Source: Gammaproteobacteria bacterium (GTDB taxonomy: Bacteria > Pseudomonadota > Gammaproteobacteria > JAPPPA01). Taken from it: DNA of 64,000 nucleotides. The stretch spans positions 2,290 to 66,289 of the forward strand of contig JAUHZK010000009.1 in NCBI GenBank assembly GCA_030425645.1, written 5' to 3'. Positions 1 through 64,000 of the stretch are shown here, piece by piece. The notes beneath the pieces are model-generated. The model was not told the origin of the DNA, ran no database searches, and saw nothing but the letters and a program-made list of their open reading frames with translations. The position numbers and the translations under genes are program-made. Within the stretch, counting starts at the first letter, position 1; each line of letters starts with the position of its first letter.

Positions 1-2398
1 CATCACGATGGACCAATGCCTCTTGACGCGTACCCGCCAAAGCTTGTGATTTAGTTAAACGGGCGACCTGATCCAGGTATTCAACTATGCCTTTATTCTT
101 GCCCTTGTCGTCTGGCTCTGGATGTAATTGCGTAATGTGCTCCATCGCCCCTCCCAACAGCGCGAGAGCTTTCATGGGATCCTCGTATCCGCCGTAATCG
201 AAACCATTAAAAAATTCGTTTCGAATTACATCCAGCGTATCAAGCAGTAGCGTTAGCGCTTCACCGGAAACATCTACTGGAGATTTATCAGACTTGGAAT
301 CCCGAGTGTAGGTAGCGATTGCTTTTTTGAGCTCTTCACCGATGCCGATATAGTCGACTATCAATCCCCCAGGTTTATCTTTCCAAACGCGGTTTGTACG
401 AGCAATTGCCTGCATAAGTCCATGGCCCCTCATGGGCTTATCTACATATAAAGTGTGACATGGAGGCGCGTCTGTACCTGTTAGCCACATATCCCTGACG
501 ATAACTATTTCTAACTCATCTTCTGGATCCTTGAAGCGCCGCTCCAGCATTTTCCGGTCATCCTTGGACGTATGGTGAGCGCGGAAATGCTCCGGATCTG
601 TCGCACGTTGACCAGTCATGACAATTTTAACTTTGCCTTCAAGCAAGTTTGGGTTATGCCAATCTGGGCGTAGTTTGATTATTTCATCATAGAGAGCGAC
701 GGCCGCTTCTCGAGAAATAGACACAACCATCGCCTTACCTGGCAAAGACTGTTTGCGTAACTCCCAGTGGTTTACTAAGTCCTCTGCTAGCTTTTCAATA
801 CGCCCCTCGGCCATAGCGAGCGCTTCAAGCCTCGTGTGGCGGCCTACAGCTCGATTTTGTTCAGACTCGTCCTCATCCTCGGTATTCTCTAAGAACTCAT
901 CATGAAGAGCTTGCTTTTCAGCTTCATTAAACTCTAACTCGATGATCCGCGATTCATAATGAACCGGAACTACAGCGCCATCTTCTTGAGCGGCAACCAT
1001 GTCGTAAACGTCAACATAAGTACCAAATACAGACTGGGTATCCTTGTCTTCTAAAGAAACAGGAGTACCGGTCATACCGAGATAGATCGCATTTGGAAGA
1101 GCGTCACGCATGTGTTTGGCCAAACCGTATTTGGTTTCACCTGTCACACCATCTATCTTGGCGGTAAACCCGTACTGAGTCCTATGAGCTTCGTCGGTAA
1201 TCACAACGACATTTGAACGGTCGCACAAAGCACTATTTGTTTGACCACCCTCAGGCGCAAATTTATTGATGGTCGTAAAGTAGATTCCACCGGCTGGTTG
1301 GCTAGAAAGCATCTCCTTCAACTGCCGCCTCTTCTGGGCCTGCCTTGGCTCCTCGCGCAGAGATTCCTTGCAACTGAAGAATGTTTCATATAGCTGACCA
1401 TCTAGGTCGTTTCTGTCGGTAACGACAACTACCGTAGGGTTGGCAAACTCCTCTCGTTCCCTTAAGGCCATCACATAAAAAAGTGCTAATAGCGATTTAC
1501 CCGACCCTTGAGTGAACCACAAAACACCGCCCTTACCATCTTTCGTATCAAGCAGCGCCGACGAGGCTCTCTCCACAGCCTTTTTAACACCATGGTATTG
1601 GTGCCACTGAGAAATAATTTTTGCGGACGGGCTTCCATCAACCCGCATGAAGGCTACAAAACCCTTGAAAAAATCCAGTAGCACTTCAGGCTTGAGCAAC
1701 CCACAAACTAATGTTTCCAGCTCTAACATACCATCTGGAGAGCGCTCCCCGTCTATAAGCCTCCAAGGCGAATATCGTTCGAAATCAGCCGTCAACGAAC
1801 CGTAACGAGCAACAACGCCGTCAGATATGACATTCATTAGGGAGTACGAAAACAGTTGAGGGATATCCGCCTTATATGTCTGAATCTGCAGGTAAGCAGA
1901 CTCAATATCAGCATTTACGTCAGCAGGGTTTTTAAGTTCCAGAACGACCAATGGAAGACCATTAACAAACAACACGACATCTGGTCGACGAATTTTCGCT
2001 CCATGCACCGTAAATTGCTGAACCACTAGCCAATCGTTATTAGATGGAGTTTCAGTATCAATTACGCCAGCGCGAATTATTCTTTTATGGCCCGTTTCAT
2101 CTTCAATCTCCACGGGCACACCATTTCTAATCCAGTCGTAAACTTCGCGATTACCATCAATTAATGACTGAGTACTGTAATCCGCCAACTTGGATACTGC
2201 TTGTCTGAGTGCGTCGTTACTTAAACTAGGATTAAGCGCACTAATTCCTTGCTCGAGACGAGGACGCAGAACCACTTCGCTATAACGAGTTCGAGCTTCA
2301 TGACTGCCACCAGCAGAAACCATCTCACCGGTCAGGCATTCGTAACCCAAATCTGAGAACCAACTTAATACTGCATCTTCTAAATGACCCTCTAGCAA
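1..2398 (-). CDS. hsdR: Type I restriction enzyme R subunit (HsdR), N-terminal about 800 aa. The gene continues past the window's left edge.
   Basis: No stop on the minus strand from about 2400 to position 1, and no ORF is listed there, consistent with one ORF running off the window. The reverse-complement translation near the 5' end reads LLEGHLEDAVLSWFSDLGYECLTGEMVSAGG, a typical HsdR N-terminus. Reverse-complement of about 1450-1500 reads DGKGGVLWFTQGSGKSLLALF, the helicase motif I / Walker A box of HsdR. The gene lies directly downstream of hsdM and hsdS. The start is uncertain: a TTG at 2396-2398 is in frame just after a stop. Confidence 0.8.
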   Translation of the reverse strand, partial: MLEGHLEDAVLSWFSDLGYECLTGEMVSAGGSHEARTRYSEVVLRPRLEQGISALNPSLSNDALRQAVSKLADYSTQSLIDGNREVYDWIRNGVPVEIEDETGHKRIIRAGVIDTETPSNNDWLVVQQFTVHGAKIRRPDVVLFVNGLPLVVLELKNPADVNADIESAYLQIQTYKADIPQLFSYSLMNVISDGVVARYGSLTADFERYSPWRLIDGERSPDGMLELETLVCGLLKPEVLLDFFKGFVAFMRVDGSPSAKIISQWHQYHGVKKAVERASSALLDTKDGKGGVLWFTQGSGKSLLALFYVMALREREEFANPTVVVVTDRNDLDGQLYETFFSCKESLREEPRQAQKRRQLKEMLSSQPAGGIYFTTINKFAPEGGQTNSALCDRSNVVVITDEAHRTQYGFTAKIDGVTGETKYGLAKHMRDALPNAIYLGMTGTPVSLEDKDTQSVFGTYVDVYDMVAAQEDGAVVPVHYESRIIELEFNEAEKQALHDEFLENTEDEDESEQNRAVGRHTRLEALAMAEGRIEKLAEDLVNHWELRKQSLPGKAMVVSISREAAVALYDEIIKLRPDWHNPNLLEGKVKIVMTGQRATDPEHFRAHHTSKDDRKMLERRFKDPEDELEIVIVRDMWLTGTDAPPCHTLYVDKPMRGHGLMQAIARTNRVWKDKPGGLIVDYIGIGEELKKAIATYTRDSKSDKSPVDVSGEALTLLLDTLDVIRNEFFNGFDYGGYEDPMKALALLGGAMEHITQLHPEPDDKGKNKGIVEYLDQVARLTKSQALAGTRQEALVHRD

Positions 2399-2486
2399 AA
2401 TCTGTCCTTCTAATATTTATAGTTTGAATCTGTGCATTTGAAGCCAAATGCAGTCAATTACTACAACAAAATGTTACCTTAAATCT

Positions 2487-3827
2487 TCAGACCTGATTGG
2501 TTATAACTCGAGGAAGGAGCATATCTCGGATCATTTCTTCTTTCTGACTTTGTTGCTCTACCGAAGAAATGAGTTTGAATATCGGTGTTGTGATCTCATC
2601 AAATTTCGCCAAGGCCCCTTTGTTTGGAACCAAGACATCCATATTTTTTATTGTTCTAGAATTCACCGCAGTGGCAATTGAAGAGGTACTGCCAAGGCTT
2701 GAAAAATCAAATGTTCTCAGATACATCAAAAAATATTTTTCAGAAATAGAATCTTTAAAGTCATGAAAATGAGCAATCGCTTCATTTGTCGTGAGCTCGG
2801 TGCCAGCTATCGCTGTACGCCCCACAGTAAGCTTGAAGCTAAGCAGTACGGAATCACGAGGTATCACTCTGACATTAAATCGATTAATTGCCTCCTCAAC
2901 CAAATACTCTTTACTTGAACGTAAAAACATCCCCCCTTTACCCATATCTTTTATAGAAACCCAAACGTAGTTGCTTTCGCCATAAACATCAAACCAGTGT
3001 TCCTCTTTTCTAGGAGGCGTCTTACCTATTCCAATCGAAGATATATCCTTAGCCAACTTAAATTCCCAACCTTCTGGCAACCATTCACCAGACTTAGATA
3101 AGACAAATTTATCAGGGAAATTCTCACGAATGCTTCTGGGGGTTATTTGCTGATTTAGTTGTCTATATCGTTGTCGAGATAAAGCTCTTTTCTGAAATTG
3201 ATCTGGAATAGAATTTCCAGCTTCCAAGGCATTGTCGATTACAACGTCAAAATCAACGAACCAACTTTTATAAATAACTCTAAGCGTTTCGTTCAAAGTT
3301 ATAAGCACCTTATTATTGCAGGCAACCTTGTTATCGAGTGCTAACAATGGCGCTACTATTTCTGCCTGCTTTTCTGGCTCAGGGACATCAACAGTAATAG
3401 AGGAGAGTGCTCCTCCCGAGATTTCCTTAAATGTAGACCCGGAAGCACTGGCCTCGATTTCAGGAGTTTTATGTTTCAACGCGTAGTAGAAAAATTCACT
3501 ATTGTGTCCGTTTTTTAACACTAAGCTTTTGAAGCCTTGACTCGTAGATACTGGGTTTTTGGCAATAGCGACATAACCAATAGGCGCCCGCGAAGAAAAA
3601 AGCACAGCGCCTTTTGGTAACAATTTGGCGCTCGAATCATTCAAACCAGATTCTGTTAAGAACCGTTTCCCAGCGCCAACATACATATCACGGTTACTGG
3701 ATAAATCTTTTGGCGTCAGCCATGGAATACTCCCTTCCCAAAAAGTTGGTTCCTGGGTATCTGGTGTCCCACCTCCTATCACTGTGGCTACGTCCCCAAT
3801 AGTTAATTTTTCCCAATTAGAGCTCAT
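2487..3827 (-). CDS. hsdS: Type I restriction-modification specificity subunit (HsdS) with two target-recognition domains.
   Basis: The 446-aa product starts MSSNWEKLTIGDVATVIGGGTPDTQEPTFWEGSIPWLTPKDL, the canonical HsdS start of a target-recognition domain. It shows the repeated two-domain layout separated by conserved spacer regions. It overlaps the hsdM stop by 11 nt, a typical hsdM-hsdS coupling. The gene is AT-rich. Confidence 0.88.
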   Translation of the reverse strand: MSSNWEKLTIGDVATVIGGGTPDTQEPTFWEGSIPWLTPKDLSSNRDMYVGAGKRFLTESGLNDSSAKLLPKGAVLFSSRAPIGYVAIAKNPVSTSQGFKSLVLKNGHNSEFFYYALKHKTPEIEASASGSTFKEISGGALSSITVDVPEPEKQAEIVAPLLALDNKVACNNKVLITLNETLRVIYKSWFVDFDVVIDNALEAGNSIPDQFQKRALSRQRYRQLNQQITPRSIRENFPDKFVLSKSGEWLPEGWEFKLAKDISSIGIGKTPPRKEEHWFDVYGESNYVWVSIKDMGKGGMFLRSSKEYLVEEAINRFNVRVIPRDSVLLSFKLTVGRTAIAGTELTTNEAIAHFHDFKDSISEKYFLMYLRTFDFSSLGSTSSIATAVNSRTIKNMDVLVPNKGALAKFDEITTPIFKLISSVEQQSQKEEMIRDMLLPRVITNQV

Positions 3828-5418
3828 AACCGATAACCTTTAACTGCTGCAGCATTTCGGTTTGCAATTCTGCAGATTCATCTAGCAATTCTCTAAGTTC
3901 GCCACACAATGCTCCCATTTGCTCTTCATAGACGCTACTGTCGAATAGTTTCCCTTCTGCTCCAACGAACCTACCAGGAGTAATTTCATAGTTCTTTTCA
4001 GCGATGTCAGAGTGGGTGGCGCTTTTACAAAAACCAAGCTCATCGACATATTCTTTTGAGTCCGCGAACTCAGTGCCTCGCCAGCGGTGATATGTTTGTG
4101 AAATCTTTTCGATTGTTTCGTCTTGGAAAACAACCTGTGTCTTAGATATGTTCTCCGTCTCCAAGTTAGAACAATCCAGGAAAAGAACCTCACCATTTCT
4201 ATTGATGGAGCCATTGCCCCCCTCTGTCTTATCCTTTGAAAGAAACCAAATACATGCAGGTATAGTCACGTTTGAGAATAGCTTGGGCGGCAAGGCTAAG
4301 ATACATTCAACCTGATCGCCGAGAATCATAGCTTTTCGTATAGCGCCCTCGCCTGAAGACTGAGTAGTGAGCGAGCCATTCGCTAGAACAATACCTGCTC
4401 TTCCCTTTTGAGATAAACGGCTGAGCATATGCTGCAACCACGCATAGTTTGCGTTTCCGGCTGGCGGTACACCATATATCCAACGCGGATCATCTTTAAG
4501 AGCGTTTCCTTCCCAATCAGAGATATTGAATGGTGGGTTTGCGAGAATATAGTCGGCGCGTAGTTTGCTATGTTGGTCTTCCGTAAAAGTAGACCCGTAG
4601 GTTTTTCCAATATCTCCCTCCAAACCATGAACAGCCAAATTCATAAGGCATAACTTACGAGTAGCAGCCATATACTCCTGCCCATAAATAGCTAAATCAC
4701 CAACGTCTCCAGCTTTTTTTGCGTGTGCTTCCTTAAAGCGATTTGATTGAACAAACATGCCGCCTGACCCACAAGCAGGATCATAAATTTTGCCTTTGAA
4801 GGGGGCTAAAATTTCGACTATCAATGTTACGACTGATTTAGGGGTATAGAACTCTCCAGCACGCTGCCCTTCCGACATAGCGAACTTGCCCAGAAAGTAC
4901 TCGTAGACTTCTCCAAAAATGTCTTTGCTACCATGCGTTTGGGGGTCGAATTTGATTCTGGCAACTGTCGTCATCAACTCTCCCAATTTGCCAGGACCCA
5001 ATTCTAGTCGCCCAAAATCTCTGTATAAAACTCCTTTCAGGCGAGGGTTATCTTTCTCAATAGATGCCATAGCATCATCTAATAGCTGAGCGATATTTGA
5101 ACTAGAAGCCTTAGACAAAAGGACCGAAAATCGCGCTTCTTCTGGCACCCAAAAGACGTTGTCTTTGTCATAAAACGTTTTATCTTCAGTAAAAGCTGCC
5201 CCTGCATCTAGCCGAAGTTCCTCGTCTTCGATAAATAGTTCAGATTCAGGGTTTTTTAGCTCATCACGAATGAAGTCTCCCTGCGCTTCAAACATATCCG
5301 AAACATATTTCAGGAAAGTCAGCCCCAAAACTGGATATTTGTATTGTGCCGCCGAAACGGACCCCCTTAGGGAGTTAGCCATTCGCCAAAGTTCGGCTTT
5401 AAATTCTTCAGTTGTCAT
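3817..5418 (-). CDS. hsdM: Type I restriction-modification N6-adenine DNA methyltransferase subunit (HsdM).
   Basis: The 533-aa product has an N-terminal HsdM_N-like region (LRGSVSAAQYKYPVLGLTFLKYVSDMFE), an AdoMet-binding motif (IYDPACGSGGMF), and the catalytic NPPF motif (ILANPPFNISDW). Confidence 0.92.
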   Translation of the reverse strand: MTTEEFKAELWRMANSLRGSVSAAQYKYPVLGLTFLKYVSDMFEAQGDFIRDELKNPESELFIEDEELRLDAGAAFTEDKTFYDKDNVFWVPEEARFSVLLSKASSSNIAQLLDDAMASIEKDNPRLKGVLYRDFGRLELGPGKLGELMTTVARIKFDPQTHGSKDIFGEVYEYFLGKFAMSEGQRAGEFYTPKSVVTLIVEILAPFKGKIYDPACGSGGMFVQSNRFKEAHAKKAGDVGDLAIYGQEYMAATRKLCLMNLAVHGLEGDIGKTYGSTFTEDQHSKLRADYILANPPFNISDWEGNALKDDPRWIYGVPPAGNANYAWLQHMLSRLSQKGRAGIVLANGSLTTQSSGEGAIRKAMILGDQVECILALPPKLFSNVTIPACIWFLSKDKTEGGNGSINRNGEVLFLDCSNLETENISKTQVVFQDETIEKISQTYHRWRGTEFADSKEYVDELGFCKSATHSDIAEKNYEITPGRFVGAEGKLFDSSVYEEQMGALCGELRELLDESAELQTEMLQQLKVIGYEL

Positions 5419-5465
5419 GTAATAAGTTGCTCAAAAATTTTTGTAATTATCATTAATAAGTAAGC

Positions 5466-6059
5466 TCAGTTTTCGAGCCTGTTAACTATTGCCGGATTCA
5501 TAGGAAACCCATGGCGCTTTAGCGCAGCATCTAAGGTTGCCCGAGTCACATTAAAATGCGCTGCCACATTTGTCTTAGTTATTTCTGGATCTGTCAGCAT
5601 CGCTGCGGCCTTCTTTGCATCAGAGGCATCCATCTTCGGTGTCCTCCCACCCTTGCGACCTCGGGCACGAGCGGCAGCTAAACCAGCCATCGTTCGTTCT
5701 CGTATCAAGCTACGCTCAAATTCAGCCAATGCACCAAATAAATGAAACACTAGTTTCCCCCCAGCGCTTCCTGTATCAATATTCTCAGAAATGGACCTGA
5801 AGGCGATATTGCGATGTTCGAGATCCGCTACGATTCCAACTAAATCCTTCAATGAACGACCGAGACGATCGAGCTTCCAAACAACCAGAACATCACCAGC
5901 CCGCAGCATTTGCAAACAAATATCTAGCTCCGGACGCGCTATTCCGGCACCGGGTACCTTTTCTTCATAAATACGCTCACACCCATCCCGCTCAAGTGCA
6001 TCGATCTGTAGGCCGGTGTTTTGATCTTGACTGCTAACGCGGGCATAACCAATCTTCAT
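5466..6059 (-). CDS. Serine recombinase of the resolvase / DNA-invertase family (Hin/Gin/TnpR-like).
   Basis: The 197-aa product starts MKIGYARVSSQDQNTGLQIDAL, with the catalytic serine in the conserved YARVSS context. Its size and C-terminal helix-turn-helix (TNVAAHFNVTRATLDAALKRHG) fit small serine recombinases. There is a ribosome-binding site (AAAGGTG) 7 nt upstream. Only 47 nt separate its stop from the hsdM start on the same strand. Confidence 0.85.
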   Translation of the reverse strand: MKIGYARVSSQDQNTGLQIDALERDGCERIYEEKVPGAGIARPELDICLQMLRAGDVLVVWKLDRLGRSLKDLVGIVADLEHRNIAFRSISENIDTGSAGGKLVFHLFGALAEFERSLIRERTMAGLAAARARGRKGGRTPKMDASDAKKAAAMLTDPEITKTNVAAHFNVTRATLDAALKRHGFPMNPAIVNRLEN

Positions 6060-6224
6060 TTAACGCACCTTTGATATACACAGATTGTTATACATAGTTT
6101 TTATACACATATCCACCATTATCTAACGTAATTTAATTACACTAGGACGGTGTATATAAAACGTTGGTTTTATAGCGCATAAATTTATAACACTTAGAAA
6201 AATGCATAAGAAAGGAAACGGGTC
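6060..6224. promoter_or_regulatory. AT-rich divergent promoter region carrying repeated TATACA(C/T)A motifs. It is a candidate recombination site (res or gix) for the adjacent serine recombinase.
   Basis: Three direct copies of the motif sit at about 6075-6082, 6089-6096 and 6102-6109. An inverted copy (TGTATATA) sits at about 6151-6158, and a near-palindrome (TTTATAGCGCATAAA) at about 6169-6183. The region lies immediately upstream of the recombinase start codon, where res sites of resolvases normally lie. Confidence 0.4.
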
Positions 6225-7514
6225 GTGGCAAATACAGAACTTGATTTCAAAATCCCAAGCCTTAAGGATGACATCTGGATCAATCAAGCTGAAAAAGCGA
6301 CAGAGTTAGCCGCTAAGATTCCAGGTGCACAACAGCCTAGAGTTTCCCTCACTGCTCTTGGTAAACAATATCAGGCCGACCCAAACAATCCTGATTGGCT
6401 TTCAGAACTGCGGGAGAAGCTCGCAAGCGCAGATGGTCACTACATATCATCAATATCAATTCAATTAACCGTCCCGGGTACAAGTGCTCAGCAACAAGGC
6501 CAGGTGAGTTTTTCGATAACGCGCATACCGGCTGAGCCAGTAGCAACATTGAAGGTTACGATCGGCCAGCACACAGCTGACGCACTGGATAAGCTGACAG
6601 CAATTAACACAGTAGTTGCGGAATTCCAGCCCATTGACCCTGTAGAGTCAAAAATTAGTTTGGCAACCGATGATGCCGCAGAGTATTTACGTCAGCTTGA
6701 CAATAAGCTCCAGCAATTGTCGAACGTTGCGATAGAACAGACGGAAAAAGTGACCGAAAACCTCCGAGAGCAAGCTCTTCGCAACCAGCAAACACTAGAC
6801 ACGGAGCGTGAGAAACTCCAAGCCGACTTCGATGCCAAGCAAGATGAACTTAAGAAACGCGAAGATATACTGACTAATCGTGTAAAAGATATTGACCTGG
6901 CTGATGCTAAGACTTCGCGCAGAAAGCTTAGAGACCAACTTAAAGAGAAACTGGACAGGCTTGCTGGAGAGTTAAAATTTACCAATCAAACCAATATTGA
7001 GCGCCGAGTGCTCTACGGAGTTCTAGCTTTCGGATTGATAGTTGGTGCAATTATTATAATTGAGGCCGGGCTTGCCATGACCAAGCCTGACGCAACAACT
7101 GGTAATGGCGCCTTCCTTATTGGCGCTCGTGCAACTGCTGGCTCAATATTGTTTGGCAGCGTACTAATCTATTTCATCCGCTGGCAATCAGCATGGGTTC
7201 ATCAACGAACAATGGAGGAGCTTAGGCTCCTTCGAACAAGCTTAGATGTTGAACGAGCAAGCTGGGTAGTAGAAAGCTTAGTAGAGTTCAAAAACGAACA
7301 AATCGACCAAATACCCGATGCGCTTCTTACAGCAGTTACTCGGAATCTCTTTGCAGACCCCGAACAGAATGCTGCAATCACTACTCCGGTAGATGATGTT
7401 GCAGATATACTCAGAAACGGTGCGGAGTCAGTCAAGCTTAAGCTAGGTGACCACGAAGTAGTTCTAGACCGCCGAAGCCTAAAAAAATTATCTGCTGCTC
7501 AAAATGCTGATTGA
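6225..7514 (+). CDS. Hypothetical coiled-coil membrane protein: N-terminal soluble domain, long coiled-coil, two transmembrane helices, C-terminal domain. No recognisable family.
   Basis: GTG start with a ribosome-binding site (AAGGAAA) 8 nt upstream. The 429-aa product has a heptad-rich, charged segment (about residues 150-255: LRQLDNKLQQLSNVAIEQTEKVTENLREQALRNQQTLDTEREKLQADFDAKQDELKKRED). Two hydrophobic helices follow (VLYGVLAFGLIVGAIIIIEAGLA and AFLIGARATAGSILFGSVLIYFI). No catalytic motif was recognised. Confidence 0.6.
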   Translation: MANTELDFKIPSLKDDIWINQAEKATELAAKIPGAQQPRVSLTALGKQYQADPNNPDWLSELREKLASADGHYISSISIQLTVPGTSAQQQGQVSFSITRIPAEPVATLKVTIGQHTADALDKLTAINTVVAEFQPIDPVESKISLATDDAAEYLRQLDNKLQQLSNVAIEQTEKVTENLREQALRNQQTLDTEREKLQADFDAKQDELKKREDILTNRVKDIDLADAKTSRRKLRDQLKEKLDRLAGELKFTNQTNIERRVLYGVLAFGLIVGAIIIIEAGLAMTKPDATTGNGAFLIGARATAGSILFGSVLIYFIRWQSAWVHQRTMEELRLLRTSLDVERASWVVESLVEFKNEQIDQIPDALLTAVTRNLFADPEQNAAITTPVDDVADILRNGAESVKLKLGDHEVVLDRRSLKKLSAAQNAD

Positions 7515-8063
7515 GGACTTTTAACCCCTACCACCAAACCTGTCCAAGCCACGTATACACGAAGCAATCAACGTGAAAAACCTAGGAACGTTGGATACTT
7601 TTCGTAGCAAAGAGCATAACTAATAACGCATTGCTAATTTACAGAACACCGTCCGCTGGTTTGTATTTTCGCCATCAAACGCGCCTGATAGACTAGTGGA
7701 ATACTCAAAGAATCGGACTAACCCGCCCCAAACCGAGTAGTTAGCACTTGTAAGTTGTAACTGAACCATATGCAGTGCATACGGCTACTAGCACCACCAG
7801 TCGCCCCAGAAATATAAGCAATTCAACAGAAAACCAACAAATACGGAGAAACGTATTGCCCAAAATATTGAGCTATGCGATGTTAGCTCGATGTTTGCTC
7901 AAGTTCGCGACATAAAGACACAACACAAATGCCCCGTGGGCAAACAGTTATGTGCAACAAAATCGTATGTTTCTTCTGCCCATATCGGATATATCCCGTT
8001 TTGGCCGCTTGGTAAGTAACTTGATAAGCAACAGCGAAACAGCCGAAGTCCGGCCACTGTCAA

Positions 8064-8432
8064 TTATTTAGTCCAGCAACTTTGCGGAGACCGGTTTCCC
8101 AATCGGTCCAGCGACAAATTCGTACAACCACTATCGTTTAGCTGATCACCTGTCGCAGTGGCCGTTACTAAATAGCCGCGATCAGCCGGGGTCGTTACTT
8201 GAAGCATATAACGGCCGTTCTCACTGCTAGCTGCGGCAACATTACTAAAAGTGCCATTAAGCGTCACCAGCTGCTCTTGCCGTGCTGCCAGCTCCATCAT
8301 TTCGCCTTGCACGTCTTTACGATGACTCTGCAGCACCATCAAACGATAATTCGGTATCGCCCAAGCCGCGATAATGCCGGCAATGGCCATGGTGATTAGA
8401 ATCTCGAGTAAGCTAAAACCACGTTGTTTCAC
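8064..8432 (-). CDS. pilE: Type IV pilus minor pilin PilE.
   Basis: The 122-aa product has the class III prepilin signal MKQRGFSLLEILITMAIAGIIAA (G|F cleavage site, Glu at +5). It is the last gene of the fimU-pilVWXY1 operon. Confidence 0.85.
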   Translation of the reverse strand: MKQRGFSLLEILITMAIAGIIAAWAIPNYRLMVLQSHRKDVQGEMMELAARQEQLVTLNGTFSNVAAASSENGRYMLQVTTPADRGYLVTATATGDQLNDSGCTNLSLDRLGNRSPQSCWTK

Positions 8433-8459
8433 AGCTTCTTATCCTTGCATTGGCAACAG

Positions 8460-11400
8460 TTACCGCAGCTGACGCCAAGTTGAGCGACTACGTTCATAAC
8501 CGATTGGGTTAACCACTGTGCGCTCTATGCCACCGTCGGCGCCGCTAGTTAGATGAATTTCATTACCGTCTGCAGTAATGAGAATGGTTGGCACTGGATT
8601 ATAAGTACCATCAGAGAAACGCCCAGCTGGCGTTAATAGATTACCGTCGCCATCATCGTAGCGGTCATCAAAGGTCACGGAGCCATCACCGTTAAGGTCA
8701 AATGGCGGCAACACGGTTGGTGATCCATCCGCGGCATCCAATTCAAACAGCCAATTGCTAATCGCCGGGTTACAAATCGCTTCGTCGAGAATAGTGGTAG
8801 AGATCAGCAAACGATCATTCCTTAGAATCGGATCGGCCACGACCCTTTCGCCTTGGTTATCAGCCGTAGCTAGCGCTGCCACACTGCTGGCCTCAGCCAG
8901 ATCCATATACCAGCCTAACGTGGTGCTCCAATCAATGGGACCGTCAGCCTGACCATTGCTATCGCCATCATCGGTATCGCTACTAACAATTCTGATAACA
9001 GCGCTTTCTTGGCTACCATCCAGATCCGTATCAATATTGACGTTGACGGAATCCAGAATCAGGCGGCGCCGGTACTTGGTTTTATCACTAATATTTAAGC
9101 CCGTACTTTCGTTCTTGTCCCATATGCCATAGATCGACTGGGTGTAGTGCACTTCACCAACAGCATCAGCTTCCAACATTTCGCCGGTACCAAAAATCAC
9201 CAACTGACCCTCGTCCGCCGGGTGGTTCGGGTGCAACATCACCATCGGCTCGGTCGTAATCGGTTGTGGAACCCCACTAAAGTTGGTCGCTTGGAACAAC
9301 GCCGCAGGGTCGCCGCCACTGCTGGCAGAGAAACCCCAGTTGGCCTCATCGGTATCAGTAAGATCCAACTTCCACAAATTACCAACTAGGTCACCGGAAT
9401 AGACGTAATCAACGGAGCGGTCATTCTCAACGTCAACAACAGCCATTGTCGCTAGGCCATTAGGCACAGAAGTCGGTAAGTTAATGGTTTGCAGCAGGCT
9501 ACTACTGTCATCAACTAAATCCGGCAAAGTGACGGTAACACCCGGCGTTAGCAGTACTTGGCTAAGGTCAAGAAACGCCCCTACCTTGGTGTCGAAGGTT
9601 CGCACCAAAATACCCGTTTCCATATCAATCGCATAAGCGTAAGCATTACCGGTAACGCTGAACGACAGAATAGATGTCGAATCCAAGGAGGTATCGACAT
9701 CTTGCAAACCCAAATCAATTTCGGTGTTGTTATAACCGTTACTCATTAATACGGCCCAGTCACCAGTGGCGTTGGCGTCGCTACCGAAACCAAAATCGGC
9801 TGCCGTAAGCACGATATTGGGCTGCGCGAAGGTATACCCCATACCCGCATGTCCACGCTCCTCATCGGTTTGTAGAATTACGTCGAGAAGCGGTTCTACG
9901 AAGCTGGCACCAACAAAATTTTCAACCAAATTACCCAAGTCCAAAAAGCCAATATCACAAAGCCCCAGCAAGGCATCACAGAGCGCATCTTGAATAAGGT
10001 CGTTCACTAGCTGTTTCAGTTGTCCCGACAAAGAACCCGCATCGGTAAACTCCCACAACACAACCTCTTCAGCATTGTTTTCAGAGAAGCGTCCAGCCTG
10101 ATAATTTCCAGAGCTGTCGTAGCTACCCGGATCAGTGACATCCAAGGCATAGATGCCCTGACCACCTCGTCCTAAAGAACCGACCAATACCGTTCGCCAG
10201 CATGGCGATGAGGCACCACAGCCCGGATAGCGACCAAACACATCGACCACACTAATCTGTCCATCGACATAAGCTTCCGGAGCAAAGTCCGTATCGGCAT
10301 AATCTTTTAAGTTACTCAGTACCCTCGATGGCACAAACGCAATCCGCTCTTCACCCGTGGTGGCATCAAAGCCATGCAACATGCCGTCATTAGCGCCGAC
10401 ATACACCATGGGCGCACGGTCAGCATAATCGAGGGCAAACTGGTGATATCGTTTAGCGGCAATATCAGATGGGTTTTCAAACTCATCCGGATAATCAAAA
10501 TTAGGAGCGCCAACAAACACAGGATTACTCGACAGGATTGGTCCCAGCACGGTGCTCGTTCTGTCTCGTTGAGTACCGCCGTTCTGCTGCTCTCCTGAAC
10601 GCTCACCACGAACATATTCAATCTCAGCCGCTGACAAGCCATCGGTGATACCAATGGTTTCCAGCAAACCTTCTAAACCGAGAGCATTTAGACCGCTTAA
10701 AATCGTGTCCAATAACGGTTGAATCGGCAGTAATAACAAATCTAATGCGCTGCCAACAGCGCCAAGCAAAGTACCCAGAATATCTAAGCTTAGAATCGAG
10801 TTACCAACGCCTTCCAACTGGCTACCAATACCACCTATAAGTGGAATAGCCCCAAAAAACTGAGCATCGGCCAAGGCCGTAGTCGTAAACGGAATGCCAC
10901 CACTGTTATATCCAGTGGCAACACTCGCCTCACGACGCGGATCGTAGGTCATCACCACCCGGCCACTATCACTGGTTAATTGCGAGGCTGCATCCCACTG
11001 CTCCGTGAGAGTGCCATCCGCGCCCAGCTGGTAAGCAATTAAATTGCCAGACCAATTATCAAAGTTGTAACTGGTGGTGAAAATCAGCGTATTGCCATCA
11101 AACTGAGTCGACGAAGCCGTGGTATTGGTGCCCGATAAGCGACTACCACCAATTTCATTCAATGCAGCAATCAGCTGCGCCACCCCGCCACTGCCGAGTC
11201 CACTCAAGTATTGACCACGGCCATTAGCAGTAGCGTGTTTTAGCTCTGTTAGTAGGGCCGCATATTCAAAAGCATCGCTGACATCCGGCTCATAGGGCGC
11301 TGATGCCGGTAATGCAAACAACGGCGTTGGCCAGTTGCCCATCCCGGCCAAAATATCATCAACGTCACCACTGCCCGCCTCAGCCGAAACCACTAGGGCA

Positions 11401-13073
11401 TGGGTATGCATACGTTGTGTGCCCTCTAGGCCTGGCTGCAGGTCATCTTCATAGGCATCCATAGCGGCATCGGCTAAGGTTCCAGCGACACCATCAGCAT
11501 AAGGCTCGCCATCGCTGGTACTACTGTCATCGCTGTCGTGGTCAGTAGCGGGCGTTAGAGTATTGTGACTTTGTTTGCTGTCGCCCTGCGCGCCTGTTTC
11601 TGCAGGATAGTCCGTGTGCGACACGGTTAAACCGTGTGCGGTACTGTAACCATCGGTTACCAATACGGCATTGTGAGCCTGACACTCACCACCATCAGCT
11701 TCCGCTAGAACCGGACAGGAGCTATCTCCCACCACATTCTGGTTTTCCTGGGTTTCAGTGCCACTGAAATAACTGGCATAGCGTGTTGCAGCACTGCAGC
11801 GGAAGTAATTGCCAGCATCTTCTAAGGCGCGCCGTAACGGCGTTGCAGTGGCGGCTGCTTCGGTGCTGTAGATTGCATCCAATAGCGCGCGTTTATTACC
11901 AGATTGCAAGGAGTCGGCAGTCGTTACCGACACTGCGGGCACGGCAATAGCGTCATTCTGATGAATAGTTGCATAAGCCAGAGCCAGCCCATTTGCCGCT
12001 TCAACCAGACTTGCCGCCACGCCTTTGGCAACTAACTCTCGGCTGCGGTAGTACTGGAACCAGTTGGCAAAATTCACCAAGGTAGCATCGGTATTCGCCA
12101 ATCCAGTCAGGTCAACTTCGGTGCCATCGGCTTCGTAATAAAGCGCGACTTTGTAACGTGTATCCACTTCATCAGTACAGGTGAACAAACCAAGCAAGCC
12201 ACAACTGTAAGAACGACTAAAGAACTGATGGGTAATGGTGTCGTAGTTACCATTCGCCAAACGAATAATCGAAGTCGGCTGGTGCACAGACTTAATATTT
12301 AACGTTGCTGAGCTAGCGTTATATGGGTCGAGGCGCACCGCTAAAGGGTTGGCGTCAGCATAGGCAACACCGGCGCTATCAACCCCAGGCCAAGGGCTGT
12401 AGGTCTTATTCGGGTCAAAATAAATGGCGTTAAAACTTGCCGAACGTAACTGCCAAACATTAGCCAAATCACCACTTTGATCTGGCGCAGCGGAGATTCC
12501 TGCTGCGCTGCGCACCCATGAAGTTGATGCCAAGGCATCCAGTAAGCGCTTGGAGGGCGGTATCTGTGCGCAGAATGGGCTCGCTTCCTCATCTGGCAGT
12601 CGCAAGGCATTAACCGCAGCATTGCTTAGGCCGCTGTCGCGGCAAGTACCCGCAGCTGAGTTAAACCGCTCTGGCACAGGAAACAGCCACGGGTATATTA
12701 AACGCCCGTCATCGGTAGCACGCGCCATACCCTGCGCTTGGTCAGCGCCGCCATTACGCTGGCCACCACTGCCTGTTTTCTCGACCGTGGTGTCTGCCGC
12801 ACGATGATCTAAGGTAAAGCTAGACGACATACTTAGAGAGTCGTCCATCAAAATCAGCACATTGGCGTCAGCCTGCGCACCTAAAAATAACGGGCTTTCA
12901 TTCAGCGAGAACTGCCGGTGAGTAAGGCCAGCCAGGTCTAGGCTTAATGCCTGAAGCGGTGCGACCACTAGCATCAAGACTAAGCCCAACAGCAGGTTAA
13001 GCCCTGCCGGCCTACACAAACGGCTTCGCCAATGCATGCGCCTATTTAAAGCAGTTGTTTTAAAAGCCATGAT
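8460..13073 (-). CDS. pilY1: Type IV pilus tip-associated adhesin PilY1, unusually long at about 1537 aa.
   Basis: The listed ORF (8460-13205) overlaps the pilX 3' end; the internal start MAFKTTALNRRMHW at about 13073 gives a signal peptide. It has an N-terminal vWA-like motif (VLILMDDSLSMS). It has the C-terminal PilY1 beta-propeller region (PMVYVGANDGMLHGFDATTGEE), a calcium-loop-like segment (DVENDRSVDYVYSGDLVGNLW), and ends RSTWRQLR. A Gly/Leu-rich low-complexity insert precedes the C-terminal domain. Confidence 0.85.
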   Translation of the reverse strand: MMAFKTTALNRRMHWRSRLCRPAGLNLLLGLVLMLVVAPLQALSLDLAGLTHRQFSLNESPLFLGAQADANVLILMDDSLSMSSSFTLDHRAADTTVEKTGSGGQRNGGADQAQGMARATDDGRLIYPWLFPVPERFNSAAGTCRDSGLSNAAVNALRLPDEEASPFCAQIPPSKRLLDALASTSWVRSAAGISAAPDQSGDLANVWQLRSASFNAIYFDPNKTYSPWPGVDSAGVAYADANPLAVRLDPYNASSATLNIKSVHQPTSIIRLANGNYDTITHQFFSRSYSCGLLGLFTCTDEVDTRYKVALYYEADGTEVDLTGLANTDATLVNFANWFQYYRSRELVAKGVAASLVEAANGLALAYATIHQNDAIAVPAVSVTTADSLQSGNKRALLDAIYSTEAAATATPLRRALEDAGNYFRCSAATRYASYFSGTETQENQNVVGDSSCPVLAEADGGECQAHNAVLVTDGYSTAHGLTVSHTDYPAETGAQGDSKQSHNTLTPATDHDSDDSSTSDGEPYADGVAGTLADAAMDAYEDDLQPGLEGTQRMHTHALVVSAEAGSGDVDDILAGMGNWPTPLFALPASAPYEPDVSDAFEYAALLTELKHATANGRGQYLSGLGSGGVAQLIAALNEIGGSRLSGTNTTASSTQFDGNTLIFTTSYNFDNWSGNLIAYQLGADGTLTEQWDAASQLTSDSGRVVMTYDPRREASVATGYNSGGIPFTTTALADAQFFGAIPLIGGIGSQLEGVGNSILSLDILGTLLGAVGSALDLLLLPIQPLLDTILSGLNALGLEGLLETIGITDGLSAAEIEYVRGERSGEQQNGGTQRDRTSTVLGPILSSNPVFVGAPNFDYPDEFENPSDIAAKRYHQFALDYADRAPMVYVGANDGMLHGFDATTGEERIAFVPSRVLSNLKDYADTDFAPEAYVDGQISVVDVFGRYPGCGASSPCWRTVLVGSLGRGGQGIYALDVTDPGSYDSSGNYQAGRFSENNAEEVVLWEFTDAGSLSGQLKQLVNDLIQDALCDALLGLCDIGFLDLGNLVENFVGASFVEPLLDVILQTDEERGHAGMGYTFAQPNIVLTAADFGFGSDANATGDWAVLMSNGYNNTEIDLGLQDVDTSLDSTSILSFSVTGNAYAYAIDMETGILVRTFDTKVGAFLDLSQVLLTPGVTVTLPDLVDDSSSLLQTINLPTSVPNGLATMAVVDVENDRSVDYVYSGDLVGNLWKLDLTDTDEANWGFSASSGGDPAALFQATNFSGVPQPITTEPMVMLHPNHPADEGQLVIFGTGEMLEADAVGEVHYTQSIYGIWDKNESTGLNISDKTKYRRRLILDSVNVNIDTDLDGSQESAVIRIVSSDTDDGDSNGQADGPIDWSTTLGWYMDLAEASSVAALATADNQGERVVADPILRNDRLLISTTILDEAICNPAISNWLFELDAADGSPTVLPPFDLNGDGSVTFDDRYDDGDGNLLTPAGRFSDGTYNPVPTILITADGNEIHLTSGADGGIERTVVNPIGYERSRSTWRQLR

Positions 13074-13092
13074 GCCCCCTGCGCCAACCCCA

Positions 13093-13698
13093 TTAGTAGC
13101 GCCTGATAAAAGTTGATTGCAACACCACTTGTGTCGCTGTTGTCGCGCCAAACCCAATCGCCGAAACTTCGTATAGGTAGCGCCCTGGTGGCCGCCCATG
13201 ACCACGGTTCAAGCTATCTGGAATAAAGCGCACTTCGCGAATCAGGTATCTCGGCGCCTCACCAGACCCCGGCGGTATATCCGCAATGTCATTAGCGTCG
13301 GCATCGATAAAGCGCCCGTGCTGTTGCCACTGTGCCAGCGTTAATCCGGAGATAGCCGTGGCGAAGTCATCCGCCGCAGCGCCGCCAAAACTAAGCAATT
13401 CAGCATCGTCCAACACGTCTACGTCCAAGCAATTACCGCTGGCAGCGTCAGCACATTCCTGCTCGTGAGGCAAATTGACCAGTCCATCTAACCAGCGCTC
13501 GGCATCGCGCAGGGCGGCTTCGGCCGCCTCCAAGGCGATAGCTCTGTCCATCGTGTGACGCGCCATACGCTCTTCTAGAAAACTGGTACGCAAGGCTGTC
13601 ATTCCAAGCACGGTCAACACTAAAAGCAGAATTAAAGTAACCACCAATACGGCGCCACTCTGCGACCGGCCCATTGCCTGTGGGGAAACCCTATTCAT
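13093..13698 (-). CDS. pilX: Type IV pilus minor pilin PilX.
   Basis: The 201-aa product has an N-terminal hydrophobic segment (GAVLVVTLILLLVLTVLGMTALR) typical of PilX. It sits between pilW and pilY1. Confidence 0.8.
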   Translation of the reverse strand: MNRVSPQAMGRSQSGAVLVVTLILLLVLTVLGMTALRTSFLEERMARHTMDRAIALEAAEAALRDAERWLDGLVNLPHEQECADAASGNCLDVDVLDDAELLSFGGAAADDFATAISGLTLAQWQQHGRFIDADANDIADIPPGSGEAPRYLIREVRFIPDSLNRGHGRPPGRYLYEVSAIGFGATTATQVVLQSTFIRRY

Positions 13699-14654
13699 CG
13701 TGTCAGGTTCCTCAATGCGATGGTTTGCGTGAACTGCTGCTGCAACGTCTCGGCCGTTGAAATGGTTTGAGCGGCAACCGTTTCTAGTAAATCTAGCGTT
13801 CGGCCACCTTTAACGTCTATCGTCACCCTTAAGGCTCGCACCCGGTTCAGGTCAGGTACGGCAGAGAAGTTTTGATAAACATCCACAACCTGATCGCCGC
13901 TTGTATCAACCCCAAGTTCGACCTGAAATGCGGTCACATCCTCGACTAAGGTGAGCGCCGAGAACTGCGAGCCACTGCCGCTACTATTGAGGTAACGATA
14001 CGGCGTACCGCCGTTCTCTTGCACAATGCGTTCTCGTCGGCAATGCAGCCTAAACCGGCTGCGACCATCTTCAGCGCTATCCGCTACTCTGGCGTAGATG
14101 ATATCGGCGGCGTATAAGGTGAAAAAATTGACGTCATCAGACGGATCGGCAGTGCCCTGCTCGTCCAGCTCTTCCACGCCACCAAATACGGTATCGCCAG
14201 CGCAATCGGTTACCGCACCGTCTTCAGCCCCGCCTTGATAACGCACAACCAATACATCGCTATAAGTCGCAACATTATCCAATGCGATGGTATCGCCACC
14301 GACCACGACGTTAACGCTACGAGTACTAAAACTGAGTGGAGCCGGCTCACCCGTTACAGGCAGATCAGTACCATCAACACCTGTCACCATACGGTTATTG
14401 CTGTCAGTAAAGGTTAGGTCGGGCAACTTTTCCTGAGTAAAGCGATAACCGGTATTTCGCACCGAATGATTAATAAAATTTAGAGCAAAGCGGCCGCTTT
14501 CCTGTAGGCGTGACTGAGCCAAAATGCGGTTATGAGTGGCTTTGCTACTGATAAAAATTTGATAACTAAGCGCAAGAATAACGAGCCCAATGGTCATCCC
14601 AACCATTAGCTCTATCAAGCTCGCACCGCGTTGCTGCTGTCGTAGGGTGCTCAT
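13695..14654 (-). CDS. pilW: Type IV pilus minor pilin PilW.
   Basis: The 319-aa product has a prepilin-like N-terminus (QRGASLIELMVGMTIGLVILALS). Start and stop overlap neighbours by 4 nt on both sides (translational coupling). Confidence 0.82.
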   Translation of the reverse strand: MSTLRQQQRGASLIELMVGMTIGLVILALSYQIFISSKATHNRILAQSRLQESGRFALNFINHSVRNTGYRFTQEKLPDLTFTDSNNRMVTGVDGTDLPVTGEPAPLSFSTRSVNVVVGGDTIALDNVATYSDVLVVRYQGGAEDGAVTDCAGDTVFGGVEELDEQGTADPSDDVNFFTLYAADIIYARVADSAEDGRSRFRLHCRRERIVQENGGTPYRYLNSSGSGSQFSALTLVEDVTAFQVELGVDTSGDQVVDVYQNFSAVPDLNRVRALRVTIDVKGGRTLDLLETVAAQTISTAETLQQQFTQTIALRNLTR

Positions 14655-15100
14655 GGGGTCATCACCAACTGAAACTGCTCGACATTGCCGTCGCGCAGCT
14701 CATCCCATTGCAAGGTAATGGTATAGGCCTGGCCCGTCGCACAAGGGGCAGCACATACAGCGCTACCTTGTCCGGCTGGCAAAGAAGATGTCACTAAGGC
14801 TTGCCAAGCGGCGATGTCGGCGGCACTAATGGTGTTACGCAGACTGCCACTAGTGTCATATCCGCCTTGGCGCGCAATGGTTTTGTTGGCTCGCATACGG
14901 TCGGCATAGTCTTGTGCTAACAAACCCGCCTGCGTTCGCCATAACGCCGCGTTGTTGGTCCGTAACCCGTTAAATTGCATGCTCGCAACGGCTAACAGCC
15001 CAATGGTGCCGATCAACATCGCGATCAACGACTCAATCAGCGTGATGCCACGCTGTTTAGCCGCAAGATTTTGTACCCTCAAACTCACGACGCCGCACAC
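14651..15100 (-). CDS. pilV: Type IV pilus minor pilin PilV.
   Basis: The product contains KQRGITLIESLIAMLIGTIGLLA, a prepilin cleavage motif with Glu at +5. The true start may be an internal GTG or TTG, which would give a shorter leader. Confidence 0.8.
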   Translation of the reverse strand: MCGVVSLRVQNLAAKQRGITLIESLIAMLIGTIGLLAVASMQFNGLRTNNAALWRTQAGLLAQDYADRMRANKTIARQGGYDTSGSLRNTISAADIAAWQALVTSSLPAGQGSAVCAAPCATGQAYTITLQWDELRDGNVEQFQLVMTP

Positions 15101-15729
15101 CGATTTGCCGAGATATCACCGCTAGTGAACGAGCCCACGGTGGTCTGCCCAATGCGACTAATAACTAGCTTTCTAGCGTGCCGAATACGCTCTGATGTTG
15201 AGGCGGTTTCGGTTCCAGGCCCACAAATGAACAAACTGCCAATACTGCCCGCGGCAGTGCTGTCTTGACGGAAACCAATTTGATCACTGACATTGGCATT
15301 GCCGCGCACGGTGAAACCACCGCCCAATGCATTTTGCACCTGCAGCAAGGTATCACCAGCACTAACACTATCTGAGCGGTCGCTATCAGCCACCACCAAC
15401 CAGCCGTCCTCCCAACCATCAGCGGTCGTCGCTGTGGTCGTCGTCACACAGCTACAGTGGCTGGCAGTGGTCAAATTACTGTCAGTACAGGCAGCACTGC
15501 TATCGGCCGTTTGCGGGCGGCGGCATAAATAGACGGAAGTACCGCGCGTTAGTGCTTCAGAACGCGCGTACTGAATAGCCGCGAGCAAATCGTTAGCGGT
15601 ACTCGCCGCTCGATTACGCTTCACAAAACTAGAAAGATTAGGAACAACGCCCACGACCAAAACCGCGGCAACGATCAACGTTACCATCAGCTCCAGCAAA
15701 GTGAATCCTTTTGCCCCGTTTCGATACAT
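15085..15729 (-). CDS. fimU: Type IV pilus minor pilin FimT/FimU (GspH family).
   Basis: The 214-aa product starts MYRNGAKGFTLLELMVTLIVAAVLV, a prepilin motif. It is the first gene of the minor-pilin operon, and a 144-nt promoter region lies upstream. Confidence 0.8.
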   Translation of the reverse strand: MYRNGAKGFTLLELMVTLIVAAVLVVGVVPNLSSFVKRNRAASTANDLLAAIQYARSEALTRGTSVYLCRRPQTADSSAACTDSNLTTASHCSCVTTTTATTADGWEDGWLVVADSDRSDSVSAGDTLLQVQNALGGGFTVRGNANVSDQIGFRQDSTAAGSIGSLFICGPGTETASTSERIRHARKLVISRIGQTTVGSFTSGDISANRCAAS

Positions 15730-15873
15730 TTAGACATGCCCCTAGACCAGCCCCCTGGTCCGAAAAAACCAAGCCCGTTAGGCCTAGTTTCTGTTATGAC
15801 ACTCGCTCTACGCAAACGCCAGCATTAACTGACCAGCTTAGCTTATTTTAGGATAAACGGTCTATTATTTGAA

Positions 15874-16860
15874 TCATTGTTCAATGGCCGCAGAAGTCGC
15901 ACTAGCGCTAACTTTCTGTGCCTCTAAGCGGAGTAAGTTTTTCGGCACCGAAAAGACCACATTTTCGGGTGTACCAACCACCTCATCAGCAGTTTTGCCA
16001 CCCCACTGTTGCAGCTGCTCAATCACGCGCTTTACCAACACTTCCGGCGCCGACGCTCCGGCTGTTAGTCCGACGGACTTGGCATCAGCAAACCAATCTT
16101 GTTGCATGTCTTCTGGGCCGTCGATCAAATAACCCGCAACCCCCCGCTCAGTGGCGATTTCGCGCAGGCGATTGGAGTTAGAGCTATTACGTGAACCCAC
16201 TACCAATAGCACGTCGACATCTTTCACTAACTGCTTTACGGCGTCTTGCCTATTCTGCGTCGCGTAACAAATATCATTTTTGCGCGGCCCGGAAATCGCC
16301 GGAAAACGCTTTCTTAACTCATCAATAACGACCGAGGTGTCATCTACCGACAACGTGGTCTGAGTGACATAAGCCAGACTGTCTGGGTTTTTGACGTCCA
16401 GTTCCCAGACGTCACTGGGCGACTCCGCCAAATGCATACGGCCGCCACTCTGAGCCTCAAATTGCCCCATTGTGCCTTCAACTTCAGGGTGCCCCTTATG
16501 GCCAATCAACACCACATCACGATTTTCTTTGGAGTATTTAGCAACTTCAATATGCACTTTGGTCACCAACGGGCAGGTTGCATCAAACACCTGCAAGCCG
16601 CGGTTTTTCGCTTCTTGCTGAATCGCTTTGGAAACACCATGAGCGCTAAAGATAACGGTAGCGTCGTCCGGAACCTCGTCCAGCTCTTCAACAAACACCG
16701 CGCCCATATCGCGTAGACGGTTAACCACAAAACGGTTATGAACCACCTCGTGGCGTACATAAATAGGTGCCCCTAGGGCTTCAATAGCGCGCTCTACAAT
16801 TTCAATCGCGCGATCCACACCGGCACAAAACCCACGCGGGTTTGCGAGCAAAATTTCCAC
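15874..16860 (-). CDS. ispH: 4-hydroxy-3-methylbut-2-enyl diphosphate reductase IspH (LytB).
   Basis: The 328-aa product has the N-terminus [23 protein letters not shown], including the conserved Cys. Gene order is ispH next to the fimU operon, then lspA-ileS-ribF-murJ-rpsT, as in Pseudomonas. Confidence 0.93.
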
Positions 16861-17387
16861 TAGGGCTTATCTCCCTGTTCACTATTCGATGAGCCATCTT
16901 CAGGCACAGCTCGGAAGGAATCCAAAATCAGCAGGCCAGCCCCAATGACAATGGCAATATCGGCAATATTGAATGCCGGCCAATGATATTCACCAATGTG
17001 AAAGTCCAAGAAGTCGACCACATAGCCCAACACCACGCGGTCAATCACATTGCCTAACGCACCGCCAATGACCAAACACAGGCCAATGCATAACATTTGA
17101 TTATCTTTAGGCACTAGACGTAACCAAACCATTACCGCGGCACTAATACCCACGCCTAGAATGATAAAGAACCATTGTTGCCAGCCTCCGGCATCAGCCA
17201 AAAAACTAAAGGCAGCACCGGTGTTGTGTAAGCGCGTGAGATTAAACCACTCGGTCACTTCCCGAATGTCATACAGCGAAAACTGCTGCCGGATAGCGCC
17301 CTTAGTAAGCTGGTCGGCAATGATGATGACTAAGGACAGCCACAGCCAATAAACATTGGTATTAATTGCTTTCTTGGGTTTAGTCAT
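16860..17387 (-). CDS. lspA: Lipoprotein signal peptidase II (LspA).
   Basis: The product has the conserved motifs NTGAAFSF and [12 protein letters not shown]. The start was chosen at MTKPKK, 31 nt after the ileS stop. The listed ORF extends further 5' and overlaps ileS. Confidence 0.88.
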
Positions 17388-17418
17388 CGGTGTTGTTCTC
17401 GTGGTATTCGATGTTGAA

Positions 17419-20199
17419 CTAGGCAAACAAACGTTGCTCGCCAGCGCCATCAATATTTTCTACACAGCGGCCGCATAGCGTCGGATGGTCGCTATGCTGG
17501 CCGACATCCTCACGACGATGCCAGCAGCGTTCACACTTCTCGGCGCTACTCGCACTAACGGTCGCTTTGATTTCGCCCTTACCGGCTATCAGCTCCGCAT
17601 CTGAGGTAATAAATACAAAGCGTAGTTCATCACCCAAAGTTTGCATCGCGGCAAAGGCTTCGCCCTCGGCTTCAATGGTAACTTTGGCATCTAGGCTGCC
17701 ACGAATATCGCCGGCATTACGGGCTTCTTCGAGTGATTTACTCACGACTTCACGGGCTTCGCGCAAAGCTTGCCAGCCTGACTCACCCAGTTCGCCAGCA
17801 TTGCTAACACTAGGGATTGACCACCAAGTCGCGGCAAACACCGAACCTTCACGCTGACCCGGCAAAAAGGCCCAAGCCTCATCGGCAGTAAAGCTCAAGA
17901 TAGGTGCCAACCAACGCAACATGGCCTCGGCCACATGGTACATGGCGGTTTGCCCAGAGCGGCGCGCCTTAGAATCAGCCGCCAGGGTGTAGACCCGATC
18001 TTTTAAGACATCGAGGTAAAAACCACCTAGGTCTACCGAGCAAAAACGGTGTACATCTTGATAAATGCTATGAAACTCATAGCGCTCATAAGCATCTTTA
18101 ACTTTGTCTTGCAGCTTGCCCGCTTCTAACAGCAACCAACGGTCTAGTTCGAGCATCTCATCAGCTTCAACCGCATGCTCAGCTGGGTCAAAACCGTCTA
18201 AATTAGATAGCAGGTAACGCAAGGTGTTACGCATACGGCGATAAGAATCAGCCACGCGATTTAGAATCTCATCCGACACCGTCATCTCATTGCGGTAATC
18301 AGTTGCCGACACCCACAGGCGCAGAACATCGGCGCCGAGGCTATTCATTACCTTCTGCGGAGCCACTACGTTACCGATCGACTTCGACATCTTGCGGCCG
18401 TCTTTGTCTACGGTAAAACCGTGGGTCAGCACTTCACGGTAAGGCGCCTTGCCGGTCATCGCTACCGAGGTCAACAAGGAAGACTGGAACCAGCCACGGT
18501 GCTGGTCAGAACCTTCTAGGTATAAATCAGCCGGACGGGTTAGTTCGTCACGCGCTTCGCCCACACAGTGGTGCACCACACCCGAATCAAACCAGACGTC
18601 GAGAATATCGGTGACTTTTTCATAGTCATCCGCTTCGTCACCCAGCAACTCCGCTGGGTCAAGATCAAACCAGGCATCAATCGAGCCAGTTTCAACCTTA
18701 TCGGCGGCTTGTTTCATCAGCTCAGCCGAATTTGGATGCAAAGCACCGGTATCTTTGTGCACAAACAACGCTACCGGCACACCCCAAGTACGCTGGCGCG
18801 AAATACACCAGTCAGGGCGGTTCTCAACCATGCCGTCAATACGCTCTTGGCCCCACTCCGGCAACCAAGTCACATTCTTAATTTCTGCCTGTGCGTCTTT
18901 ACGCAAATCGGCGGCATCCATGCTGATAAACCATTGTGGTGTCGCACGGAAAATCACCGGCGATTTATGGCGCCAACAATGCGGGTAGCTATGTTCAAAC
19001 TCTACGTGTTTTACCAAGGCACCACGTTCGCTAAGCACCTCAATAACCGCCGGATTAGCTTTTAATACATGCTGACCAGCAACATGCGGAACATGGTCAG
19101 AAAAAACACCATCGCCACGCACACCGTGCTCAACTGGTAGATCGTAGTGACGACCGGCGTTGTAATCCTCAACACCGTGTCCCGGCGCTGTATGTACCGC
19201 ACCAGTACCAGCATCCAAGGTCACATGATCACCCAAGATGACCGGCACTTGACGGTCTTCCAAGGGGTGCTGCATTTGTTGGCCTTCAAGGGCCGAGCCT
19301 GGGCAACGGCCAAGCACGGTCGAGTCCTCAACACCCCAACGCGCCAGCACGTCATCAACTAAACCTTGCGCTAATACCAACGCCTCTGGGCCCGCGCCGA
19401 GGTCGCACTCTAGCAATACGTATTCAAGCTCGGCATTTAATGCTACGGCTTGGTTGGCTGGCAAGGTCCACGGCGTGGTGGTCCAGATCACGACAGAAAC
19501 CGCCAAGCTGGTATCTACGCCAAATGCCGCCGCGACCGCAGCCGCATCAACCGCAGTAAAACGTACATCAATCGCCGGCGAGGTTTTATCTTTGTACTCA
19601 ACTTCCGCCTCAGCCAACGCTGAACGGCAGTCAAAACACCAATGCACTGGCTTATGGCCAGCTTGTAAGTGGCCACGCTCAATCATTTGCGAGAAGGCGC
19701 GTAACTGATTGGCTTCGAACTTAGGATCTAACGTTAGATATGGGTTATCCCAATCGCCCAACACGCCTAAGCGAACAAAATCAGTTTTTTGTTTTTCAAC
19801 TTGCTTGCCGGCATATTCGCGACACTTCTGGCGAAAGCCAGCGGCATCAACTTTGTTGCCAACCCGGCCAATTTTCTTTTCTACTTGCTGCTCAATCGGC
19901 AAGCCGTGGCAGTCCCAGCCAGGCACATAGGGGGCGTCGAAACCACTAATGGTTTTCGACTTCACAATAATATCTTTCAGAATTTTATTAACAGCGTGAC
20001 CAATATGAATATCACCATTGGCATACGGCGGGCCGTCTTGTAGCACAAACTTAGGCGCGCCTTCACGGGCCTTACGCAATTCGCCGTAAAGATCAGCCTC
20101 TTGCCAACGTTTAACCGTCGCCGGTTCACGTTGTGCCAAGTTGGCTTTCATTGGGAACGCCGTTTTCGGCAAGTTCAGTGTGTGTTTATAGTCACTCAC
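17419..20199 (-). CDS. ileS: Isoleucyl-tRNA synthetase.
   Basis: The 926-aa product has the HIGH motif ([15 protein letters not shown]), the KMSKS motif, and a C-terminal zinc-binding motif (CERCWHR...CGRC). Confidence 0.95.
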
Positions 20200-20222
20200 G
20201 CTTAAATAATCTGCTTTTAAAT

Positions 20223-21152
20223 CTAGTTAAAAATATTATTGGCCCGCTGAATATCATCAGCAATCGCCGCTTTTAGGGCTTCAAGACCGTCAAACTTTTG
20301 CTCGGCCCGAATAAACTCAACAAACTCCACTCGCAGGCGCTGTCCATACAAATCGCCCTGCCAGTTCAACACATGCACCTCTAGGCGCAGTTCCAAGCCA
20401 TTTACAGCTGGCCGTGTGCCTAGGTTTGCTACGGCCGCCAAGGGGGCCTCACAACCTGCCACATTCCACAGCCGTACGGCATACACGCCCAACAGCGGTA
20501 GACGATGGCGGGCGAAGCCAATATTGGCAGTCGGAAACCCTAACTGACGGCCAATTTTGTCGCCGTGAACCACTCGGCCTTCAATGCTGTAAGGCCGCCC
20601 GAGTAACTCTTCAGCCTCAGCCAACTCACCAGCAGCCAATTTTTCTCGCACCGCCGTAGAGCTAATACGCGCGTTATCCGCAGCCACAGTCTGCGTATCT
20701 AAAACTTCAAAACCGTATTGCGCACCCATTTGCCGCAACATGGCTACGTCACCTTGGCGCCCGGCACCAAATCGAAAATCATCCCCTACTACCACTGCTT
20801 TTACCGCCAGCTTTGCTACCAAAACCTGTTCGATAAAGGCCTCGGCAGGCAGGCTTGCGAATCGTTCACTAAAACGTTGCAGCAATAAATAATCAATGCC
20901 CTGCGCCGCCAACAGCTGTGCTTTTTCACGAAAGTTAGACAAGCGTGCAGGCGCTTTTTCGCCTTCAAAAAACTCACGTGGCGTAGGTTCAAAACACATC
21001 ACCACCAATGGTGCAGCTAAGTGTTTAGCTTTTTCCGCCAAACGCGCCAATACGGTTTGATGGCCACGATGCACACCGTCGTAATTGCCCAGCGTCACGA
21101 CACAGCCGCGAGCCGATTCAGGCGTATTGTTAAAGCCCCGAATAATTTTCAT
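20223..21152 (-). CDS. ribF: Bifunctional riboflavin kinase / FMN adenylyltransferase (RibF).
   Basis: The internal start MKIIRGFNN...[11 protein letters not shown] matches the RibF N-terminus. The riboflavin-kinase C-terminal domain is present. The listed ORF extends 29 codons upstream. Confidence 0.9.
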
Positions 21153-21222
21153 GACGGTTTTGTGGTGGTAGAAAAACGATGGCCGCGCTAGCTGCGCAGT
21201 ATACCGCTTAAAGCCAACAGCC

Positions 21223-22785
21223 TTAAGCCTTTGCAGCAAGCAATTGCCTCGGCCGCAAGCCGCATATCAGCAAGCTTAGAAAATAAAGCCCCGCAGCAAT
21301 ACCAATTAAGCCAGTCAACCACAAAACACGTTCCGTCAGTGCCGCTTCAAGCCACCACTGTAGCTCTGGCTTGGCGAGCAAAATAAAGCCGGTCATTACT
21401 GCCGCGGAAACCAATAGCTGCAGCAAAAATTTCATCCAGCCAGCCTGCGGCAAATACACAGCTTGTTGTCGCAAGCCCTTAAATAACAACGCGGCATTTA
21501 CAAAAGCACCGCAGATTGTTGCTAAGGCCAAGCCGGTATGCGGCGCTATAAAATCCAACATCACCATCGGCACCACGAAGGCCACATTCAACACCATATT
21601 AGTCAGCAAAGCCGCGATGCCGTAACGCACCGGCGTGCGCGTATCTTGGCGAGCGAAATATCCCGGCACCAAAACTTTAACCAAGGAGAAACCAAGCAAG
21701 CCAAAGCCATAAGCCCAAAGTGACCAACGCGCCATATAAACGTCGTGGCCATCAAACTCTCCATACTGGAACAAGGTGCTTAGCATGGGGCCCGCAAGCA
21801 ACACCAAACCCACTGCAGCAGGCACCGCTACCAACAAACATAGCCGCAAAGCCCAGTCTAATTTGGCGCTAAACGCGGCCTTGTCGTCAGCAGCATGATC
21901 CCGAGAAAGACTGGGCAAAATCACCGTGCTTAGGGCAATCGCAAACATGCCTAAGGGGAACTCCATCAAACGATCAGAGAAATACAACCAACTGACACTT
22001 CCGGCAACCAAAAACGACGCCATGATGGTGTCGAACAACAAACTAATCTGCGCCACTGAAGAACCAAAAATGGCGGGCAGCATAAGCTTCAATATGCGCT
22101 GCACCCCTTCGCTCCGCCAACCCCAACGCGGCATGGGCAACAAGCCCACCCGCCGCATTGCTGGCAATTGAATGAGCAGCTGTGCTGCGCCGGCAATAAA
22201 AACACCCAACGCCAGTGCAACCACCGGCCGCTCAAAGATTGGCGCTAGCCATAAGGCGACCGATATCAGGCAAACATTTAGCAGCACTGGTGTAAACGCC
22301 GGCACGGCAAACAAGCCATAGGCATTTAAGACGCCACCCGCCAAGGCCACCAGTGAGATAAACAAAATATACGGGAAGGTAAAACGCAACATTTCCGCCG
22401 CTAAACCAAAGCGCTCAGGCTCATCGACGAATCCCGGCGCAAAAACCCAGACCAAGGCCGGCGCCAACGCCACCCCAATCAGCGTGACGATAAACAGGAT
22501 GCCAAATAAGGTACCGGCGACCTCCGCCACCAAGCGCCTCACTTCAGATACATCGCGCTGTTGTCGATATTCACTTAAGACCGGCACAAAGGCCTGCGAG
22601 AAGGCTCCCTCAGCAAACAAGCGCCGCAAAAAGTTGGGAATTTTGAAGGCCACAAAGAAGGCATCCATGGCCGCACCAGCGCCAAATAAGGCCGCCAACA
22701 CCATATCGCGGACAAAGCCCATGACTCGGGATAAAAGGGTCATGCCACTGACCACCGTGGTCGATCGAACGAGTTCTTTACTCAT
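21223..22785 (-). CDS. murJ: Lipid II flippase MurJ (MviN).
   Basis: The product starts MSKELVRSTTVVSGMTLLSRVMGFVRDMVLAALFGAG, the canonical MurJ N-terminus. It is a polytopic membrane protein of about 520 aa. Confidence 0.92.
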   Translation of the reverse strand: MSKELVRSTTVVSGMTLLSRVMGFVRDMVLAALFGAGAAMDAFFVAFKIPNFLRRLFAEGAFSQAFVPVLSEYRQQRDVSEVRRLVAEVAGTLFGILFIVTLIGVALAPALVWVFAPGFVDEPERFGLAAEMLRFTFPYILFISLVALAGGVLNAYGLFAVPAFTPVLLNVCLISVALWLAPIFERPVVALALGVFIAGAAQLLIQLPAMRRVGLLPMPRWGWRSEGVQRILKLMLPAIFGSSVAQISLLFDTIMASFLVAGSVSWLYFSDRLMEFPLGMFAIALSTVILPSLSRDHAADDKAAFSAKLDWALRLCLLVAVPAAVGLVLLAGPMLSTLFQYGEFDGHDVYMARWSLWAYGFGLLGFSLVKVLVPGYFARQDTRTPVRYGIAALLTNMVLNVAFVVPMVMLDFIAPHTGLALATICGAFVNAALLFKGLRQQAVYLPQAGWMKFLLQLLVSAAVMTGFILLAKPELQWWLEAALTERVLWLTGLIGIAAGLYFLSLLICGLRPRQLLAAKA

Positions 22786-22937
22786 ACTGCCTTGCAAGCG
22801 CTATAAACGGATTAAGGCGAAGCATACGTCATTGACAGCAGCGGGCAAAATCAGCATAATCGCGCGCCTTGAATTCCTGCCAAATGATGGTTTTTACGTT
22901 ATTTGGCTTATTGATACCCTATTTGGAGTAAGTGGCA

Positions 22938-23204
22938 GTGGCCAATATTGCATCTGCAAAAAAACGTGCACGTCAGGCTGAAGGACGTCGCCAACGCAAC
23001 ATGGGCGCACGTTCTACGATGCGTACCTACATCAAGAAAGTACGTGAAGCGATTGACGCTGGCGAGAAAGAAGCCGCTCAAGCTGCTTACGTGAAAGCAA
23101 CTTCTATGGTTGATAAAGCCGCCGGTAAAGGCCTTATCCACAAGAATAAAGCTGCTCGTATTAAAGAACGTCTAAACAAGGCTGTTAACGGCATCGCCGC
23201 TTAA
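22938..23204 (+). CDS. rpsT: 30S ribosomal protein S20.
   Basis: The product starts [21 protein letters not shown] from a GTG start. The listed ORF begins two codons earlier. Confidence 0.93.
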
Positions 23205-23229
23205 GCCTGAACAGACAGTTCTTAAAGAA

Positions 23230-23263
23230 CCGCTTTAGCGATTTCGCTAAAGCGGTTTTTTTA
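23230..23263 (+). terminator. Rho-independent terminator of rpsT.
   Basis: A perfect 12-bp stem (CCGCTTTAGCGA / TCGCTAAAGCGG) with a 2-nt loop, followed by TTTTTTT. Confidence 0.8.
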
Positions 23264-23367
23264 TGCCTAAAATCTGTGAAAGAATGAGACGCCAATAACA
23301 ATAAAGACTAGTCACAATAAAGACTAATAACGACAAAACTAGTCACAATAAAACTAGGAGCAGCTTT

Positions 23368-23907
23368 ATGGGCCGATTTATCAGCATTATTGCCGCCAGC
23401 ATTCTGGGGTTAACCATTCTTGGCGGCGCTTGGTTATATAGCCAACCCAACCAATGGCAAGTACAACATCAAGCGCAGATTAATGCGCCGGCCCTAACTG
23501 TATTTACCCAGCTAAACAGCCTAAAAAAGTTACCTCAATGGTCAAGCTGGAAAGCCGAGTTTCTACCCACTCTAAAAAGCCGTTATAGCGGCCCCGACAG
23601 CGGCGTCGGCGCTACAGAATACTGGGAACTAGATGGCAATAGCGGCAGCACCACCATCGTGACGAGTCGCGCTTACGACTATATTGAATACCGCGTGGTA
23701 TCCAGTGACGGCTACTTTGTTGCCACCGGCTATTACGAACTCACAGAAACAGAAAGCGGCACCCAGGTGAACTGGGTCTATAAAGGCGACTCCGGTAACA
23801 ACCTATTGCTAAAGCTATATATGGCAGGCGCCTTACCGGAAATAGACAAAGGCAATCGCTGGAGTTTGGATAATCTGAAGCAGCTGCTAGAGAGCGCAGC
23901 CAACTAG
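23368..23907 (+). CDS. SRPBCC-superfamily protein (polyketide-cyclase / lipid-binding fold) with an N-terminal membrane anchor or signal.
   Basis: The 179-aa product has an N-terminal hydrophobic segment (FISIIAASILGLTILGGAWLY) and beta-rich START / Bet v1-like composition. The family assignment is tentative. Confidence 0.5.
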   Translation: MGRFISIIAASILGLTILGGAWLYSQPNQWQVQHQAQINAPALTVFTQLNSLKKLPQWSSWKAEFLPTLKSRYSGPDSGVGATEYWELDGNSGSTTIVTSRAYDYIEYRVVSSDGYFVATGYYELTETESGTQVNWVYKGDSGNNLLLKLYMAGALPEIDKGNRWSLDNLKQLLESAAN

Positions 23908-23926
23908 CTTCGCCGCGAACGCCTGC

Positions 23927-24697
23927 TTAAGCAGATAATTTAGTGCCCAAGGCCTCGCCCGCGGCCAAGCGCGTCAAGACATCGGCTTCGGCACCGGCGG
24001 CAATAATGGTTTCAGTACCCGACTCTGCCGCCTTCGCAGCCGCCAGAACCTTAGTGCGCATACCGCCCCGACCTAGTGAGCCGACCCCGCCACCGGCCAT
24101 TTCCAGCAATGCACTGTCATTCAGGCTGGCCTCGCTTAACAGCTTTGCTGCCGGATTTTTGCGGGGATCTTCCGTATAAAGACCAGCTTGATCGGTCAAA
24201 ATAACCAAGCGCTCCGCTGACACCAAATCGGCGACTAAGGCGCCGAGAGTGTCGTTATCACCCAAACGAAGCTCCTCAATGGCCACCGCGTCATTCTCGT
24301 TAACCACGGGCACCACGCCCAGCTCGAGCAATTCATTTAAGGTGGCGCGAGCATTGGCGTAACGCTGTGAATCCGCCACATCTTGATGCGTTAACAACAC
24401 CTGCGCCGTCAGCACTTGATCAGCAGCAAAGCATTGCTGCCAAGTTTCCACCAAGCTCATCTGCCCTACCGCTGCCGCGGCCTGAATTTTATGCATATCA
24501 TCGGGGCGGCGTGACCAACCCAGTTTAGTCAGCCCAGCAGCAACGGCTCCTGATGAAACCAAAACCACCTCAATGCCCTCGCGGCGCAACGCCAAGCATT
24601 GCTGTGCCCAGGCCTCAATAGCAGGCAGGTCTAAACCGGCGCCGTTCTGCGTCAGCAAAGAACTACCAATTTTGATTACCCATCGACGCGCAGCCAT
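23927..24697 (-). CDS. proB: Glutamate 5-kinase (ProB), short form without the PUA domain.
   Basis: The 256-aa product starts MAARRWVIKIGSSLLTQNGAGLD, the amino-acid-kinase fold. It has the conserved segments VLVSSGAVAAG and VVPVVNENDAVA. It lies downstream of obg, as in many gammaproteobacteria. Confidence 0.9.
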   Translation of the reverse strand: MAARRWVIKIGSSLLTQNGAGLDLPAIEAWAQQCLALRREGIEVVLVSSGAVAAGLTKLGWSRRPDDMHKIQAAAAVGQMSLVETWQQCFAADQVLTAQVLLTHQDVADSQRYANARATLNELLELGVVPVVNENDAVAIEELRLGDNDTLGALVADLVSAERLVILTDQAGLYTEDPRKNPAAKLLSEASLNDSALLEMAGGGVGSLGRGGMRTKVLAAAKAAESGTETIIAAGAEADVLTRLAAGEALGTKLSA

Positions 24698-24703
24698 AGC
24701 TCT

Positions 24704-25900
<1,197 letters not shown>

Positions 25901-25932
25901 TTAGGAGCCTTCTTCGCGAATTTTAGCGTTGC

Positions 25933-26196
25933 TTACTCAGCAACCGGCTCAATACGTACAAATTTACGATTGTGCGGGCCTTTACGCTCAAATACTACGG
26001 TGCCATCTACCTTAGCAAATAAGGTGTGGTCACGACCCATACCAACGTTGTCACCAGCATGAGTAGCTGTGCCGCGCTGACGGATAATGATGCTGCCTGC
26101 ATTCACAAGCTGACCGCCGAATCGTTTTACGCCAAGGCGTTTACTTTCCGAATCGCGACCGTTTTTGGTAGAACCACCGGCTTTTTTATGAGCCAT
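25933..26196 (-). CDS. rpmA: 50S ribosomal protein L27.
   Basis: The product starts [28 protein letters not shown]. Confidence 0.95.
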
Positions 26197-26230
26197 TGCA
26201 AATACCTCTTAAAACTTTAAATCTGTTCGC

Positions 26231-26542
26231 CTAGGCAGAAATGCCAGTAATGCGAACTTGTGTGTAATCTTGACGATGACCTTGACGCTTACGGCTGTGC
26301 TTACGACGGCGGAACTTGATGATTTCCACTTTCTTGCCACGACCGTGCTCAACCACCTCAGCGGTTACTTTACCGCCTTCTAGGTACGGTGCACCTACTT
26401 GTACTGACTCACCTTCACCGGCCATCAATACTTGATCGAATTCAACGTTACTACCGGCTTCAGCAACCAGCTTTTCTACTTTTAGGGTGTCGCCTTCGCT
26501 TACGCGATACTGCTTGCCACCGGTAACAATTACTGCGTACAT
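26231..26542 (-). CDS. rplU: 50S ribosomal protein L21.
   Basis: The product starts [25 protein letters not shown]. Confidence 0.95.
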
Positions 26543-26689
26543 CAGATTTAGTCTCTAGTGCGCTTAACTAAGAACAGTTGCCATGCCATCTAGACAGGCC
26601 AACCAATAAGGCGCGCGATTCTACGGATTTGGCCCCTCTAGGTCAACCGATAAACGGCTAAAACCCTAGTAATCGCACTGTATTTGTCA

Positions 26690-28780
26690 CTATTTCAATA
26701 ACGGCACCTTATTACCGGCATCTGCTTTCACAAAATCCGGTAACGGCAGGCTGTCTGCCACCCGTTTTTGAATCGTTTTTCGGCGCACCGCGAGGCGGTC
26801 TAGTAATAGATCACGCGGGAAGCCGCTCACGCCTCGAATAAAGTCCGCCACCATCATCCAACGAGGCAAACCCTTATACAGCGTGCCATAGGAGCCAAGT
26901 GCAGCAGCAACCGAGCGCGACAAGTGCATATACTCACCACGGATCACTACGTTCATCTGCTGCGTATTCGAGGCCACATGCATAATGCTTTGTACTCGGC
27001 GCTGAATGCCTTCTGCGCCCTCTTTAGCCAACACCATCGGTGCGTTGCGCCCTAGGCGCTTAACTTGTTTTTTGCCGAGCGATTCAGCCAATTGGTCTCG
27101 AATCTCGCTACGTCGCGCCCAGTTTTGCTCAGGCGTGGTACTCATATTAATAAGCGCGTCGGTGACTACTTCAACGTCACCCATCAACATGCCAGCAATA
27201 TAATTGCCGACCGGCGCCCACTTATCCCTAAGTTCGACCGTATTACCCCAATCAATCAAATACAGCTCGCCGTCGCGGTCGACCATAATATTGCCGGGGT
27301 GCAGATCACCGTGAAATTCACGATAGACAAAGATGTGGTCAAACATCGTAAACAGGAATTTGCGCGCCACATTGCGTTGGAATTTTTTGCGCTGCTCTAC
27401 CGGCAATGTGCTTAACACCTGCGACAAGCTGCCAGCGTTTTCCAAAAACTCCATTTCCATCACGCGCTCGCTGCTGCGATAGACCTTGGGCACGCGCCAT
27501 TTAGTGGTGTTTTGACTCCAACGCTCAAAGCGACGCTGCGTGTTGGCTTCCTCGCGAAAATCCAATTCATCTTGGAAACCACGCACAAACTCGTCTGCCT
27601 GCTCCTGCAAGGCTTGCAGAAACGGCGCCAGCTTGCTGTGCGGCGCCCAATATTGAGAACTAATGATGGCCAGACCTAGCACCATCTTGCCCATCTGAAA
27701 TTCGCGATCCAGATTATGACGCCCAACCTTAACGATCACGCGCTTAAGCAACTCTCGGTCTTCAATCTGGATCGGCCGCCGCGCAAGGTACACCGAACCA
27801 ATCGAACCTGATTTCAAAGGTTTCTCGGTATCAAAGCCGAAGTACATGTCGTGCGGGCGCTTGCCAAAGCTTTGATTAAAGGCCTCAATGACTTCACGAC
27901 CCAGCATCGGGTCAACATCTTCATGGAAGACTTCTAGTTCACGGGCAATTTCCTCTGGCAAGAAATCTGCATTACTCGCCGCCACCTGAGCCATCTTGAT
28001 AAAGAACGGCCCAAACTCCCTGACCATGTCGGCGACAATGCGCGCCTGTGTTTCAAAGTCTTTCGGATCAGTTTGGAAGAACGGCTTAATATATCGTAAG
28101 GCTTTGATTTGACGGCGAATAATGACAATATCCGTCTTCACAACCATGGCCCGGCGCACCAGTTCACCAAGCATCTCTTGGTTAACTCGGCGCGTTTCTT
28201 TGAGGGTGTTAATTAACTCGACCAGTAGCGGCTCATAAGTGCGCAACACATAACGAGTAATATCTAAATTCAGCTCGGCCAAGCCTTTCAGCTCAGGTGC
28301 CGACATTAACTCATCGTAAAACGCCCAAAACTCATCCAATACCACCTCTGGTACTGGCACCGGGCTACGTTGCACACATTGATTAACAACAAAACGAATA
28401 AGGTCTTCGGTCGAGCCTTCATTCGGCAGCATGTTTTGCTCACGCAAAAAGCCCGTAACTTTTCGTGTTTGCCGAGTCACCGGGTGCGTATAAAGCTGCG
28501 TAAATAAGGTGTCTAGGGCTTCACTAAGCTCACCCTCAGCGACCGGTTGGTTATGCGCGAAAATCTGCGCCAACGGCACAAAGCCCTTGGGAATGGTGAT
28601 AGTGCGCCAAGTATATTGCCCCGCCGAACGCAACATATCAGCCGCCCGCTGTCGAATAGGCACACGAATAGAACCGTCTGCCTCAACCACTGTTACGGGA
28701 ACTGTTAGACCAGAGTCGCTCATATAGAAAAGTCGTACTTGGCGACGACAAGCGTCAGCCACTAGAGAATGGGGCGGCAA
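26690..28780 (-). CDS. ABC1 / UbiB-family atypical protein kinase with an N-terminal extension of about 150 aa.
   Basis: The 696-aa product has the UbiB/ADCK-type catalytic loop (FHGDLHPGNIMVDRDGELYLIDWG) and a conserved Lys-containing N-lobe. It is divergent from ispB. The true start may be the internal MSDSGL at about 28723. Confidence 0.75.
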   Translation of the reverse strand: MPPHSLVADACRRQVRLFYMSDSGLTVPVTVVEADGSIRVPIRQRAADMLRSAGQYTWRTITIPKGFVPLAQIFAHNQPVAEGELSEALDTLFTQLYTHPVTRQTRKVTGFLREQNMLPNEGSTEDLIRFVVNQCVQRSPVPVPEVVLDEFWAFYDELMSAPELKGLAELNLDITRYVLRTYEPLLVELINTLKETRRVNQEMLGELVRRAMVVKTDIVIIRRQIKALRYIKPFFQTDPKDFETQARIVADMVREFGPFFIKMAQVAASNADFLPEEIARELEVFHEDVDPMLGREVIEAFNQSFGKRPHDMYFGFDTEKPLKSGSIGSVYLARRPIQIEDRELLKRVIVKVGRHNLDREFQMGKMVLGLAIISSQYWAPHSKLAPFLQALQEQADEFVRGFQDELDFREEANTQRRFERWSQNTTKWRVPKVYRSSERVMEMEFLENAGSLSQVLSTLPVEQRKKFQRNVARKFLFTMFDHIFVYREFHGDLHPGNIMVDRDGELYLIDWGNTVELRDKWAPVGNYIAGMLMGDVEVVTDALINMSTTPEQNWARRSEIRDQLAESLGKKQVKRLGRNAPMVLAKEGAEGIQRRVQSIMHVASNTQQMNVVIRGEYMHLSRSVAAALGSYGTLYKGLPRWMMVADFIRGVSGFPRDLLLDRLAVRRKTIQKRVADSLPLPDFVKADAGNKVPLLK

Positions 28781-28906
28781 TTTACCGCAAAAGCTCCGGC
28801 ATCTCCATCTTCATCACTAACGGCTCAATAAATTCATATACTTGCTGAACAACCGCACCAAGCAACGCTTGACAGCTCCGCATACGCTGCCTAGCATCCG
28901 CCCCCA

Positions 28907-29926
28907 ATGGTGCTGTTTGCACCCCACTATTTGAAGCAGAAGCCCGTTTTGACTACCAATCCTGTCGCCCAACTCCGCGCTCTACTTAACGATGATATGC
29001 AGGCAGTTGACCAGCTTATCCAAGGGAGCCTAACCACCCGCGAACCGCTGGTCGATTTGGTTGGACACCACATTGTTAATAGCGGCGGCAAACGTTTACG
29101 GCCGATGTTAGTTCTGCTGGCGGCAAACGCCCTCGGCTGTGAAGCCAAAGCTCGCCAAATCATGGCGGTAGTTATTGAATACATCCATACCGCCACGCTG
29201 CTACATGATGATGTTGTCGACGAGTCAATGCTGCGCCGCGGCGCCGAAACCGCTAACGCCGTTTGGGGCGATCATGCCAGCGTCTTGGTCGGCGATTTTC
29301 TTTACTCGCGTGCCTTTCAGCTCATGGTGCAGCTACAAGACCTGCGCATCATGGACATCATGGCTGACACCACCAATGTCATTGCCGAAGGCGAAGTCAT
29401 GCAGCTCGTTAACTGCGGCAACCCAGACACAACAGAAGCCCGCTACTACCAAGTTATTGAGAGCAAAACAGCACGTTTATTCGAAGCTGCCACGCGTAGC
29501 GCTGCCGCCCTCGCCGACGCCGATGAGGCAACCCAACAAGCCCTCGGTGATTACGGGCTTTGCTTAGGGCGCGCTTACCAATTGATCGACGACGTCTTGG
29601 ACTACAGCAGCAGTAGTGAAGAAATGGGTAAAAACCTAGGTGACGACTTAGCCGAAGGCAAGCCAACCCTACCCCTTATCTACGTCATGCGCGAAGGCAA
29701 TGACGAGCAAAAGGCGCTTGTTCGCGATGCCATCCAGAACGGCGGCATCGATAAAATTGACGAGATCCGAGCCGCTATCGACAACACCGGCGCCTTGCAA
29801 TACACCGCCGACAAGGCCCAACAAGAAGCACAAAACGCTATTGCTGCGCTTTCAGCTCTACCCGAAAGCCCTTACCGTAAAGCAATGATTGAGCTGGCAG
29901 AATTTACCGTCTCTCGCAGCTACTAA
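28907..29926 (+). CDS. ispB: Octaprenyl-diphosphate synthase (IspB).
   Basis: The product has the first Asp-rich motif (LLHDDVVDES) and the second (YQLIDDVLD). It aligns along its length with polyprenyl synthases. The start may be a TTG a few codons downstream. Confidence 0.9.
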   Translation: MVLFAPHYLKQKPVLTTNPVAQLRALLNDDMQAVDQLIQGSLTTREPLVDLVGHHIVNSGGKRLRPMLVLLAANALGCEAKARQIMAVVIEYIHTATLLHDDVVDESMLRRGAETANAVWGDHASVLVGDFLYSRAFQLMVQLQDLRIMDIMADTTNVIAEGEVMQLVNCGNPDTTEARYYQVIESKTARLFEAATRSAAALADADEATQQALGDYGLCLGRAYQLIDDVLDYSSSSEEMGKNLGDDLAEGKPTLPLIYVMREGNDEQKALVRDAIQNGGIDKIDEIRAAIDNTGALQYTADKAQQEAQNAIAALSALPESPYRKAMIELAEFTVSRSY

Positions 29927-30093
29927 AACGGCCCCTGCAATACAAAAAACGCAGCTCAACTAGTAGATTTTCCCAACTTTTCTACTAAATTTTTGCGGGG
30001 CTTGATTGCCCCAGCCCTCATTTAAAATAACCCAAACCATTGGTTGTTTCTTTAGTGACAGCCTGGTCACCGCTTTACACTTTAAGGGTTACG

Positions 30094-31113
30094 AAGATGA
30101 TCAAACACCTCGCCGTTGGTGCCGCACTCAGCGCCGCATTCCTCACTGTCCACGCCGAACAGCGCGACGCCAACTACAACTGGTATATCGATCCCATGTT
30201 GTTCTACACCATTTCGGATAGCGATTACGGCACCGATATAGAAGACGGTGCAGGCGGTCGCATTATCTTTGGCCGTAAAGTCACGCAAAACCTCGCCGCG
30301 GAAATTGGGCTAGTTGGGGATCAGCTCGAAAACAATGCTGGCGAAGATATTAGCCGCTCTGGCGCCACGCTTGACCTCCGCTACCAGTTTGGTGACGGCG
30401 GCCTGAAACCATTCGTACTCCTCGGTGCCGGCGTTGTCTCTGTAGATAGCGGTGCCGCTCAGAAAGAAACCGAAACCGTATTAAATGCCGGTCTTGGCTT
30501 TTTGTGGCAATTCCACCGCGACGGCGCTGCAGTGCGTAGCGAAATCCGCGCCAAATCAATTGAAGATAGCAGCAGCAACGAAGACTTCCTCGACTACGAC
30601 ATTGGTGTCGGCGTACACATTCCGCTCGACTCAGACGGTGGTGTTGCCGAACTCGCCGCTCCTGCGCCGGTCCCTGTCGTCAAAGACTCTGACCGTGACG
30701 GCGTTGCCGACAACGCTGATCGCTGCCCACGCACCGCTGCTGCGACCCGAGTAGATGCAGATGGCTGCCCTATCGCCGAAGTAATCACTTTAGAAGGTCT
30801 TAACTTTGCACGGAATTCAGCGCAACTAACACTCGCTGGCAGCGAACTAGAACGCGCTTTGCAGACCTTACGTCAGTACCCTGATATGCGTGTCCTTATC
30901 GCTGGACACACAGACAGTCGCTCTAGCGACAGCTACAACCAAAAGCTTTCACAGCGTCGCGCGGCCTCAGTTAAAAGCTGGCTAGTCCAAAGAGGCATCG
31001 CTGCCAACCGCATGGAGATCGCTGGCTTTGGTGAGTCACGCCCGATTGCAGACAACGGTACGGCAGAAGGCCGCGCCAAAAACCGTCGAGTTGACTTGCA
31101 CGTTTTACGCTAG
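30094..31113 (+). CDS. OmpA-family outer-membrane protein with thrombospondin-type-3 calcium-binding repeats.
   Basis: It has a signal peptide (MIKHLAVGAALSAAFLTVHA). Its Asp-rich repeats (DSDRDGVADNADRCP, VDADGCP) resemble thrombospondin type 3 repeats. Its C-terminal OmpA domain has GHTDSRSSDSYNQKLSQRRAASV...NRRVDL. The listed ORF starts 18 codons earlier, lacks a signal peptide there, and has no ribosome-binding site. Confidence 0.85.
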   Translation, partial: KMIKHLAVGAALSAAFLTVHAEQRDANYNWYIDPMLFYTISDSDYGTDIEDGAGGRIIFGRKVTQNLAAEIGLVGDQLENNAGEDISRSGATLDLRYQFGDGGLKPFVLLGAGVVSVDSGAAQKETETVLNAGLGFLWQFHRDGAAVRSEIRAKSIEDSSSNEDFLDYDIGVGVHIPLDSDGGVAELAAPAPVPVVKDSDRDGVADNADRCPRTAAATRVDADGCPIAEVITLEGLNFARNSAQLTLAGSELERALQTLRQYPDMRVLIAGHTDSRSSDSYNQKLSQRRAASVKSWLVQRGIAANRMEIAGFGESRPIADNGTAEGRAKNRRVDLHVLR

Positions 31114-31135
31114 GACTTAACCAAGCTCGACCATA

Positions 31136-31170
31136 AGCCGCCGCGGCACCAAGCCCCGGCGGCTTTTTTA
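31136..31170 (+). terminator. Rho-independent terminator after the OmpA-family gene.
   Basis: A GC-rich stem (AGCCGCCG...CGGCGGCT) followed by TTTTTTA. Confidence 0.7.
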
Positions 31171-31223
31171 TGCCTATTCGTGCTACCGGCCGTTCCCCAA
31201 ACAGCACGAGAAAATCTTTAGGC

Positions 31224-31257
31224 CAAAAAAAACCGCCTCAGCAAGGGCGGTTTTCTT
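31224..31257 (-). terminator. Rho-independent terminator of ilvH; its sequence context is bidirectional.
   Basis: The stem CCGCC(T)...(G)GGCGG is flanked by an A-run on one side and a T-run on the other. It lies 20 nt downstream of the ilvH stop on the minus strand. Confidence 0.65.
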
Positions 31258-31279
31258 AATTCAGCGTAGACGCTGATGG

Positions 31280-31777
31280 CTAGTCAATCGCTAGACACTG
31301 TTTACCGCGTTCAATCGCCGCAACACCACTACGAACAACCTCAGCGATTTCAGCCACCGCCTCAATCGCCGCCACAAAGGCATCAACTTCATCCGACGTA
31401 CCGGCCAACTGCACCGTGTAGGTCGTGTCGGTGTCTTCTAAAATCCGGGCATGTGCCTCAGTCACCAAGTCACGCACCGCATCACGCTGTTCGCCTTCTG
31501 CTGATACCTTAAGTAACAGCAACTCACGGGCAAAACGTTCTTCCGCAGTCAGGTCCAGCAACGCCACCACATCAACCAATTTCGACAACTGCTTATTAAT
31601 CTGCCCAATCACGGCATCGGTGCCGGTGGTTACCAACGTTAAGCGCGAAACGGTGACGTCATTAGTCGGCGCTACGCTTAGCGATTCAATGTTATAGCCA
31701 CGCGCAGAAAATAAGCCGGCAACTCTAGAAAGCGCGCCCGCCTCGTTTTGAAGCAATACAGAAATAGTGTGCCGCAT
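31280..31777 (-). CDS. ilvH: Acetolactate synthase small (regulatory) subunit, IlvH/IlvN.
   Basis: The 165-aa product starts MRHTISVLLQNEAGALSRVAGLFSARGYNIESLSVAPTNDVTVSRLTLVT, near-collinear with E. coli IlvH. It has the ACT domain and the C-terminal VQLAGTSDEVDAF motif. Confidence 0.92.
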   Translation of the reverse strand: MRHTISVLLQNEAGALSRVAGLFSARGYNIESLSVAPTNDVTVSRLTLVTTGTDAVIGQINKQLSKLVDVVALLDLTAEERFARELLLLKVSAEGEQRDAVRDLVTEAHARILEDTDTTYTVQLAGTSDEVDAFVAAIEAVAEIAEVVRSGVAAIERGKQCLAID

Positions 31778-32001
31778 TGGCCCTACAGAAAGTTGGTGGT
31801 AAGTGGGTAGTGCTGACAGGTCAACACCCGATATGTCGCGAAAGTTACTGTCTAACCCCTAAAAAATCAAGCTCAGATAGCGTTTTGGGGCTTTTTTGCG
31901 CTGCGTCATTTCCCCCGCTCGGGTTAAAATAGCTCGCTTTGCTTTTCGCCCCAATTAGCGAAAGCTACTTTATACCTAATTCACGTTAGCCAAAGATCAC
32001 A

Positions 32002-33843
32002 ATGACAGACCCAAAACGCCCAGCATTAAAACCTCGAACCGGCCAAACCCTCAGTGGTGCGGAAACGATTGTGCAGGTACTCGCAGAAGAAGGCGTAGAC
32101 ACCGTATTCGGTTATAGCGGCGGCGCTATTTTGCCAACCTATGACGCTATCTTCCGCCATAACGAAGAAAACCCAGAGGCACCAATGCCTCTGATCGTAC
32201 CTGCTAACGAGCAAGGTGCTGGTTTTATGGCGGCAGGCTATAGCCGCGCCAGTGGTCGCGTTGGTGTTTGCATGGTGACTTCTGGCCCCGGCGCCACCAA
32301 TACCGTGACACCGATTCGTGACTGCATGGCTGACTCAATCCCAATGGTGATGATCTGTGGCCAAGTACCCACAGGCGCCATTGGTACCGACGCTTTCCAA
32401 GAAGCCCCTATCAGCAACATTATGGGCGCCTGCGCCAAGCACGTTTTCTTGGTTACCGACCCTAATAAGCTCGAAGAAACGGTACGTACTGCCTTCGAGA
32501 TCGCGCGCACAGGCCGCCCAGGCCCCGTTGTCATTGATGTACCGAAAGACGTGCAGAACTGGTCTGGCGAATACAAAGGCAAGGGCCAACTAGCGATTCC
32601 TGGCTACCGCAATCGCATGCAGAAAATTTTTGATGCAGAAATTAGCGACCAACAATGCGCTGACTTCTTCCTGATGCTTGCAAAAGCCAAGCGCCCGCTA
32701 ATCTATGCCGGTGGCGGCGTCATCAACGGCGAAAGCTCAGAAGCCCTGCGTGAGTTAGTTAACAGCTTTAAGATTCCTGTAGTCACCACCTTGATGGGCA
32801 TTGGTGCGGTCGATACCCGCACTGACCTGTCCATGCATATGCTGGGTATGCACGGCGCGGCATTTGCCAACTATGCAGTTGATGACTGTGACTGCCTAAT
32901 TGCGGTCGGTGCGCGCTTTGACGACCGCGTTGCCGGCAACCCTGAAGCTTTCGCTCCCAATGCTAAAGCCATCGCACACTTTGACATTGACCCATCCGAA
33001 ATCGGCAAAGTAAAAGCTGTTGATTGGTCACATGTAGGTGAACTGATCCCCGCATTAAACAAGCTGGTAGAGCACGGCAAGCACACCAAGTTTGAAAAAG
33101 ATTACAGCGAATGGCACGACCATATTGGCGCGCTTAAAGCCAAGCACGGCTTTACCTACAAAAAAGACGGCGACGCCATTCAGCCCTACTACGTGATTGA
33201 AGAAATCAACAAAATCACTAACGGTAAGGCCATTGTGGCTACCGGCGTTGGCCAACACCAAATGTGGGCCGCGCAGTACTTTGATTTTGCTGAGCCACGT
33301 TTGTGGCTGACCTCTGGCTCGATGGGCACCATGGGCTTCGGTCTACCGGCTGCGATTGGTGCGCAATACGCTTGCCCAGATGCATTGGTAATCGACGTTG
33401 ATGGCGACGGCTCTATTCGCATGAACCTAGGCGACCTAGAAACGGTTACCACCTACAACCTGCCAGTGAAAGTACTGCTGTTAAATAACTACGGCGACGG
33501 CATGGTGCGCCAGTGGCAGAAACTATTCTTTAAAGGCCGCTTCTCTGCTTCAGACAAGAGCCTACATAAGAAAGACTTTATTAAAGCCGCCGAAGCCGAC
33601 GGTTTCCCTTGGGTACGCCGCCTAGAAAACAATGCCGATGTGCCATCAGTGGTAAAAGACTTTATTGAGTTCGACGGCCCTGCCTTCCTAGAAGTCATTA
33701 TTGACGGCGATGCTGGCGTATACCCAATGGTCGGCCCTGGCGCCAGCTACAAAGAAATGATTACCGGCGACTGGATTGCCTCACGCGAGGGCGAAGAGCC
33801 TAAGCCAGAAGACAACCCAGCCACTGCTACCAACTTGTTCTAA
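32002..33843 (+). CDS. ilvI: Acetolactate synthase large subunit (IlvI/IlvB-like, thiamine-diphosphate-dependent).
   Basis: The N-terminus LSGAETIVQVLAEEGVDTVFGYSGGAILPTYDAIF matches the IlvI N-terminus. It has the ThDP motif (GSMGTMGFGLPAAIGA...DGDGS) and an FAD-binding middle domain. It has a C-terminal extension of about 40 aa. Confidence 0.88.
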   Translation: MTDPKRPALKPRTGQTLSGAETIVQVLAEEGVDTVFGYSGGAILPTYDAIFRHNEENPEAPMPLIVPANEQGAGFMAAGYSRASGRVGVCMVTSGPGATNTVTPIRDCMADSIPMVMICGQVPTGAIGTDAFQEAPISNIMGACAKHVFLVTDPNKLEETVRTAFEIARTGRPGPVVIDVPKDVQNWSGEYKGKGQLAIPGYRNRMQKIFDAEISDQQCADFFLMLAKAKRPLIYAGGGVINGESSEALRELVNSFKIPVVTTLMGIGAVDTRTDLSMHMLGMHGAAFANYAVDDCDCLIAVGARFDDRVAGNPEAFAPNAKAIAHFDIDPSEIGKVKAVDWSHVGELIPALNKLVEHGKHTKFEKDYSEWHDHIGALKAKHGFTYKKDGDAIQPYYVIEEINKITNGKAIVATGVGQHQMWAAQYFDFAEPRLWLTSGSMGTMGFGLPAAIGAQYACPDALVIDVDGDGSIRMNLGDLETVTTYNLPVKVLLLNNYGDGMVRQWQKLFFKGRFSASDKSLHKKDFIKAAEADGFPWVRRLENNADVPSVVKDFIEFDGPAFLEVIIDGDAGVYPMVGPGASYKEMITGDWIASREGEEPKPEDNPATATNLF

Positions 33844-33909
33844 ACAATCGGCCACGGAACCTAAAGCGGACCCCGCTCTGGGTTGCGTGGCTTTCAATCA
33901 GATAAAACG

Positions 33910-35634
33910 ATGAAAGCCTCCCAGATTACGGTTTCCACCCTTAAAGAAGTCCCAGCTCACGCGGACGTTATTTCTCAACAACTGATGCTGCGCGCTGGCC
34001 TTATCCGCCAGCTTGCCTCTGGCCTTTATAGCTGGATGCCAATGGGCCTACGCGTATTGCGTAAGGTTGAAAACATTGTCCGCGAAGAAATGAATGCGGC
34101 CGGTGCCGAAGAGCTCCTGATGCCAGCCGTACAACCAGCAGAGCTGTGGCAAGAGTCTGGCCGCTGGCAAAAATATGGCGACGAGTTACTGCGTTTAACT
34201 GACCGCCACGACCGCGAATTCTGCGTTGGCCCCACGCACGAAGAAGTTATTACCGACATCGCCCGCAACGAGCTAAAAAGCTACAAGCAACTGCCGCGTA
34301 ACTTCTACCAAATTCAAACCAAATTCCGTGACGAACGCCGCCCTCGTTTTGGCGTCATGCGCGCACGGGAATTTATTATGAAGGACTCCTACTCCTTCCA
34401 CCTTGGCACGGATTCGCTCGCTGAAACCTACCAAACCATGTACGACACTTACTGCCGTATTTTCAGCCGTATTGGCCTGAATTTCCGCCCAGTAGAAGCC
34501 GACACCGGCAGCATTGGCGGCAACGCCTCGCATGAATTCCATGTGCTGGCTGAATCTGGCGAAGACGATATCGCCTTCTCTACCGAAAGCGATTACGCCG
34601 CTAACGTTGAGATGGCGGAAGCGCTGTCTCCTATAAGCGACTTGGCCGAGCGAGCTGCCGCTGGTGATGCCATGAGCAAATTCGACACCCCGAGCCAACG
34701 CAGCATTGCCGAGGTTTGTGAGCTCACCGGTGCAGATGCAACTGAAACAGTCAAAGTGTTGCTGGTACAAGGCGCTAACGAAGAGCAGCCAGTGATCGCG
34801 CTAGTGCTACGTGGCGACCACGAGCTCAACGAAATTAAAGCCGAAAAGCTGCCAGAAGTCGCCGAGCCGCTCACGCTCGTCAATGACGATCAAATCAAAG
34901 CCGCCGCTGGTTGCGATGCCGGCTTTATCGGTCCGGTTGGCCTAAACGTGCCAATGATTGTTGATCGCGCCGCCGCCGCTAACGCTAACTTTATCTGTGG
35001 CGCTAACGAAAACGGCTATCACCTTAAAAACGTTAACTGGGATCGTGACTGCGACGAACCAGCCAACGTAAAAGACATTCGTAACGTCGTCGCCGGCGAC
35101 CCTTCGCCAGACGGCAAAGGCACGCTTGAAATCAAACGTGGCATCGAAGTCGGTCACGTTTTCCAACTCGGCCAGAAATACGCCGAAGCCTTAGGCGCAA
35201 AAGTGCTCGACGAAAACGGCAAAAACACCACCATGGATATGGGTTGTTACGGCATTGGCGTGAGCCGCGTGGTGGCCTCAGCCATTGAACAAAACAACGA
35301 CGACCGCGGCATACTGTGGCCAGAAGCGATCGCACCGTTCCAAGCAGTTATCTGCCCTATCGGCTACAAGAAGTCAGAAGCCGTAAGCGCCAAATGTGCT
35401 GAGCTATATGACGCACTAACCGCAGCCGGTATTGAAGTCTTACTCGACGACCGCGATATCCGCCCCGGCGTCATGTTCGCCGAATGGGAACTGATCGGCG
35501 TTCCACACCGGTTCACCATTGGTGACCGTGGCCTAGACAAAGGTATTGTTGAATACAAACAACGCCGCGCAGAAAGCAGCGAAGATTTAGCCGCTGACGA
35601 TATTGCTCAGCTTGCCGCCAAAGTAAGTGCCTAA
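33910..35634 (+). CDS. proS: Prolyl-tRNA synthetase.
   Basis: The product starts [49 protein letters not shown], a bacterial-type ProS N-terminus. Class II synthetase motifs and an editing-domain insert are present. The listed ORF starts 9 codons earlier. Confidence 0.93.
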
Positions 35635-35637
35635 GCC

Positions 35638-36498
35638 GTGAACGCTCAAGCTCCCATCTTTGCGCCATTTGCCCGCTGCCATCGGCATCTTGAATATCGC
35701 TTGACTGAAGCCGTAAGCACAGAGAGCTTGCGCCCCGTCATTAAAGCGGCAGAAGAAGCCGGCAACGTCGTCATCGGCTTTGGACACACACTTTGGCAAC
35801 AACTCAGCCAAAACACGCCGCCTGAGCTAAAACCCTTTAGTGATATTGGCCCCGCACGCAGCACCCAAGCTGACTTATGGCTCTGGATTGCCGCAGACGA
35901 TCATTCGGCGGTGCTCGACACCAGCATGGCACTGCACACCCTGCTCTCTCCCATCGCCACACTAGAGCGCGAAATTGATGGATTGGAATATCACCAGTCA
36001 CGTGATCGTATTGGTTTCGAAGATGGCTCAGCCAACCCCCAAACTGAAGAAGCACAGCGCCAAGCGGCTTGTATTCCAGAGGGCGTAACCGGCACCGGCG
36101 GCAGTTATGTGTTGACCCAACAGTGGCAGCACAACCTACCGGCCTTTAATGCCATCCCGCTTAAAGAACAGGAAGGCATTGTCGGCCGCACTAAGGCGGA
36201 TTCCATTGAATTGGAAGGCGACGAGATGCCAGCCACCTCACATGTCAGCCGCACCGACGTTAAGGTGGATGGCGTGGCGCAAAAAATCTGGCGGCGCAGT
36301 GTGCCTTGGGGCGGCGTAGAAGCCAACGGCTTGTACTTTGTGGCTTTTGCTTGCGAGCTAAGCCGCATAGAGATTCAATTACAGCGTATGTACGGCCTGA
36401 GTGAGGATGGTATTAAAGACCGCCTCACTGAGTTCTCAACGCCAATCAGCAGTAGCTGGTGGTTTACCCCATCCCAAGAACAACTAAGGGCGCTATAA
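35638..36498 (+). CDS. Dyp-type peroxidase family protein (YfeX/EfeB-like).
   Basis: GTG start. It has the DyP GXXDG motif (RIGFEDGSANP) and the expected length and fold pattern. It lies immediately downstream of proS. Confidence 0.7.
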   Translation: MNAQAPIFAPFARCHRHLEYRLTEAVSTESLRPVIKAAEEAGNVVIGFGHTLWQQLSQNTPPELKPFSDIGPARSTQADLWLWIAADDHSAVLDTSMALHTLLSPIATLEREIDGLEYHQSRDRIGFEDGSANPQTEEAQRQAACIPEGVTGTGGSYVLTQQWQHNLPAFNAIPLKEQEGIVGRTKADSIELEGDEMPATSHVSRTDVKVDGVAQKIWRRSVPWGGVEANGLYFVAFACELSRIEIQLQRMYGLSEDGIKDRLTEFSTPISSSWWFTPSQEQLRAL

Positions 36499-36566
36499 AG
36501 CGCCCTTAGTGTTGGCTGTCGTAAGCGCAATAAGCGCTTTAACGACCCAGTCTTAGCAGCTAGTCC

Positions 36567-37034
36567 CTACCGGCCAATTAGACCAAGCAAGTTTTCGCGG
36601 CGAACCCAAGCCAAGGTTGCACTCGCAAGCCAAACGCCACAAGCCATCGCAAATAACGCACCACCGTCGCTGCTACCGTCAGCATTCTGAACAGCCACAC
36701 CCAGCGGTGTGAACAGGTGGAAGAAGATAGCGCCAGAAATCACGCCCATTGATAACAACGCCCCAAGGCCTTGCAGCAAACGTGGGCCAATTGCACCGAT
36801 GATCAACATAATCGACGCAATCAGTTCAGCTGTACCGACTACCTTGGCACTAAAAATACCACCCGGCGCAAAAATACCGCCAAAGCCAAGTGTTTCCGCC
36901 CAAGCATCTAGTTTGGTTTCAAAGATATACACCGTTTCTGGCGAGCCAGTGAATTTGAAAAACAGCGACTGAATAAATACAAAGCTAATAAAGGCCGTGA
37001 GCAAATAGTGTCCGTTCTGTTTTAACCAGTTCAT
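36567..37034 (-). CDS. DoxX-family small integral membrane protein.
   Basis: The 155-aa product has four predicted transmembrane helices and DoxX-like composition. It is the last gene of the four-gene operon. Confidence 0.55.
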   Translation of the reverse strand: MNWLKQNGHYLLTAFISFVFIQSLFFKFTGSPETVYIFETKLDAWAETLGFGGIFAPGGIFSAKVVGTAELIASIMLIIGAIGPRLLQGLGALLSMGVISGAIFFHLFTPLGVAVQNADGSSDGGALFAMACGVWLASATLAWVRRENLLGLIGR

Positions 37035-37044
37035 TTTTATATTC

Positions 37045-38202
37045 CTATTCGAGAGAGTCTAAATTGATATCGTTTAACGCTGCCCACTGCTTACCGCGGG
37101 CCAAATCTTGGCGAAATAATCGCAACAAACCCCAGGCAGAAGTTACCTCAGCGTCTCGTTTTATTTCCTGAGCACCCAGTGCAAAACACAAACGCCAATG
37201 CTGGAACAAAGCGCGATAACCGTCAATTAGTCGCGCCCCAGGGTGATAAATATGAGCCGGTTCGCTGGTCACGCCGTTAACTTCTAACACTTGCAAGCCG
37301 ACACCCCGAGCCAGATCGTCGGCCGAAGCACAGCGTAAATCGGCACGACCAATATTAAACCCAGGCATAGCCTCAAACACACGCTCGGCCCAGGCCTCTA
37401 GTTCAGGAGTGATTAGATGCCGCGCATCTAAAAATGTCGTGCCGCGACAATGCGCGCCAATTTCAACCAGCTGCACGGTTTCCGCTTTAGCCGGTATTGA
37501 TTGCATTAGCTCAGAGCGCTCTTTCCACAAGGTCGGCGCTATTAGCGCGCCTCGCGCGTCCGCTTCCACCAACTCCGCCAAGCTACGCTCGCCATCACCG
37601 ATAACGATCGGAAACTGCTTCTCGTTAATCGACAAGATGCGGGCCTTGTGCGTGTCAGGGTCCTTATAAATGAGGACGCCGAATTCTTGGCCAGCGGCGA
37701 AACGCTGCAACAATACTTGCGACTCAGGGCCGGGCGGCACAGCCGACAAATATTCAGTTAGATCCGCGTCTGAGCGCACCACCGCAACCGCACGCCCACG
37801 TTGCCCTTGATTGGGCTTAATTACCAAAGGGTAACCACCTAAATCCTGAGCACTGGCTTTGGCCACAGCGGGATCAAAACCTTCTGCGCCATAAGACAAC
37901 AAGCGCCACGCGGGTACTGCTTCAGGAAAATTCTCAGTCAGAGGGGTCAAAATACGGGCTTTAGATTCACCACAAAGACCGCTGGCGTGCCCCATCATTG
38001 GATTGCAGGCGCTAAAAGCAGTTAATCGTCGATGCCTCAAACCCAGCAACAATATCCACAACACCACCGGAATATAAACCAACCAAGACGGCCAAAATTC
38101 CCAGCGACCAGCACGGCGAAGGCTAGTTGCCCAGCGCTGCATACGGGGTTGATCCTGCCAATGCTGCGGCGGCAACTGCGCCAATTCTTCAGGTGTGGCC
38201 AT
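37045..38202 (-). CDS. ATP-grasp domain protein with an N-terminal transmembrane segment.
   Basis: The 385-aa product has an N-terminal hydrophobic helix (WEFWPSWLVYIPVVLWILLLGL). It has ATP-grasp hallmarks: GYPLVIKPNQGQRG in the K-loop, a central GQEFGVLIY, and the Mg-binding LQVLEVNGVTSEP. Its start overlaps the stop of the upstream DinB-like gene. Confidence 0.65.
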   Translation of the reverse strand: MATPEELAQLPPQHWQDQPRMQRWATSLRRAGRWEFWPSWLVYIPVVLWILLLGLRHRRLTAFSACNPMMGHASGLCGESKARILTPLTENFPEAVPAWRLLSYGAEGFDPAVAKASAQDLGGYPLVIKPNQGQRGRAVAVVRSDADLTEYLSAVPPGPESQVLLQRFAAGQEFGVLIYKDPDTHKARILSINEKQFPIVIGDGERSLAELVEADARGALIAPTLWKERSELMQSIPAKAETVQLVEIGAHCRGTTFLDARHLITPELEAWAERVFEAMPGFNIGRADLRCASADDLARGVGLQVLEVNGVTSEPAHIYHPGARLIDGYRALFQHWRLCFALGAQEIKRDAEVTSAWGLLRLFRQDLARGKQWAALNDINLDSLE

Positions 38203-38711
38203 TAAGCAGCAGAGGCCGCATCTTCGGTGGAGGTCGCGTAACGTCGCGTACCAGGCGCCACGCCAAAGCCATCTGGCAGGGCCACATTGGCCTCTTTTAG
38301 CGCTAAGGCAACAAAGGCGTAATGGTGAATAGCATGCAAACCTACAAATTGCAGCTCGCGGCCAAGGCTACTTTCGGCAGCCATTTGATCTTCACCCACC
38401 ATACCCACTGCGAACTCAGCGCGAATAGGTGCTTCCATTGGTAATGGTCGCCCAGTTAGCAGCTCTTCTACTTCCGTTAGCGCTGCCAACATGGCATCTG
38501 GGTCGGACTCTAGGCAGCCACCGCGGGTGCGTTTTTCGTAATCTACGCAGCCGTTAGAAACGCCGTCAAGTAAAAGCTGGTAATGCTCAATCACGTGTCG
38601 CAAATGCGGCCCGACTTTGGCAGAAAACTCGATCTCGGTTCCGTCCACGGCTTTAACAACGTCGCGGGCTTGCTTCAATAGCTGGCAGTTGAATTGAATT
38701 AATGGGCTCAT
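38202..38711 (-). CDS. DinB/YfiT-like (DinB_2) metal-dependent four-helix-bundle protein.
   Basis: The 169-aa product has a His-rich triad pattern (HLRHVIEHY ... HAIHHYAF) characteristic of the DinB_2 / MDMPI / bacillithiol-transferase superfamily. It is translationally coupled to both neighbours. Confidence 0.55.
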   Translation of the reverse strand: MSPLIQFNCQLLKQARDVVKAVDGTEIEFSAKVGPHLRHVIEHYQLLLDGVSNGCVDYEKRTRGGCLESDPDAMLAALTEVEELLTGRPLPMEAPIRAEFAVGMVGEDQMAAESSLGRELQFVGLHAIHHYAFVALALKEANVALPDGFGVAPGTRRYATSTEDAASAA

Positions 38712-38712
38712 G

Positions 38713-39129
38713 TCAGGCGACCTGCACTCCGTCTTCTATGCGTTCTTCTCGATACAGCAACAAGCTGTAACCGCTGGCAAATCCAATCGTGGGCAAAATC
38801 CCTGGAGCCAATGTTAATAAAATTTTGGGCGTGCCTAGCGCCGTGTGCACGGAAATAAGCAAGGCATAGGTAAACACCATGGAACCTAGAAACGAACAAG
38901 CAACACTCATTAGCGGCCAACGTCCTAGGCCATAACAAAGCCGCATGATACGCACACCAAAGAATGTCAGAAAGGCAGACAAGCTCCAATGGCTTAAGCC
39001 AATCATCCAAGCATTGTCGGCACCAGCATGATGATTGACTGCAAAAGCCCAAGCACCATAAAGCCCTCCCCCCAGCAAAGCGCCGAGTGGCGAGTCGATT
39101 AGTGCATGTAAGCGGCTCAGAATCATCAA
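38713..39129 (-). CDS. Small polytopic membrane protein (4 transmembrane helices), unknown family. First gene of the operon.
   Basis: The 138-aa product has four hydrophobic helices. A 196-nt divergent promoter region lies upstream. Confidence 0.5.
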   Translation of the reverse strand: MMILSRLHALIDSPLGALLGGGLYGAWAFAVNHHAGADNAWMIGLSHWSLSAFLTFFGVRIMRLCYGLGRWPLMSVACSFLGSMVFTYALLISVHTALGTPKILLTLAPGILPTIGFASGYSLLLYREERIEDGVQVA

Positions 39130-39325
39130 TACGTCTTTATGTCTGCAATCTAGGTAACCAGTTTACCGTGGCTGCGGCTCTAGAGCCCAAATAGATTGTT
39201 AAGTTCCTGAGTAAAAAGCAATTTTGCTTATCGTCTCTTTTTAATTCAATTAGGGAACCGCCACCGCAAGCCTGTGTCACTAGGCCAAACAAGCCACCTT
39301 AACGGCAGCCAAACGGAGCTCTACC

Positions 39326-40834
39326 ATGATCGACAACCTCACTGACAGCTGGTTCTTTGGAACCTTAGAAGCCCTCTCCATTCTCTTTGTATTTACGTTG
39401 GGCCTAGCGCTACTGGTGATCGTTGGCATGTACATTGCTGACGTCACGCAGAGCAAGCAAGCCATTCGCCGCAACTACCCAGTAGTGGGACGATTTCGAT
39501 ACATCTTTGAACATATGGGCGAATTTTTCCGCCAATACTTCTTTGCCATGGATCGTGAGGAATTACCGTTTAACCGCGCCGAGCGCAGCTGGGTGTACCG
39601 TGCTGCTAAAAATGTCGATTCCACCACTGCGTTTGGCTCCACACGAGACCTACGCCCCACTGGCTCCGTATTTTTTGTGAACTGCCCCTATCCAACACTG
39701 GGTGAAGACGCCGTGCCAACTAAGGCGGTTACGCTTGGCCCTTATTGTGACAAGCCGTATACCACCGACTCGCTAATCAATATCTCAGGCATGAGCTACG
39801 GTGCGCTCTCAATCCCCGCCGTCCGCGCGCTCTCCAACGGCGCTCGCAAAGCCGGCTGCTGGATGAACACCGGTGAAGGCGGTCTCTCTCCTTACCACCT
39901 CGAGGGCGGCGCCGATATTGTCTTCCAAATTGGTACCGCCAAATTTGGCGTGCGAGATTTAGACGGCAATTTATCTGACGAAAAGCTCAAGGAAGTCGCT
40001 GCTCACGAGCAAGTCAAAATGTTTGAGATAAAACTCAGCCAAGGTGCCAAACCGGGTAAAGGCGGTATTCTGCCCGGCGCTAAGGTAACCGAAGAAATTG
40101 CCGGCATTCGCGGCATTCAAGTCGGCGAAGACGCTCTAAGCCCGAATCGCCACCCAGATATCAATAATGCCGACGATCTACTGGCGATGATCGAACGCGT
40201 GCGTAAAACCACCGGCAAACCCGTCGGCTTCAAAACCGTGATTGGCGCTTACGGCTGGTTGGACAATCTATTTGAAGAAATCGCCAAGCGCGGCCCCGAG
40301 TGTGCGCCCGACTTTATTACCGTGGACGGCGCCGACGGTGGCACCGGCGCGGCGCCAACCAGTTTGATCGACTATATGGGCTTACCGCTGCAAGAAAGCC
40401 TGCCGATGCTGGTGGATATGCTTAAACGCCACGGTCTGCGTGACCGCATTAAAGTCATTAGCTCCGGTAAGCTGATCACACCTGCCAATGTCGCTTGGGC
40501 TCTCTGTGTTGGTGCCGACTTTGTCGTCTCGGCGCGTGGTTTTATGTTTTCGCTAGGCTGCATACAAGCCTTACAGTGCAACAAAAATACCTGCCCGACT
40601 GGCATCACCACTCATGACCCTAAATTCCAAAAAGGTCTTAACCCCACTGAGAAGTCAGAACGCGTTGCCAGCTATGTCAAAAACATGAAGTATGAAGTCG
40701 GCATTATTGCTCACTCCTGCGGCGTTAAAGAGCCACGCGGACTAAAACGATTTCATGCGCGAATGGTGACCGCTGACGGCAAATCCGTACCGCTAGACGA
40801 GCTCTACCCAGAAGTTGAGGTTTCTGCGTCATAA
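39326..40834 (+). CDS. FMN-dependent glutamate-synthase-domain protein (GltB domain-2 homolog, PF01645-like) with an N-terminal membrane anchor.
   Basis: The 502-aa product has an N-terminal transmembrane helix (LSILFVFTLGLALLVIVGMYI) and a glutamate-synthase FMN-domain signature (GMSYGALS...NTGEGG...DGADGGTGAAP). Confidence 0.75.
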   Translation: MIDNLTDSWFFGTLEALSILFVFTLGLALLVIVGMYIADVTQSKQAIRRNYPVVGRFRYIFEHMGEFFRQYFFAMDREELPFNRAERSWVYRAAKNVDSTTAFGSTRDLRPTGSVFFVNCPYPTLGEDAVPTKAVTLGPYCDKPYTTDSLINISGMSYGALSIPAVRALSNGARKAGCWMNTGEGGLSPYHLEGGADIVFQIGTAKFGVRDLDGNLSDEKLKEVAAHEQVKMFEIKLSQGAKPGKGGILPGAKVTEEIAGIRGIQVGEDALSPNRHPDINNADDLLAMIERVRKTTGKPVGFKTVIGAYGWLDNLFEEIAKRGPECAPDFITVDGADGGTGAAPTSLIDYMGLPLQESLPMLVDMLKRHGLRDRIKVISSGKLITPANVAWALCVGADFVVSARGFMFSLGCIQALQCNKNTCPTGITTHDPKFQKGLNPTEKSERVASYVKNMKYEVGIIAHSCGVKEPRGLKRFHARMVTADGKSVPLDELYPEVEVSAS

Positions 40835-40870
40835 TCTAAAGCACAAAACTCATTCGTTAGGAGCCAAGCA

Positions 40871-42076
40871 ATGGCCAGCAGCGCCGTTTTCGTTAGCCTC
40901 GTGATTATCGCGCTCTTGTTAGAGCGCTACACCGAGCGTACCCGCCTGCCTTTTAGCATTGTGCTGGTGATTGTCGGCTTTATCGGTTCCGAGATCATCA
41001 CCGGCCTAGGGTTTGATACCGGCCTACGTTGGCATACCTTTGAAGTGCTGATTCTGCATATTCTGGTACCCGTACTGGTATTTGAATCAGCCTACAAACT
41101 GCCACTCAAGCATCTACTACCCAATCTCGGTTTGGTCTTACTGATGGCCATTCCGGGCATGGTGATTGCGGCAGTCATTACTGCCGTGGGTGTTTATTAC
41201 GGTATCGGCCACCCAAGCTTTTTCCCCTTTGCTGCCGCCTTGCTGACGGGGGTGATTGCCTCAGCCACGGATCCCGTTGCCGTGGTCGCCATTTTTACCA
41301 AACTAGGCGTACCCCATCGATTAACCACCTTACTTGAAGGCGAAAGCCTATTTAACGACGCCACCGCCGTGGTCGCCTACACCTTGGTGCTGGCCTTGGC
41401 GCTGATGCCGGGCCAATCCTTAGAACCAATCAGTGCTTCGATCCAGTTCGTGTCCACCTTCGGCGGCGGTATTCTCGCCGGCGCCATTGCTGGTGCTGGC
41501 GGACTACTGATTACCAAGCTCGCTGACGACGATTTACACCAAACCATTGTCGCCCTTTGTGCGGGCATGATGTCTTTCTGGTTAGCTGAGGATTTTGCTC
41601 ATGTATCAGGCATTGTCGCCGTGTTGGTTTGCGCCATCTTTATGGGCGAAGCGCATCGCCGCCATTTGCAAGATCACCAGCAAACGCAGCAAACACTGGA
41701 GCTAGGGGCTTGGATTGCCAACGCCATCGTGTTCTTATTGGTCGGCGTCAGCATCACCTTCGATATGTTCGCCAATCAATGGCTGACCATGTTGATTGCG
41801 ATTGCAGCGGCCATTGCGGCTAGAGCCTTTAATGTTTACTGCATGCTGCCGATCGCCACCACCGTAAAAATTGGCGGTGAGATCCCATTGGCATGGCGAC
41901 ATGTGATTTTCTGGGGCGGGCTCCGCGGTGGTGTTTCGCTGGCCCTAGTGCTGTCAATCCCAGTAGAGGTCGAAGCTTGGTATACGATTCAGGCGGCTGT
42001 TTACGGCGTCGTCTTGTTTAGCTTATTGGTACAAGCAACTACAGCTGAGCCATTAATTAGAAAACTCATTAAATAA
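40871..42076 (+). CDS. Na+/H+ antiporter (CPA1 family).
   Basis: The 401-aa polytopic membrane protein has the conserved TDP motif (ATDPVAVVAIF) of Na_H_Exchanger proteins. Confidence 0.8.
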   Translation: MASSAVFVSLVIIALLLERYTERTRLPFSIVLVIVGFIGSEIITGLGFDTGLRWHTFEVLILHILVPVLVFESAYKLPLKHLLPNLGLVLLMAIPGMVIAAVITAVGVYYGIGHPSFFPFAAALLTGVIASATDPVAVVAIFTKLGVPHRLTTLLEGESLFNDATAVVAYTLVLALALMPGQSLEPISASIQFVSTFGGGILAGAIAGAGGLLITKLADDDLHQTIVALCAGMMSFWLAEDFAHVSGIVAVLVCAIFMGEAHRRHLQDHQQTQQTLELGAWIANAIVFLLVGVSITFDMFANQWLTMLIAIAAAIAARAFNVYCMLPIATTVKIGGEIPLAWRHVIFWGGLRGGVSLALVLSIPVEVEAWYTIQAAVYGVVLFSLLVQATTAEPLIRKLIK

Positions 42077-42084
42077 ACCAAAAG

Positions 42085-42113
42085 CATATAAACAAAAAAG
42101 CCCGCTAACGCGG
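42085..42113. terminator. Bidirectional rho-independent terminator between the antiporter and aminotransferase genes.
   Basis: AAAAAAGCCCGCTAACGCGGGCTTTTTTT: a perfect stem with an A-run on one side and a T-run on the other. Confidence 0.85.
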
Positions 42114-42140
42114 GCTTTTTTTGCTTATGCAGCGATGCTA

Positions 42141-43316
42141 TTAGGCAAATGCGGCAGCCACTGCTGCGCCTTTCTCTACATCAGCACCAAGATCAATCAA
42201 TACTGTCTCTAACGACTCTAAGCAGAAGCGCACATTGGCTTCGGTACAGGCTGAGCCCATTAAGCCAATACGCCAAGCTTTACCGGCAAAGTCACCGAGA
42301 CCAGCGCCAATTTCTAGGTTGTAATCAGCTAGCAAACGACCGCGCACAGTAGCGTCATCGATACCTTCAGGAATCATCACTGTGTTCAGCTGAGCCAAGC
42401 GCTCACCTACCGGCGGCACTACGGTTAAACCAAGCACAGTAAGGCCAGCAATCAACTTCTCATGTAAGTCTTGATGGCGCGCCCAAGCATTCTCTAGACC
42501 TTCTTCTTTCAGCATCAGTAGCGATTCATGGAAAGCATAAAGGTCATTCACCGGTGCGGTATGGTGATAAGCACGCTTGGCGCCAGTACCCCAGTAGGCA
42601 GTCACAAGATTTAAGTCCAAGAACCAGCTTTGGACCTTAGTGGCACGATTATTCGCTTTTGCTAAGGCGCGTTCGCTAAAGGTCACAGGCGAGATACCAG
42701 GAATGCAAGACAAGCACTTTTGGGTGCCTGAATAGACCGCATCTAAGCCCCATTCATCGACACGCAACTCACTTCCACCTAGAGACGTCACGGTATCAAC
42801 GATGGTTAGGCAGTCGTGCTGACGCGCTAGTGCAGCAATGGCTTTGGCGTCTGATACAGCACCGGTAGAAGTTTCAGCGTGTACAAAAGCGACAATTTTG
42901 GCGTCTGGGTTAGCTTCCAAAGCGGCTTTCACTTTTTCCACATCGACCGCACGGCCCCAAGGGTCGTCAACCATCACGGCGGTACCGCCACAGCGCTCTA
43001 CGTTCTCCAGCATACGGCCACCAAAGACGCCGTTGCGGCAGACAATCACTTTGTCACCCGGTTCAACCAAGTTCACAAAGCAAGTTTCCATACCGGCAGA
43101 GCCAGGCGCTGAAACCGGCATGGTCAAGGCATTTTCGGTTTGGAATGCGTACTGCAACAGCTCTTTAATCTCGTCCATCAAACGGATGAACTCAGGATCC
43201 AAATGACCAATGGTTGGACGTGACAAAGCGTCCAATACCCGTTGAGAGACATCAGACGGACCCGGGCCCATTAAGGTGCGTAAAGGAGGAAGAAATTGAC
43301 CTTGTGCCATGCGCAT
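42141..43316 (-). CDS. Class V aminotransferase (serine-pyruvate / alanine-glyoxylate aminotransferase family).
   Basis: The 391-aa product has an AGXT-like N-terminus (LMGPGPSDVSQRVLDAL) and a PLP-lysine region (SGTQKCLSCIPG). Confidence 0.8.
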   Translation of the reverse strand: MRMAQGQFLPPLRTLMGPGPSDVSQRVLDALSRPTIGHLDPEFIRLMDEIKELLQYAFQTENALTMPVSAPGSAGMETCFVNLVEPGDKVIVCRNGVFGGRMLENVERCGGTAVMVDDPWGRAVDVEKVKAALEANPDAKIVAFVHAETSTGAVSDAKAIAALARQHDCLTIVDTVTSLGGSELRVDEWGLDAVYSGTQKCLSCIPGISPVTFSERALAKANNRATKVQSWFLDLNLVTAYWGTGAKRAYHHTAPVNDLYAFHESLLMLKEEGLENAWARHQDLHEKLIAGLTVLGLTVVPPVGERLAQLNTVMIPEGIDDATVRGRLLADYNLEIGAGLGDFAGKAWRIGLMGSACTEANVRFCLESLETVLIDLGADVEKGAAVAAAFA

Positions 43317-43441
43317 TCACCGAAACTATTCGTAAAAAAATCAGCGCGCGATATTACAAGATTCGCGTTGAGCTGTCTGCGTTAACGGTTACCTACGTTA
43401 TACTGCGCCGCATTCTGATCAATCTATAAACGAGGTTTGGT

Positions 43442-44221
43442 ATGGGTTTTCTAAGCGGCAAGCGTGCCCTGATTGTTGGCGTGGCTAGCAAGCGATCTAT
43501 CGCTTGGGCGATTGCAGAGTCATTTGCTGAGCAAGGTGCCGAGTTGGCATTTACCTACCAAAACGACAAGCTTAAAAGCCGAGTTGACGAAATTGCCGAA
43601 CAAACCGGCTCGAGTATTAATATCGAGTTAGACGTAGCCAGTGATGCCAGCATTGAGAGCTGCTTTGCAGAGCTAAAAAACCATTGGGATGAATTCGATA
43701 TTCTGGTGCATTCAGTGGGTTTTGCCCCGCGCGAGGCACTGGCAGGACGCTTCTTAGAAGCCACTGATCGTGAATCTTGGAGCATTGCGCAAGACATTAG
43801 CGCTTACAGCCTAACCGCGCTATCACGAGCTGCTTATCCGTTTATGAAAGAACGCCAAGGTTCGGTACTGACCTTGAGCTATTTGGGCGCAGTTCGATCA
43901 GTCAAGAATTACAACCTAATGGGCCCAGCCAAGGCCGCACTAGAAAGCAGCGTACGCTTTTTAGCCGCCGACCTTGGTGGCGAAGGTATTCGCGTTAACG
44001 CAATTTCGGCGGGCCCAATCAAAACGCTCGCCGCATCTGGTGTTGCCGGCTTTCGCGAGATGCTAAACGGCTATGCCGAAATGGCACCATTAAAGCGTAA
44101 TATCACCGCCGCAGAAGTAGGTAACGCCTCGGCATTCCTCTGCTCTGATTTGGCTAGTGGTATTACCGGTCAGGTACTGTACGTAGACGCAGGGTTTAAT
44201 ATCACAGGCTTTGCCGGCTAA
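43442..44221 (+). CDS. fabI: Enoyl-[acyl-carrier-protein] reductase (NADH), FabI.
   Basis: The product starts [39 protein letters not shown]. The catalytic Tyr/Lys region ([24 protein letters not shown]) is present. Confidence 0.93.
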
Positions 44222-44244
44222 GCCCAGTACTGCAAGACAAAAAA

Positions 44245-44276
44245 GGCCGCCGAGTGGAAGCTCAGCGGCCTTTTTT
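44245..44276. terminator. Bidirectional terminator between fabI and the symporter gene.
   Basis: GGCCGCCGAG...CTCAGCGGCC stem followed by TTTTTTAT, with an A-run upstream. Confidence 0.75.
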
Positions 44277-44296
44277 ATATCTTCAGCAGCCAAGGC

Positions 44297-45538
44297 CTAT
44301 ACCAAGTTCGTTTGCTCGCCTTCTTTGCGGGCAATAATGACCGCACCGCAAGAGTCTGAAAACACGTTGACCGCGGTACGGCACATATCTAATACACGGT
44401 CGACCACGAGAATAAGCCCGACACCTTCTAGCGGCAAACCCAAGCTGCTCAGAATGACCGAGATCGCGACTAGGCTGGCCGAAGGGATGCCAGCCACGCC
44501 AATCGAGGTTAGCAACGCCAGCACCACCACACTGATTTGCTGCGCAATGCTCAAGTCTATGCCGTATAGCTGCGCCACAAAAATCACCACCACGCACTCG
44601 TACAAGGCCGTGCCGTCCATATTCACGGTGGCTCCCAGCGGCAATACAAAGCTAGTGGTATTGCGCGAGACACCGCCACGCTCGTTAACACACTCCATTG
44701 TGACTGGCAGCGTCGAGGCACTTGAAGACGTAGAAAACGCCGTCAGTAGCGCCGGCGACATGGCTTTAAAATGCTTCAGTGGACTCACACCACCCACCAG
44801 CTTTAACAACAGCGGCATGGTGACAACGGTATGAGTGAGTAGCGCTAACAGCACCACGGTGGTAAATACCGCCAAAGCCGCAAATTGGCTAAATCCGGTA
44901 TCAGCGATGACTTTGGCGACAAGACCAAAGACACCAATGGGCGCAAAACGCATGACTAGGTTGGTCATACCCACCATCACCTCAGAAACGCCCTGCCAAA
45001 AACTCCGCTGAGTCGCTTTGAGCGCTTCTGGCAATGACAACACCATCGCCCCAAACAGCAAACTAAAGGTAATGAGTCCGAGCATTTCGCCATTAGCCGC
45101 TGCTGCGACAATATTGGTCGGCAACATGCGCAGGAAGATTTCCATGATATCGCCAGCACCACGCCCCTCGACTTTGGCTGCAAAGCCCGCGTCAATCACC
45201 TCCGGTGGAGGCGGCGCATAACTGCCTGGGTTGAGCAGGTTCACAAACAGTAAACCAACAAACACCGCAAAAGCCGTAGTCGTTAGGTAATAGAGCAACG
45301 TTTTGCCGCCCAGCCTACCCAAAGCCTGCGGCGTGCCGATGCCCATCACGCCGGTAATAATTGACGCCACAATAAGCGGCACAATCAGCATTTTTAAGGC
45401 ATTCAAAAACAGCTTGCCGATAAAGCCAAAGCCTTCCCAGGGGCCAATAAAGGTTCCGGCCAATACCGCCAGCACCAATGCCAATAATATTTGTTGGTAT
45501 AGCGGCCAACGCCAAGGGGAGCTCATAGGAATCTCCAA
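44297..45538 (-). CDS. Dicarboxylate / amino-acid:cation symporter (DAACS/SDF family; GltP/DctA-like).
   Basis: The 413-aa polytopic protein has SDF-family motifs (FFVAQLYGIDLS, ASLVAISVILSSLGLPLEGVGLILVVDRVLDM). Confidence 0.85.
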   Translation of the reverse strand: MEIPMSSPWRWPLYQQILLALVLAVLAGTFIGPWEGFGFIGKLFLNALKMLIVPLIVASIITGVMGIGTPQALGRLGGKTLLYYLTTTAFAVFVGLLFVNLLNPGSYAPPPPEVIDAGFAAKVEGRGAGDIMEIFLRMLPTNIVAAAANGEMLGLITFSLLFGAMVLSLPEALKATQRSFWQGVSEVMVGMTNLVMRFAPIGVFGLVAKVIADTGFSQFAALAVFTTVVLLALLTHTVVTMPLLLKLVGGVSPLKHFKAMSPALLTAFSTSSSASTLPVTMECVNERGGVSRNTTSFVLPLGATVNMDGTALYECVVVIFVAQLYGIDLSIAQQISVVVLALLTSIGVAGIPSASLVAISVILSSLGLPLEGVGLILVVDRVLDMCRTAVNVFSDSCGAVIIARKEGEQTNLV

Positions 45539-45624
45539 CTCAATAAGGGTGATAAAACAAAAAAGGCCGCAGCAATTGAATTGCCACGGCCTTTATAAAC
45601 AGCAACGCTGTTCAAATCAGTCGC

Positions 45625-47517
45625 CTACAGGCGGTTGGTATGCAACGTTACGTCAGTGTTCTCACGAATGTCACGCAAGGTAGCAAACAGCTCAGCACGA
45701 CCACGTTGCGCCTCTAGCTGGTTTCTCAAAGAAGCCAGTTCGGCAGCAGCGGAGTCAGCTTCGCTATCCGCTTCAGTGACGGCAGATAGCTGGTAAACCA
45801 CCACATCGCCGTTCACCAGCTCGGTCAAGCCAGCTTCCAACTCACCGTCTTTTGGTCTTGGTAGCGCAAACACATCACGCACGGCGGCAGCATTCATCGC
45901 CGAGCTCGAACGCTTGATGGCGCCAAGGTCAGTAGCTTCTAAATCTTTCTCTTTAGCCGCATCCGCTAGCACCGTACCGTCGTCAAGGGCATCAAGTAAT
46001 CCTTCCGCCAACTCTTGAGCTTGTTCCTGAGCACGCTTGTTTTTCAACAGCTGCTCAATGTCGTCACTAACACTGGCTAAACTCTTCTGCACCGCAGGCT
46101 CATGGCCTAGTTTGCGCACAACAACGGCACGCTCATCACCTAATTCAATCACTTCAGAGTTTTCGTTGTCATCTAGCACGGTGCTGCTAAATGCAGCATC
46201 TCTGACACGGTCACTAACCGATACGCCAGTGCCCCGCTCACGAGTAAACCAACCGCTAACGCGCACATTGAGCTCTAACTCATCGGCGGTACTTTGTAGG
46301 TCTTCAGGGTTTTCGTAGCTAAGCTCTGAGAGCTGTTCCAACATATCAACATAGAGCGTTTCAGCACGCTCATTGCGCAGGTTGGTTTCAATCTCAGCCG
46401 AGGCTTCAGCCAGCGTTTGACCTTGTTCATCTTGAATTTCATCCAGCTGAATCAGGTGCACACCAAATTGGGTTTCGACAATGCCAGAAAGGTCGCCGGC
46501 TGTATCCAAGTCGAACAATGCGTCTTCGAAAGGCTTCACCATAACGCCGCGGCCAACCCAACCTAGGTCGCCACCCTCAACAGCAGAACCCGGATCATCA
46601 GAATTACTTTTCGCCAATTCAGCAAAATCTTCACCTGCTTCAATGCGAGCTTTTAGCGCCTTAAGCTTTTCTTTGGCAACGTCGTCACCATCGCCTGCGA
46701 TCAGGATATGGCGAGCGCGGCGCTGCTCTGGCGTCACGTAGCGTTCTTTGTCCTCTTCGTAACGACTAGCGATGTCTTCTTCGCTGACCTCAACACGGTT
46801 AGTCAGGTCCGCTAGAGTCAGCTCAACGTAGTTCACGCGAACGCGCTCTTCCGAGTAAAAATCTTCTGAGTGGTCTTCGTACCAATCCTTGATGTCTTCT
46901 TCAGACACCTCAATACCGGCACTCAAGTCAGCCGCTTTAATCGTTACCGCCGCGACTTCACGCGCTTGGTTCTGCAGCTTCCACAAGCGAACCACTTCGG
47001 CCTCACTAACGGCGCTGCTCTCTGATAGAGCCGTTTGTAGCTGTCCGACACGTAGGCTACGACGTAAGCTTTCCTCGTAGGTGGCGGCGTCCATTCCTAG
47101 AGCCGCTAACAGCTGGCCGTAACGTGACTGAGAAAATTGGCCGTCTTGTTGCAAGTAAGGGTTATTGCGCAGCGCCTCAACTAATTTCTCGTCAGAGATG
47201 TTGTAGCCACTTTTTAACACATGCTGGGTCAACGACTCACGGCTAACCATGCCTTCTAACACTTGTAGCTTCAGCGCTTGTTGGTCAATTAGGTCAGCGG
47301 CGTTTCCTAGGCGACGTTGCTCAGCCTGAAAACGTGACTGATAAGCTTGCTGGAAATCTCGCTGGCTAATTTCACCGCCATCAACGTCAGCTACCACCAC
47401 TTCACCACCGCCGGTGAAATAAGAGGTCACGCCCCAAAAAGCAAATGGCACACAAATAACGCCAATAATCAGAGCCGAAACCCAGCCCTGAATCCCGTCG
47501 CGAATAGACTGCAACAT
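45625..47517 (-). CDS. ppiD: Periplasmic chaperone / peptidyl-prolyl isomerase PpiD.
   Basis: The product starts MLQSIRDGIQGWVSALIIGVICVPFAFWGV, a transmembrane anchor. A central parvulin-like domain is present. The gene lies downstream of hupB, as in the lon-hupB-ppiD locus. Confidence 0.88.
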   Translation of the reverse strand: MLQSIRDGIQGWVSALIIGVICVPFAFWGVTSYFTGGGEVVVADVDGGEISQRDFQQAYQSRFQAEQRRLGNAADLIDQQALKLQVLEGMVSRESLTQHVLKSGYNISDEKLVEALRNNPYLQQDGQFSQSRYGQLLAALGMDAATYEESLRRSLRVGQLQTALSESSAVSEAEVVRLWKLQNQAREVAAVTIKAADLSAGIEVSEEDIKDWYEDHSEDFYSEERVRVNYVELTLADLTNRVEVSEEDIASRYEEDKERYVTPEQRRARHILIAGDGDDVAKEKLKALKARIEAGEDFAELAKSNSDDPGSAVEGGDLGWVGRGVMVKPFEDALFDLDTAGDLSGIVETQFGVHLIQLDEIQDEQGQTLAEASAEIETNLRNERAETLYVDMLEQLSELSYENPEDLQSTADELELNVRVSGWFTRERGTGVSVSDRVRDAAFSSTVLDDNENSEVIELGDERAVVVRKLGHEPAVQKSLASVSDDIEQLLKNKRAQEQAQELAEGLLDALDDGTVLADAAKEKDLEATDLGAIKRSSSAMNAAAVRDVFALPRPKDGELEAGLTELVNGDVVVYQLSAVTEADSEADSAAAELASLRNQLEAQRGRAELFATLRDIRENTDVTLHTNRL

Positions 47518-47627
47518 AGAATCCGTCTTCCTCAAAAGAGTCTGTTATGTAATCACCCCATTGTAGCGCGGGCAGGCCGCCTACAAACCAGTAGATGGGA
47601 GCTTAAAGGGGTTTTAGGCAAAAAAAA

Positions 47628-47655
47628 AGCACTCTGGTAAAAGAGTGCTTTTTTA
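47628..47655 (-). terminator. Terminator downstream of the tRNA-Val / tRNA-Asp pair.
   Basis: AGCACTCT...AGAGTGCT stem flanked by A9 on one side and T6 on the other. Confidence 0.7.
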
Positions 47656-47662
47656 GATGTAG

Positions 47663-47739
47663 TGGCGGACCGGACGAGACTCGAACTCGCGACCCCCGGC
47701 GTGACAGGCCGGTATTCTAACCAACTGAACTACCGGTCC
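47663..47739 (-). tRNA. tRNA-Asp (anticodon GTC).
   Basis: The reverse complement GGACCGGTAGTTCAGTTGGTTAGAATACCGGCCTGTCACGCCGGGGGTCGCGAGTTCGAGTCTCGTCCGGTCCGCCA folds as a cloverleaf. The anticodon loop is CTGTCAC and CCA is encoded. It is near-identical to E. coli tRNA-Asp. Confidence 0.95.
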
Positions 47740-47754
47740 ACCGATGCGACGATT

Positions 47755-47830
47755 TGGTGGGCGCTGCAGGGATCGAACCTGCGACCCTCGCCTTGTAAGG
47801 GCGATGCTCTCCCAGCTGAGCTAAGCGCCC
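47755..47830 (-). tRNA. tRNA-Val (anticodon TAC).
   Basis: The reverse complement GGGCGCTTAGCTCAGCTGGGAGAGCATCGCCCTTACAAGGCGAGGGTCGCAGGTTCGATCCCTGCAGCGCCCACCA has the anticodon loop CTTACAA and an encoded CCA. Confidence 0.95.
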
Positions 47831-47974
47831 AATCTCGTCGACGGCGCGCATTATAACCGCAGTTGCGATGCTGGCAAGAGCCGTTTGTGCTTTTTTTTAA
47901 AATATTTACTCGGTACCACACTGATTGTTTATTTTTCAGTCAGTTGATTCCCGCTAACGATTTTCTGGCGGCCA

Positions 47975-48010
47975 TAAAAAAGGCCGCGTTATTACTAACG
48001 CGGCCTTTTC
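47975..48010 (-). terminator. Rho-independent terminator of hupB.
   Basis: GGCCGCGTT...AACGCGGCC stem with a T-run on the minus strand (A-run on the plus strand at 47975-47981). Confidence 0.8.
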
Positions 48011-48031
48011 AAAAACGAAGTTAATCTAAAA

Positions 48032-48304
48032 TTAGTTAACAGCGTCTTTTAGTGCTTTACCCGCTTTAAACGCAGGAACTTTGCTCGCTGCAATTTGCAA
48101 TACAGCGCCAGTCTTAGGGTTGCGGCCAGTGCGTGCAGCACGGTCACGTACCAAGAAAGTACCAAAGCCTACTAGCGTTACGCTGTCACCAGCTTTTAGG
48201 GCGCCAGAAACGGTGTCTACCAATGCATCAACTGCACGGCCAGCGTCGGCTTTAGAAAGGTCTGCACCAGTTGCAACTGCATCGATTAGTTCTGATTTAT
48301 TCAT
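48032..48304 (-). CDS. hupB: DNA-binding protein HU-beta.
   Basis: The product starts [50 protein letters not shown] and has the HU arm RNPKTG. Confidence 0.95.
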
Positions 48305-48548
48305 TTGAGTATTTACTCCTCGGGTTCAGGGTTCCGGTCACTTCTTTTACCACGACTAGGGACCAATCTAATCGCGGCTTATTGTTTAGGCGATGGGCTA
48401 CTGCCTACTTGCCAGGCGCACCAGTTAGATCACTTAGGACCAAAGATCATCTCGGATCAATCATCTGGTGCTGTCGCTGTCGACCTAAGTTTTATACCAA
48501 TGCGGTTTCCGGCAAGTCTACAACTATTATTGAACAATTTGTGATGGC

Positions 48549-51014
48549 TTAATGCGCACGCGTAGATTTTGACTTCGCCGCCGTCTCTTGCGGCAGGTTG
48601 GCAAACTCACCACGGGCGACCGTTTCCGGTGTCGGCACATGCTCTAAGGCATGCTCAAAAACGGTCTCTACCCAACGCACCGGCACAATTTCTAAAAGCC
48701 CTTTAACGTTCTCCGGAATTTCGCGCAGATCCTTCACATTTTCTTCTGGAATCAATACTTTACGGATTCCGCCACGTTGCGCCGCCAGTAGTTTTTCCTT
48801 CAAACCACCAATCGGTAACACTTCACCACGGAGGGTAATTTCACCCGTCATAGCCACATCAGCTTTCACTGGAACACCAGTCAAAGCCGAGACTAGTGCA
48901 GTCGTCATTGCCGAACCTGCACTCGGTCCATCCTTCGGCGTGGCACCTTCTGGGACGTGAATATGCACATCAAATTTTTGATTAAATTCCGGATCTATTC
49001 CGAGTGACTGAGCACGACTGCGCACCACTGTCATCGCTGCTTGCACTGATTCCTTCATTACATCGCCCAAGTGGCCGGTATTTAACAGGCGCCCTTTGCC
49101 CGACATAATGGCTGATTCGATGGTTAGCAGGTCGCCACCGACCTCTGTCCAAGCCAAACCGGTGACCTGACCAATACGGTCCTCTTGCTCCGCTTCACCG
49201 TAGCGGAAACGACGCACACCGATCATGTCTTCTAAGTCATTTGGCTGAATATTCACCTGCTGCTGGTCTTTGGCGGCAGCTAACTGACGCACTGCCTTAC
49301 GACAAAGTTTAGCGACTTCGCGCTCTAGGTTACGCACACCGGCCTCACGGGTGTAATAGCGAATAAGGTCGGTAATGACCTCATCACTAATCTCAATCTC
49401 CTCAGGCTTGAGACCGTGACGACCGACTTGCTTAGGTACTAAGTAAGTCTTAGCGATATTCAGTTTCTCGTCCTCGGTATAGCCGGAGAGACGAATCACT
49501 TCCATCCGGTCTAATAGCGGGCCAGGAATATTCATACTGTTGGCGGTACACACGAACATCACTTCAGAGAGGTCACAATCAACCTCTAGGTAGTGGTCAT
49601 TAAACGTGCTGTTCTGCTCTGGATCCAATACCTCTAACAGTGCAGACGAAGGATCACCGCGAAAGTCGGTCGACATCTTGTCGATTTCGTCCAGCAGCAC
49701 CATTGGGTTTTTAACGCCGGTCTTATTAATCTTTTGCACTAATTTGCCGGGCATGGCGCCAATATAGGTGCGGCGATGGCCACGAATCTCAGCCTCATCG
49801 CGCACACCACCCAAGGCAATACGGGAGAACTTGCGATTGGTCGACTTGGCGATACTTTGACCCAAGGAGGTTTTACCGACACCCGGCGGCCCCACTAAAC
49901 ACAAAATCGGCCCACGCATTTTTTTGACTCGCTGCTGCACCGCCAAATACTCAACAATGCGCTCTTTAACCTTCTCAAGCCCATAATGGTCTGAATCTAG
50001 GGTTTCTTGCGCCTTGTCCAAATCAACGCTGACGCGGGTTTTCTTCTTCCATGGGAAACCAAGCAGCCAGTCTAGATAATTACGTACTACCGCGGCTTCT
50101 GCCGACATCTGCGACATCATCTTCAGCTTCGATAGTTCGGAATCGGCTTTCTCTTTAGCCTCTTTCGGCATACCAGCCTTGGCAATCTTCTCGGCATAGG
50201 CGGCTAAATCACTACCGCCCTCTTCACCATCACCTAGCTCTTTTTGAATGGCTTTCATTTGCTCATTCAAGTAGTACTCGCGCTGGCTTTTTTCCATTTG
50301 CTTACGCACACGACCACGTACGCGTTTTTCCATCTCAGCCAGGTCAATTTCTGTCTCGATTGAGCGCAACACCAGCTCTAGGCGCTCAAGCACGTTCAGC
50401 GCTTCAAGCAACTCTTGCTTCTTGTCTAAACGGATATTGAGGTGGGCGGAAATAGAGTCACAAAGTCGTGCTGGCTCATCGATCGTGGTCACCGCTTTGA
50501 CGACTTCACTAGGCACTTTGGTGTTGAGTTTGACGTACTGCTCAAATACCGACAGCACAGCGCCCATTAATACCTTGGCCTGCTCTTCTGGGCTAACATC
50601 GTCGGGCACCGAAGCAACGCCTTCATCTAGCGCGCTGGGCAATGCATCAACATAAGATTCCAGCACTTCATATTCGGCCGCAATGCCGTCATCGTCTTCC
50701 AGTAGCAAGGCATTTACCCGTACCCGAGTGCTGCCCTCAACCAAAACTTTTACGGTACCATCCGGCAGTTTAAGCAACTGCAAAATACTAGCCAGCGTAC
50801 CAATCTGAAAAAGATCTTCGTTATTAGGGTCTTCTACCTCAGCCGAGCGCTGCGCCAACATCACCACTTTTTTGTCGTTCGCCATGGCCTTATTCAAGGC
50901 CTGAATACTTTTCTCGCGGCCGACAAAAAGCGGCGTCACCATATCTGGAAAAACCACTACATCACGCAGTGGAATCAGCGGTGCTACGCCAGCTTCAAGC
51001 AATACCTCAGTCAT
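48549..51014 (-). CDS. lon: ATP-dependent Lon protease.
   Basis: The product has the N-terminus [25 protein letters not shown], the Walker A box (GPPGVGKTS), and the catalytic Ser/Lys dyad (PKDGPSAG...K). Confidence 0.95.
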
Positions 51015-51162
51015 ACTCTTTTCTCTTTACTCGCGAGCTTTTCGCGACAGTCAAAAAATTCACACACTTAAAACGCAAACACCGGCGCCAAGGGCCCCGG
51101 TGTCACGTACACAAACTAGTTGTAGCGGGCCCTTGCACCCGAGCAACCCTTAACCCGACCAA

Positions 51163-52464
51163 CTAAGAAGCAGCCAAATCTTCAGGACTACTCCGTTTTT
51201 GATTCTCGTAAATCACCAGTGGGTTGGCGTCACCGCGCACAACCGCAGCATCGACAACGACTTTAGAGACGCCTTCCATCGATGGTAAGTCATACATGGT
51301 GTCGAGCAGCACATTTTCAATGATGGTACGTAAACCACGAGCACCCGTACGACGCTCAATCGCACGACGCGCAATCTCATGCAAGGCATCATCGCGGAAC
51401 TCAAGGCCGACATCTTCCATTTCGAAGATCCGTGCGTATTGCTTGGTCAAGGCGTTACGCGGCTTAACCAGAATATCCACTAAGGCCTCTTCGTTCAGCT
51501 CATCCAACACTGCGACCACAGGCAAACGGCCGATAAACTCAGGGATTAGACCATAACGGGCCAAATCTTCTGGCTCACAGTCATGCAGTAGCTTGTTGAG
51601 CTGACGCTCATCCTCTTGCGACTGCACCTCGGCATTAAAACCAATGCCGCTTTTGTCAGTACGCGCCTGAATCACCTTTTCCAAGCCTGCAAACGCGCCG
51701 CCACAAATAAACAGCACATTTGAGGTGTCTACCTGCAAGAATTCCTGCTGTGGGTGTTTGCGCCCGCCCTGCGGAGGAACCGAGGCAACGGTGCCTTCAA
51801 TCAGCTTCAATAGTGCTTGTTGCACACCTTCGCCAGATACATCACGGGTGATCGATGGGTTATCTGACTTACGTGAAATTTTGTCAATTTCATCAATGTA
51901 TACAATGCCGCTTTGAGCGCGGTCTACATCGTAGTCGCAGCTTTGTAGCAGCTTCTGCACAATGTTTTCCACGTCTTCACCTACGTAACCGGCTTCGGTT
52001 AGCGTCGTCGCGTCAGCAATCGTAAACGGCACATTCAACATGCGCGCCAAGGTATCAGCCAAATAGGTTTTACCTGAGCCGGTTGGGCCAATTAACAAGA
52101 TATTACTCTTGCTGAGCTCAACCTCATCCTCGTCGCCTTTTTTGCCCTTTGTGCTCTCAGACACACGCAAACGCTTGTAGTGGTTATAAACCGCCACGGC
52201 CAATACGCGTTTGGCACGTTCTTGACCAATCACGTAGTTGCCAAGATGTTCGTTAATTTCTACCGGTGTTGGTAATGGTGAATCAGTCGATTCTTCTGTG
52301 TCTTGAACTTCTTCTTGAATAATGTCGTTGCACAGATCCACACACTCATTGCAGATATACACCCCTGAAGGGCCTGCAATCAGCTTGTCTACTTCATGCT
52401 GAGTTTTGTTACAAAACGAGCAGTGTAAGACCTCGTTACGGCTGCTACCGGTTTCTTCTGTCAT
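51163..52464 (-). CDS. clpX: ATP-dependent Clp protease ATP-binding subunit ClpX.
   Basis: The product has the zinc-binding N-terminus ([31 protein letters not shown]) and the Walker A box (GPTGSGKT). Confidence 0.95.
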
Positions 52465-52607
52465 CCCTAAATCTCTACGAATTTCCTGTAGTTACAGGTT
52501 TTTTTACCCCGAATCCTATTCTAGGTATACCACTACTGGATTGTTTTGCAAAACACCCTAACGGCCTGCACTCAAACATGAGACCGCCGTTAGCGTGATT
52601 AGTTTGG

Positions 52608-53225
52608 TTAGCGCTTAGCCAGCACCTCATCAATAAGGCCGTACTCTTTGGCATCGCTAGCGCTCATAAAATTGTCACGATCAGTATCTTGCTGAATACG
52701 ATCCATCGGCTGTCCGGTGTGATCTGCCAGCACTTGGTTTAAGCGCTCACGGATATAAAGAATTTCTTTAGCGTGAATTTCAATATCACTGGCCTGGCCC
52801 TGAAAACCACCCAGCGGCTGGTGAATCATCACGCGGCTATGCGGCAAGGCAAAACGTTTGCCCTTCTCGCCACCGGCCAACAAGACGGCACCCATGCTGG
52901 CCGCCTGGCCGATGCAAATAGTGCTGACGTTAGGCTTAATAAACTGCATGGTGTCATAAATGGCCATACCGGCAGTGACGGAGCCGCCTGGAGAATTGAT
53001 GTACAGATGAATATCTTTATCTGGATTCTCAGATTCCAAAAACAACAACTGCGCCACAATCAGGTTAGCCATATTGTCTTCAACCTGGCCCACCGCAAAC
53101 ACTAAGCGCTCTTTCAACAAACGCGAATAAATATCGTAAGAACGCTCACCTCGAGAGGTTTGTTCTACAACCATTGGAATCATGCCAATGTTTTGAATGT
53201 CTGAAGCAGTATTGGAAATACTCAT
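52608..53225 (-). CDS. clpP: ATP-dependent Clp protease proteolytic subunit ClpP.
   Basis: The 205-aa product has the active-site Ser (GQAASMGA) and His (MIHQP). Confidence 0.95.
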
Positions 53226-53370
53226 CTGTCCCCCGCGTAGGTAAAACTAGGTCTGTGTTTAGTGCCGGCAAAAAAAAACCGATTAAGGCCGCAGTGTACA
53301 ACAGCTCTTAACCGGTTTGGCGCGGCCATCGCATTTATGGCCGCTTATTTTTTCTTAGCACTAGCGCTAA

Positions 53371-54708
53371 TTAGGCGCCGGTGATTTCAGCAAAAGTGCT
53401 GCTCTTATCAGAGACCTTAGCCTTCTCTAATACGAGATCAACAACCTGCTCTTCTAACACAGACGACTCGATACCAGCCATCGCTTGCTGGTTGCTGCGA
53501 TAGTACTGTTTAAAGGCTTCGCCCTGCTCACCGTATTGAGCAACCATGGCGTCTAGAGCCTCTTCAACCTTAGCTTCGTCAGCAGTTAGATCATTGGCGC
53601 GGATAATTTCACCAAATACTAGGCCAACATGTACACGCTGGCGGGCCTGCTCAGCAAACATCTCATCTGGGAAAATGTCGTCTGGTAGATCCATATTGCC
53701 TTGGCCGTACTGGCTAGCACGCTGCTTAGCTTCTTCACGCAAACGTGAGATTTCTTGCGTAATCAAGGCATTAGGCACATCTACTTCGTTGGCAGCAGTC
53801 AAACCTTCAACCACTTGCTCTTTTACCTTGCCTTTAATTGCCGAATCCAGCTCGCGCTGCATATTGGCTTTTAGCTCTTCGCGTAGTTTTTCAGCACCAC
53901 CTTCTTCAATGCCTAGCTTGCTCGCAAACTCGTCATTGATTTCCGGGGTTACACCTTCTTCTACCGCAGTCACGGTAATGGTGTAAGTGGCGGTTTTATT
54001 AGCCACTTCTTCGGTACGGTAACCTTTCGGGAATTTAACCTTGGCTTTAACTTCATCACCGGCCTTGGCGCCAGTTAGCGCTTCGGTAAATGAATCTTCA
54101 AATTCTTCCGGCATGGTGCCGTTGCCAATCACAAACTGCGCGCCATTAGCGGTATTGCCTGGGAAGCTACCGTCGTTGTCTTCTGATTTACGTGTTTTGC
54201 CTTCAAAGTCGACCTTAACGCGATCGCCAGCTTTGGCTTCACGCTCAACTTCAGTCCACTCAGTGTGCTGCTGTTGCAACTTAGACAACATATCTTCTAA
54301 GTCAGCATCGCCGATTTCAGCGCTAGCGCGCTCAATCTTAAGCTTGTCCATACCCTTCACTTCAAACTCAGGGTAAACCTCAAACTCAGCGGTGTATTCG
54401 AAGTCTTTGCCTTCTTCCATCGTCACTGGCTCAATTTCTGGCATGCCAGCAGGACGTAGGTTTTCTTGCTCTAGCGCTTTGGCGTAAGAAGGTTGTAGCT
54501 CCTTCTCGCAAACTTCAGCGCGAATAGAAGGACCGAAGCGATTTTTAACTAGAGCGGCAGGTACTTTACCTGGGCGAAAGCCTGGCAAACGAACCGTACG
54601 AGAAACTTCTTTTAAGCGCTCGGCTACTTTCGGCTCTAGATCAGCAGAAGGAATAGAAACCGTAAGCTTACGGCCAAGCGTGCTGGTGTTTTCAACAGCA
54701 ACTTTCAT
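53371..54708 (-). CDS. tig: Trigger factor.
   Basis: The start was chosen at MKVAVENTSTLGRKLTVSIP (compare E. coli MQVSVETTQGLGRRVTI). The listed ORF extends 68 codons upstream across the tRNA-Leu gene and is rejected. Confidence 0.9.
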   Translation of the reverse strand: MKVAVENTSTLGRKLTVSIPSADLEPKVAERLKEVSRTVRLPGFRPGKVPAALVKNRFGPSIRAEVCEKELQPSYAKALEQENLRPAGMPEIEPVTMEEGKDFEYTAEFEVYPEFEVKGMDKLKIERASAEIGDADLEDMLSKLQQQHTEWTEVEREAKAGDRVKVDFEGKTRKSEDNDGSFPGNTANGAQFVIGNGTMPEEFEDSFTEALTGAKAGDEVKAKVKFPKGYRTEEVANKTATYTITVTAVEEGVTPEINDEFASKLGIEEGGAEKLREELKANMQRELDSAIKGKVKEQVVEGLTAANEVDVPNALITQEISRLREEAKQRASQYGQGNMDLPDDIFPDEMFAEQARQRVHVGLVFGEIIRANDLTADEAKVEEALDAMVAQYGEQGEAFKQYYRSNQQAMAGIESSVLEEQVVDLVLEKAKVSDKSSTFAEITGA

Positions 54709-54782
54709 AAGAACACTACCTGTGAGCGATGATGGCAACACATAAAAAATCAGCGCCATAAGGCGCTGAGTTTTTAAATAAA

Positions 54783-54867
54783 TGGTGCGGGAAGAGAGAC
54801 TTGAACTCTCACACCTTTCGGTACTGGTACCTAAAACCAGCGCGTCTACCAATTCCGCCATTCCCGC
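54783..54867 (-). tRNA. tRNA-Leu (anticodon TAG).
   Basis: The reverse complement GCGGGAATGGCGGAATTGGTAGACGCGCTGGTTTTAGGTACCAGTACCGAAAGGTGTGAGAGTTCAAGTCTCTCTTCCCGCACCA has a long variable arm and the anticodon stem-loop CTGGT-TTTAGGT-ACCAG. It lies immediately upstream of tig. Confidence 0.9.
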
Positions 54868-54976
54868 ATTGTGTTTCGCTGTTGCTAGTTGCGCTTGCTG
54901 CTGCAACCTCAACCTCGAAGGCGCGCGATTCTACACAGCCTTTTTTAGAATTTCTAGCACTATTCTAAATTTTTTA

Positions 54977-56152
54977 TTATTTCGCTCGATTTTCTAGCAT
55001 CGCAACGGCTGGTAGCTGCTTTCCTTCCAAAAATTCTAGGAAGGCACCGCCGCCGGTAGAGATATAAGACACCATTTCACCAATGCCAAATTTCGACACG
55101 GCAGCCAAGGTGTCACCGCCGCCAGCGATCGAAAACGCGTCGCTTGCTGCAACCGCCTTAGCCAGCGCTTTAGTACCTCCAGCAAACTGATCGAACTCGA
55201 ACACACCCAGCGGGCCATTCCAAACAATGGTACCGGCCTCACGCAACATCGGTCCCAAGGCGGCACCTGAATCTGGGCCAATATCAAAGATCAGGTCATC
55301 ATCTTCTACTTGGTCAACCGGCACTACCCGCGCTTCAGCGTCTGCGCTGTAGGCTTTCGCCACTACTACATCAGTAGGAATTGGAATATCAGCACCGCGA
55401 TCCTGCATCTTCTTCATTAATGCTTTAGCGGCCGGTACAAAGTCTTCCTCATATAAAGACTTGCCAACATTAAAGCCCGCGGCGGCAATAAAGGTATTAG
55501 CAATACCGCCACCAACGATCAATTTGTCGACCTTATCGGCCAAGGTGTCCAGTACCGTAATTTTGGTCGACACTTTAGAACCACCCACAATCGCGACCAA
55601 TGGCGAACGCGGCGCTTCTAAGGCATTACCTAGCGCGTCTAACTCGGCTGTTAATAATGGCCCAGCACAGGCTACTGGCGCGTAAAGGCCAATACCATGT
55701 GTTGAAGCTTGTGCACGATGCGCGGTACCAAAGGCATCCATTACGAAAACGTCGCATAACGCGGCCATTTTTTCGCACAGTTCCGGCGCGTCGGCTTTCT
55801 CGCCGACATTAAAGCGTACGTTCTCGCAAAGCACGACTTCGCCCACTTCTTGGTCAAAACCATTTAGCCAATCACGCTGCAAACGAACCGGTACGCCTAA
55901 CTCAGAGGTCAGGCGGCGCGCCACCGGGCCTAATGAGGCCTGCTGCTCAAACTTACCCTCTTCAGGTCGCCCAAGGTGGGACAGCAGAATCACTTTAGCG
56001 CCGGCTTCCAAAGCCATTTTTACGCTCGGCAGTGACGCTTTGATCCGTGCGTCCGACGTAATTTGACCGTCTTCAATCGGCACATTCAGATCCAAACGAA
56101 TCATCACGCGCTTAGCAGCCAAGTCCAAATCAGACATACGGATAAAGTTCAT
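54977..56152 (-). CDS. pgk: Phosphoglycerate kinase.
   Basis: The product starts [25 protein letters not shown], collinear with the E. coli Pgk N-terminus. Confidence 0.95.
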
Positions 56153-56161
56153 AGTATTTCT

Positions 56162-57187
56162 CTACAGTTGCGAGGCCATTAGGCCAGCGGTATCTAACAT
56201 ACGACAGGCATAAGCCCACTCGTTATCGTGCCAAGCCAAGACCTTTAATAGTCGACCACTGGCTTGTGTCATTTCTTCATCAATAATGGCCGAACGCGGG
56301 TCATGAATAAAATCACAACTCACCAACGGTTCAGCACTCATTCCAATTAGCTCAGGCTGTTGCGAAGACGCCTCTGTTAGCAGCTGGCGCAAGCCCTCAG
56401 TGTCAGTAGTCTTATCTGTCAATAAGGTGACTTCTGCCAAGGACATACTACTGACAGGTACTCTTAAAGAATGCGCCGTTAATTTACCCTGCAGCTCAGG
56501 CATCACCGCCATAACGCCGTCGGCGGCGCCAGAGCTGGTTGGCACAATGGCATGTGGTGCCGCGCGCTCGCGACGCGGAATGCGATGCCAGCCATCAACC
56601 AAGTTTTGGTCGGCTGTCCATGCGTGCACCGTCGTAATCGATGCCTGTTCGATATGCAGCGCCTGCTGCAAAGGCTGCAGCAGCAAGGTCAGACAATTAG
56701 TGGTGCAGGATGCGTTCGACACCAACGCCGCCGAGGCGGGTAATTGGCGATGGTTATAGCCGTAAACCACCGTAAATTCGGCCGCAGCGGTAGGCCGCGA
56801 AAACAGCACGCGTTTTGCACCGGCCTGTAAATGCGCTCGGCCCTGGTCAGCATCCGCAAGGCCGGAGCAATCCAGCACCAGATCGACTCCAAGAGCCGAC
56901 CAGCTAATGTTTTCTAGATTCGTTTCCTGCAAGCGTAATACAGACTGTTGGCCAATTTGCACACCATTCTCGGTTGCCGTCACGGCCTGACCAAAACGCC
57001 CCTGCACAGAATCGTATTGGGTTAGACGGGCAATATCGGCATTCGGCACATCCGCCGGTTCGTTGATAGCAACCAACGAAAGCGGATAATCGCCTTCCAA
57101 TAAGGCGCGCGCCACACAGCGACCAATGCGGCCGTAACCGTTGATCGCTATTTTAGTGTTTGCTAAGTCGCTGGGAGCTGTGCTCAT
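56162..57187 (-). CDS. epd: Erythrose-4-phosphate dehydrogenase / GAPDH-family protein. Its position between tkt and pgk matches epd.
   Basis: The product has a GAPDH fold with the NAD motif (INGYGRIGR) and the catalytic Cys (SNASCTTNCL). Confidence 0.85.
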   Translation of the reverse strand: MSTAPSDLANTKIAINGYGRIGRCVARALLEGDYPLSLVAINEPADVPNADIARLTQYDSVQGRFGQAVTATENGVQIGQQSVLRLQETNLENISWSALGVDLVLDCSGLADADQGRAHLQAGAKRVLFSRPTAAAEFTVVYGYNHRQLPASAALVSNASCTTNCLTLLLQPLQQALHIEQASITTVHAWTADQNLVDGWHRIPRRERAAPHAIVPTSSGAADGVMAVMPELQGKLTAHSLRVPVSSMSLAEVTLLTDKTTDTEGLRQLLTEASSQQPELIGMSAEPLVSCDFIHDPRSAIIDEEMTQASGRLLKVLAWHDNEWAYACRMLDTAGLMASQL

Positions 57188-57203
57188 CTATGTTGAGTAC
57201 TAC

Positions 57204-59222
57204 TTACTCGTCGATACCGAGACTACGTTCTAGCGCTGCCACCACATTCGCCGTGGTAAAGCCAAAATGCTCCATCAAGGCGCCGCCCGGTGCAGATTCA
57301 CCAAACTGGTCAATACCAATCACTTCACCGGCATAACCGACGTAGCGATACCAGTTTTCAGATACACCCGCTTCCACCGCTACGCGTGCAGCAACTTCAG
57401 CCGGCAAGACGGAATCTTGATAGTCGGCATCTTGGCGATCAAATACATTGGTCGATGGCATCGAAACCACACGCACCTGCTTGCCTTTGGCTTTTAGCTG
57501 CTCAGCAGCCGCGACGGCCAACTCCAGCTCGGAACCAGTACCCATCACAATCGCGTCTGGCGTGCCATCGGTGTCCACCAATACATAGCCACCGCGTTCG
57601 ATATTGGCCACTTGCTCTGCATTACGCGGCTGCGGCTCAATACCTTGGCGTGACAATGCCAAGGCTGACGGCGTTTCAATATTTTCGATTGCAACCTGCC
57701 ATGCAGCCGCCGTCTCTACGGCGTCGGCCGGACGCCATACATCTAAATTAGGAATAAGACGCAAGCTAGCAACGTGCTCTACCGGCTGGTGGGTTGGGCC
57801 ATCTTCACCCAAGCCAATCGAGTCATGTGTAAGCACATAAATGACACGCTGCTTCATTAAGGCCGACATACGCATGGCATTGCGCATGTAGTCAGAGAAC
57901 ACCAAGAAGGTGCCACCGTAAGGAATAAAACCACCGTGCAAGGCAAGACCATTCATGATCGCGCCCATGGCAAATTCACGCACACCGTAGTGAATGTAGT
58001 TACCGCTGGCATCGGTGCCGGTCACAGACTTAGACTCGCCCGAGATCGTTAAGTTGGAACCTGCCAAGTCAGCCGAACCACCGGCTAATTCCGGCAATAC
58101 CGGCGCAAAGGCATTTAAAGCCATTTGTGAAGCTTTACGGCTTGCCACTTTGGCGCCGTCAGCCTGCAATTGGGCAATATAGTCAGCTGCTACCTCAGCA
58201 AAGTTTTCCGGCAAATCGCCCGACAAACGTCGCAATAGCTCATCAGCAAGTTCTGGATGCGCGGTCTGATAAGCCTCTAACTGCTGGTCCCAAGCGGCTT
58301 CTTTAGCTGCACCGCTTTCGCTGCAATCCCAATCGGCTTTAATCGCGCCAGGCACCTCAAAGGCACCGGCTGTCCAGCCAAGCTCTTGACGAGCCAAGGC
58401 AATTTCGTCGTCACCCAGCGGCGCACCATGACACTCTTCTTTGCCCTGCTTGTTCGGCGAACCAAAACCAATCACGGTTTTGCAGCAAATTAATGTTGGA
58501 CGTGTTTGCTCTTGTTTAGCCGCTTCGATCGCCGCATTAATGGCATCAGCATCGTGACCATCGACATCGGCAATCACATTCCAGCCATAAGCCCGGAAAC
58601 GCTCCGGCGTATTGTCGGTAAACCAACCTTCAACTTCGCCATCAATCGAGATGCCATTGTCATCCCAGAAGGCGACTAGCTTGTTAAGGCCTAGCGTGCC
58701 AGCCAGCGAACAGGCTTCGTGCGAGATGCCTTCCATCAAGCAACCATCACCAAGAAAGGTCCAAGTACGGTGGTCAACCACTTCATGGCCGTCGCGGTTA
58801 AATTGCGCCGCCAACATTTTTTCAGCTAACGCAAAGCCAACTGCATTGGTAATGCCCTGCCCCAGCGGGCCAGTCGTGGTTTCAACGCCCGGGGTATAAC
58901 CAAATTCAGGGTGCCCTGGGGTCTTAGAGTCCAACTGACGGAAATTTTTTAAGTCATCAATGCTGACGTCGTAACCGGTTAGGTGCAGCAGTGAATACAC
59001 CAACATCGAACCATGGCCGTTAGACATGACAAAGCGGTCGCGATCAGCCCAATGAGGATTGTTCGGGCTGTGCTTTAAATGATCGCGCCACAGAACTTCG
59101 GCGATATCAGCCATTCCCATTGGCGCACCGGGGTGACCCGAATTAGCTTTTTGAACGGCATCCATGCTTAAAGCGCGGATGGCATTGGCGCGCTCGCGGC
59201 GCGAAGTAGTCATATTAGACAT
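57204..59222 (-). CDS. tkt: Transketolase.
   Basis: The ThDP motif region ([19 protein letters not shown]) is present. The start was taken at [10 protein letters not shown]. The listed ORF begins 16 codons earlier. Confidence 0.93.
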
Positions 59223-59414
59223 GTAGGCAGTTGGCTCTTTAGTGAGAGTACTGAGAAGTGCGGCGCGCATTTTCTCAAACCAAACCTACTTACGGCAAGT
59301 TTAGTTTTTACCCGGCCAGTTTTAGGTATTCCTAATATTGGGCTTGCGCGCTGCAGCAAGGTGCATAAACTGCTTTACCAACATTACAAATCATTCGCCA
59401 CGGGAACCGATTAC

Positions 59415-60644
59415 ATGGCCACGCAAAACCCAGAATTTGATCTAGTTGTTTATGGTGCCGCCAGCTTTGTCGGCAAAATTCTTACCCACTACCTTTACCA
59501 ACGCCATGGCAGCGATGGTGAATTAAAATGGGCGATTGCGGGCCGCAACCAAGCCAAGCTAGACGCCGTTAATGCCGGCTTAGAGCAACCGTTACCCACC
59601 CTCATTGCCGACGCCGGCGATAGAGCTGCGTTAGACACCATGGTACAGCAGTGCCGTGTTGTCGTTAGCACCGTTGGCCCCTATGACTTATACGGTTCTG
59701 ACTTAGTCGCATCCTGCGTTGAACATGGCGTCGATTATTGCGACCTCACTGGCGAAGCCCAGTGGATGCGCAAAATGATTGATCAACATCAAAGCCAAGC
59801 CGAACAAACCGGCGCACGCATCGTGCACAACTGCGGCTTTGACTCGATTCCTTCAGATCTTGGTGTGCACTTTTTACAGCAACATGCCAAATCCGAGTTC
59901 AACGAGTTTTGTAACGACGTGCGTACGGGCGTAAAAGGCGCTCGCGGCGGCATGAGCGGCGGCACGGTCGCCAGCTTAATCAATGTCGTCAAACAAGCCA
60001 GCAAAGACGCCACACTGCGCAAAGAACTGCAAAACCCCTACTCCGTCTGCCCCAAAGCATTTCGCAAAGGCGTGCGCCAACGTAATGTCACCAAACCAGA
60101 ATATGATGAAACCATGCGTAGCTGGTTGGCCCCGTGGGTCATGGCTGCTATTAACACCCGCGTACTCCACCGTAGCAACGCCTTACTAAATCGCGCCTAC
60201 GGTGACGATTTTAAGTATGACGAAAGCATGATGATGGGCGACGGCGCTAAAGGTCGCCTGCGCGCTAGCGGTTTAGCCGCTGCCATGGGTGGTTTTCTTG
60301 GGTTAAGCGCCCTCGCGCCGACACGGCAGCTACTGGAAAAGTTTGCCTTACCAAAACCCGGCGAAGGCCCAAGCCCTGAAGCTCAAGAAAAAGGCTTCTG
60401 GGATTATCGCCTCTATGGCAAAACTCCCAACGGTAACGAAATGGTGGTCAAAGTGACCGGCGACCGCGATCCCGGCTATGGCTCCACTGCCAAAATGCTC
60501 GGCGAGGCAGCCGTTTGCCTTGCTCAAGACGTTCGCAAAGAAGATAAAGCCGGCGGCTTCTGGACACCCGCCACAGTGATGGGCGACAAGCTGATTGATC
60601 GGCTGATCGCTCACGCCGGTTGCCAGTTTGCACGCCTGAGCTAA
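59415..60644 (+). CDS. Saccharopine-dehydrogenase-family NAD(P)-binding protein (trans-acting enoyl-reductase-like).
   Basis: The product starts MATQNPEFDLVVYGAASFVGKIL, a Rossmann GXXGXXG motif. Confidence 0.75.
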   Translation: MATQNPEFDLVVYGAASFVGKILTHYLYQRHGSDGELKWAIAGRNQAKLDAVNAGLEQPLPTLIADAGDRAALDTMVQQCRVVVSTVGPYDLYGSDLVASCVEHGVDYCDLTGEAQWMRKMIDQHQSQAEQTGARIVHNCGFDSIPSDLGVHFLQQHAKSEFNEFCNDVRTGVKGARGGMSGGTVASLINVVKQASKDATLRKELQNPYSVCPKAFRKGVRQRNVTKPEYDETMRSWLAPWVMAAINTRVLHRSNALLNRAYGDDFKYDESMMMGDGAKGRLRASGLAAAMGGFLGLSALAPTRQLLEKFALPKPGEGPSPEAQEKGFWDYRLYGKTPNGNEMVVKVTGDRDPGYGSTAKMLGEAAVCLAQDVRKEDKAGGFWTPATVMGDKLIDRLIAHAGCQFARLS

Positions 60645-60652
60645 ACCCGACG

Positions 60653-61915
60653 ATGCAGCTATCGGCCTTCGGGCATAAATTTAGCGCCGAATCGGGCATT
60701 GTGACGCTGATGGAGGATCTCGGGGAGGCGCTAAATAGCAACCCTGACATCCTGTTTATGGGCGGCGGCAATCCAGCCAGAATTGACGCCTTAGAGAGTC
60801 TTTTCCAGCAGCGCCTAAACGGCCTACTCGAGGATAAAGAAACGCGGCACAGCCTACTTGGCATATACCAGTCGCCACAGGGAGACAGCGAATTACTGAC
60901 GCATGTCGCCCAACTACTCAAGCAGCAATACGGTTGGAACATCAGCGCCCGCAACGTAGCCATCTCAAACGGCAGCCAAGCAGCTTTTTTCGTGCTGTTT
61001 AATTTATTTGCCGGATTACAAGCCGATGGCAGTCGCAAACGCATCCAACTACCGCTCGCGCCTGAGTATCTTGGCTATAGTGACAGCGGACTCTCAGAAC
61101 CGTTCTTTACCGCCACTCGTCCGACTCTCGAGCTACTTGAGGGAGATGCTTATGGCAACCCACAGTTTAAATACCATGTTGATTTTGAGAACCTTAAAGT
61201 CGACACCGATAGCGCCGCGCTATGCGTATCTCGCCCCACCAATCCGACCGGCAACGTCCTCACCAACGAAGAGGTCGACAAACTTGATCAGCTCGCTAAG
61301 GCCCAAGACATCCCGCTGATTATTGACGGCGCCTACGGCACCCCTTTTCCCAATATTATTTTTGAATCCGTACAGCCCCATTGGAATAACAACACCATCT
61401 TGGTGTTATCGCTCTCCAAACTTGGCCTGCCGGGCGCACGCACCGGCTTTGTGATTGCCCGCGAAGAAATTATCGAGGCCTATACGCGAGCCAATACCAT
61501 TCTGAATTTAGCCTGTGGCAATCTTGGCACCAGCCTAGGCAAAGCCTTAGTCAAACAGGGCGATTTGTTGTCTTGTAGCAACGACATCATTCGCCCGTTT
61601 TACCAGCAGAGACTTGACCACGCGCTGCGCTGCGCCAGCGAGTCACTCGCCGGAATAAGTTACAAAATTCACAAACCTGAAGGCGCCATTTTCTTATGGC
61701 TATGGTTCGATCAACTGCGCATCAGTAGCCAAACTCTGTATCAAAAGCTAAAAGAACAGGGGCTACTCGTGGTCCCAGGCGAACCCTTCTTCGTGGGTAT
61801 TGAAGAACCATGGGAACACCGCCAACAATGCCTACGGCTTAGTTACGCCCAATCTCCCGGTACCGTTAAGGAGGGTTTTGCTCTGCTTAGCCGCGTCATT
61901 AGAGAGTATCAATAA
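60653..61915 (+). CDS. avtA: Valine-pyruvate aminotransferase-like PLP enzyme (AvtA family).
   Basis: The product has a PLP-lysine context (LSLSKLGLPGARTG), is about 420 aa, and aligns with the AvtA N-terminus. Confidence 0.75.
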   Translation: MQLSAFGHKFSAESGIVTLMEDLGEALNSNPDILFMGGGNPARIDALESLFQQRLNGLLEDKETRHSLLGIYQSPQGDSELLTHVAQLLKQQYGWNISARNVAISNGSQAAFFVLFNLFAGLQADGSRKRIQLPLAPEYLGYSDSGLSEPFFTATRPTLELLEGDAYGNPQFKYHVDFENLKVDTDSAALCVSRPTNPTGNVLTNEEVDKLDQLAKAQDIPLIIDGAYGTPFPNIIFESVQPHWNNNTILVLSLSKLGLPGARTGFVIAREEIIEAYTRANTILNLACGNLGTSLGKALVKQGDLLSCSNDIIRPFYQQRLDHALRCASESLAGISYKIHKPEGAIFLWLWFDQLRISSQTLYQKLKEQGLLVVPGEPFFVGIEEPWEHRQQCLRLSYAQSPGTVKEGFALLSRVIREYQ

Positions 61916-62004
61916 TAGAAACAAAACACCTAATTGCAAACAATCGTCTTTGCATGTATTTATATTAGGCTTTGTAAGCGCTATGATTACGCCCTGAACC
62001 ACGT

Positions 62005-63855
62005 TTGGGGTACGTGATCCTTTTGTCATCTTCTACCGTAAAATCTGACCTAGTCGCCGAGGGCGCAGAAGCCATTAGCCTGCTCGACAACCCGCACAGC
62101 GTTGTCGCCGGGCTAAAAGTGCTGGTTATTGATGACGATCCGAAGGCCGCCAAATCGTTAGCCACACAGCTAAGCGACCTTAACAGCCAGTACCGGATTA
62201 CGACGATTTCAGAAACCAAGCGCATGGCCGCTGAGCTAGGGGGCGACTATGACGTGGTGTTGCTCAATTTGCAGTTGGGAGACATGACCGGACTTGAGCT
62301 GCTGAGAAACAATCTAGCAGGCTTACCGCCCTATCCCATCGTGTTGCTGACCGACGACCATAATCCAAAGCACCAACACGAAGCATTAACGCTCGGTGTC
62401 GCCGACTTTGTTCCCAAACAAGACGCCAGGCCTGAGCTGCTCGACAAGTCCATCCGCTATTGCACCAACTTGTTCAAGCAATATCGCCTGCGTGAACAAA
62501 TGTCTGCCCAAGAACAAGCACTCACCACCGACCCCAACACCGGCTTACACTCGTTACCGTATTGCTTCCAACAACTAGCGAACATGTTCCCGGCAACTGC
62601 CAGCACGGAACTCGGCGTTATCGCTCTGCAATTGCATAATATTTCAGCCGTTAATCGCGGCCTCGGTTTCGAACTAGAAAACCGAATTATTAGACACTAC
62701 AGCCAATGGCTTAAGGCACAGCTGCCAGAACATGCCATCTTGGCCAGCACCAGCAACCACCAGTTGATAGCCATTATTGACGGCTACGACGAGCAACAGC
62801 TGTGGACCCTCGGCGATCGCATTGGACGACAAAACGTTCCCTTTGACCTACGCCCGGATTGCAGCCCGTTCGCACTCACGCATAGTGTTGGCATCGCTGT
62901 CGCAACACCGATGATCACGCCTGAACGCCTGATCCAAAATGCCTTAACAGCGCTGCACACGAGTCGCATTTCTCGCACTAGCTGTCAGCGTTACAACCCT
63001 GAGCTACACAAAGGTATTGCCACGCGCTCAGTGGTGATGCGCGACATTACTCAGGCACTGCAAGACGAACTGATTCATTTCGCTATCCAACCGCAATTTA
63101 GCGTAGCCACGGCCAACTTACTGGGCGGAGAAATGCTAATGCGCTGGAAACACCCCGAGCTCGGCGATGTTGCGCCACAGTTGGTAATTGAAGTGGCCGA
63201 AGCAACCAAGCAAATCGTCGCCTTGGGCACTTATGCGCTGCGCTCAACCCTAAAGCAAATCGAGTACTGGCTAAGCCAAAATATTATCTTGCCGGGTATG
63301 CGTATTTCGGTGAATGTATCGGCGGCAGAGCTAGAGTCGCCGGGCTATTTCGCCGCCGCCAAAGCGGTGCTGGAAGAATACCGCGAAGCGGCCCAATACC
63401 TTGAGCTGGAACTAACCGAGAGCATCAAGCTATTTGACCCACAAAAAACTGGCCGCCAACTAAGCGAACTCAAACCCTATGGCGTATCGATCGCGATCGA
63501 CGACTTTGGCACTGCTCACGCCAACTTAAGCCAGCTATGCTACATCGAAGCCAATACCGTCAAGCTCGACAAGAGCATTATTTACGCTGCCGACGAAACA
63601 CAGCGCGCCCGCAGCATTTACCGATCTATCCGTAAAATGTTGCATGCCATCGGCACCAAAATCGTAGCCGAGGGCATTGAAACAACCACCCAAATGCAGC
63701 TAGCACGAGATATCGGCATTGATATTGTGCAAGGATTCTTTCTCTCAGAGCCACTGTCGCTAGCGGACTTCAAAATGCTACTCGAGCAACTCCGAGACCA
63801 GCAACAGGCGCATATCGCTCTACACGGGCAAACACCGCCAACTCCCGAAAGCTAA
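62005..63855 (+). CDS. Response-regulator receiver protein with a degenerate GGDEF domain and an EAL domain (putative c-di-GMP phosphodiesterase).
   Basis: The REC domain carries LKVLVIDDD. The GGDEF position reads STSNHQLIAI, which is degenerate. The EAL domain has EMLMRW, ELELTES, DDFGTAHANLSQL and KLDKSII. The start is uncertain; a GTG at 62014 is possible. Confidence 0.8.
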   Translation: MGYVILLSSSTVKSDLVAEGAEAISLLDNPHSVVAGLKVLVIDDDPKAAKSLATQLSDLNSQYRITTISETKRMAAELGGDYDVVLLNLQLGDMTGLELLRNNLAGLPPYPIVLLTDDHNPKHQHEALTLGVADFVPKQDARPELLDKSIRYCTNLFKQYRLREQMSAQEQALTTDPNTGLHSLPYCFQQLANMFPATASTELGVIALQLHNISAVNRGLGFELENRIIRHYSQWLKAQLPEHAILASTSNHQLIAIIDGYDEQQLWTLGDRIGRQNVPFDLRPDCSPFALTHSVGIAVATPMITPERLIQNALTALHTSRISRTSCQRYNPELHKGIATRSVVMRDITQALQDELIHFAIQPQFSVATANLLGGEMLMRWKHPELGDVAPQLVIEVAEATKQIVALGTYALRSTLKQIEYWLSQNIILPGMRISVNVSAAELESPGYFAAAKAVLEEYREAAQYLELELTESIKLFDPQKTGRQLSELKPYGVSIAIDDFGTAHANLSQLCYIEANTVKLDKSIIYAADETQRARSIYRSIRKMLHAIGTKIVAEGIETTTQMQLARDIGIDIVQGFFLSEPLSLADFKMLLEQLRDQQQAHIALHGQTPPTPES

Positions 63856-63859
63856 AGCG

Positions 63860-64000
63860 CTAGCTCTTCCATTTAATAGAGCAGCCCATGCTCGGCACCT
63901 GTTCAGCAGGACCACGGCCGGTTTCAGCGACCGCCAGCATGGCTTCAAGCAGCTCCCGCGGTGCGTCATCCGGCGCCGCGTTTCGGCCGCTTGCATCTAA
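63860..64000 (-). CDS. C-terminal fragment of an unidentified minus-strand gene that runs off the right edge of the window.
   Basis: An open minus-strand frame (…AMLAVAETGRGPAEQVPSMGCSIKWKS*) has no stop until 63860. It is too short to assign. Confidence 0.3.
   Translation of the reverse strand, partial: LDASGRNAAPDDAPRELLEAMLAVAETGRGPAEQVPSMGCSIKWKS

What the first reader, a model, noticed from the sequence alone, without database searches (positions are those of the whole stretch)
1..8063. AT-rich accessory island (Type I restriction-modification system, serine recombinase, orphan membrane protein) downstream of pilE
The window is conserved core to the right of pilE, with gene order matching Pseudomonas (fimU-pilVWXY1E next to ispH-lspA-ileS-ribF-murJ-rpsT). 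To the left of pilE the sequence becomes visibly AT-richer. There it carries a complete hsdR-hsdS-hsdM system, a serine recombinase and a protein of unknown function. A 550-nt gene-free junction (7515-8063) separates this segment from pilE. The pattern fits a horizontally acquired defence island at a known variable locus. Its left boundary lies outside the window.
Basis: partly seen in the sequence, partly recalled or inferred. Interest (0 to 1): 0.6.

Follow-up and report, generated by a model that had tools for sequence, protein, structure and literature searches.

The report
Restriction-modification island inserted beside pilE
The AT-rich stretch left of pilE is the right-hand two thirds of a roughly 12-14 kb horizontally acquired island with an integrase at its far end; it carries a Type I restriction-modification system, four related lineages lack it at this site, and insertion sequences are already breaking it up, so it is a real but fairly ordinary defence island.

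Summary
Window 1-8063 has 44.7% GC against 51.9% for the rest, and GC3 is 0.37-0.44 against 0.50-0.61. It encodes hsdM-hsdS-hsdR on the minus strand, a 197-aa Gin-like serine recombinase upstream, a divergent 429-aa two-TM protein, and 549 non-coding bases before pilE. hsdR is cut by the window edge (799 of 1040 codons).

The island reading is supported. Four related lineages (IspH 90% identical in the one relative whose contig reaches ispH) have phaA-phaR-phasin directly against pilE, 207-263 nt apart.

Contigs of the window's own organism show the missing left end: phasin terminator, a 402-aa tyrosine integrase, an HTH protein, and a 311-aa ORF cut by an IS3-family element. A 265-aa HipA-like gene and hsdR follow. 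This left part is also 44.7% GC.

The 429-aa gene is not an orphan. Its close relatives sit in the same recombinase plus Type I RM module at other genomic sites.

In the metagenome population hsdM carries an IS3-family insertion (TSD GTC, 4006-4008). A second variant joins the other IS directly to position 6669, which deletes the RM genes.

No att repeats and no invertible segment were found. This is a new member of a known kind, of modest interest.

The parts
1..2398 (-). hsdR, first 799 of 1040 codons (Type I restriction subunit); the 3' end lies left of the window
   Evidence: Pfam HSDR_N 2.4e-48, SWI2_SNF2 1.9e-70, T1R_D3-like. PADLOC REase_I 2.6e-244. TIGR00348 hsdR 8e-171 on the full 1040-aa copy in L001, which is 100% identical to window 1-4008. 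The translation shows GSGKS (Walker A), DEAH and an RPD...ELK nuclease-type motif, read by eye.
2487..3827 (-). hsdS, specificity subunit, 446 aa with two target-recognition domains
   Evidence: Pfam Methylase_S 5.3e-42 in two stretches. PADLOC Specificity_I 1e-91. It overlaps the hsdM stop by 11 nt.
3817..5418 (-). hsdM, N6-adenine methyltransferase subunit, 533 aa, intact in the window
   Evidence: Pfam N6_Mtase 1.3e-99 and HsdM_N 3.2e-21. The closest solved chain is 3khk, E 7e-119. The translation shows NPPF and DPACGSGG, read by eye.
4006..4008 (.). Target-site duplication (GTC) of an IS3-family element ('IS-A') that interrupts hsdM in every metagenome contig of this organism. It is absent from the window.
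   Evidence: Contigs L001-L004 begin, and L005/L006/L152-L156 end, with inverted-repeat ends TGATACGCCACTAG... abutting window 4008 and 4006. The intact 533-aa HsdM is not on record in the collection.
5466..6059 (-). Small serine recombinase of the Gin/Hin invertase clade, 197 aa, 47 nt upstream of hsdM on the same strand
   Evidence: Pfam Resolvase 7.6e-43. PDB Gin invertase 4m6f/3uj3 E 1.6e-50, against gamma-delta resolvase at about 1e-25. PHROG DNA invertase 1.2e-66. The GYARVSSQDQ catalytic-serine motif is visible in the translation.
6152..6177 (.). Single hix/gix-like palindromic site (GTATATAAAACGTTGGTTTTATAGCG), centred 105 nt upstream of the recombinase start. It is a candidate binding or crossover site.
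   Evidence: It matches hixL at 18 of 26 positions; only 0.35% of random 220-nt windows reach this. It sits at the same distance in L091/L092. AAAC-N4-GTTT occurs nowhere else in window 8501-64000.
6225..7514 (+). 429-aa protein of an unnamed family: N-terminal alpha/beta domain, long coiled coil, two TM helices, conserved C-terminal helix. It is divergent from the recombinase.
   Evidence: No Pfam, NCBIfam or PHROG family. AF2 model pLDDT 71. A profile search finds 1439 clusters. Close relatives lie in the same recombinase/Type I RM module elsewhere.
6668..6669 (.). Break-point of a population variant. A second IS3-family element ('IS-B') is joined by its left end directly to 6669, which deletes everything from the 265-aa gene to codon 148 of the 429-aa gene.
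   Evidence: L008 and L010 continue from 6669 into TGGTAAGGCCTAGGTTTTCGCG..., the same IS end that follows the 265-aa gene in L001/L002. L155 and L156 read through 6668 from the left without a branch.
7515..8063 (.). Non-coding right end of the island plus the pilE terminator region (hairpin 7930-7942, minus strand)
   Evidence: No homologous ORF and no Rfam family. It is unrelated to the conserved phasin-pilE spacer of four relatives. Homology to L135 ends exactly at 8064. Terminator-like site.
8064..8432 (-). pilE-like minor pilin, the core flank that marks the right boundary
   Evidence: Pfam N_methyl and ComP_DUS. It is 56-63% identical to PilE of the relatives, the same range as the relatives show among themselves.

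Best explanation
Window 1-8063 is the right-hand part of one AT-rich genomic island. The island measures about 12.3 kb without its IS element and was acquired horizontally. It sits in the short spacer between the phasin gene (phaA-phaR-phasin cluster) and the minor-pilin gene pilE.

Gene order, left to right: tyrosine integrase; HTH_26 regulator; a 311-aa ORF cut by IS-B; IS-B; a 265-aa HipA-like/PDC-M03A-like protein; hsdR; hsdS; hsdM; a Gin-like small serine recombinase; then, divergently, the 429-aa membrane protein.

Function (inferred from intact domains and motifs, not assayed): HsdM2-HsdS methylates a bipartite target, and HsdR2-M2-S translocates along and cuts unmodified incoming DNA.

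The recombinase-to-defence-genes arrangement is the published 'recombinase-associated defence' layout. The recombinase probably acts on the single hix-like site upstream of its own gene, in resolution, co-integration or autoregulation, rather than inverting anything (inferred).

The 429-aa and 265-aa proteins travel with this module and are candidate accessory defence components (inferred from synteny only).

The island is decaying in the sampled population. One IS3-family element has inserted into hsdM. This should abolish both methylation and restriction, because Type I restriction needs HsdM. A second IS has produced a variant that lacks the RM genes altogether.
For: Insertion:
- Four related lineages have phasin and pilE adjacent, with the same flanking gene order on both sides.
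- On the left, homology of the window organism's contig to these empty sites stops right after the phasin terminator (L163 11221). A 402-aa integrase starts 131 nt later.
- On the right, homology stops at the pilE stop codon.
- Both halves of the island are 44.7% GC, against 51-52% for both flanks.
- Exact-protein look-ups listed only occupied-site junctions for this organism: every PilE place shown carries the right junction (10 contigs read, 5 places shown) and every PhaR place that reaches past phasin carries the left junction (23 read, 8 shown).

Mobility of the module:
- A 47%-identical homologue of the 429-aa protein lies in 250aa<-hsdR<-200aa<-hsdS<-hsdM<-resolvase | ->430aa, next to yggL/tetR. 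An HTH_26 gene sits upstream, as it does here.
- 67%-identical copies lie next to a 63%-identical recombinase and an HsdM-like gene.
- L093 carries the recombinase and HsdM at 68% identity.

Recombinase-defence link:
- Plasmid homologues at 65-68% identity sit directly upstream of a Type ISP enzyme and of a methyltransferase plus helicase pair, and overlap the 3' end of a convergent restriction endonuclease gene. That is three of the four inspected.
- The association is described by Andersen et al. 2026, PLoS Biol (PMC13552941).

RM integrity: domain and motif evidence.

IS variants.
Against: - No direct repeats (att sites) link the two island ends. The best local alignment scores 8.5, against a shuffled mean of 8.6. 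The integrase's role in the insertion is therefore unproven.
- The two halves are joined only through matching ends of IS-B, and there is no target-site duplication around IS-B (left flank ...ATCAC, right flank AGAATC...). DNA may be missing between two IS-B copies, or an adjacent deletion may have occurred. The link between the halves is inferred, not read through.
- The empty-site relatives are different species (86.5%, about 76% and about 73-80% nucleotide identity in the left flank). No conspecific empty site was found.
- Nothing about activity, methylation motif or phage defence was or could be measured.
- Distant members of the 429-aa family (27-33% identity) have heterogeneous neighbours with no recurrent RM link.
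Confidence: 0.85

Rival explanations
1. The island is two nested acquisitions. The first is an integrase-HTH element. The second is a separately mobile, plasmid-derived 'stability/defence cassette' made of the hix-like site, the Gin-like recombinase, Type I RM and the accessory genes. This cassette entered by recombinase-mediated co-integration or by IS-B activity.
For: - The recombinase's closest annotated relatives are on plasmids, next to RM genes.
- A single crossover-like site per unit is what multimer-resolution or co-integration systems carry.
- IS-B sits exactly between the two halves and lacks a target-site duplication.
- L090 and H16 show relatives of the 429-aa gene as Tn7-like cargo rather than integrase cargo.
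Against: - Both halves have the same GC (44.7%).
- The P0004 contig has an HTH_26 gene upstream of the same RM module, which suggests that the HTH part and the RM part travel together.
- No second copy of the hix-like site was found at either end.
Confidence: 0.3
2. The region is ancestral at this locus and was deleted independently, or once, in the relatives. On this view it is not an insertion in this lineage.
For: - The empty-site genomes are not conspecific.
- IS-mediated deletion of the RM genes is happening in this very population.
- The four relatives share a conserved spacer and may form one clade, so a single loss could explain them.
Against: - The GC and GC3 of every island gene deviate from both flanks.
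- An integrase sits at the boundary.
- The same module occurs at unrelated sites elsewhere.
- The relatives' spacer is a clean 207-263 nt with a conserved terminator and no remnant of island sequence.
Confidence: 0.07
3. The serine recombinase makes this a phase-variable Type I system, either an hsdS shufflon / 'epigenetic inverton' or a promoter inversion switch.
For: The recombinase belongs to the invertase clade, and a hix-like site lies upstream of it. Inverting Type I systems are known (PMC7672463, listed).
Against: - There is only one hsdS gene and no partial hsdS copies.
- No inverted repeat longer than 35 nt at 71% complementarity occurs in window 1-9000.
- No second hix-like site occurs in window 1-8500 (the window's part of the island), in the left part or in the hsdR-distal part.
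- All contigs of the population show a single orientation.
Confidence: 0.04
4. The AT-rich block is an assembly or binning chimera that joins foreign DNA to the pil locus.
For: The source is a metagenome, and short-read contigs break repeatedly inside the region.
Against: - Independent assemblies from at least four samples (Logan and JGI), in contigs L005/L006, L152, L153 and L154, read continuously from the pil genes (three of them from ispH) through the junction into hsdM at 99.96-100% identity to the window.
- The breaks coincide with IS ends, not with the compositional boundary.
Confidence: 0.02

Closest known systems
Type I restriction-modification systems (hsdM-hsdS-hsdR operons; solved examples EcoR124I and EcoKI)
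   Same: All three subunits are present with the defining domains, in one operon with an hsdM/hsdS overlap. The N6-adenine MTase motifs and the SF2 motor plus PD-(D/E)xK-type nuclease in HsdR are intact.
   Different: It is only distantly related to the solved family IA and IC enzymes: HsdR against EcoR124 at E 1.6e-31 over about half its length, HsdM against EcoKI at 5e-25. The best HsdM match is the uncharacterised structure 3khk. The family (IA-IE) was not assigned. It carries extra conserved neighbours: the recombinase, the 429-aa protein and the 265-aa protein.
Recombinase-associated defence loci (RADS; Andersen et al. 2026, PLoS Biol, PMC13552941)
   Same: A small serine recombinase lies immediately upstream of, and co-oriented with, a nucleic-acid-restriction system. 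Homologous recombinases sit beside other RM types on plasmids.
   Different: That work used a bait from Enterococcus and focused on Bacillota, Bacteroidota and metagenomes. Here the recombinase is a Gin-clade enzyme in a gammaproteobacterial chromosomal island that also has its own tyrosine integrase. A single hix-like site is conserved upstream of the recombinase gene; I did not find such a site mentioned in the parts of the paper I read.
Tyrosine-integrase genomic (defence) islands
   Same: An integrase gene lies at one end directly beside the core flank. The composition deviates, related genomes show empty sites, and the cargo is defence genes and IS elements.
   Different: The site is not at a tRNA/tmRNA gene; it lies in a terminator-to-stop-codon spacer between convergent genes. 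No att direct repeats are detectable. The island is interrupted by IS-B.
Hin/Gin/Cin/Pin DNA-inversion systems
   Same: The recombinase is closest to Gin (E 1.6e-50). A nearby 26-bp site resembles hixL, with the AAAC(C/G)-NN-(C/G)GTTT core.
   Different: There is only one site, with no inverted partner and no invertible segment. Fis/enhancer dependence is unknown.
AbiZ (lactococcal abortive-infection membrane protein)
   Same: The 429-aa protein gives a weak PADLOC match (E 8.9e-5) over its coiled-coil/TM region. Like AbiZ, it is a membrane protein found beside defence genes.

Membership tests
Type I restriction-modification system | HsdM with an N6-adenine methyltransferase domain and an HsdM N-terminal domain | tested here: met
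   PF02384 1.3e-99, PF12161 3.2e-21. NPPF and DPACGSGG are visible in the translation.
Type I restriction-modification system | HsdS with two target-recognition domains | tested here: met
   PF01420 matched in two stretches, 446 aa. PADLOC Specificity_I 1e-91.
Type I restriction-modification system | HsdR with an N-terminal nuclease domain and an SF2 translocase, full length | tested here: met
   Domains. The window holds only 799 of 1040 codons; the full gene is on the identical contig L001.
Type I restriction-modification system | ATP-dependent restriction of unmodified DNA and a sequence-specific m6A motif | not testable with these tools
   Needs methylome data or a restriction assay.
Recombinase-associated defence locus (RADS-type) | A small serine recombinase adjacent to, and co-oriented with, defence genes at a distance compatible with co-transcription | tested here: met
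   A 197-aa recombinase ends 47 nt before the hsdM start on the same strand. Co-transcription itself was not measured.
Tyrosine-integrase genomic island | An integrase gene at an island end, adjacent to the core flank | tested here: met
   A 402-aa PF00589 protein starts 131 nt after the end of homology to the empty sites (L163 11352-12560). It lies outside the window.
Tyrosine-integrase genomic island | An unoccupied site in related genomes | tested here: met
   L011, L135/L136, L143-L146 and L149 have phasin and pilE adjacent.
Tyrosine-integrase genomic island | Direct repeats (attL/attR) at the two ends | tested here: not met
   The best local alignment between the left junction and 7515-8063 scores 8.5, against a shuffled mean of 8.6 (168 of 300 shuffles score as high or higher). 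The longest shared word is 9 nt. Very short cores cannot be excluded.
Tyrosine-integrase genomic island | Physical continuity of the whole element | tested here: inconclusive
   The left and right halves end in the two different inverted repeats of IS-B, without a target-site duplication. No contig reads through.
Hin/Gin-type invertible segment | Two inverted crossover sites flanking a segment | tested here: not met
   One hix-like site only (6152-6177). No partner was found in window 1-8500 (the window's part of the island) or in the L001 and L163 island parts, and no significant inverted repeats.
Phase-variable Type I RM (hsdS inverton) | Multiple or partial hsdS copies with inverted repeats | tested here: not met
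   A single hsdS; tblastn and ORF listing show no second copy.
AbiZ | Significant full-length similarity to AbiZ profiles | tested here: not met
   Only E 8.9e-5 over residues 158-288 of 429.
PADLOC candidate PDC-M03 (265-aa protein, outside the window) | Match to PDC-M03A profiles | tested here: inconclusive
   Best E 5.1e-5. There is also a weak HipA_2 motif match at 0.0024.

The most novel reading that the evidence does not exclude
The 429-aa coiled-coil/two-TM protein, and possibly the 265-aa HipA-like protein, may be functional accessory components of this recombinase-linked Type I RM module rather than passengers. One example would be a membrane-acting abortive-infection or sensor arm that backs up restriction. 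That would define a new multi-gene defence system built around Type I RM. It would also give a first function to an unnamed family of about 1,400 protein clusters.
Probability: 0.25. Interest if true: 0.55.

Novelty: new member of a known kind. Interest (0 to 1): 0.35.

Why it matters
By itself this is a textbook case: a defence island with an integrase, a Type I RM system and IS elements, now with both boundaries and the empty site documented. Three details add some value.

- It extends the recently described link between small serine recombinases and defence genes to a chromosomal gammaproteobacterial island. It also points to a conserved single hix-like site that could be tested as the recombinase's substrate.
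- It flags an unnamed family of about 1,400 clusters (the 429-aa membrane protein). Its closest members always accompany a recombinase/Type I RM module, and more distant members sit in Tn7-like and plasmid defence cargo. This makes it a reasonable candidate for defence screening.
- The metagenome contigs capture three coexisting states of the island: intact, hsdM::IS, and RM deleted next to an IS. This is a small natural example of how RM systems are lost without post-segregational killing.

Tried and rejected
- att repeats: k-mer, BLAST-short and Smith-Waterman comparison of the two island ends found nothing above shuffled controls. An eye-caught 13-14 nt similarity, TC(C/G)GATATA(T)CCCG, was rejected as chance; I also did not see it when reading the relatives' empty-site spacers in the alignment.
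- Invertible segment or shufflon: the inverted-repeat search, the hix/gix consensus scan and the 12-2-12 palindrome scan found no site pair.
- Junction 7515-8063: no Rfam family. It is not a remnant of the 339-aa gene that follows the homologue in L091/L092, and it has no similarity to other module copies or to the rest of the window.
- Neighbourhoods of distant 429-aa homologues: 108 neighbouring ORFs from 17 metagenome loci gave heterogeneous Pfam and PADLOC hits, with no recurrent RM or recombinase. The tight linkage holds only for the close subclade plus L090.
- Intact HsdM look-up: not on record, so the window's uninterrupted hsdM could not be confirmed in an independent assembly.
- Composite-transposon idea (IS-B at both ends): only one IS-B position is documented in the full-length form. 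The 6669 junction is one-sided, so it was read as a deletion, not a second insertion.
- Replacement of the pil operon together with the island: rejected, because PilE is 56-67% identical between all pairs of lineages, not just against the window.
- Literature search for a described pilE-adjacent hotspot: nothing relevant.

Full report
**1. Observation**

The window's left 8 kb is compositionally distinct. Positions 1-8063 are 44.7% GC, against 51.9% for 8064-64000. No 8-kb window in the remainder falls below 49.4% (sd 0.9%). Third-codon-position GC is 0.37-0.44 for the five genes on the left and 0.50-0.61 for pilE through murJ.

- hsdR, 1-2398, minus strand.
- hsdS, 2487-3827, minus strand.
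- hsdM, 3817-5418, minus strand.
- A 197-aa serine recombinase, 5466-6059, minus strand.
- A 429-aa ORF with no known family, 6225-7514, plus strand.
- 549 non-coding bases up to the stop codon of a pilE-like minor pilin (8064-8432).

One correction is needed. hsdR runs off the window, with only 799 of 1040 codons present. The complete gene is visible on contigs that are 100% identical to the window (L001/L002).

To the right, the order is pilE, pilY1, pilX, pilW, pilV, a fimU-like gene, ispH, lspA and ileS. A ribF-sized ORF, murJ and rpsT follow. murJ and rpsT were recognised by reading the translations, ribF by size and position only.

The organism is not a Pseudomonas. The best genome match in GTDB is an unclassified Gammaproteobacteria MAG with 76% PilY1 identity.

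**2. Empty site**

The nearest MAG (L011) has a 113-aa ORF convergent with pilE, instead of the island; its product resembles a phasin. Searching that protein and looking up its relatives gave three more lineages:
- L135/L136.
- L143-L146.
- L149.

All three carry gluQ-like, phaA, phaR, phasin -> <- pilE, pilY1, pilXWV, fimU, ispH, lspA, ileS. The phasin-pilE spacer is only 207-263 nt.

These are genus-level relatives. For L135, IspH is 90%, LspA 84% and PilY1 69% identical to the window; PilY1 of L144 is 73% identical. Nucleotide homology between L135 and the window stops exactly at the pilE stop codon, 8064.

The four relatives share a conserved spacer with a strong bidirectional terminator. 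The window's 7515-8063 is unrelated to it.

**3. Left boundary**

The window does not contain the left end. PhaR of the window's organism was identified as a cluster member present in NCBI, JGI and Logan. Its contigs come from the same samples as the window-identical contigs, for example JGI 3300041045 and SRR32932194.

They read phaA, phaR and phasin, then the conserved terminator. Homology to the empty sites ends at L163 11221. The following genes come next:
- A 402-aa tyrosine integrase, starting 131 nt after the end of homology (PF00589 8e-16; PHROG integrase 1e-20).
- A 146-aa HTH_26 protein.
- A 311-aa ORF.

This 2.7-kb part is 44.7% GC, against 51.4% for the flank. That is the same value as the window's island part.

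The contigs then end in an IS inverted repeat, TGGTAAGGCCTAGGGTTCC.... The contigs that extend the window leftwards run hsdR, then a 265-aa HipA-like gene, and after 43 nt end in the matching repeat TGGTAAGGCCTAGGTTTTCG.... That repeat is followed by an IS3-type orfA start, MGKGIRYSAEF.

So the most economical structure is: phasin | int, HTH, orf311', IS-B, 265aa, hsdR, hsdS, hsdM, recombinase, 429aa | pilE. This is about 12.3 kb plus IS-B.

The link through IS-B is an inference. No target-site duplication flanks IS-B. Either an adjacent deletion has occurred, or more DNA lies between two IS-B copies.

No direct repeats connect the two island ends.

**4. The module travels**

The 429-aa protein has no Pfam, NCBIfam or PHROG family. 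It is not an orphan, however. A profile search finds 1,439 clusters of full-length relatives. Its close relatives are embedded in the same module at other sites:
- P0004 (47% identity). The contig reads HTH_26, a 443-aa gene and a GIY-YIG gene, then 250aa<-hsdR<-200aa<-hsdS<-hsdM<-resolvase | ->430aa, followed by yggL and tetR.
- L091/L092 (67% identity). The gene sits beside a 63%-identical recombinase and an HsdM-like gene.
- L093. It carries the recombinase and HsdM at 68% identity plus a C-terminal fragment of the family.
- L090 (31% identity). The gene follows hsdM-hsdS-x-hsdR as cargo of a Tn7-like element.

Two distant members on annotated replicons also lie in defence-type cargo:
- Tn7-like genes, a GIY-YIG nuclease, a restriction endonuclease and an AAA/UvrD pair on a Pseudoalteromonas megaplasmid.
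- A Fic/Abi/AIPR region on a Photobacterium plasmid.

Other distant members have heterogeneous neighbours.

The AF2 model (pLDDT 71) shows four parts:
- An N-terminal alpha/beta domain.
- A roughly 100-residue coiled coil.
- Two TM helices, at about 262-285 and 297-318.
- A conserved helix carrying the invariant IRW...W and D(V/I)(E/D)RASW motifs.

**5. The recombinase**

It is a small serine recombinase of the invertase clade. Gin scores E 1.6e-50, against about 1e-25 for gamma-delta or Tn3 resolvase. The PHROG 'DNA invertase' family scores 1e-66.

Homologues at 65-68% identity are plasmid-borne. In three of the four I inspected they lie beside restriction genes:
- Directly upstream of a Type ISP enzyme.
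- Directly upstream of a methyltransferase plus helicase pair.
- Overlapping the 3' end of a convergent restriction endonuclease gene.

This matches the association reported by Andersen et al. 2026 (PMC13552941). In that work the recombinase was dispensable for defence, and mobilisation or inversion was proposed but not shown.

I found no invertible segment:
- There is one hsdS gene.
- There are no meaningful inverted repeats.
- There is no site pair.

I did find a single hix-like palindrome at 6152-6177:
- It is centred 105 nt upstream of the recombinase start and lies at the same distance in L091/L092.
- It matches hixL at 18 of 26 positions.
- Its core motif occurs nowhere else in the window.

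One site per unit fits resolution, co-integration or autoregulation rather than inversion. This is inference.

**6. Population variants**

Every metagenome contig of this organism breaks at 4006-4008. IS inverted repeats lie on both sides, with a 3-bp duplication (GTC). An orfA start, MQTRKTYSEEFR, is visible inside the element. This is an IS3-family insertion ('IS-A') in codon 471 of hsdM.

The intact 533-aa HsdM of the window is not on record. The window therefore represents an uninterrupted haplotype or sample.

Separately, contigs L008 and L010 join the left end of IS-B directly to position 6669. Contigs coming from the left (L155, L156) pass 6668 without a branch. A one-sided junction of this kind is what an IS-adjacent deletion produces. 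That variant lacks the 265-aa gene, hsdRSM, the recombinase and the first 148 codons of the 429-aa gene.

Because Type I restriction requires HsdM, both routes remove restriction together with methylation. This follows from established knowledge of Type I enzymes.

**7. Verdict**

The refinements are:
- hsdR is truncated by the window.
- A tyrosine integrase at the unseen left end is a likelier agent of integration than the serine recombinase.
- The 'orphan' protein is part of a conserved module.
- There are no detectable att repeats.
- 'Known variable locus' is not established.

The finding is a new member of a known kind and of modest interest. The most novel reading still open is that the 429-aa and 265-aa proteins are functional accessory arms of a Type I RM-based defence module.

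Noticed in passing
window 4006-4008 (inside hsdM): In all same-organism metagenome contigs an IS3-family element (ends TGATACGCCACTAG...; orfA MQTRKTYSEEFR) is inserted here with a GTC duplication. The window has the uninterrupted gene, and the intact HsdM protein is not on record in the contig collection.
   Followed up: yes
window 6668/6669 (inside the 429-aa gene); L001 5675-5773; L163 13920-13948: A second IS3-family element (ends TGGTAAGGCCTAGG...) lies between the integrase part and the RM part of the island, with no target-site duplication. In some contigs its left end is joined directly to 6669. This is a one-sided junction, consistent with an IS-adjacent deletion of about 8.3 kb.
   Followed up: yes
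window 6152-6177: A single hix/gix-like palindrome lies 105 nt upstream of the Gin-like recombinase gene and is conserved at the same distance in L091/L092. Similar cores lie 110-126 nt upstream of homologous plasmid recombinases (L161, L158). It may be the recombinase's binding or crossover site.
   Followed up: partly
L163 10956-11221 versus L149 (phasin 3' end and phasin-pilE spacer): The 266 nt spanning the last ~87 nt of the phasin gene and the spacer downstream of it are 97.7% identical between two lineages whose surrounding genes are only about 86% identical. This suggests a conserved non-coding element, either a terminator plus something else or a small RNA.
   Followed up: no
L001 4834-5631 (left of the window, after hsdR): The 265-aa protein has a HipA-like kinase motif (DLWIGNDDRH) and weak matches to the PADLOC candidate PDC-M03A (5e-5) and to a PHROG of unknown function. 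A 250-aa gene occupies the same position in the P0004 contig. A clear PDC-M03A member (1e-29) is also a neighbour of one distant homologue of the 429-aa protein.
   Followed up: partly
window 8460-13205 (pilY1): PilY1 is unusually long, at 1536 aa from the called start; the ORF is open for 1581 aa. Like PilE, it diverges fast between the related lineages (65-76% and 56-67% identity), while IspH stays at 90%.
   Followed up: partly
L170 (CP076682.1 190318-191604) and L171 (NZ_CP099736.1 39881-41287): Distant homologues (25-28% identity) of the 429-aa protein lie in defence-type cargo. One is next to a Tn7-like transposition module with a GIY-YIG nuclease, a restriction endonuclease and an AAA/UvrD pair. 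The other is in a Fic/Abi/AIPR region.
   Followed up: partly

Follow-up and report, generated by a model that had tools for sequence, protein, structure and literature searches.

The invertases Hin, Gin, Cin and Pin act at sites with a core of the form A-tract-C(C/G)-NN-(C/G)G-T-tract and a non-palindromic centre, of which two, in inverted orientation, surround the segment and one lies upstream of the recombinase gene; enzymes of the Gin type normally use a Fis-bound enhancer, not accessory sites. PaeR7I was reportedly presented by Vaisvila et al. in 1995 as a case of restriction-modification genes linked to an invertase-like gene. Linkage of restriction-modification and invertase-like genes has long been noted (PMC2853133), and the hsdS "epigenetic inverton" has multiple hsdS genes or half-genes that bear inverted repeats and adjoin a recombinase (PMC7672463). 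Among resolution sites, the classical Tn3-type res comprises three subsites, each an inverted pair, and measures ~120 bp in all, four to seven helical turns separating the centre of site I from that of site II (PMC12217951), and the res of Sin comprises an inverted-repeat site I, a spacer, and head-to-tail accessory recombinase motifs (PMC2428073). Transposons of the Tn5053/Tn402 type and their descendants, the class 1 integrons, are known as res hunters: they prefer res sites as targets and use the resolvase of the target (PMC7765201). In SGI1, an integron lies 71 bp before the resolvase gene, in the spacer between boxI and boxII, and its removal restores an active three-subsite res (PMC12217951).

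We analyzed a gammaproteobacterial DNA stretch of 64,000 nucleotides (the window), in which a repeat-dense segment, 6060-6224, forms the gap between divergent genes encoding a small serine recombinase and a 429-aa protein. An initial annotation had located the repeats directly 5' of the recombinase ATG and of the divergent 6225 gene, which is indeed their position, and had offered a res or gix recombination site, an invertible promoter, or a mobile-element junction as explanations. Comparison with homologous loci leads us to assign a probability of about 0.75 to the reading that the neighboring Gin-like recombinase has its cognate, res-type site at 6054-6177, which probably doubles as operator and promoter of the restriction-modification operon. 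The stretch is very probably an element of an established kind, somewhat unusual in layout, and not an invertible switch. The positions of all features are listed in Table 1.

Table 1. Positions of genes, repeats and predicted recombinase-binding sites in the window (offsets are counted in nt from site I)
Feature	Position	Strand	Sequence or remark
hsdR	1..2398	-	TTG start 2396-2398; leaves window at left edge
hsdS	2487..3827	-	single copy, two target-recognition domains, without inverted repeats
hsdM	3817..5418	-	start 47 nt past recombinase stop codon
Small serine recombinase, 197 aa, Gin-like	5466..6059	-	Pfam Resolvase 7.6e-43; ATG 6057-6059
Possible inverted partner of R3	6054..6065	+	CTTCATTTAACG; by reading the sequence
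Accessory half-site R3	6068..6079	-	GTATATCAAAGG; offset 72; overlaps ribosome-binding site
TATACAYA copy 1	6075-6082		TATACACA
Accessory half-site R2	6082..6093	-	GTATAACAATCT; offset 58; head to tail with R1; overlaps putative -10
Putative sigma-70 promoter, recombinase operon	6087..6115	-	TGGATA (-35, 6110-6115), 17 nt, TATAAC (-10, 6087-6092); by eye
TATACAYA copy 2	6089-6096		TATACATA
Accessory half-site R1	6095..6106	-	GTATAAAAACTA; offset 45; in promoter spacer
TATACAYA copy 3	6102-6109		TATACACA
A/T-rich spacer, 45 bp	6107..6151		between site I and accessory half-sites
Inverted copy of the repeat	6151-6158		TGTATATA; outer part of left arm of site I palindrome
Site I, candidate crossover site, 12-2-12	6152..6177		GTATATAAAACG TT GGTTTTATAGCG; centre 6164/6165
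Perfect 8+4+8 palindrome	6155-6174		TATAAAAC-GTTG-GTTTTATA; hix/gix-like
Near-palindrome	6169-6183		TTTATAGCGCATAAA; overlaps outer edge of site I
Divergent 429-aa gene	6225..7514	+	no assigned function; no Pfam or NCBIfam match

The array heads the gene string recombinase-hsdM-hsdS-hsdR. The 47-nt gap between the recombinase stop codon and the hsdM start makes co-transcription of these two genes probable, and the corresponding gap is also short in most homologues (9-55 nt in most loci). Because hsdR leaves the window, it was missing from the list of open reading frames; a GAAGGA ribosome-binding site precedes its TTG start. The recombinase has an intact catalytic Ser9 and an intact R7, D64, R65, R68 motif. 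Its best solved relative is Gin (1.6e-50), with which its C-terminal DNA-binding domain aligns, and gamma-delta resolvase (4e-25) and Tn3 resolvase, which together range from ~1e-23 to 4e-25, are weaker relatives; the score against Sin (~1e-12 to 2e-14), set against that for Gin, places the enzyme outside the Sin/beta clade. With Gin as best solved relative, the recombinase groups with the invertases, and the site core, AAAAC-GTTG-GTTTT, is hix/gix-like. It shares 63% identity over 175 residues with PaeR7IN and 47% identity with Uvp1 of R46.

The three direct copies of TATACA(C/T)A and the inverted copy that had been described from the sequence are all present, the direct copies sitting in 14-nt units, 14 and 13 nt apart. 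On both strands of the 64 kb, TATACAYA has three matches, all at the array, where ~2 would be expected anywhere in the window, and the 6-mer TATACA is not over-represented across the window as a whole; the extended half-site GTATAWMAA has four matches in 64 kb, all at the array, three on the minus strand and one on the plus strand. The strongest feature had been overlooked: it is the perfect palindrome at the heart of site I, unique in the window even when three mismatches are allowed, and what had been described as the "inverted copy" forms the outer portion of this palindrome's left arm. We take site I to resemble hix/gix crossover sites. It begins 118 nt 5' of the recombinase ATG, and on the recombinase strand it reads CGCTATAAAACC AA CGTTTTATATAC and is followed by three head-to-tail half-sites. 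The direct repeats are better regarded not as the three subsites of a res but as single half-sites of an accessory part, with the palindrome as the crossover site. R1 and R2 lie head to tail, 13 nt apart, and we found no inverted partner for either; R3 and its possible partner could together make up a "site III" of the 12-2-12 form, lying over the start codon with its centre at 6066/6067, the partner being weak in the window, where 7 of its 12 positions agree with the cognate half-site. The spacer may be a bending site or an architectural-protein site, and no HU/IHF site was recognized in it by eye. The near-palindrome reported earlier does exist, one base left of 6170, and is not conserved in homologues (alignment columns 1-24).

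The whole element, 6054-6177, is 124 bp long, near the ~120 bp that is usual for a res (PMC12217951), and abuts or overlaps the recombinase ATG. As is general for res sites, it lies upstream of a small serine recombinase gene, falls within a span of roughly 90-130 bp, and joins a dyad site I with a 2-bp centre to further motifs with the same word, GTATA(A/T)(A/C)AA. With the res of Tn3/gamma-delta and that of SGI1, it shares a place directly 5' of the recombinase gene, a length of ~110-125 bp, a site I farthest from the gene, overlap with divergent promoters, which are putative in the window, and a spacer between site I and the next site that, in homologues of the window locus, is hit by res hunters (PMC12217951, PMC7765201). 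It differs from them in that their sites II and III are inverted pairs, their site I centre is AT or AC, they adjoin a transposase or island backbone, and their recombinases show less similarity to the one studied here. A possible partner making an inverted 12-bp pair, itself weak, is seen for R3 alone, and site II is head to tail, so the array lies outside the classical Tn3 three-subsite definition; this counts against the res reading, as do the weak fourth half-site, the poor match in many homologues of the outer part of site I on the side of the 429-aa gene, and a recombinase nearer to the invertase Gin than to any biochemically studied resolvase. With the Sin/beta res of Gram-positive plasmids, the array shares the order of site I, spacer, and head-to-tail motifs, but Sin has two accessory half-sites with HU/IHF in the spacer, whereas the window has three half-sites and a possible inverted fourth. 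The core, non-palindromic centre, and position upstream of the recombinase gene are those of the Hin/Gin/Cin/Pin sites, but the window has one site and accessory half-sites. Judged from sequence, the layout is a hybrid of the Sin and Tn3 patterns on a Gin-like enzyme, res-type and belonging neither to the Tn3 three-subsite class nor to the Sin class.

Homologues of the recombinase were collected from one genome per species, giving a best identity of ~70% and covering Marinobacter, Idiomarina, Halomonas, and many other lineages. Those with 53-70% identity, from several phyla, have the same layout at the same spacing. The upstream regions of 23 homologues align almost without gaps, with site I, the spacer, the three repeats, and the ATG at fixed distances. 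The common design is an AAAC(G/C)-NN-(C/G)GTTT palindrome starting 117-118 nt before the ATG, an A-tract spacer, TTG, three direct repeats, and AAGG with the ATG. The spacer length of 45 nt is conserved, its A-tract is common to the homologues (alignment columns 64-71), and the offsets of 45, 58, and 72 nt after site I recur at 54-67% identity, including in loci assigned to other phyla. The inverted partner of R3 is clearer in homologues (AAAAGG-TA-CCTTTT), and in one locus (L015) the "site III" was recovered as a site-I-like match.

The recognition word within this fixed frame is specific to the lineage, being GTATA in the window and GTCCAA, GTAAAT, GTACAG, or CTCTCAA elsewhere, and within each locus the repeats share the word of the outer palindrome arm. 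When half-sites were extracted from the homologues by alignment, the agreement between site I and the repeats of the same locus averaged 4.77 of 7 positions, compared with 4.35 when loci were swapped between site I and repeats, and none of 5000 permutations reached the observed value. Across the loci, the recombinase is the only conserved neighboring protein. The pattern is the signature to be expected of several binding sites for one co-evolving DNA-binding protein.

Seven homologous loci carry the end of a Tn5053/Tn402-family element 70-97 nt before the recombinase ATG, in the interval between site I and the repeats that is the equivalent of the spacer. In L008, L020, L027, L032, and L038 the terminal inverted repeat CTTCTGAAAAYGACA ends 75-97 nt before the ATG; the other two cases are paeR7IN on pRSB105 (L087), where a Tn402 end precedes the ATG by 70 nt, and uvp1 on R46, where the end of the In1 integron precedes it by 86 nt. 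Because positions and elements differ between loci, the insertions are, as far as the sequences tell, several independent events; there is no Tn5053/Tn402-family insertion in the window itself. Together, the conserved architecture, the co-variation, and these insertions give good support to the res site that had been one of the initial suggestions. At L038, on a Methylomicrobium lacus plasmid, a 4.1-kb Tn5053-family element (1792-5903) adjoins the recombinase gene and has only genes of the size of tniA, tniB, and tniQ between two terminal repeats. Just beyond its left end are further repeats resembling transposon ends, suggestive of nested insertions, and L038 was rejected as a source of an intact res across the transposon, its left flank being another transposon end.

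Two of these recombinases have been named before. PaeR7IN, called a "DNA invertase" (pRSB105 copy, DQ839391), likewise opens its gene string, with genes for a methylase and for restriction following on the same strand, and retains the repeat-bearing stretch before the ATG. It differs in being linked to a type II system rather than the type I system found here, and in having its site I displaced by the Tn402 end; a literature search yielded no functional data on PaeR7IN. Uvp1 of the IncN plasmids R46 and pKM101 has direct GTAACA-type repeats before the ATG, like the repeats of the window, and differs in being a plasmid backbone gene outside any restriction-modification operon whose reported res includes integron sequence. 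Uvp1 is reported to catalyze site-specific resolution (Tosini 1998, as cited in PMC12217951).

If 6054-6177 is a res-type site, a recombinase dimer would bind the hix-like 12-2-12 site I, with strand exchange at the central AA/TT, and further subunits would occupy the head-to-tail half-sites R1 to R3, the third perhaps pairing with its inverted partner over the start codon. The A/T-rich spacer would let the accessory sites fold back, and the array would then serve as a topological filter, restricting recombination to a pair of copies in direct repeat on one molecule. A dimer or cointegrate of the module's carrier, whether plasmid or island, would supply such a pair, and the chromosomal site would be single-copy and without a partner. 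A res site is normally present in a single copy and meets its partner only in dimers or cointegrates, so the absence of a second site does not refute a res; with no partner site seen, recombination may never occur in this chromosome. The same binding would repress the recombinase-hsdM-hsdS-hsdR operon, and an occupied site I may also repress the divergent 429-aa gene, by analogy with resolvase at the res of Tn3/gamma-delta.

The regulatory side of this mechanism draws on a putative promoter that was recognized by eye within the array. The TTG of its -35 element and the T.A..A of its -10 element are nearly invariant in the 23 homologues (T86, G88, G108, T109, A112). The promoter scanner missed it because the -10 element lacks the final T; the promoter and terminator scan returned one weak plus-strand promoter-like match and no terminator, which is at chance level. 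A weaker, putative promoter-like sequence toward the 429-aa gene, TTGGTT-16 nt-TATAAC, also found by eye, overlaps site I. The half-sites cover the putative -35 and -10 elements, the ribosome-binding site, and the ATG, and binding should therefore repress the operon, so that the array is probably also the autoregulated promoter of the recombinase-hsdM-hsdS-hsdR operon.

Repression could be the whole function of the array, the recombinase having been kept as a repressor that times or limits the restriction-modification operon and the 429-aa gene, with no recombination taking place. The single copy of the site in a chromosomal island, the placement of the half-sites over the putative promoter and the translation start, the position of the recombinase as first gene of tightly spaced and often defence-related operons in many homologues, and the conservation of the module with the 429-aa gene in three lineages would all fit such an operator. 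We nevertheless consider it unlikely, since the catalytic Ser9 and the R/D/R/R motif are intact, the hix-like site is conserved with a defined 2-bp centre that a repressor would not need, and the res-hunter insertions in homologues imply a res occupied by resolvase (PMC7765201). Repression and recombination are moreover compatible, and Tn3 resolvase does both.

Similarity between many loci starts exactly at site I, which agrees in part with the mobile-element junction that the initial annotation had considered, although in this lineage the 429-aa gene on the far side travels with the module. A specific form of this idea is that site I is the recombinase-proximal, attL-like junction of a cassette integrated there by the small serine recombinase. 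Nucleotide similarity between L007 and L015, L014 and L016, and L014 and L009 begins within site I, the upstream neighbors of the homologous recombinases are unrelated to one another, and in many loci the outer part of the distal half-site, which is the half nearest the 429-aa gene in the window, matches the cognate sequence poorly. An integrated cassette would be expected to leave a distal hybrid site, combining a cognate half-site with the same centre, and the 6 kb downstream contained none in any of 22 loci. The gene across site I is conserved with the module in this lineage, small serine recombinases with accessory sites are biased to resolution, and exchange between res sites would produce mosaics with the same breakpoints, including the similarity that starts inside site I; we regard the cassette junction as very unlikely.

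The gix-like suggestion holds insofar as the site is hix/gix-like and the recombinase is closest to Gin; the inversion system that would go with it is unsupported. Were the array one boundary of a segment that inverts, as in a hix/gix-type switch that flips a promoter or a neighboring gene by way of an inverted partner, the similarity of the recombinase to Gin, the non-palindromic AA centre of a hix/gix-like site I, and the location of site I just 5' of the recombinase gene would be accounted for, as gixR and cixL sit just upstream of their recombinase genes. The partner, however, was not found. No second site I exists in the 64 kb at 3 of 20 mismatches or 1 of 10 core positions, a near-match at 13048, in pilY1, being a chance match with a different centre and different flanks, and no second full site lies within 6 kb in the 23 homologous loci, so that the two inverted sites flanking a segment in Hin and Gin systems are seen neither in the window nor in those loci; a partner could still lie to the left of the window. 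No significant inverted repeats were found in 1-9000. Further copies of the motif had been envisaged around hsdS, in inverted orientation among others, but no second site was present in the window and hsdS was free of inverted repeats; a phase-variable type I system would have multiple hsdS genes or half-genes that bear inverted repeats, and hsdS inversion was rejected for this single-copy gene. Twenty-one metagenome contigs encoding the recombinase or the 429-aa protein (15 + 6) are all collinear with the window, which is weak evidence because assemblies hide minority forms; the contigs with the exact recombinase protein are 99.9-100% identical to the window. The conserved accessory half-sites next to site I are a trait of resolvases, not of invertases. 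An invertible promoter or on/off switch, as initially proposed, is on this evidence highly improbable. Five palindrome matches in viral contigs had no recombinase nearby and were set aside as chance palindromes.

Chance alone, in a divergent promoter region rich in A/T, could be taken to account for the repeats: GC is 0.34 over 6000-6299 against ~0.52 for the window, short A/T-rich words recur easily, and TATACA is not over-represented window-wide. The clustering of all longer-motif copies at the array speaks against this, and the fixed spacing and sequence co-variation across many lineages effectively refute it.

The res-type array lies in the first 8 kb of the window, where GC is 0.41-0.45, compared with ~0.52 in the remaining window, and the next genes after this low-GC part are a type IV pilus cluster. 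From the lower GC and the adjoining pilus cluster, we read the first 8 kb as an island gained by horizontal transfer. A 550-bp non-coding stretch, 7515-8063, with a GC of 0.42-0.45, separates the 429-aa gene from a pilin-like gene (8064-8432); no repeat or att-like feature was identified in it, and the right-hand boundary of the island is probably located there. A search found no similar DNA in E. coli genomes, and Rfam gave no RNA family within 5400-8500. Loci L007, L010, L015, and L023, from Idiomarina, Marinobacter, and Pseudidiomarina, carry a nearly identical recombinase-hsdM module. The 87-89% protein identity of their HsdM, together with similarity from site I onward, indicates that the module spread horizontally in recent time.

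Genes directly downstream of the homologous recombinases (L007-L054) encode HsdM in 15 of 44 cases, and others encode type ISP, MmeI, Mrr, ResIII, AAA_13, AbiEii, or TIR proteins. A Tn3 transposon context was rejected: a Tn3 transposase occurs once among the 44 downstream neighbors and not at all among the frequent upstream neighbors. A further, rather unlikely reading is that the recombinase-res unit goes beyond a remnant of plasmid resolution and is a dedicated front end of defence operons, in which bound recombinase would set the expression of the downstream defence system and site I would be an exchange point for defence cargo or neighboring DNA. If so, the unit could delay restriction until methylation is established after transfer, like the C proteins of type II systems, and the gene for the 429-aa membrane protein would be a co-regulated accessory of type I restriction.

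The 429-aa protein combines an alpha/beta domain at its N terminus with a long helix and a predicted pair of membrane helices. Its sole match across Pfam, NCBIfam, and PADLOC is a weak one to AbiZ (9e-5), and its AlphaFold model is of moderate confidence (pLDDT 71, pTM 0.34), with no Foldseek match in the PDB below 1e-3. The family is rare, with 10 homologues found, and three of the homologues that were looked up adjoin type I restriction-modification loci. Homologues with 67% and 47% identity occupy the same divergent position beside a resolvase-hsdM string, and one with 31% identity lies directly after hsdR; in the 67% relative, the architecture of the intergenic region is retained and GTCAA serves as half-site. 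By its genomic company, the 429-aa gene belongs to the module in this lineage, and its product may be an uncharacterized accessory or abortive-infection partner of type I systems. Counting the window, L090-L093, and the contig of P0004, the family adjoins type I restriction-modification genes in four contexts.

The res-type reading would explain the repeat cluster as the working site of the neighboring recombinase, with coordinates for each half-site, and would make the array a marker of the regulatory and recombinational core of an acquired type I restriction-modification island. Such sites would be hot spots for mosaic formation and for Tn5053/Tn402 insertion, including that of class 1 integrons. 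Members of a widespread protein group, labelled "DNA invertase" or "recombinase family protein" in annotations, appear to carry a res-like array of fixed geometry, often at the head of defence operons. This brings a little-studied clade into the known biology of res without overturning current understanding; the novelty is modest and lies in accessory sites arranged in an unusual way and in the notable link to defence operons.

Five metagenome contigs (L001-L005) match the window without a difference as far as position 4006, inside hsdM. Their last 29-99 nt, past 4006/4007, form an IS3-family-like end that begins TGATACGCCACTAGCC, is absent from the window, and encodes ...LSPRQFEMKNVSV* on the reverse strand; the contigs end there. 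In the populations from which these contigs derive, an insertion sequence appears to break up hsdM, cutting it to 471 aa.

Follow-up and report, generated by a model that had tools for sequence, protein, structure and literature searches.

A widespread membrane-anchored protein family found recurrently beside Type I restriction-modification genes: a candidate anti-phage gene in a gammaproteobacterium

What does a 429-aa membrane protein do when encoded beside a Type I restriction-modification (R-M) system and a serine recombinase, and might it be part of the anti-phage repertoire of its host? The gene in question lies in a 64,000-nt stretch of gammaproteobacterial DNA (hereafter "the window"), from which a sequence-only reading had picked it out as an orphan with a coiled coil and two transmembrane (TM) helices, and as a candidate defence or abortive-infection effector. 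The gene call itself held. The open reading frame occupies positions 6225–7514 of the plus strand (429 codons, GTG start, TGA stop) and has its own ribosome-binding site, i.e., a Shine-Dalgarno-like AAGGAA (6212–6217, plus strand) read from the sequence 8 nt 5' of the GTG. This start aligns with the ATG of a homologue that is 67% identical (locus L005). An identical protein (100%, with GTG read as Met) is encoded on seven JGI metagenome contigs, where its neighbours are unchanged.

The setting described for the gene was likewise borne out, with a resolvase, HsdM, HsdS, and a partial HsdR all encoded on the minus strand. Closest to the gene, and transcribed divergently from it, is a small serine recombinase of the resolvase/invertase type (5466–6059; Pfam Resolvase, 7.6e-43). 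Its catalytic motifs GYARVSSQDQ and DRLGR are intact, and it displays the catalytic domain and C-terminal HTH of the small serine recombinases, the HTH_7 match being below the Pfam cutoff (17.1 vs. 23.8 bits). The resolvase gene is located 47 nt upstream of hsdM on the shared strand. All three subunits of a Type I R-M system then follow: HsdM (3817–5418; Pfam N6_Mtase, 1.3e-99, plus HsdM_N; PADLOC MTase_I, 1.5e-161), the specificity subunit HsdS (2487–3827; Pfam Methylase_S, 5.3e-42, in two stretches), whose gene overlaps hsdM by 11 nt, and the N-terminal 799 aa of HsdR (2–2398; phmmer against PDB, EcoR124 HsdR, 5.5e-32), which is truncated by the left window edge. On the right, the 429-aa gene is followed by a type IV minor-pilin operon (encoding a ComP-like pilin, PilY1, PilX, PilW, and a FimU/GspH-like protein). 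GC content is 0.39–0.47 over the R-M genes, the resolvase, and the 429-aa gene, vs. 0.50–0.56 in the pilus genes; the lower GC of this block is consistent with an acquired island.

The divergent promoter region between the resolvase and the 429-aa gene spans 165 nt and contains a repeat cluster (6062–6169) composed of three direct 13–14-nt TATACA-type repeats (6071–6111) and an inverted copy (6150–6161). All three exact matches to the repeat pattern in the 64-kb window fall inside this cluster, and these repeats are probably resolvase binding sites (res or operator). At the L005 locus, an inverted repeat is present at the matching position with a different sequence, the spacing being 69 nt vs. 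68 nt; a changed repeat sequence with a kept position would be expected of sites co-evolving with their recombinase. An invertible element or phase variation was also considered at this locus and is unsupported, as neither the flanks of the gene nor the interior of hsdS showed convincing long inverted repeats.

The architecture of the 429-aa protein can be described part by part, all parts being encoded on the plus strand. In an AlphaFold2 (AF2) model built from a 10-sequence alignment (full-length mean pLDDT 71), the N-terminus adopts an alpha+beta fold (residues 1–135) that, folded alone, reaches a pLDDT of 86.8 and a pTM of 0.80, in agreement with the soluble N-terminal domain called earlier. 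This predicted cytoplasmic region (residues 1–140; 6225–6644) is the least conserved in the family and is proposed as a candidate sensor or partner-binding domain. It is followed by a long charged helix, or coiled-coil stalk (residues 151–251; 6675–6977), that ends in an invariant R232 R233 ... R236 motif and is modelled as two nearly continuous helices (151–223 and 227–251). The heptad-rich coiled coil of ~100 aa in the sequence-only reading thus stands as a continuous helix, though "heptad-rich" overstates its pattern, which is just moderate (hydrophobic residues at 50–75% of a/d positions). Next are the two closely spaced TM helices, as anticipated: TM1 (residues ~263–285; 7011–7079; Kyte-Doolittle peak 2.51; AF2 helix 254–285) and, after a short unconserved loop, TM2 (residues ~297–317; 7113–7175; from a hydropathy scan). 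After the stalk, the AF2 model forms a helical hairpin through the membrane, then a long helix up to residue 357.

The C-terminal ~110 aa contain no recognisable catalytic motif, as had been noted; this part is by no means nondescript, since the segment directly after TM2 (residues 318–378; 7176–7358) is the most conserved stretch in the family, with the signature IRWxxxW...EE...LDxxRASWVxE...P...TxxLF. The remaining small C-terminal region (residues 379–429; 7359–7511) is modelled at low confidence as a beta-hairpin plus helix (pLDDT 41–57). No signal peptide was found in the window protein. Basic residues lie on both flanks of the TM hairpin, with just one within the short loop, and by the positive-inside rule the N- and C-terminal parts would therefore both be cytoplasmic.

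The label "orphan" did not survive a wider search. An exhaustive HMMER profile search covering 1.84 billion cluster representatives returned 1,439 representatives of 50%-identity clusters at E ≤ 1e-3 (1,302 at E ≤ 1e-10 and 842 at E ≤ 1e-30), and among the best 150 of these most are 410–440 aa in length and aligned end to end. A word-indexed search had yielded only 10 relatives, vs. the 1,439 from the profile search. In the source records, ten representatives were either labelled "hypothetical protein" or carried no name. Repeating the word-indexed search with a 110-sequence alignment returned nine proteins, i.e., eight from the first search plus a member of the query alignment itself (P0106).

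Scanning species-representative genomes with one peptide pattern identified 44 loci. These belong to Deferribacteres, Holophagae, Kiritimatiellales, Nitrospira, Planctomycetota, Verrucomicrobiota, Acidobacteriota, Myxococcota, and alpha-, gamma-, and delta-proteobacteria, as well as one Paceibacterota metagenome-assembled genome. The distribution of the family is patchy over more than ten phyla and is not syntenic. In cultured collections the family is rare, and one family gene used as a DNA query matched nothing among the collected E. coli genomes. Taken together, the data show that the family is real, ancient, and horizontally scattered.

Conservation, scored as the mean frequency of the commonest residue per region, is highest in the segment after TM2 (residues 318–378; 0.71) and in decreasing order is 0.56 before TM1 (residues 226–262), a moderate 0.45 in the C-terminal region (residues 379–429), 0.25 in the N-terminal domain (residues 1–140), and 0.13 in the loop between the TM helices (residues 286–296). 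Invariant residues in the 110-sequence alignment are R232, R233, T256, R260, W320, W324, E332, R344, E350, and F376. Two hydrophobic helices are found in 119 of 156 family members, and the conserved anchors that flank the hairpin are spaced by a median of 55 residues (5th–95th percentile, 51–77), so that the hairpin is tight and leaves next to nothing outside the membrane. What marks the family is thus a cytoplasmic, membrane-proximal helix pair rich in Arg, Glu, and Trp, rather than the TM helices or the N-terminal domain. Two longer relatives (P0080 and P0130) were considered as possible domain swaps; this was rejected, their N-terminal domains being alike and their coiled coils merely longer.

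Does this architecture correspond to anything already described? Searches of the window protein against Pfam, NCBIfam, PHROGs, PADLOC, and PDB sequences detected nothing above noise, 110 relatives gave no real match to Pfam or PADLOC, and the family profile had no match among PDB sequences. The structural comparison that had been suggested for finding relatives was equally empty, with Foldseek returning nothing against PDB at E ≤ 1e-3. The likeness to SLATT domains or other known effectors raised by the sequence-only reading thus found no backing: the Pfam matches listed at E ≤ 0.01, for the window protein as for 110 members (best 25 of 28 families), include no SLATT family, and the PADLOC "2TM effector" model gave one weak match in 110 members. 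With SLATT and the 2-TM effectors of CBASS and Pycsar, the protein shares a closely spaced TM pair as a possible effector and a defence-island setting; it differs from them in that conservation centres on the cytoplasmic segment following TM2 instead of on the TM pair, and, from the CBASS and Pycsar effectors, in that no associated nucleotide cyclase is encoded beside the window family. The CorA/MRS2 Mg2+ channels are likewise similar in general plan (N-terminal alpha/beta domain, long stalk helix, and two C-terminal TM helices), and neither their GMN motif after TM1 nor a CorA-family sequence match was found. Spread in core genomes devoid of a defence link, or homology to a chemoreceptor or sensor, had been named in advance as grounds for abandoning the defence proposal; the spread is patchy, and no MCP, HAMP, HisKA, HATPase, or other histidine-kinase signal was detected.

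The strongest hint of a named relative came from AbiZ of Lactococcus, a protein believed to cooperate with the phage holin in causing premature lysis. Against the PADLOC AbiZ model (PDLC02354), the window protein scores E = 8.9e-5 and 20 bits over residues 158–288 (profile 163–295), and AbiZ-like single-gene membrane Abi proteins resemble it in their ~400-aa length, membrane helices, location on mobile DNA, and, on the side of the window protein, an N-terminal domain with no recognisable function. AbiZ also acts on the membrane and is without a recognised domain (PMC13064643). However, the match spans the coiled coil and TM1 only, stopping short of the conserved signature after TM2, and across the family just 1 of 110 members matches AbiZ at E ≤ 0.01, such that the family as a whole does not correspond to the model. 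The coiled-coil region of the window protein (residues 139–248) also weakly matches ZorA in PADLOC, and relatives among the 110 members weakly match LeoBC (32), LmuB (15), ZorA (12), and also JetC, the best E-values for ZorA and LeoBC being about 1e-5 to 1e-6. LeoBC, LmuB, ZorA, and JetC all contain coiled coils. Matches of the AbiZ, ZorA, and LeoBC type are hence read as compositional; neither MotA_ExbB nor dynamin, as would mark ZorA or Eleos LeoBC, is among the listed Pfam matches of the 110 members (best 25 of 28 families). As judged from the PADLOC statistics, distant homology to AbiZ is thus highly improbable, and by all of these comparisons the window protein belongs to no family tested here.

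Genomic context was more informative with respect to function. Of the ~71 non-redundant loci whose flanks extend for 3 kb or more, 7 (the window included) have Type I R-M genes adjacent to the family gene, in four or more arrangements. Within the window subclade, this linkage is found in four of the five loci with sequence context; the fifth (L008) is a close relative without an immediate resolvase or hsd neighbour, with a CsrA-like gene upstream, on a contig of just 2.9 kb. At L005 and L006 (67% identity) an hsdM-resolvase pair is divergent from the family gene, and on the P0004 contig (47% identity) the divergent order is hsdR-x-hsdS-hsdM-resolvase. Elsewhere the gene shares its strand with R-M genes: it follows hsdM-hsdS-GIY-YIG/DUF4357-hsdR beside Tn7-like TnsA and TnsB at L004 (31% identity), is located 21 nt after hsdS-hsdR at L049, and precedes a Type I methyltransferase gene (hsdM) by 47 nt at L012. 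At L035, a Type I R-M system lies ~3.5 kb away with a caspase/CHAT protein in between, the family gene having an HTH gene directly upstream and a metallophosphoesterase downstream. Against an expectation of ~0.4 adjacencies, which is our own estimate assuming about one Type I system per 4-Mb genome, the excess is large; counting five independent events, the Poisson probability is about 1e-5 to 1e-4 against this estimated background.

The tight linkage to Type I hsd genes expected for the effector of an R-M guard was thus found at seven loci, beside non-orthologous HsdMs. The same linkage would also suit a non-lethal accessory of Type I R-M, i.e., a membrane protein by which HsdMSR would be tethered to, or regulated at, the inner membrane, for instance at sites of DNA entry. 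For such a role, the family gene adjoins non-orthologous Type I systems, abuts hsdR or hsdM on the shared strand at three loci (L004, L049, and L012), and encodes a long stalk and a cytoplasmic N-terminal domain that would suit a scaffold, with a toxin-like domain not being detected. However, ~90% of the family loci have no Type I R-M in the fetched flank, and an R-M-specific role therefore cannot explain the family as a whole; we consider this explanation decidedly unlikely.

A function in the biology of mobile elements must be weighed against the same loci. Between the window and L005, identity is 67% for the 429-aa gene and 63% for the resolvase, vs. only 26% for the adjacent HsdM, indicating that the gene and resolvase stayed together beside Type I R-M while the R-M system itself was exchanged. 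In the window subclade, the 429-aa gene and the small serine recombinase form a conserved divergent pair. Two further loci (L062 and L063) retain nothing of a close relative (55% identity) but its C-terminal 120 residues. At L062 this remnant lies within an island that encodes an HsdM 68% identical to that of the window plus two resolvases, and it is a decayed copy. The better conservation of the resolvase-gene pair relative to the adjacent R-M, the res-like repeat cluster in the shared promoter region, the occurrence of the gene as Tn7-like cargo at two loci (L004 and L106), and its presence on eight IMG/VR prophage-type contigs, along with integrases, IS elements, and phage tail or capsid genes among its neighbours, could all be accommodated by entry or superinfection exclusion, by addiction or stabilisation, or by a membrane component of a serine recombinase, Tn7-like, or prophage element. 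Conversely, the gene is found in 0 of 50,697 deposited phage genomes and in 3 of 72,556 plasmids, and many loci show no nearby mobile-element gene. A mobile-element function is thus quite improbable in our estimation.

Beyond Type I R-M, neighbourhoods of the family are very heterogeneous, and all-against-all clustering of neighbours revealed no partner gene common to the whole family. Certain loci are rich in defence-type genes. On a Pseudoalteromonas megaplasmid (L106), the family gene lies in the Tn7-like element with a GIY-YIG nuclease, a restriction endonuclease, an AAA ATPase, and a UvrD helicase, and on a Photobacterium plasmid it is near Fic, Abi-family, and AIPR genes and IS elements. 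Further defence-type neighbours include HerA, PDC-S33, and a PD-T4-6-type kinase, while reverse transcriptases, AAA_21, DUF3800, integrases, an IS66 element, and phage tail or capsid genes are found at other loci. Such defence-type neighbours are seen at a minority of the ~71 loci with crude gene calling and capped annotation, and many loci have nothing but housekeeping neighbours, e.g., ribonucleotide reductase, aconitase, purine biosynthesis genes, and tRNA synthetases. The proposal of a defence gene consequently stands in part: the family recurs beside Type I R-M and in defence or mobile islands, as is directly observed, but at most of the ~71 loci the three nearest genes include no recognised defence gene.

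This heterogeneity, with its many housekeeping genes and with no defence-family match rising above coiled-coil noise, is what would be anticipated were the protein an ordinary envelope or stress membrane protein whose R-M adjacency is incidental to variable regions of the genome. Such a protein would be harder to reconcile with a patchy occurrence over more than ten phyla with no synteny, with Type I R-M genes adjoining the family gene at seven loci and in four or more arrangements vs. the ~0.4 adjacencies expected (for an assumed one system per 4 Mb), and with family members on plasmids and on transposons inside defence islands. We regard this explanation as unlikely.

Our preferred explanation, held tentatively and at somewhat less than even confidence, is that the window gene is an accessory or abortive-infection-type defence gene coupled to Type I R-M that would work in the manner of PrrC or RonA. 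Under this explanation, the N-terminal domain would sense either a phage product or the condition of the Type I R-M complex, the coiled-coil stalk would drive oligomerisation, and the conserved hairpin and membrane-proximal module would compromise the inner membrane, thereby aborting the infection. A variable N-terminal domain joined to a conserved membrane-proximal module fits a sensor-plus-effector layout, and in the window subclade the gene forms a divergent pair with a serine recombinase at the head of Type I R-M operons. Directly shown by the data are the gene, its architecture, how large its family is and how it is conserved, and its repeated association with Type I R-M and with mobile or defence islands; sensing, oligomerisation, membrane damage, and an anti-phage effect are inferred from these, and the candidate anti-phage reading is plausible.

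Precedents exist for a second defence layer of this type. RonA is a small membrane effector that HsdMS keeps silent until an anti-restriction protein such as Ocr, ArdA, or Aop1 sets it free, and PrrC has been cited as providing backup immunity via abortive infection (bioRxiv 10.1101/2023.04.06.535777). The window locus resembles both Ronin (RonA plus HsdMS) and PrrC (the Ecoprr locus) in having an extra gene tightly linked to hsd genes, and by analogy would share with them the logic of a defence layer coupled to Type I R-M. Neither RonA, with 61 aa and one predicted TM helix, nor PrrC, a soluble anticodon nuclease, resembles the window protein in sequence or size. The window locus also differs from Ronin and PrrC in the presence of hsdR (of which the N-terminal 799 aa are within the window), in the divergent orientation of the window-clade gene relative to the hsd operon, and in that most members of the family are not beside R-M genes.

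Several observations count against coupled defence as the explanation for the window gene. Housekeeping neighbours are common, a family-wide partner is absent, and no pore, toxin, or enzymatic domain was detected. The short L008 contig (2.9 kb) carries the gene without an hsd or resolvase neighbour, and the background for the enrichment is our own estimate.

A bolder version of the defence explanation would have the window protein found a new and widespread family of single-gene anti-phage systems (1,400 or more 50%-identity clusters over many phyla), its conserved TM hairpin and membrane-proximal module being an undescribed membrane effector that, in several lineages, was recruited as a Type I R-M guard and kills or arrests the cell when phage anti-restriction proteins disable R-M; as a whole, we consider this doubtful. 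Evidence for a family-wide association with defence is mixed, and the window gene in particular is a solid and testable candidate. The strategy of a membrane effector riding with R-M is already known; it is the protein family itself that is unmatched.

Ultimately, were the family to be defensive, a large and wholly unannotated family of membrane effectors would join the anti-phage repertoire, drawn mostly from environmental bacteria that are poorly sampled by current catalogues, and Type I R-M systems that bring along their own backup effector would, beyond RonA and PrrC, have a second and unrelated example. The recurrence of the resolvase-gene pair beside non-orthologous R-M operons further hints that R-M cassettes may be exchanged by means of a recombinase. 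Should the gene prove to have no defensive role, its conserved family, with at least 1,400 clusters and no Pfam, NCBIfam, or PDB relative, would still merit a formal definition.

The low-GC island, comprising the restriction-modification (R-M) genes, the resolvase and the gene for the 429-aa membrane-anchored protein, is bordered directly on its right by a type IV minor-pilin operon (window 8064-15729, minus strand) that encodes a ComP/DUS-receptor-like pilin, a 1,581-aa PilY1, PilX, PilW and FimU/GspH-like proteins. Judging from two identical JGI metagenome contigs and the matching ORFs of the window, this operon is followed by ispH, lspA and ileS. The low-GC island appears to have been inserted downstream of the pilin gene.

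Relatives of the 429-aa gene occupy varied surroundings in other loci. In each of three unrelated loci, namely L004 (12182-16352) and two metagenome loci, ribonucleotide reductase genes are found near the family gene, which could reflect either an insertion hotspot or coincidence. Two distant family members, in L008 and L028, each have a gene for a Sel1-repeat protein directly downstream (1902-2720 and 9001-9606, respectively), in opposite orientations. In a Paceibacterota (CPR) MAG (L035), the family gene has an HTH gene directly upstream and a metallophosphoesterase gene downstream, and the locus constitutes a compact defence-type island within a reduced genome. A caspase/CHAT-domain protein is also encoded there (6646-8268), between the Type I R-M genes and the family gene.

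Incomplete or split copies of the family gene were found as well. All that the ORFs at L062 9563-10393 and L063 57-716 retain of a close relative (55% identity) is the C-terminal 120 residues, with unrelated sequence ahead of them, and each ORF looks like a truncated, decaying copy; L062 additionally carries two resolvases and an HsdM with 68% identity to that of the window. In an Enterobacteriaceae MAG (L048), the family gene is present in two pieces (7969-8898 and 10037-10510) separated by a 375-aa ORF; this split may represent disruption by an insertion sequence.

Three direct repeats of 13-14 nt (TTGATATACACAGA, TTGTTATACATAGT and TTTTTATACACATA) and an inverted copy form a cluster (window 6062-6169) within the divergent promoter region that separates the resolvase from the 429-aa gene. 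In a two-locus comparison, L005, another locus with the family gene, was found to possess an inverted repeat (3761-3871) equal in position and spacing, with a sequence unlike that of the window; both sets probably serve the serine recombinase as res or operator sites.

In both loci, the resolvase opens the strand of the hsd operon (window, resolvase 5466-6059 with hsdM 3817-5418; L005 counterpart, 856-3758), lying 47 nt upstream of hsdM in the window and overlapping it by 4 nt in L005. Between the two loci, the resolvase and the 429-aa gene display 63% and 67% identity, respectively, whereas HsdM displays only 26%, which suggests that R-M cassettes have been swapped beside a conserved recombinase module.

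Follow-up and report, generated by a model that had tools for sequence, protein, structure and literature searches.

The locus under study consists of four genes, g1 to g4, which are encoded on the minus strand between positions 36567 and 39129 of the window (that is, the whole 64-kb stretch of DNA analysed here). All four open reading frames were found at the coordinates given in the preliminary description of this DNA and are listed here together with the candidate control elements:

39180..39207, minus strand: candidate ECF/sigma-E-type promoter (GGAACTT-N16-TCTAG), ~55 nt upstream of the g1 ATG
38713..39126 from ATG (38713-39129 from TTG), minus strand: g1, small membrane protein, 137 aa from the ATG
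38202..38711, minus strand: g2, DinB/YfiT-fold four-helix-bundle protein with a conserved histidine cluster, 169 aa
37045..38202, minus strand: g3, membrane-anchored ATP-grasp ligase, 385 aa
36567..37034, minus strand: g4, four-helix DoxX-superfamily membrane protein, 155 aa
36483..36510, minus strand: hairpin terminator after g4 (stem of 12 pairs, 7 of them G-C; 4-nt loop)

Public gene callers choose the ATG at 39126 as the start of g1, with an in-frame TTG at 39129. A single nucleotide separates g1 from g2 (TGAcATG), base 38202 is common to g2 and g3 (TAATG), and the 10-nt gap between g3 and g4 includes AGGAA. With stops and starts that overlap or abut, and with a terminator after g4, the sequence upholds the earlier proposal of a translationally coupled four-gene operon, along with its junctions and the 196-nt intergenic stretch towards a divergent gene at 39326. 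The hairpin is probably bidirectional, serving also the convergent gene for a Dyp peroxidase, which has its end at 36498. As for the putative promoter, which we take to be of the sigma-E type from its consensus, GGAACTT-N16-TCT has a single match in the 64-kb window, against 0.13 expected. A close relative (L004, 70% identical) has GGAACTT-N16-TCTGA, with an 11-nt block (TCAGGAACTTA) and the TCT kept and the rest of the upstream region diverged; the element was absent upstream of g1 in the other lineages whose upstream regions were compared. The flanking genes (proS, Dyp peroxidase, GltB-like and Na+/H+ exchanger) retain synteny in close relatives only. The order of the four genes, in turn, is kept in Solimonas and a Comamonadaceae genome, at 44-67% protein identity, as well as in dozens more genomes, so the arrangement is not due to chance.

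The g3 protein starts with a conserved WEFWPSW motif and a single hydrophobic helix (residues 37-55). Its catalytic domain extends from about residue 110, homology to ATP-grasp enzymes beginning near residues 106-116. The central and C-terminal domains have the ATP-grasp fold, and residues 1-105 are helical, with no beta-alpha-beta domain and hence no N-terminal Rossmann-like (pre-ATP-grasp) domain. Among 40 homologues, the ATP-binding lysine, the glycine-rich loop and the magnesium-binding Asp/Glu/Asn are invariant (K129, G133, G136, D288, E307, N309) and line up with the motifs of CphA1. Further invariant residues include Q166, E173, K195, R286 and G310 in the catalytic part and E35, F36, W37, P38, W40, P68, G75, E79 and K81 in the N-terminal part. 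The nucleotide- and magnesium-binding signatures, the unusual N-terminal transmembrane helix and the N-terminal stretch without homology that had been noted before are all substantiated. Judged by its motifs, g3 is a catalytically intact ATP-grasp enzyme, with a conserved hydrophobic membrane helix where such enzymes usually have their N-terminal substrate domain.

With the AF2 model of g3 (pLDDT 91), the best Foldseek matches in the PDB were the G domain of CphA1/CphA2, followed by the ATP-grasp domain of GshF and then Ddl (TM-scores 0.45-0.48, 16-23% identity; probability 1.00 for CphA1, GshF and Ddl), and a profile search against PDB sequences returned the same order with an E-value of 1e-11. 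Even so, comparison with the characterised ATP-grasp families placed g3 in none of them, its NCBIfam scores lying well under every curated cut-off. A cyanophycin synthetase is rejected by score (TIGR02068, 46 bits vs 850), by length (385 aa vs ~870 aa for N+G+M) and by the lack of a Mur-ligase-like domain, and a D-alanine--D-alanine ligase by NF002378 (23 bits vs 243), Pfam Dala_Dala_lig_C (14 vs 24) and the lack of the Ddl N-terminal domain. The same holds for RimK/glutathione synthetase (TIGR00768, 14.5 bits vs 143; GshAB model, 17 vs 425). A weak match was seen to TIGR03103, the ATP-grasp part of N-acetylglutaminylglutamine synthetase (E-value 4e-5, 22 bits vs a cut-off of 569). In databases, all proteins of the module are named either 'hypothetical' or, mistakenly, 'D-alanine--D-alanine ligase'.

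The g2 protein has the four-helix-bundle DinB fold with a beta-hairpin insertion at residues 95-115. H36, H39, H126, H129 and H130 are invariant and H43 is kept in at least 90% of sequences; H36 and H39, plus the H-x3-H pair H126 and H130, are candidate metal ligands, which would make g2 a putative metal-binding partner of the g3 ligase. Although g2 of the window had no Pfam DinB_2 match at an E-value of 0.1 or below, many homologues pass the gathering score, as does a natural fusion protein described below (L081; 30.7 bits vs 24.8), and, with the conserved histidines, the previous DinB_2-like assignment holds. In structure, g2 comes closest to DinB proteins that are uncharacterised rather than to thiol transferases, and in a Phycisphaeraceae genome a DinB-like protein is paired with TANGO2 without any ATP-grasp. 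Ligation chemistry as such leaves the role of the DinB-like protein unexplained.

Hydropathy predicts four moderately hydrophobic, glycine-rich stretches in g1, with invariant polar residues (N31, S50, T54, Y87, H94, T105) within or close to them. It had no Pfam or NCBIfam match, and its relatives are few (107 clusters at 50% identity among 1.8 billion representatives), so far as sequence can tell a small new membrane-protein family. Homology to DedA/VTT proteins was considered and rejected: an hhalign comparison of the g1 alignment with the DedA domains fused to g3 gave a probability of 0.6%.

The fourth gene is the most conserved of the set (63-79% identity across orders vs 47-72% for g3) and encodes a protein with four predicted hydrophobic segments and invariant Q22, K27, E33, W45, E70, H106 and D123. 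Its designation as DoxX-like stands, with a sub-threshold score in the window (DoxX_2, 16.9 bits vs 26.3) and DoxX_2 matches at an E-value of 0.01 or below in 8 of 21 family members; a verrucomicrobial member in L081 passes the cut-offs of both DoxX_2 and DoxX (27.3 and 25.6 bits). The g4 protein is not specific to the ligase system, because its family is much larger (4252 matches) and it occurs without g3 in L090, there with a periplasmic YHS protein.

Relatives of g3 were found in 393 species genomes, and 80 species-level loci fetched from these underlie all co-occurrence counts given here. The g2 gene adjoins g3 in 74 of the 80 loci, g4 is present in 55 and a YHS gene in 46. A g1 gene occurs in 49 loci and a DedA/VTT domain in 25, never both, which makes the two complementary in distribution only. 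Most Proteobacteria have the g1 form, the place of g1 being taken by a protein or domain of the DedA/VTT family in Acidobacteriota, Verrucomicrobiota and Vibrionaceae. Besides, several components are fused: g1 with g2 (P0320 and P0322), DinB_2 with VTT and ATP-grasp in a single 728-aa protein (L081), an abhydrolase with VTT and ATP-grasp (816 aa, L092), and VTT with ATP-grasp in Acidobacteriota and Azospirillum. More distant g3 homologues have other surroundings: a SAM methyltransferase together with an iron redox enzyme in Komagataeibacter, and only a hydrolase and DedA in Paracoccus. The expectation, set beforehand, that the genes would co-occur beyond their own genome was thereby borne out. 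The idea that the four genes might simply be unrelated neighbours is extremely unlikely: g4 belongs to a larger family and occurs without g3, and the flanking genes are syntenic in close relatives only, but the coupled start and stop codons, the gene order kept across phyla and the three kinds of fusion among g1, g2 and g3 speak against it, and for g1-g3 the fusions rule it out. The four genes thus are a real, widely conserved and uncharacterised membrane module. In line with the initial impression that the set fits no described pathway, our literature search found no paper linking its components, and the database names were uninformative.

What the wider survey added is a linkage to aminolipid synthases, a new finding of this analysis. 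Genes of the OlsB/OlsA/OlsF type are the commonest neighbours of the module, with one of them no more than 6 kb away in 54 of the 80 loci. The arrangement of the genes varies, at least six kinds being represented (Nevskiales, Burkholderiales, Kangiella, Acidobacteriota, Verrucomicrobiota, Vibrionaceae), and the linkage is also seen in Vibrio, Photobacterium and Variovorax replicons. In Vibrio aquimaris, DedA, g3, g2, NRDE, YHS, g4 and, as the last gene, an OlsF-like gene form one tightly packed seven-gene operon. The remaining 26 loci (e.g. most Nevskia and Oceanococcus) have no aminolipid synthase within 6 kb. The linked synthases score under the NCBI equivalog cut-offs (OlsF, 358-424 bits vs 620; OlsB, ~145 vs 350). 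No OlsB/OlsA/OlsF, YHS, TANGO2 or DedA gene was found in the 64-kb window or in the close relative L004, so that for the organism of the window the aminolipid link rests on homology to loci elsewhere.

Vibrio cholerae probably has a locus of this kind. Its putative operon VCA0649-0646 ends with VCA0646, which is a functional OlsF (PMC12186959). One RNA-seq comparison groups VCA0650-1, VCA0648-9 and VCA0646-7 with cpxP, msrB, copA, thioredoxin 2 and glutaredoxin, VCA0650-1 being annotated as 'D-alanine-D-alanine ligase, hypothetical' (PMC7600106). From synteny and annotation rather than sequence, VCA0647-0651 would appear to be the module described here.

With gene structure, folds, catalytic motifs, co-occurrence, fusions and the linkage to aminolipid synthases directly established, the operon of the window is best read as the minimal proteobacterial form of a widespread module whose core is g2 plus g3. 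Since in most other bacteria genes for ornithine-lipid-type synthases lie next to this module, it makes a good candidate for an ATP-dependent step that modifies the amino-acid lipids of bacterial membranes. The recurrent partners are aminolipid synthases (OlsB/OlsA/OlsF family), DedA/VTT, TANGO2/NRDE and an alpha/beta hydrolase, and a membrane aminolipid head group is therefore the likely substrate; that the module is a membrane ligase forming an amide on this head group we rate at about even chances. In such a mechanism, the core would work with a small polytopic membrane protein, either g1 or, elsewhere, DedA/VTT. At the cytoplasmic face, g3 would spend ATP on converting a carboxylate at the surface of the membrane into an acyl-phosphate. 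This carboxylate would most likely be the free alpha-carboxyl of an N-acyl amino-acid lipid of the ornithine-lipid type, as produced by OlsB/OlsA or OlsF, and g3 would then join an amine (an amino acid, taurine or similar) to it to yield a head-group-extended aminolipid. Addition of an amine to an amino-acid or peptide alpha-carboxyl is the reaction of all the nearest solved relatives of g3, namely the G domain of CphA1/CphA2, GshF and Ddl. The g2 protein may act as a stoichiometric partner that binds or presents the second substrate, or may catalyse a metal-dependent follow-up step, while g1 (DedA elsewhere) might handle or translocate the lipid. A separable envelope accessory, probably related to redox or metals, is suggested for g4, whose usual YHS (seleno)protein partner is missing from the window. 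In this scheme we infer that the proteins associate physically, what the two substrates are and which roles fall to g1, g2 and g4. More tentatively, and with the odds leaning against it, g3 and its partners could be the missing ATP-dependent enzyme class that amidates the carboxyl of ornithine-type lipids, giving cerilipin-like tauro-lipids or undescribed dipeptide- or amine-extended aminolipids. Bacterial DedA/VTT and TANGO2/NRDE homologues would then belong to one lipid pathway, which would provide a genetically tractable bacterial model for these two families, whose lipid roles in eukaryotes are debated.

A rather unlikely alternative is a membrane thiol/redox defence, in which the ATP-grasp makes a glutathione-like peptide or thiol, the DinB-like protein is a metal-dependent thiol S-transferase and the DoxX-like protein with YHS forms an envelope redox link. 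The resemblance of g3 to the GshF ATP-grasp domain would fit, as would the match of the YHS partner to the 'YHS domain-containing (seleno)protein' model (NF041384, 156-167 bits), AhpC/TSA peroxiredoxin and LysR genes upstream of g1 in ~11 Nevskiales loci, Rieske/ferric-reductase membrane proteins in 18 loci, the grouping of the V. cholerae cluster with msrB, thioredoxin 2 and glutaredoxin, and the Dyp peroxidase gene that adjoins the operon in the window. Yet the redox-flavoured genes (YHS, g4, Rieske) can be set apart as a module of their own, found also where g2 and g3 are missing, the structures closest to g2 are not those of transferases, and neither the membrane anchor of the ligase and its DedA fusion nor the prevalence of OlsB/OlsA/OlsF neighbours is explained. 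No glutamate-cysteine ligase or other thiol-biosynthesis gene was present in the neighbourhoods examined, and nothing in them favours the thiol-like compound of the earlier suggestion that the operon serves a small peptide or thiol-like compound at the membrane.

It is quite improbable that g3 is instead an N-acyl amino acid synthase. Such an enzyme would couple a fatty acid, activated at its carboxylate, to an amino acid at the membrane and thereby replace or complement OlsB in an ATP-dependent manner, with a logic like that of GH3-type OlsH. An ATP-dependent, OlsB-independent route to lyso-ornithine lipid through OlsH is known (PMC12971839). The anchor places the active site of g3 at the bilayer, and in the window, which has neither OlsB nor OlsF, the operon could be self-sufficient; in most carriers, however, an OlsB or OlsF right beside g3 would then be redundant, and the nearest characterised relatives activate amino-acid or peptide alpha-carboxylates rather than fatty acids. 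To our knowledge, no ATP-grasp enzyme uses fatty acids.

Very unlikely, finally, is a module that acts on an envelope precursor, whether linked to polyprenyl phosphate or not (candidates being intermediates of peptidoglycan, LPS or capsule), with DedA as a carrier-lipid flippase and a Ddl-like ligase adding an amino acid. DedA-family proteins are implicated in undecaprenyl-phosphate recycling, g3 resembles Ddl, some homologues are annotated as 'D-alanine--D-alanine ligase', the window has its sigma-E-like candidate promoter, and the V. cholerae cluster is co-regulated with cpxP. Against this, the Ddl curated cut-offs are missed tenfold and the Ddl N-terminal domain is absent, and in the 80 loci no glycosyltransferase, Mur-ligase or polysaccharide-export gene recurs; aminolipid synthases, TANGO2 and the hydrolase recur instead.

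The reading we prefer, amide formation on an aminolipid head group, would matter in several respects. Aminolipids are major phosphorus-free membrane lipids with few known modifications, and the ATP-dependent addition of taurine to an aminolipid has been without a gene since the 1970s (PMC12971839). A conserved membrane ATP-grasp/DinB module that adjoins OlsB or OlsF in no fewer than three phyla (Pseudomonadota, Acidobacteriota, Verrucomicrobiota) is a concrete candidate for such chemistry. If this is true, it would give context to V. cholerae genes that are called 'unknown function' yet are tied to cell death, T6SS sensitivity and envelope-stress regulation, and likewise to bacterial TANGO2/NRDE and DedA homologues. 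The module is present in tractable bacteria, too (Vibrio, Paracoccus denitrificans PD1222, Azospirillum). The preferred reading would also add a new architecture to the ATP-grasp superfamily, with a transmembrane helix in place of the N-terminal substrate domain.

Compared with known systems, g4 and g2 depart from their families in distinct ways. DoxX proteins, such as M. tuberculosis DoxX with its partners SseA and SodA or the subunits of thiosulfate:quinone oxidoreductase, are four-helix membrane proteins like g4, and distant g4 members pass Pfam DoxX and DoxX_2; proteobacterial members, however, are marked by a specific insertion as well as by the motif FxQSLFFKF(T/S), which is near-invariant, and their usual partner is a periplasmic YHS (seleno)protein, not SseA or SodA. 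Within the DinB/YfiT superfamily (DR0053, YfiT, BstA, mycothiol S-transferase, EgtB N-domain), g2 of the window stands apart by the lack of a Pfam match, the beta-hairpin at 95-115 and an additional set of invariant arginines; besides, it is always encoded alongside an ATP-grasp or TANGO2 gene and at times fused to membrane domains.

The CphA1/CphA2 G domain and the GshF ATP-grasp domain, the best sequence and structure matches to g3, share with it the ATP-grasp fold, the KP..G..G.G loop and the D/E/N magnesium ligands, and CphA and GshF couple the amine of an amino acid to the alpha-carboxyl of a peptide or amino acid via an acyl-phosphate. They differ in that identity is 16-23% and the TM-score ~0.46-0.48, that g3 is without M, N or GshA domains and has a membrane helix instead of the N-terminal substrate domain, and that CphA/GshF have no known DinB, g1 or DedA partners. 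Ngg (GNAT + ATP-grasp), the N-acetylglutaminylglutamine synthetase, follows the logic proposed for OlsB/OlsF plus g3: an N-acyltransferase is combined with a CphA-like ATP-grasp, and the latter lengthens the N-acylated amino acid from the carboxyl end. Unlike g3, however, Ngg is a soluble protein, and the acyl group in question is acetyl, not that of a fatty acid.

Among the modifiers of ornithine lipids, the hydroxylases OlsC, OlsD and OlsE and the methyltransferase OlsG are likewise accessory, altering the head group or acyl chain and often being stress-induced (PMC12971839), yet they belong to other enzyme classes, none of them ATP-grasp, DinB or DedA, and are not reported as a multi-gene membrane module. 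In Gluconobacter cerinus, taurine is transferred to the ornithine lipid carboxyl to give cerilipin in an ATP-dependent reaction whose gene is unknown (PMC12971839). The Acetobacteraceae matches to g3 that we saw are from Komagataeibacter only (33-35% identity) and lie in a different gene context. Cerilipin synthesis amounts to ATP-dependent amide formation on a free aminolipid carboxyl, which is the chemistry to be expected of a membrane ATP-grasp encoded beside OlsF or OlsB.

Four minus-strand reading frames were found where the preliminary description had placed them, and its annotation-level interpretation of these genes was right. The features of the operon and its surroundings, in window coordinates, are as follows:

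38713-39129, minus strand, small membrane protein (g1), TTG start
38202-38711, minus strand, DinB-like protein (g2), 169 aa
37045-38202, minus strand, ATP-grasp ligase (g3), 385 aa
36567-37034, minus strand, DoxX-superfamily membrane protein (g4), 155 aa
36510..36483, minus strand, 12-bp hairpin 3' of g4, facing the end of a convergent Dyp-peroxidase gene
33883-36498 and 39326-42076, flanking genes: proS, Dyp-type peroxidase, membrane-anchored GltB-like FMN protein, CPA1 Na+/H+ exchanger

Reading the strand directly confirmed the close coupling described for these genes: a single base separates g1 from g2 (TGAcATG), g2 and g3 overlap in TAATG with base 38202 common to both, and the 10-nt gap between g3 and g4 includes AGGAA. 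Public gene callers start g1 at the ATG at 39126, one codon after the TTG, which gives 137 aa. The stop codon of the Dyp-peroxidase gene lies inside the hairpin (36483-36510), and this single hairpin seems to be the terminator of both g4 and the peroxidase gene. We rejected the flanking genes as members of the module, their synteny with the operon being restricted to close relatives (loci L004 and L086).

The operon lies 196 nt from the divergent gene at 39326, and a sigma-70 promoter scan of this upstream region gave no match. A candidate promoter, GGAACTT-N16-TCTAG, is located upstream of g1 at 39180-39207 (minus strand); GGAACTT-N16-TCT has a single match in the whole window, compared with 0.13 expected, and is kept in L004 inside a spacer that has otherwise diverged. 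A search of the region 5' of g1 in 48 further loci showed the sigma-E-like motif to be limited to the window's lineage. We take it to be like ECF sigma-E/AlgU promoters, and the candidate promoter would fit an envelope-stress role.

Matches of g3 to ATP-grasp models were weak and all far under the curated cut-offs (e.g. 46 bits against the cyanophycin synthetase model, cut-off 850, and 23 bits against the Ddl model, cut-off 243). Together with the domain architecture, the curated scores led us to reject g3 as a cyanophycin synthetase, Ddl, RimK or GshB. Aligning 40 homologues revealed an invariant catalytic set (K129, G133, G136, D288, E307, N309, R286) and, equally conserved, an N-terminal block R-W-E-F-W-P-x-W ... 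A-A-N-P ... G-E-x-K. In the AlphaFold model (pLDDT 91), a normal ATP-grasp body begins at about residue 110; the part before it consists of helices alone, including a strongly hydrophobic one (residues 37-55, by model and hydropathy), which bears out the unusual N-terminal membrane helix claimed for this protein. Foldseek ranked the cyanophycin-synthetase G domain first, the GshF ATP-grasp domain second and Ddl third, in agreement with a profile search of PDB sequences, at TM of about 0.46-0.48 and 16-23% identity. Several g3 homologues carry the public label "D-alanine--D-alanine ligase" (H1, CP004365.1; H19 and H20, Salinivibrio kushneri; H49, S. proteolyticus), a name that finds no support in the curated Ddl scores or, given the absent Ddl N-terminal domain, in the architecture.

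For g1, in which four stretches are moderately hydrophobic, no known family was matched, and relatives are few (107 clusters among 1.8 billion representatives); profile-profile comparison ruled out a diverged DedA. The best E-value for g2 in the profile search of PDB sequences was 0.78, so that its placement needed structure comparison. The four-helix membrane protein g4 matched DoxX_2 under threshold, and more distant members of its family pass the DoxX cut-offs.

A single-sequence g3 query against genome contigs returned no match, and an alignment-based query found relatives in 393 species genomes, 80 loci of which were fetched for the co-occurrence counts. All-against-all clustering of their reading frames was blurred by antisense ORFs in GC-rich DNA, and the larger clean clusters were kept. 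The g2 gene adjoins g3 in 74/80 loci, two of the six exceptions being truncated contigs, and g1 occurs in 49/80, that is, in every proteobacterial locus but Kangiella and two truncated Burkholderiales contigs. Directly upstream of g3, 25 loci have a DedA/VTT domain (all but one of the 25 Acidobacteriota loci, plus the one from Verrucomicrobiota), in a common reading frame where checked; this domain is non-homologous to g1 by profile comparison, and the two occur together in none of the 80. Besides, 55 loci have g4 and 46 encode a periplasmic YHS protein. Fusions join g1 to g2 (proteins P0320 and P0322), VTT to ATP-grasp (Acidobacteriota, Azospirillum), DinB_2 to VTT and ATP-grasp (a single 728-aa Chthoniobacteraceae protein), and an alpha/beta-hydrolase to VTT and ATP-grasp (816 aa). 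The counts and fusions therefore decisively refute the idea that these genes do not co-occur outside this genome. The g4 gene is less specific to the module, since its family is far larger (4252 matches) and the YHS-g4 pair is also found without the ligase, e.g. next to Rieske/ferric-reductase, sulfur-transport or peroxiredoxin genes.

Some loci showed further features. One such YHS (seleno)protein and g4-like pair, in a locus with neither ATP-grasp nor DinB gene (L090, 4828-6486), has a Rieske/ferric-reductase membrane protein and Sulf_transp, patatin, AhpC/TSA and CMD genes as neighbours, and seems to be a self-standing redox or metal module of the envelope. A fused ferric-reductase-like transmembrane and Rieske [2Fe-2S] protein is encoded near the module in 18/80 loci (e.g. 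L077, 10308-11369, minus strand): 16 from Acidobacteriota, one from Burkholderiales and the Verrucomicrobiota locus L081. In about 11 Nevskiales loci (e.g. L088, 1597-3392; L030, 3168-4930), g1 is directly preceded by LysR and AhpC/TSA-type peroxiredoxin genes. Kangiella (L063, 4977-5336) lacks both g1 and DedA; there, the slot upstream of g2 is filled by a small VanZ-like membrane protein. A Phycisphaeraceae locus (L091, 5001-6329) pairs a g2-like DinB gene directly with a TANGO2/NRDE gene, no ATP-grasp gene being nearby, and fungal g2 homologues (Spinellus, Meira, Auriculariales) were among the matches, which hints at a DinB-TANGO2 functional pair extending into eukaryotes. In a cyanobacterial assembly (L039, Tolypothrix campylonemoides VB511288 scaffold_076), a proteobacterial-type g1-g2-g3-YHS-g4 cluster lies on an apparently very GC-rich scaffold that looks like a contaminant.

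Unexpectedly, the commonest neighbours of the module, identified by Pfam and NCBIfam models, were genes for aminolipid synthases: OlsB-like (Acetyltransf_5), OlsA-like (PlsC-type) or fused OlsF-like. An Ols-type gene lies within 6 kb in 54/80 loci, where typical genome sizes would lead us to expect well under one case by chance. These synthases score as family members, yet under the NCBI equivalog cut-offs. The linkage is kept through at least six gene arrangements:

Gene arrangements of the module with Ols-type genes
Nevskiales: OlsF, hydrolase, often LysR and peroxiredoxin, then g1-g2-g3-YHS-g4
Comamonadaceae: g1-g2-g3-YHS-g4-hydrolase-TANGO2-OlsB
Kangiella: VanZ-g2-g3-OlsB-OlsA
Acidobacteriota: g2-TANGO2-DedA::g3, with OlsF or OlsBA nearby
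Chthoniobacteraceae: YHS-DoxX-[DinB::DedA::ATP-grasp]-TANGO2-OlsB-OlsA
Vibrio aquimaris (Vibrionaceae): DedA-g3-g2-NRDE-YHS-g4-OlsF, a single tightly packed operon

Photobacterium has the same seven genes as V. aquimaris in identical order on one strand. No OlsB/OlsA/OlsF, YHS, TANGO2 or DedA gene was found in the window's 64 kb or in the 13 kb examined from L004; the window operon is the minimal version of the module.

A literature search found no paper linking OlsF/OlsB, ATP-grasp, DinB, DoxX, TANGO2/NRDE, YHS and DedA. VCA0646 of V. cholerae works as an OlsF and stands last in the putative operon VCA0649-0646 (PMC12186959). The gene is induced at low salinity. A quorum-sensing study termed the four genes of this operon "unknown function" while reporting cell death upon overexpression of vca0646 plus vca0647. 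In an RNA-seq table, VCA0650-1, annotated "D-alanine-D-alanine ligase, hypothetical", VCA0648-9 and VCA0646-7 fall together with cpxP, msrB, copA, thioredoxin 2 and an ECF sigma factor (PMC7600106). Judged by their synteny with V. aquimaris, the three pairs are probably g3, g2, NRDE, YHS, g4 and OlsF, and the ligase entry is probably the same mislabel as in the g3 homologues. A 2026 review describes the ATP-dependent addition of taurine to the carboxyl of ornithine lipid, for which enzyme and gene are unknown (PMC12971839).

The data show how the genes are arranged, which folds and motifs their proteins have, and the co-occurrence, fusions and Ols linkage; the roles given next are inferred. 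For g3, we consider amide formation on the head group of an aminolipid the most likely reaction. Its obligatory partner would be g2; g1, or DedA elsewhere, would serve as a membrane subunit for lipid handling, and g4, together with YHS in the loci that have it, looks like an envelope accessory that can be separated from the rest. Rival readings are that g3 is an N-acyl amino-acid synthase independent of OlsB, or that the module modifies an envelope precursor linked to a carrier lipid. A further rival reading, a membrane thiol or redox system, of which the preliminary description had proposed the thiol part, is weakly supported by the DinB fold of g2 and the redox-type neighbour genes, and leaves both the Ols linkage and the DedA fusions unexplained. 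The aminolipid link represents a new, testable lead on an undescribed module that is built within known superfamilies and spans at least three phyla, including tractable model bacteria. The cyanophycin-synthetase G domain, the GshF ATP-grasp domain and Ddl all join an amine to the alpha-carboxyl of an amino acid or peptide after activating it; g3 has a membrane helix where the carboxylate-holding domain of these nearest enzymes normally sits. Since aminolipids expose a carboxyl of the type targeted by these enzymes, and do so at the membrane surface, the comparison argues for an aminolipid as the substrate on which g3 acts.
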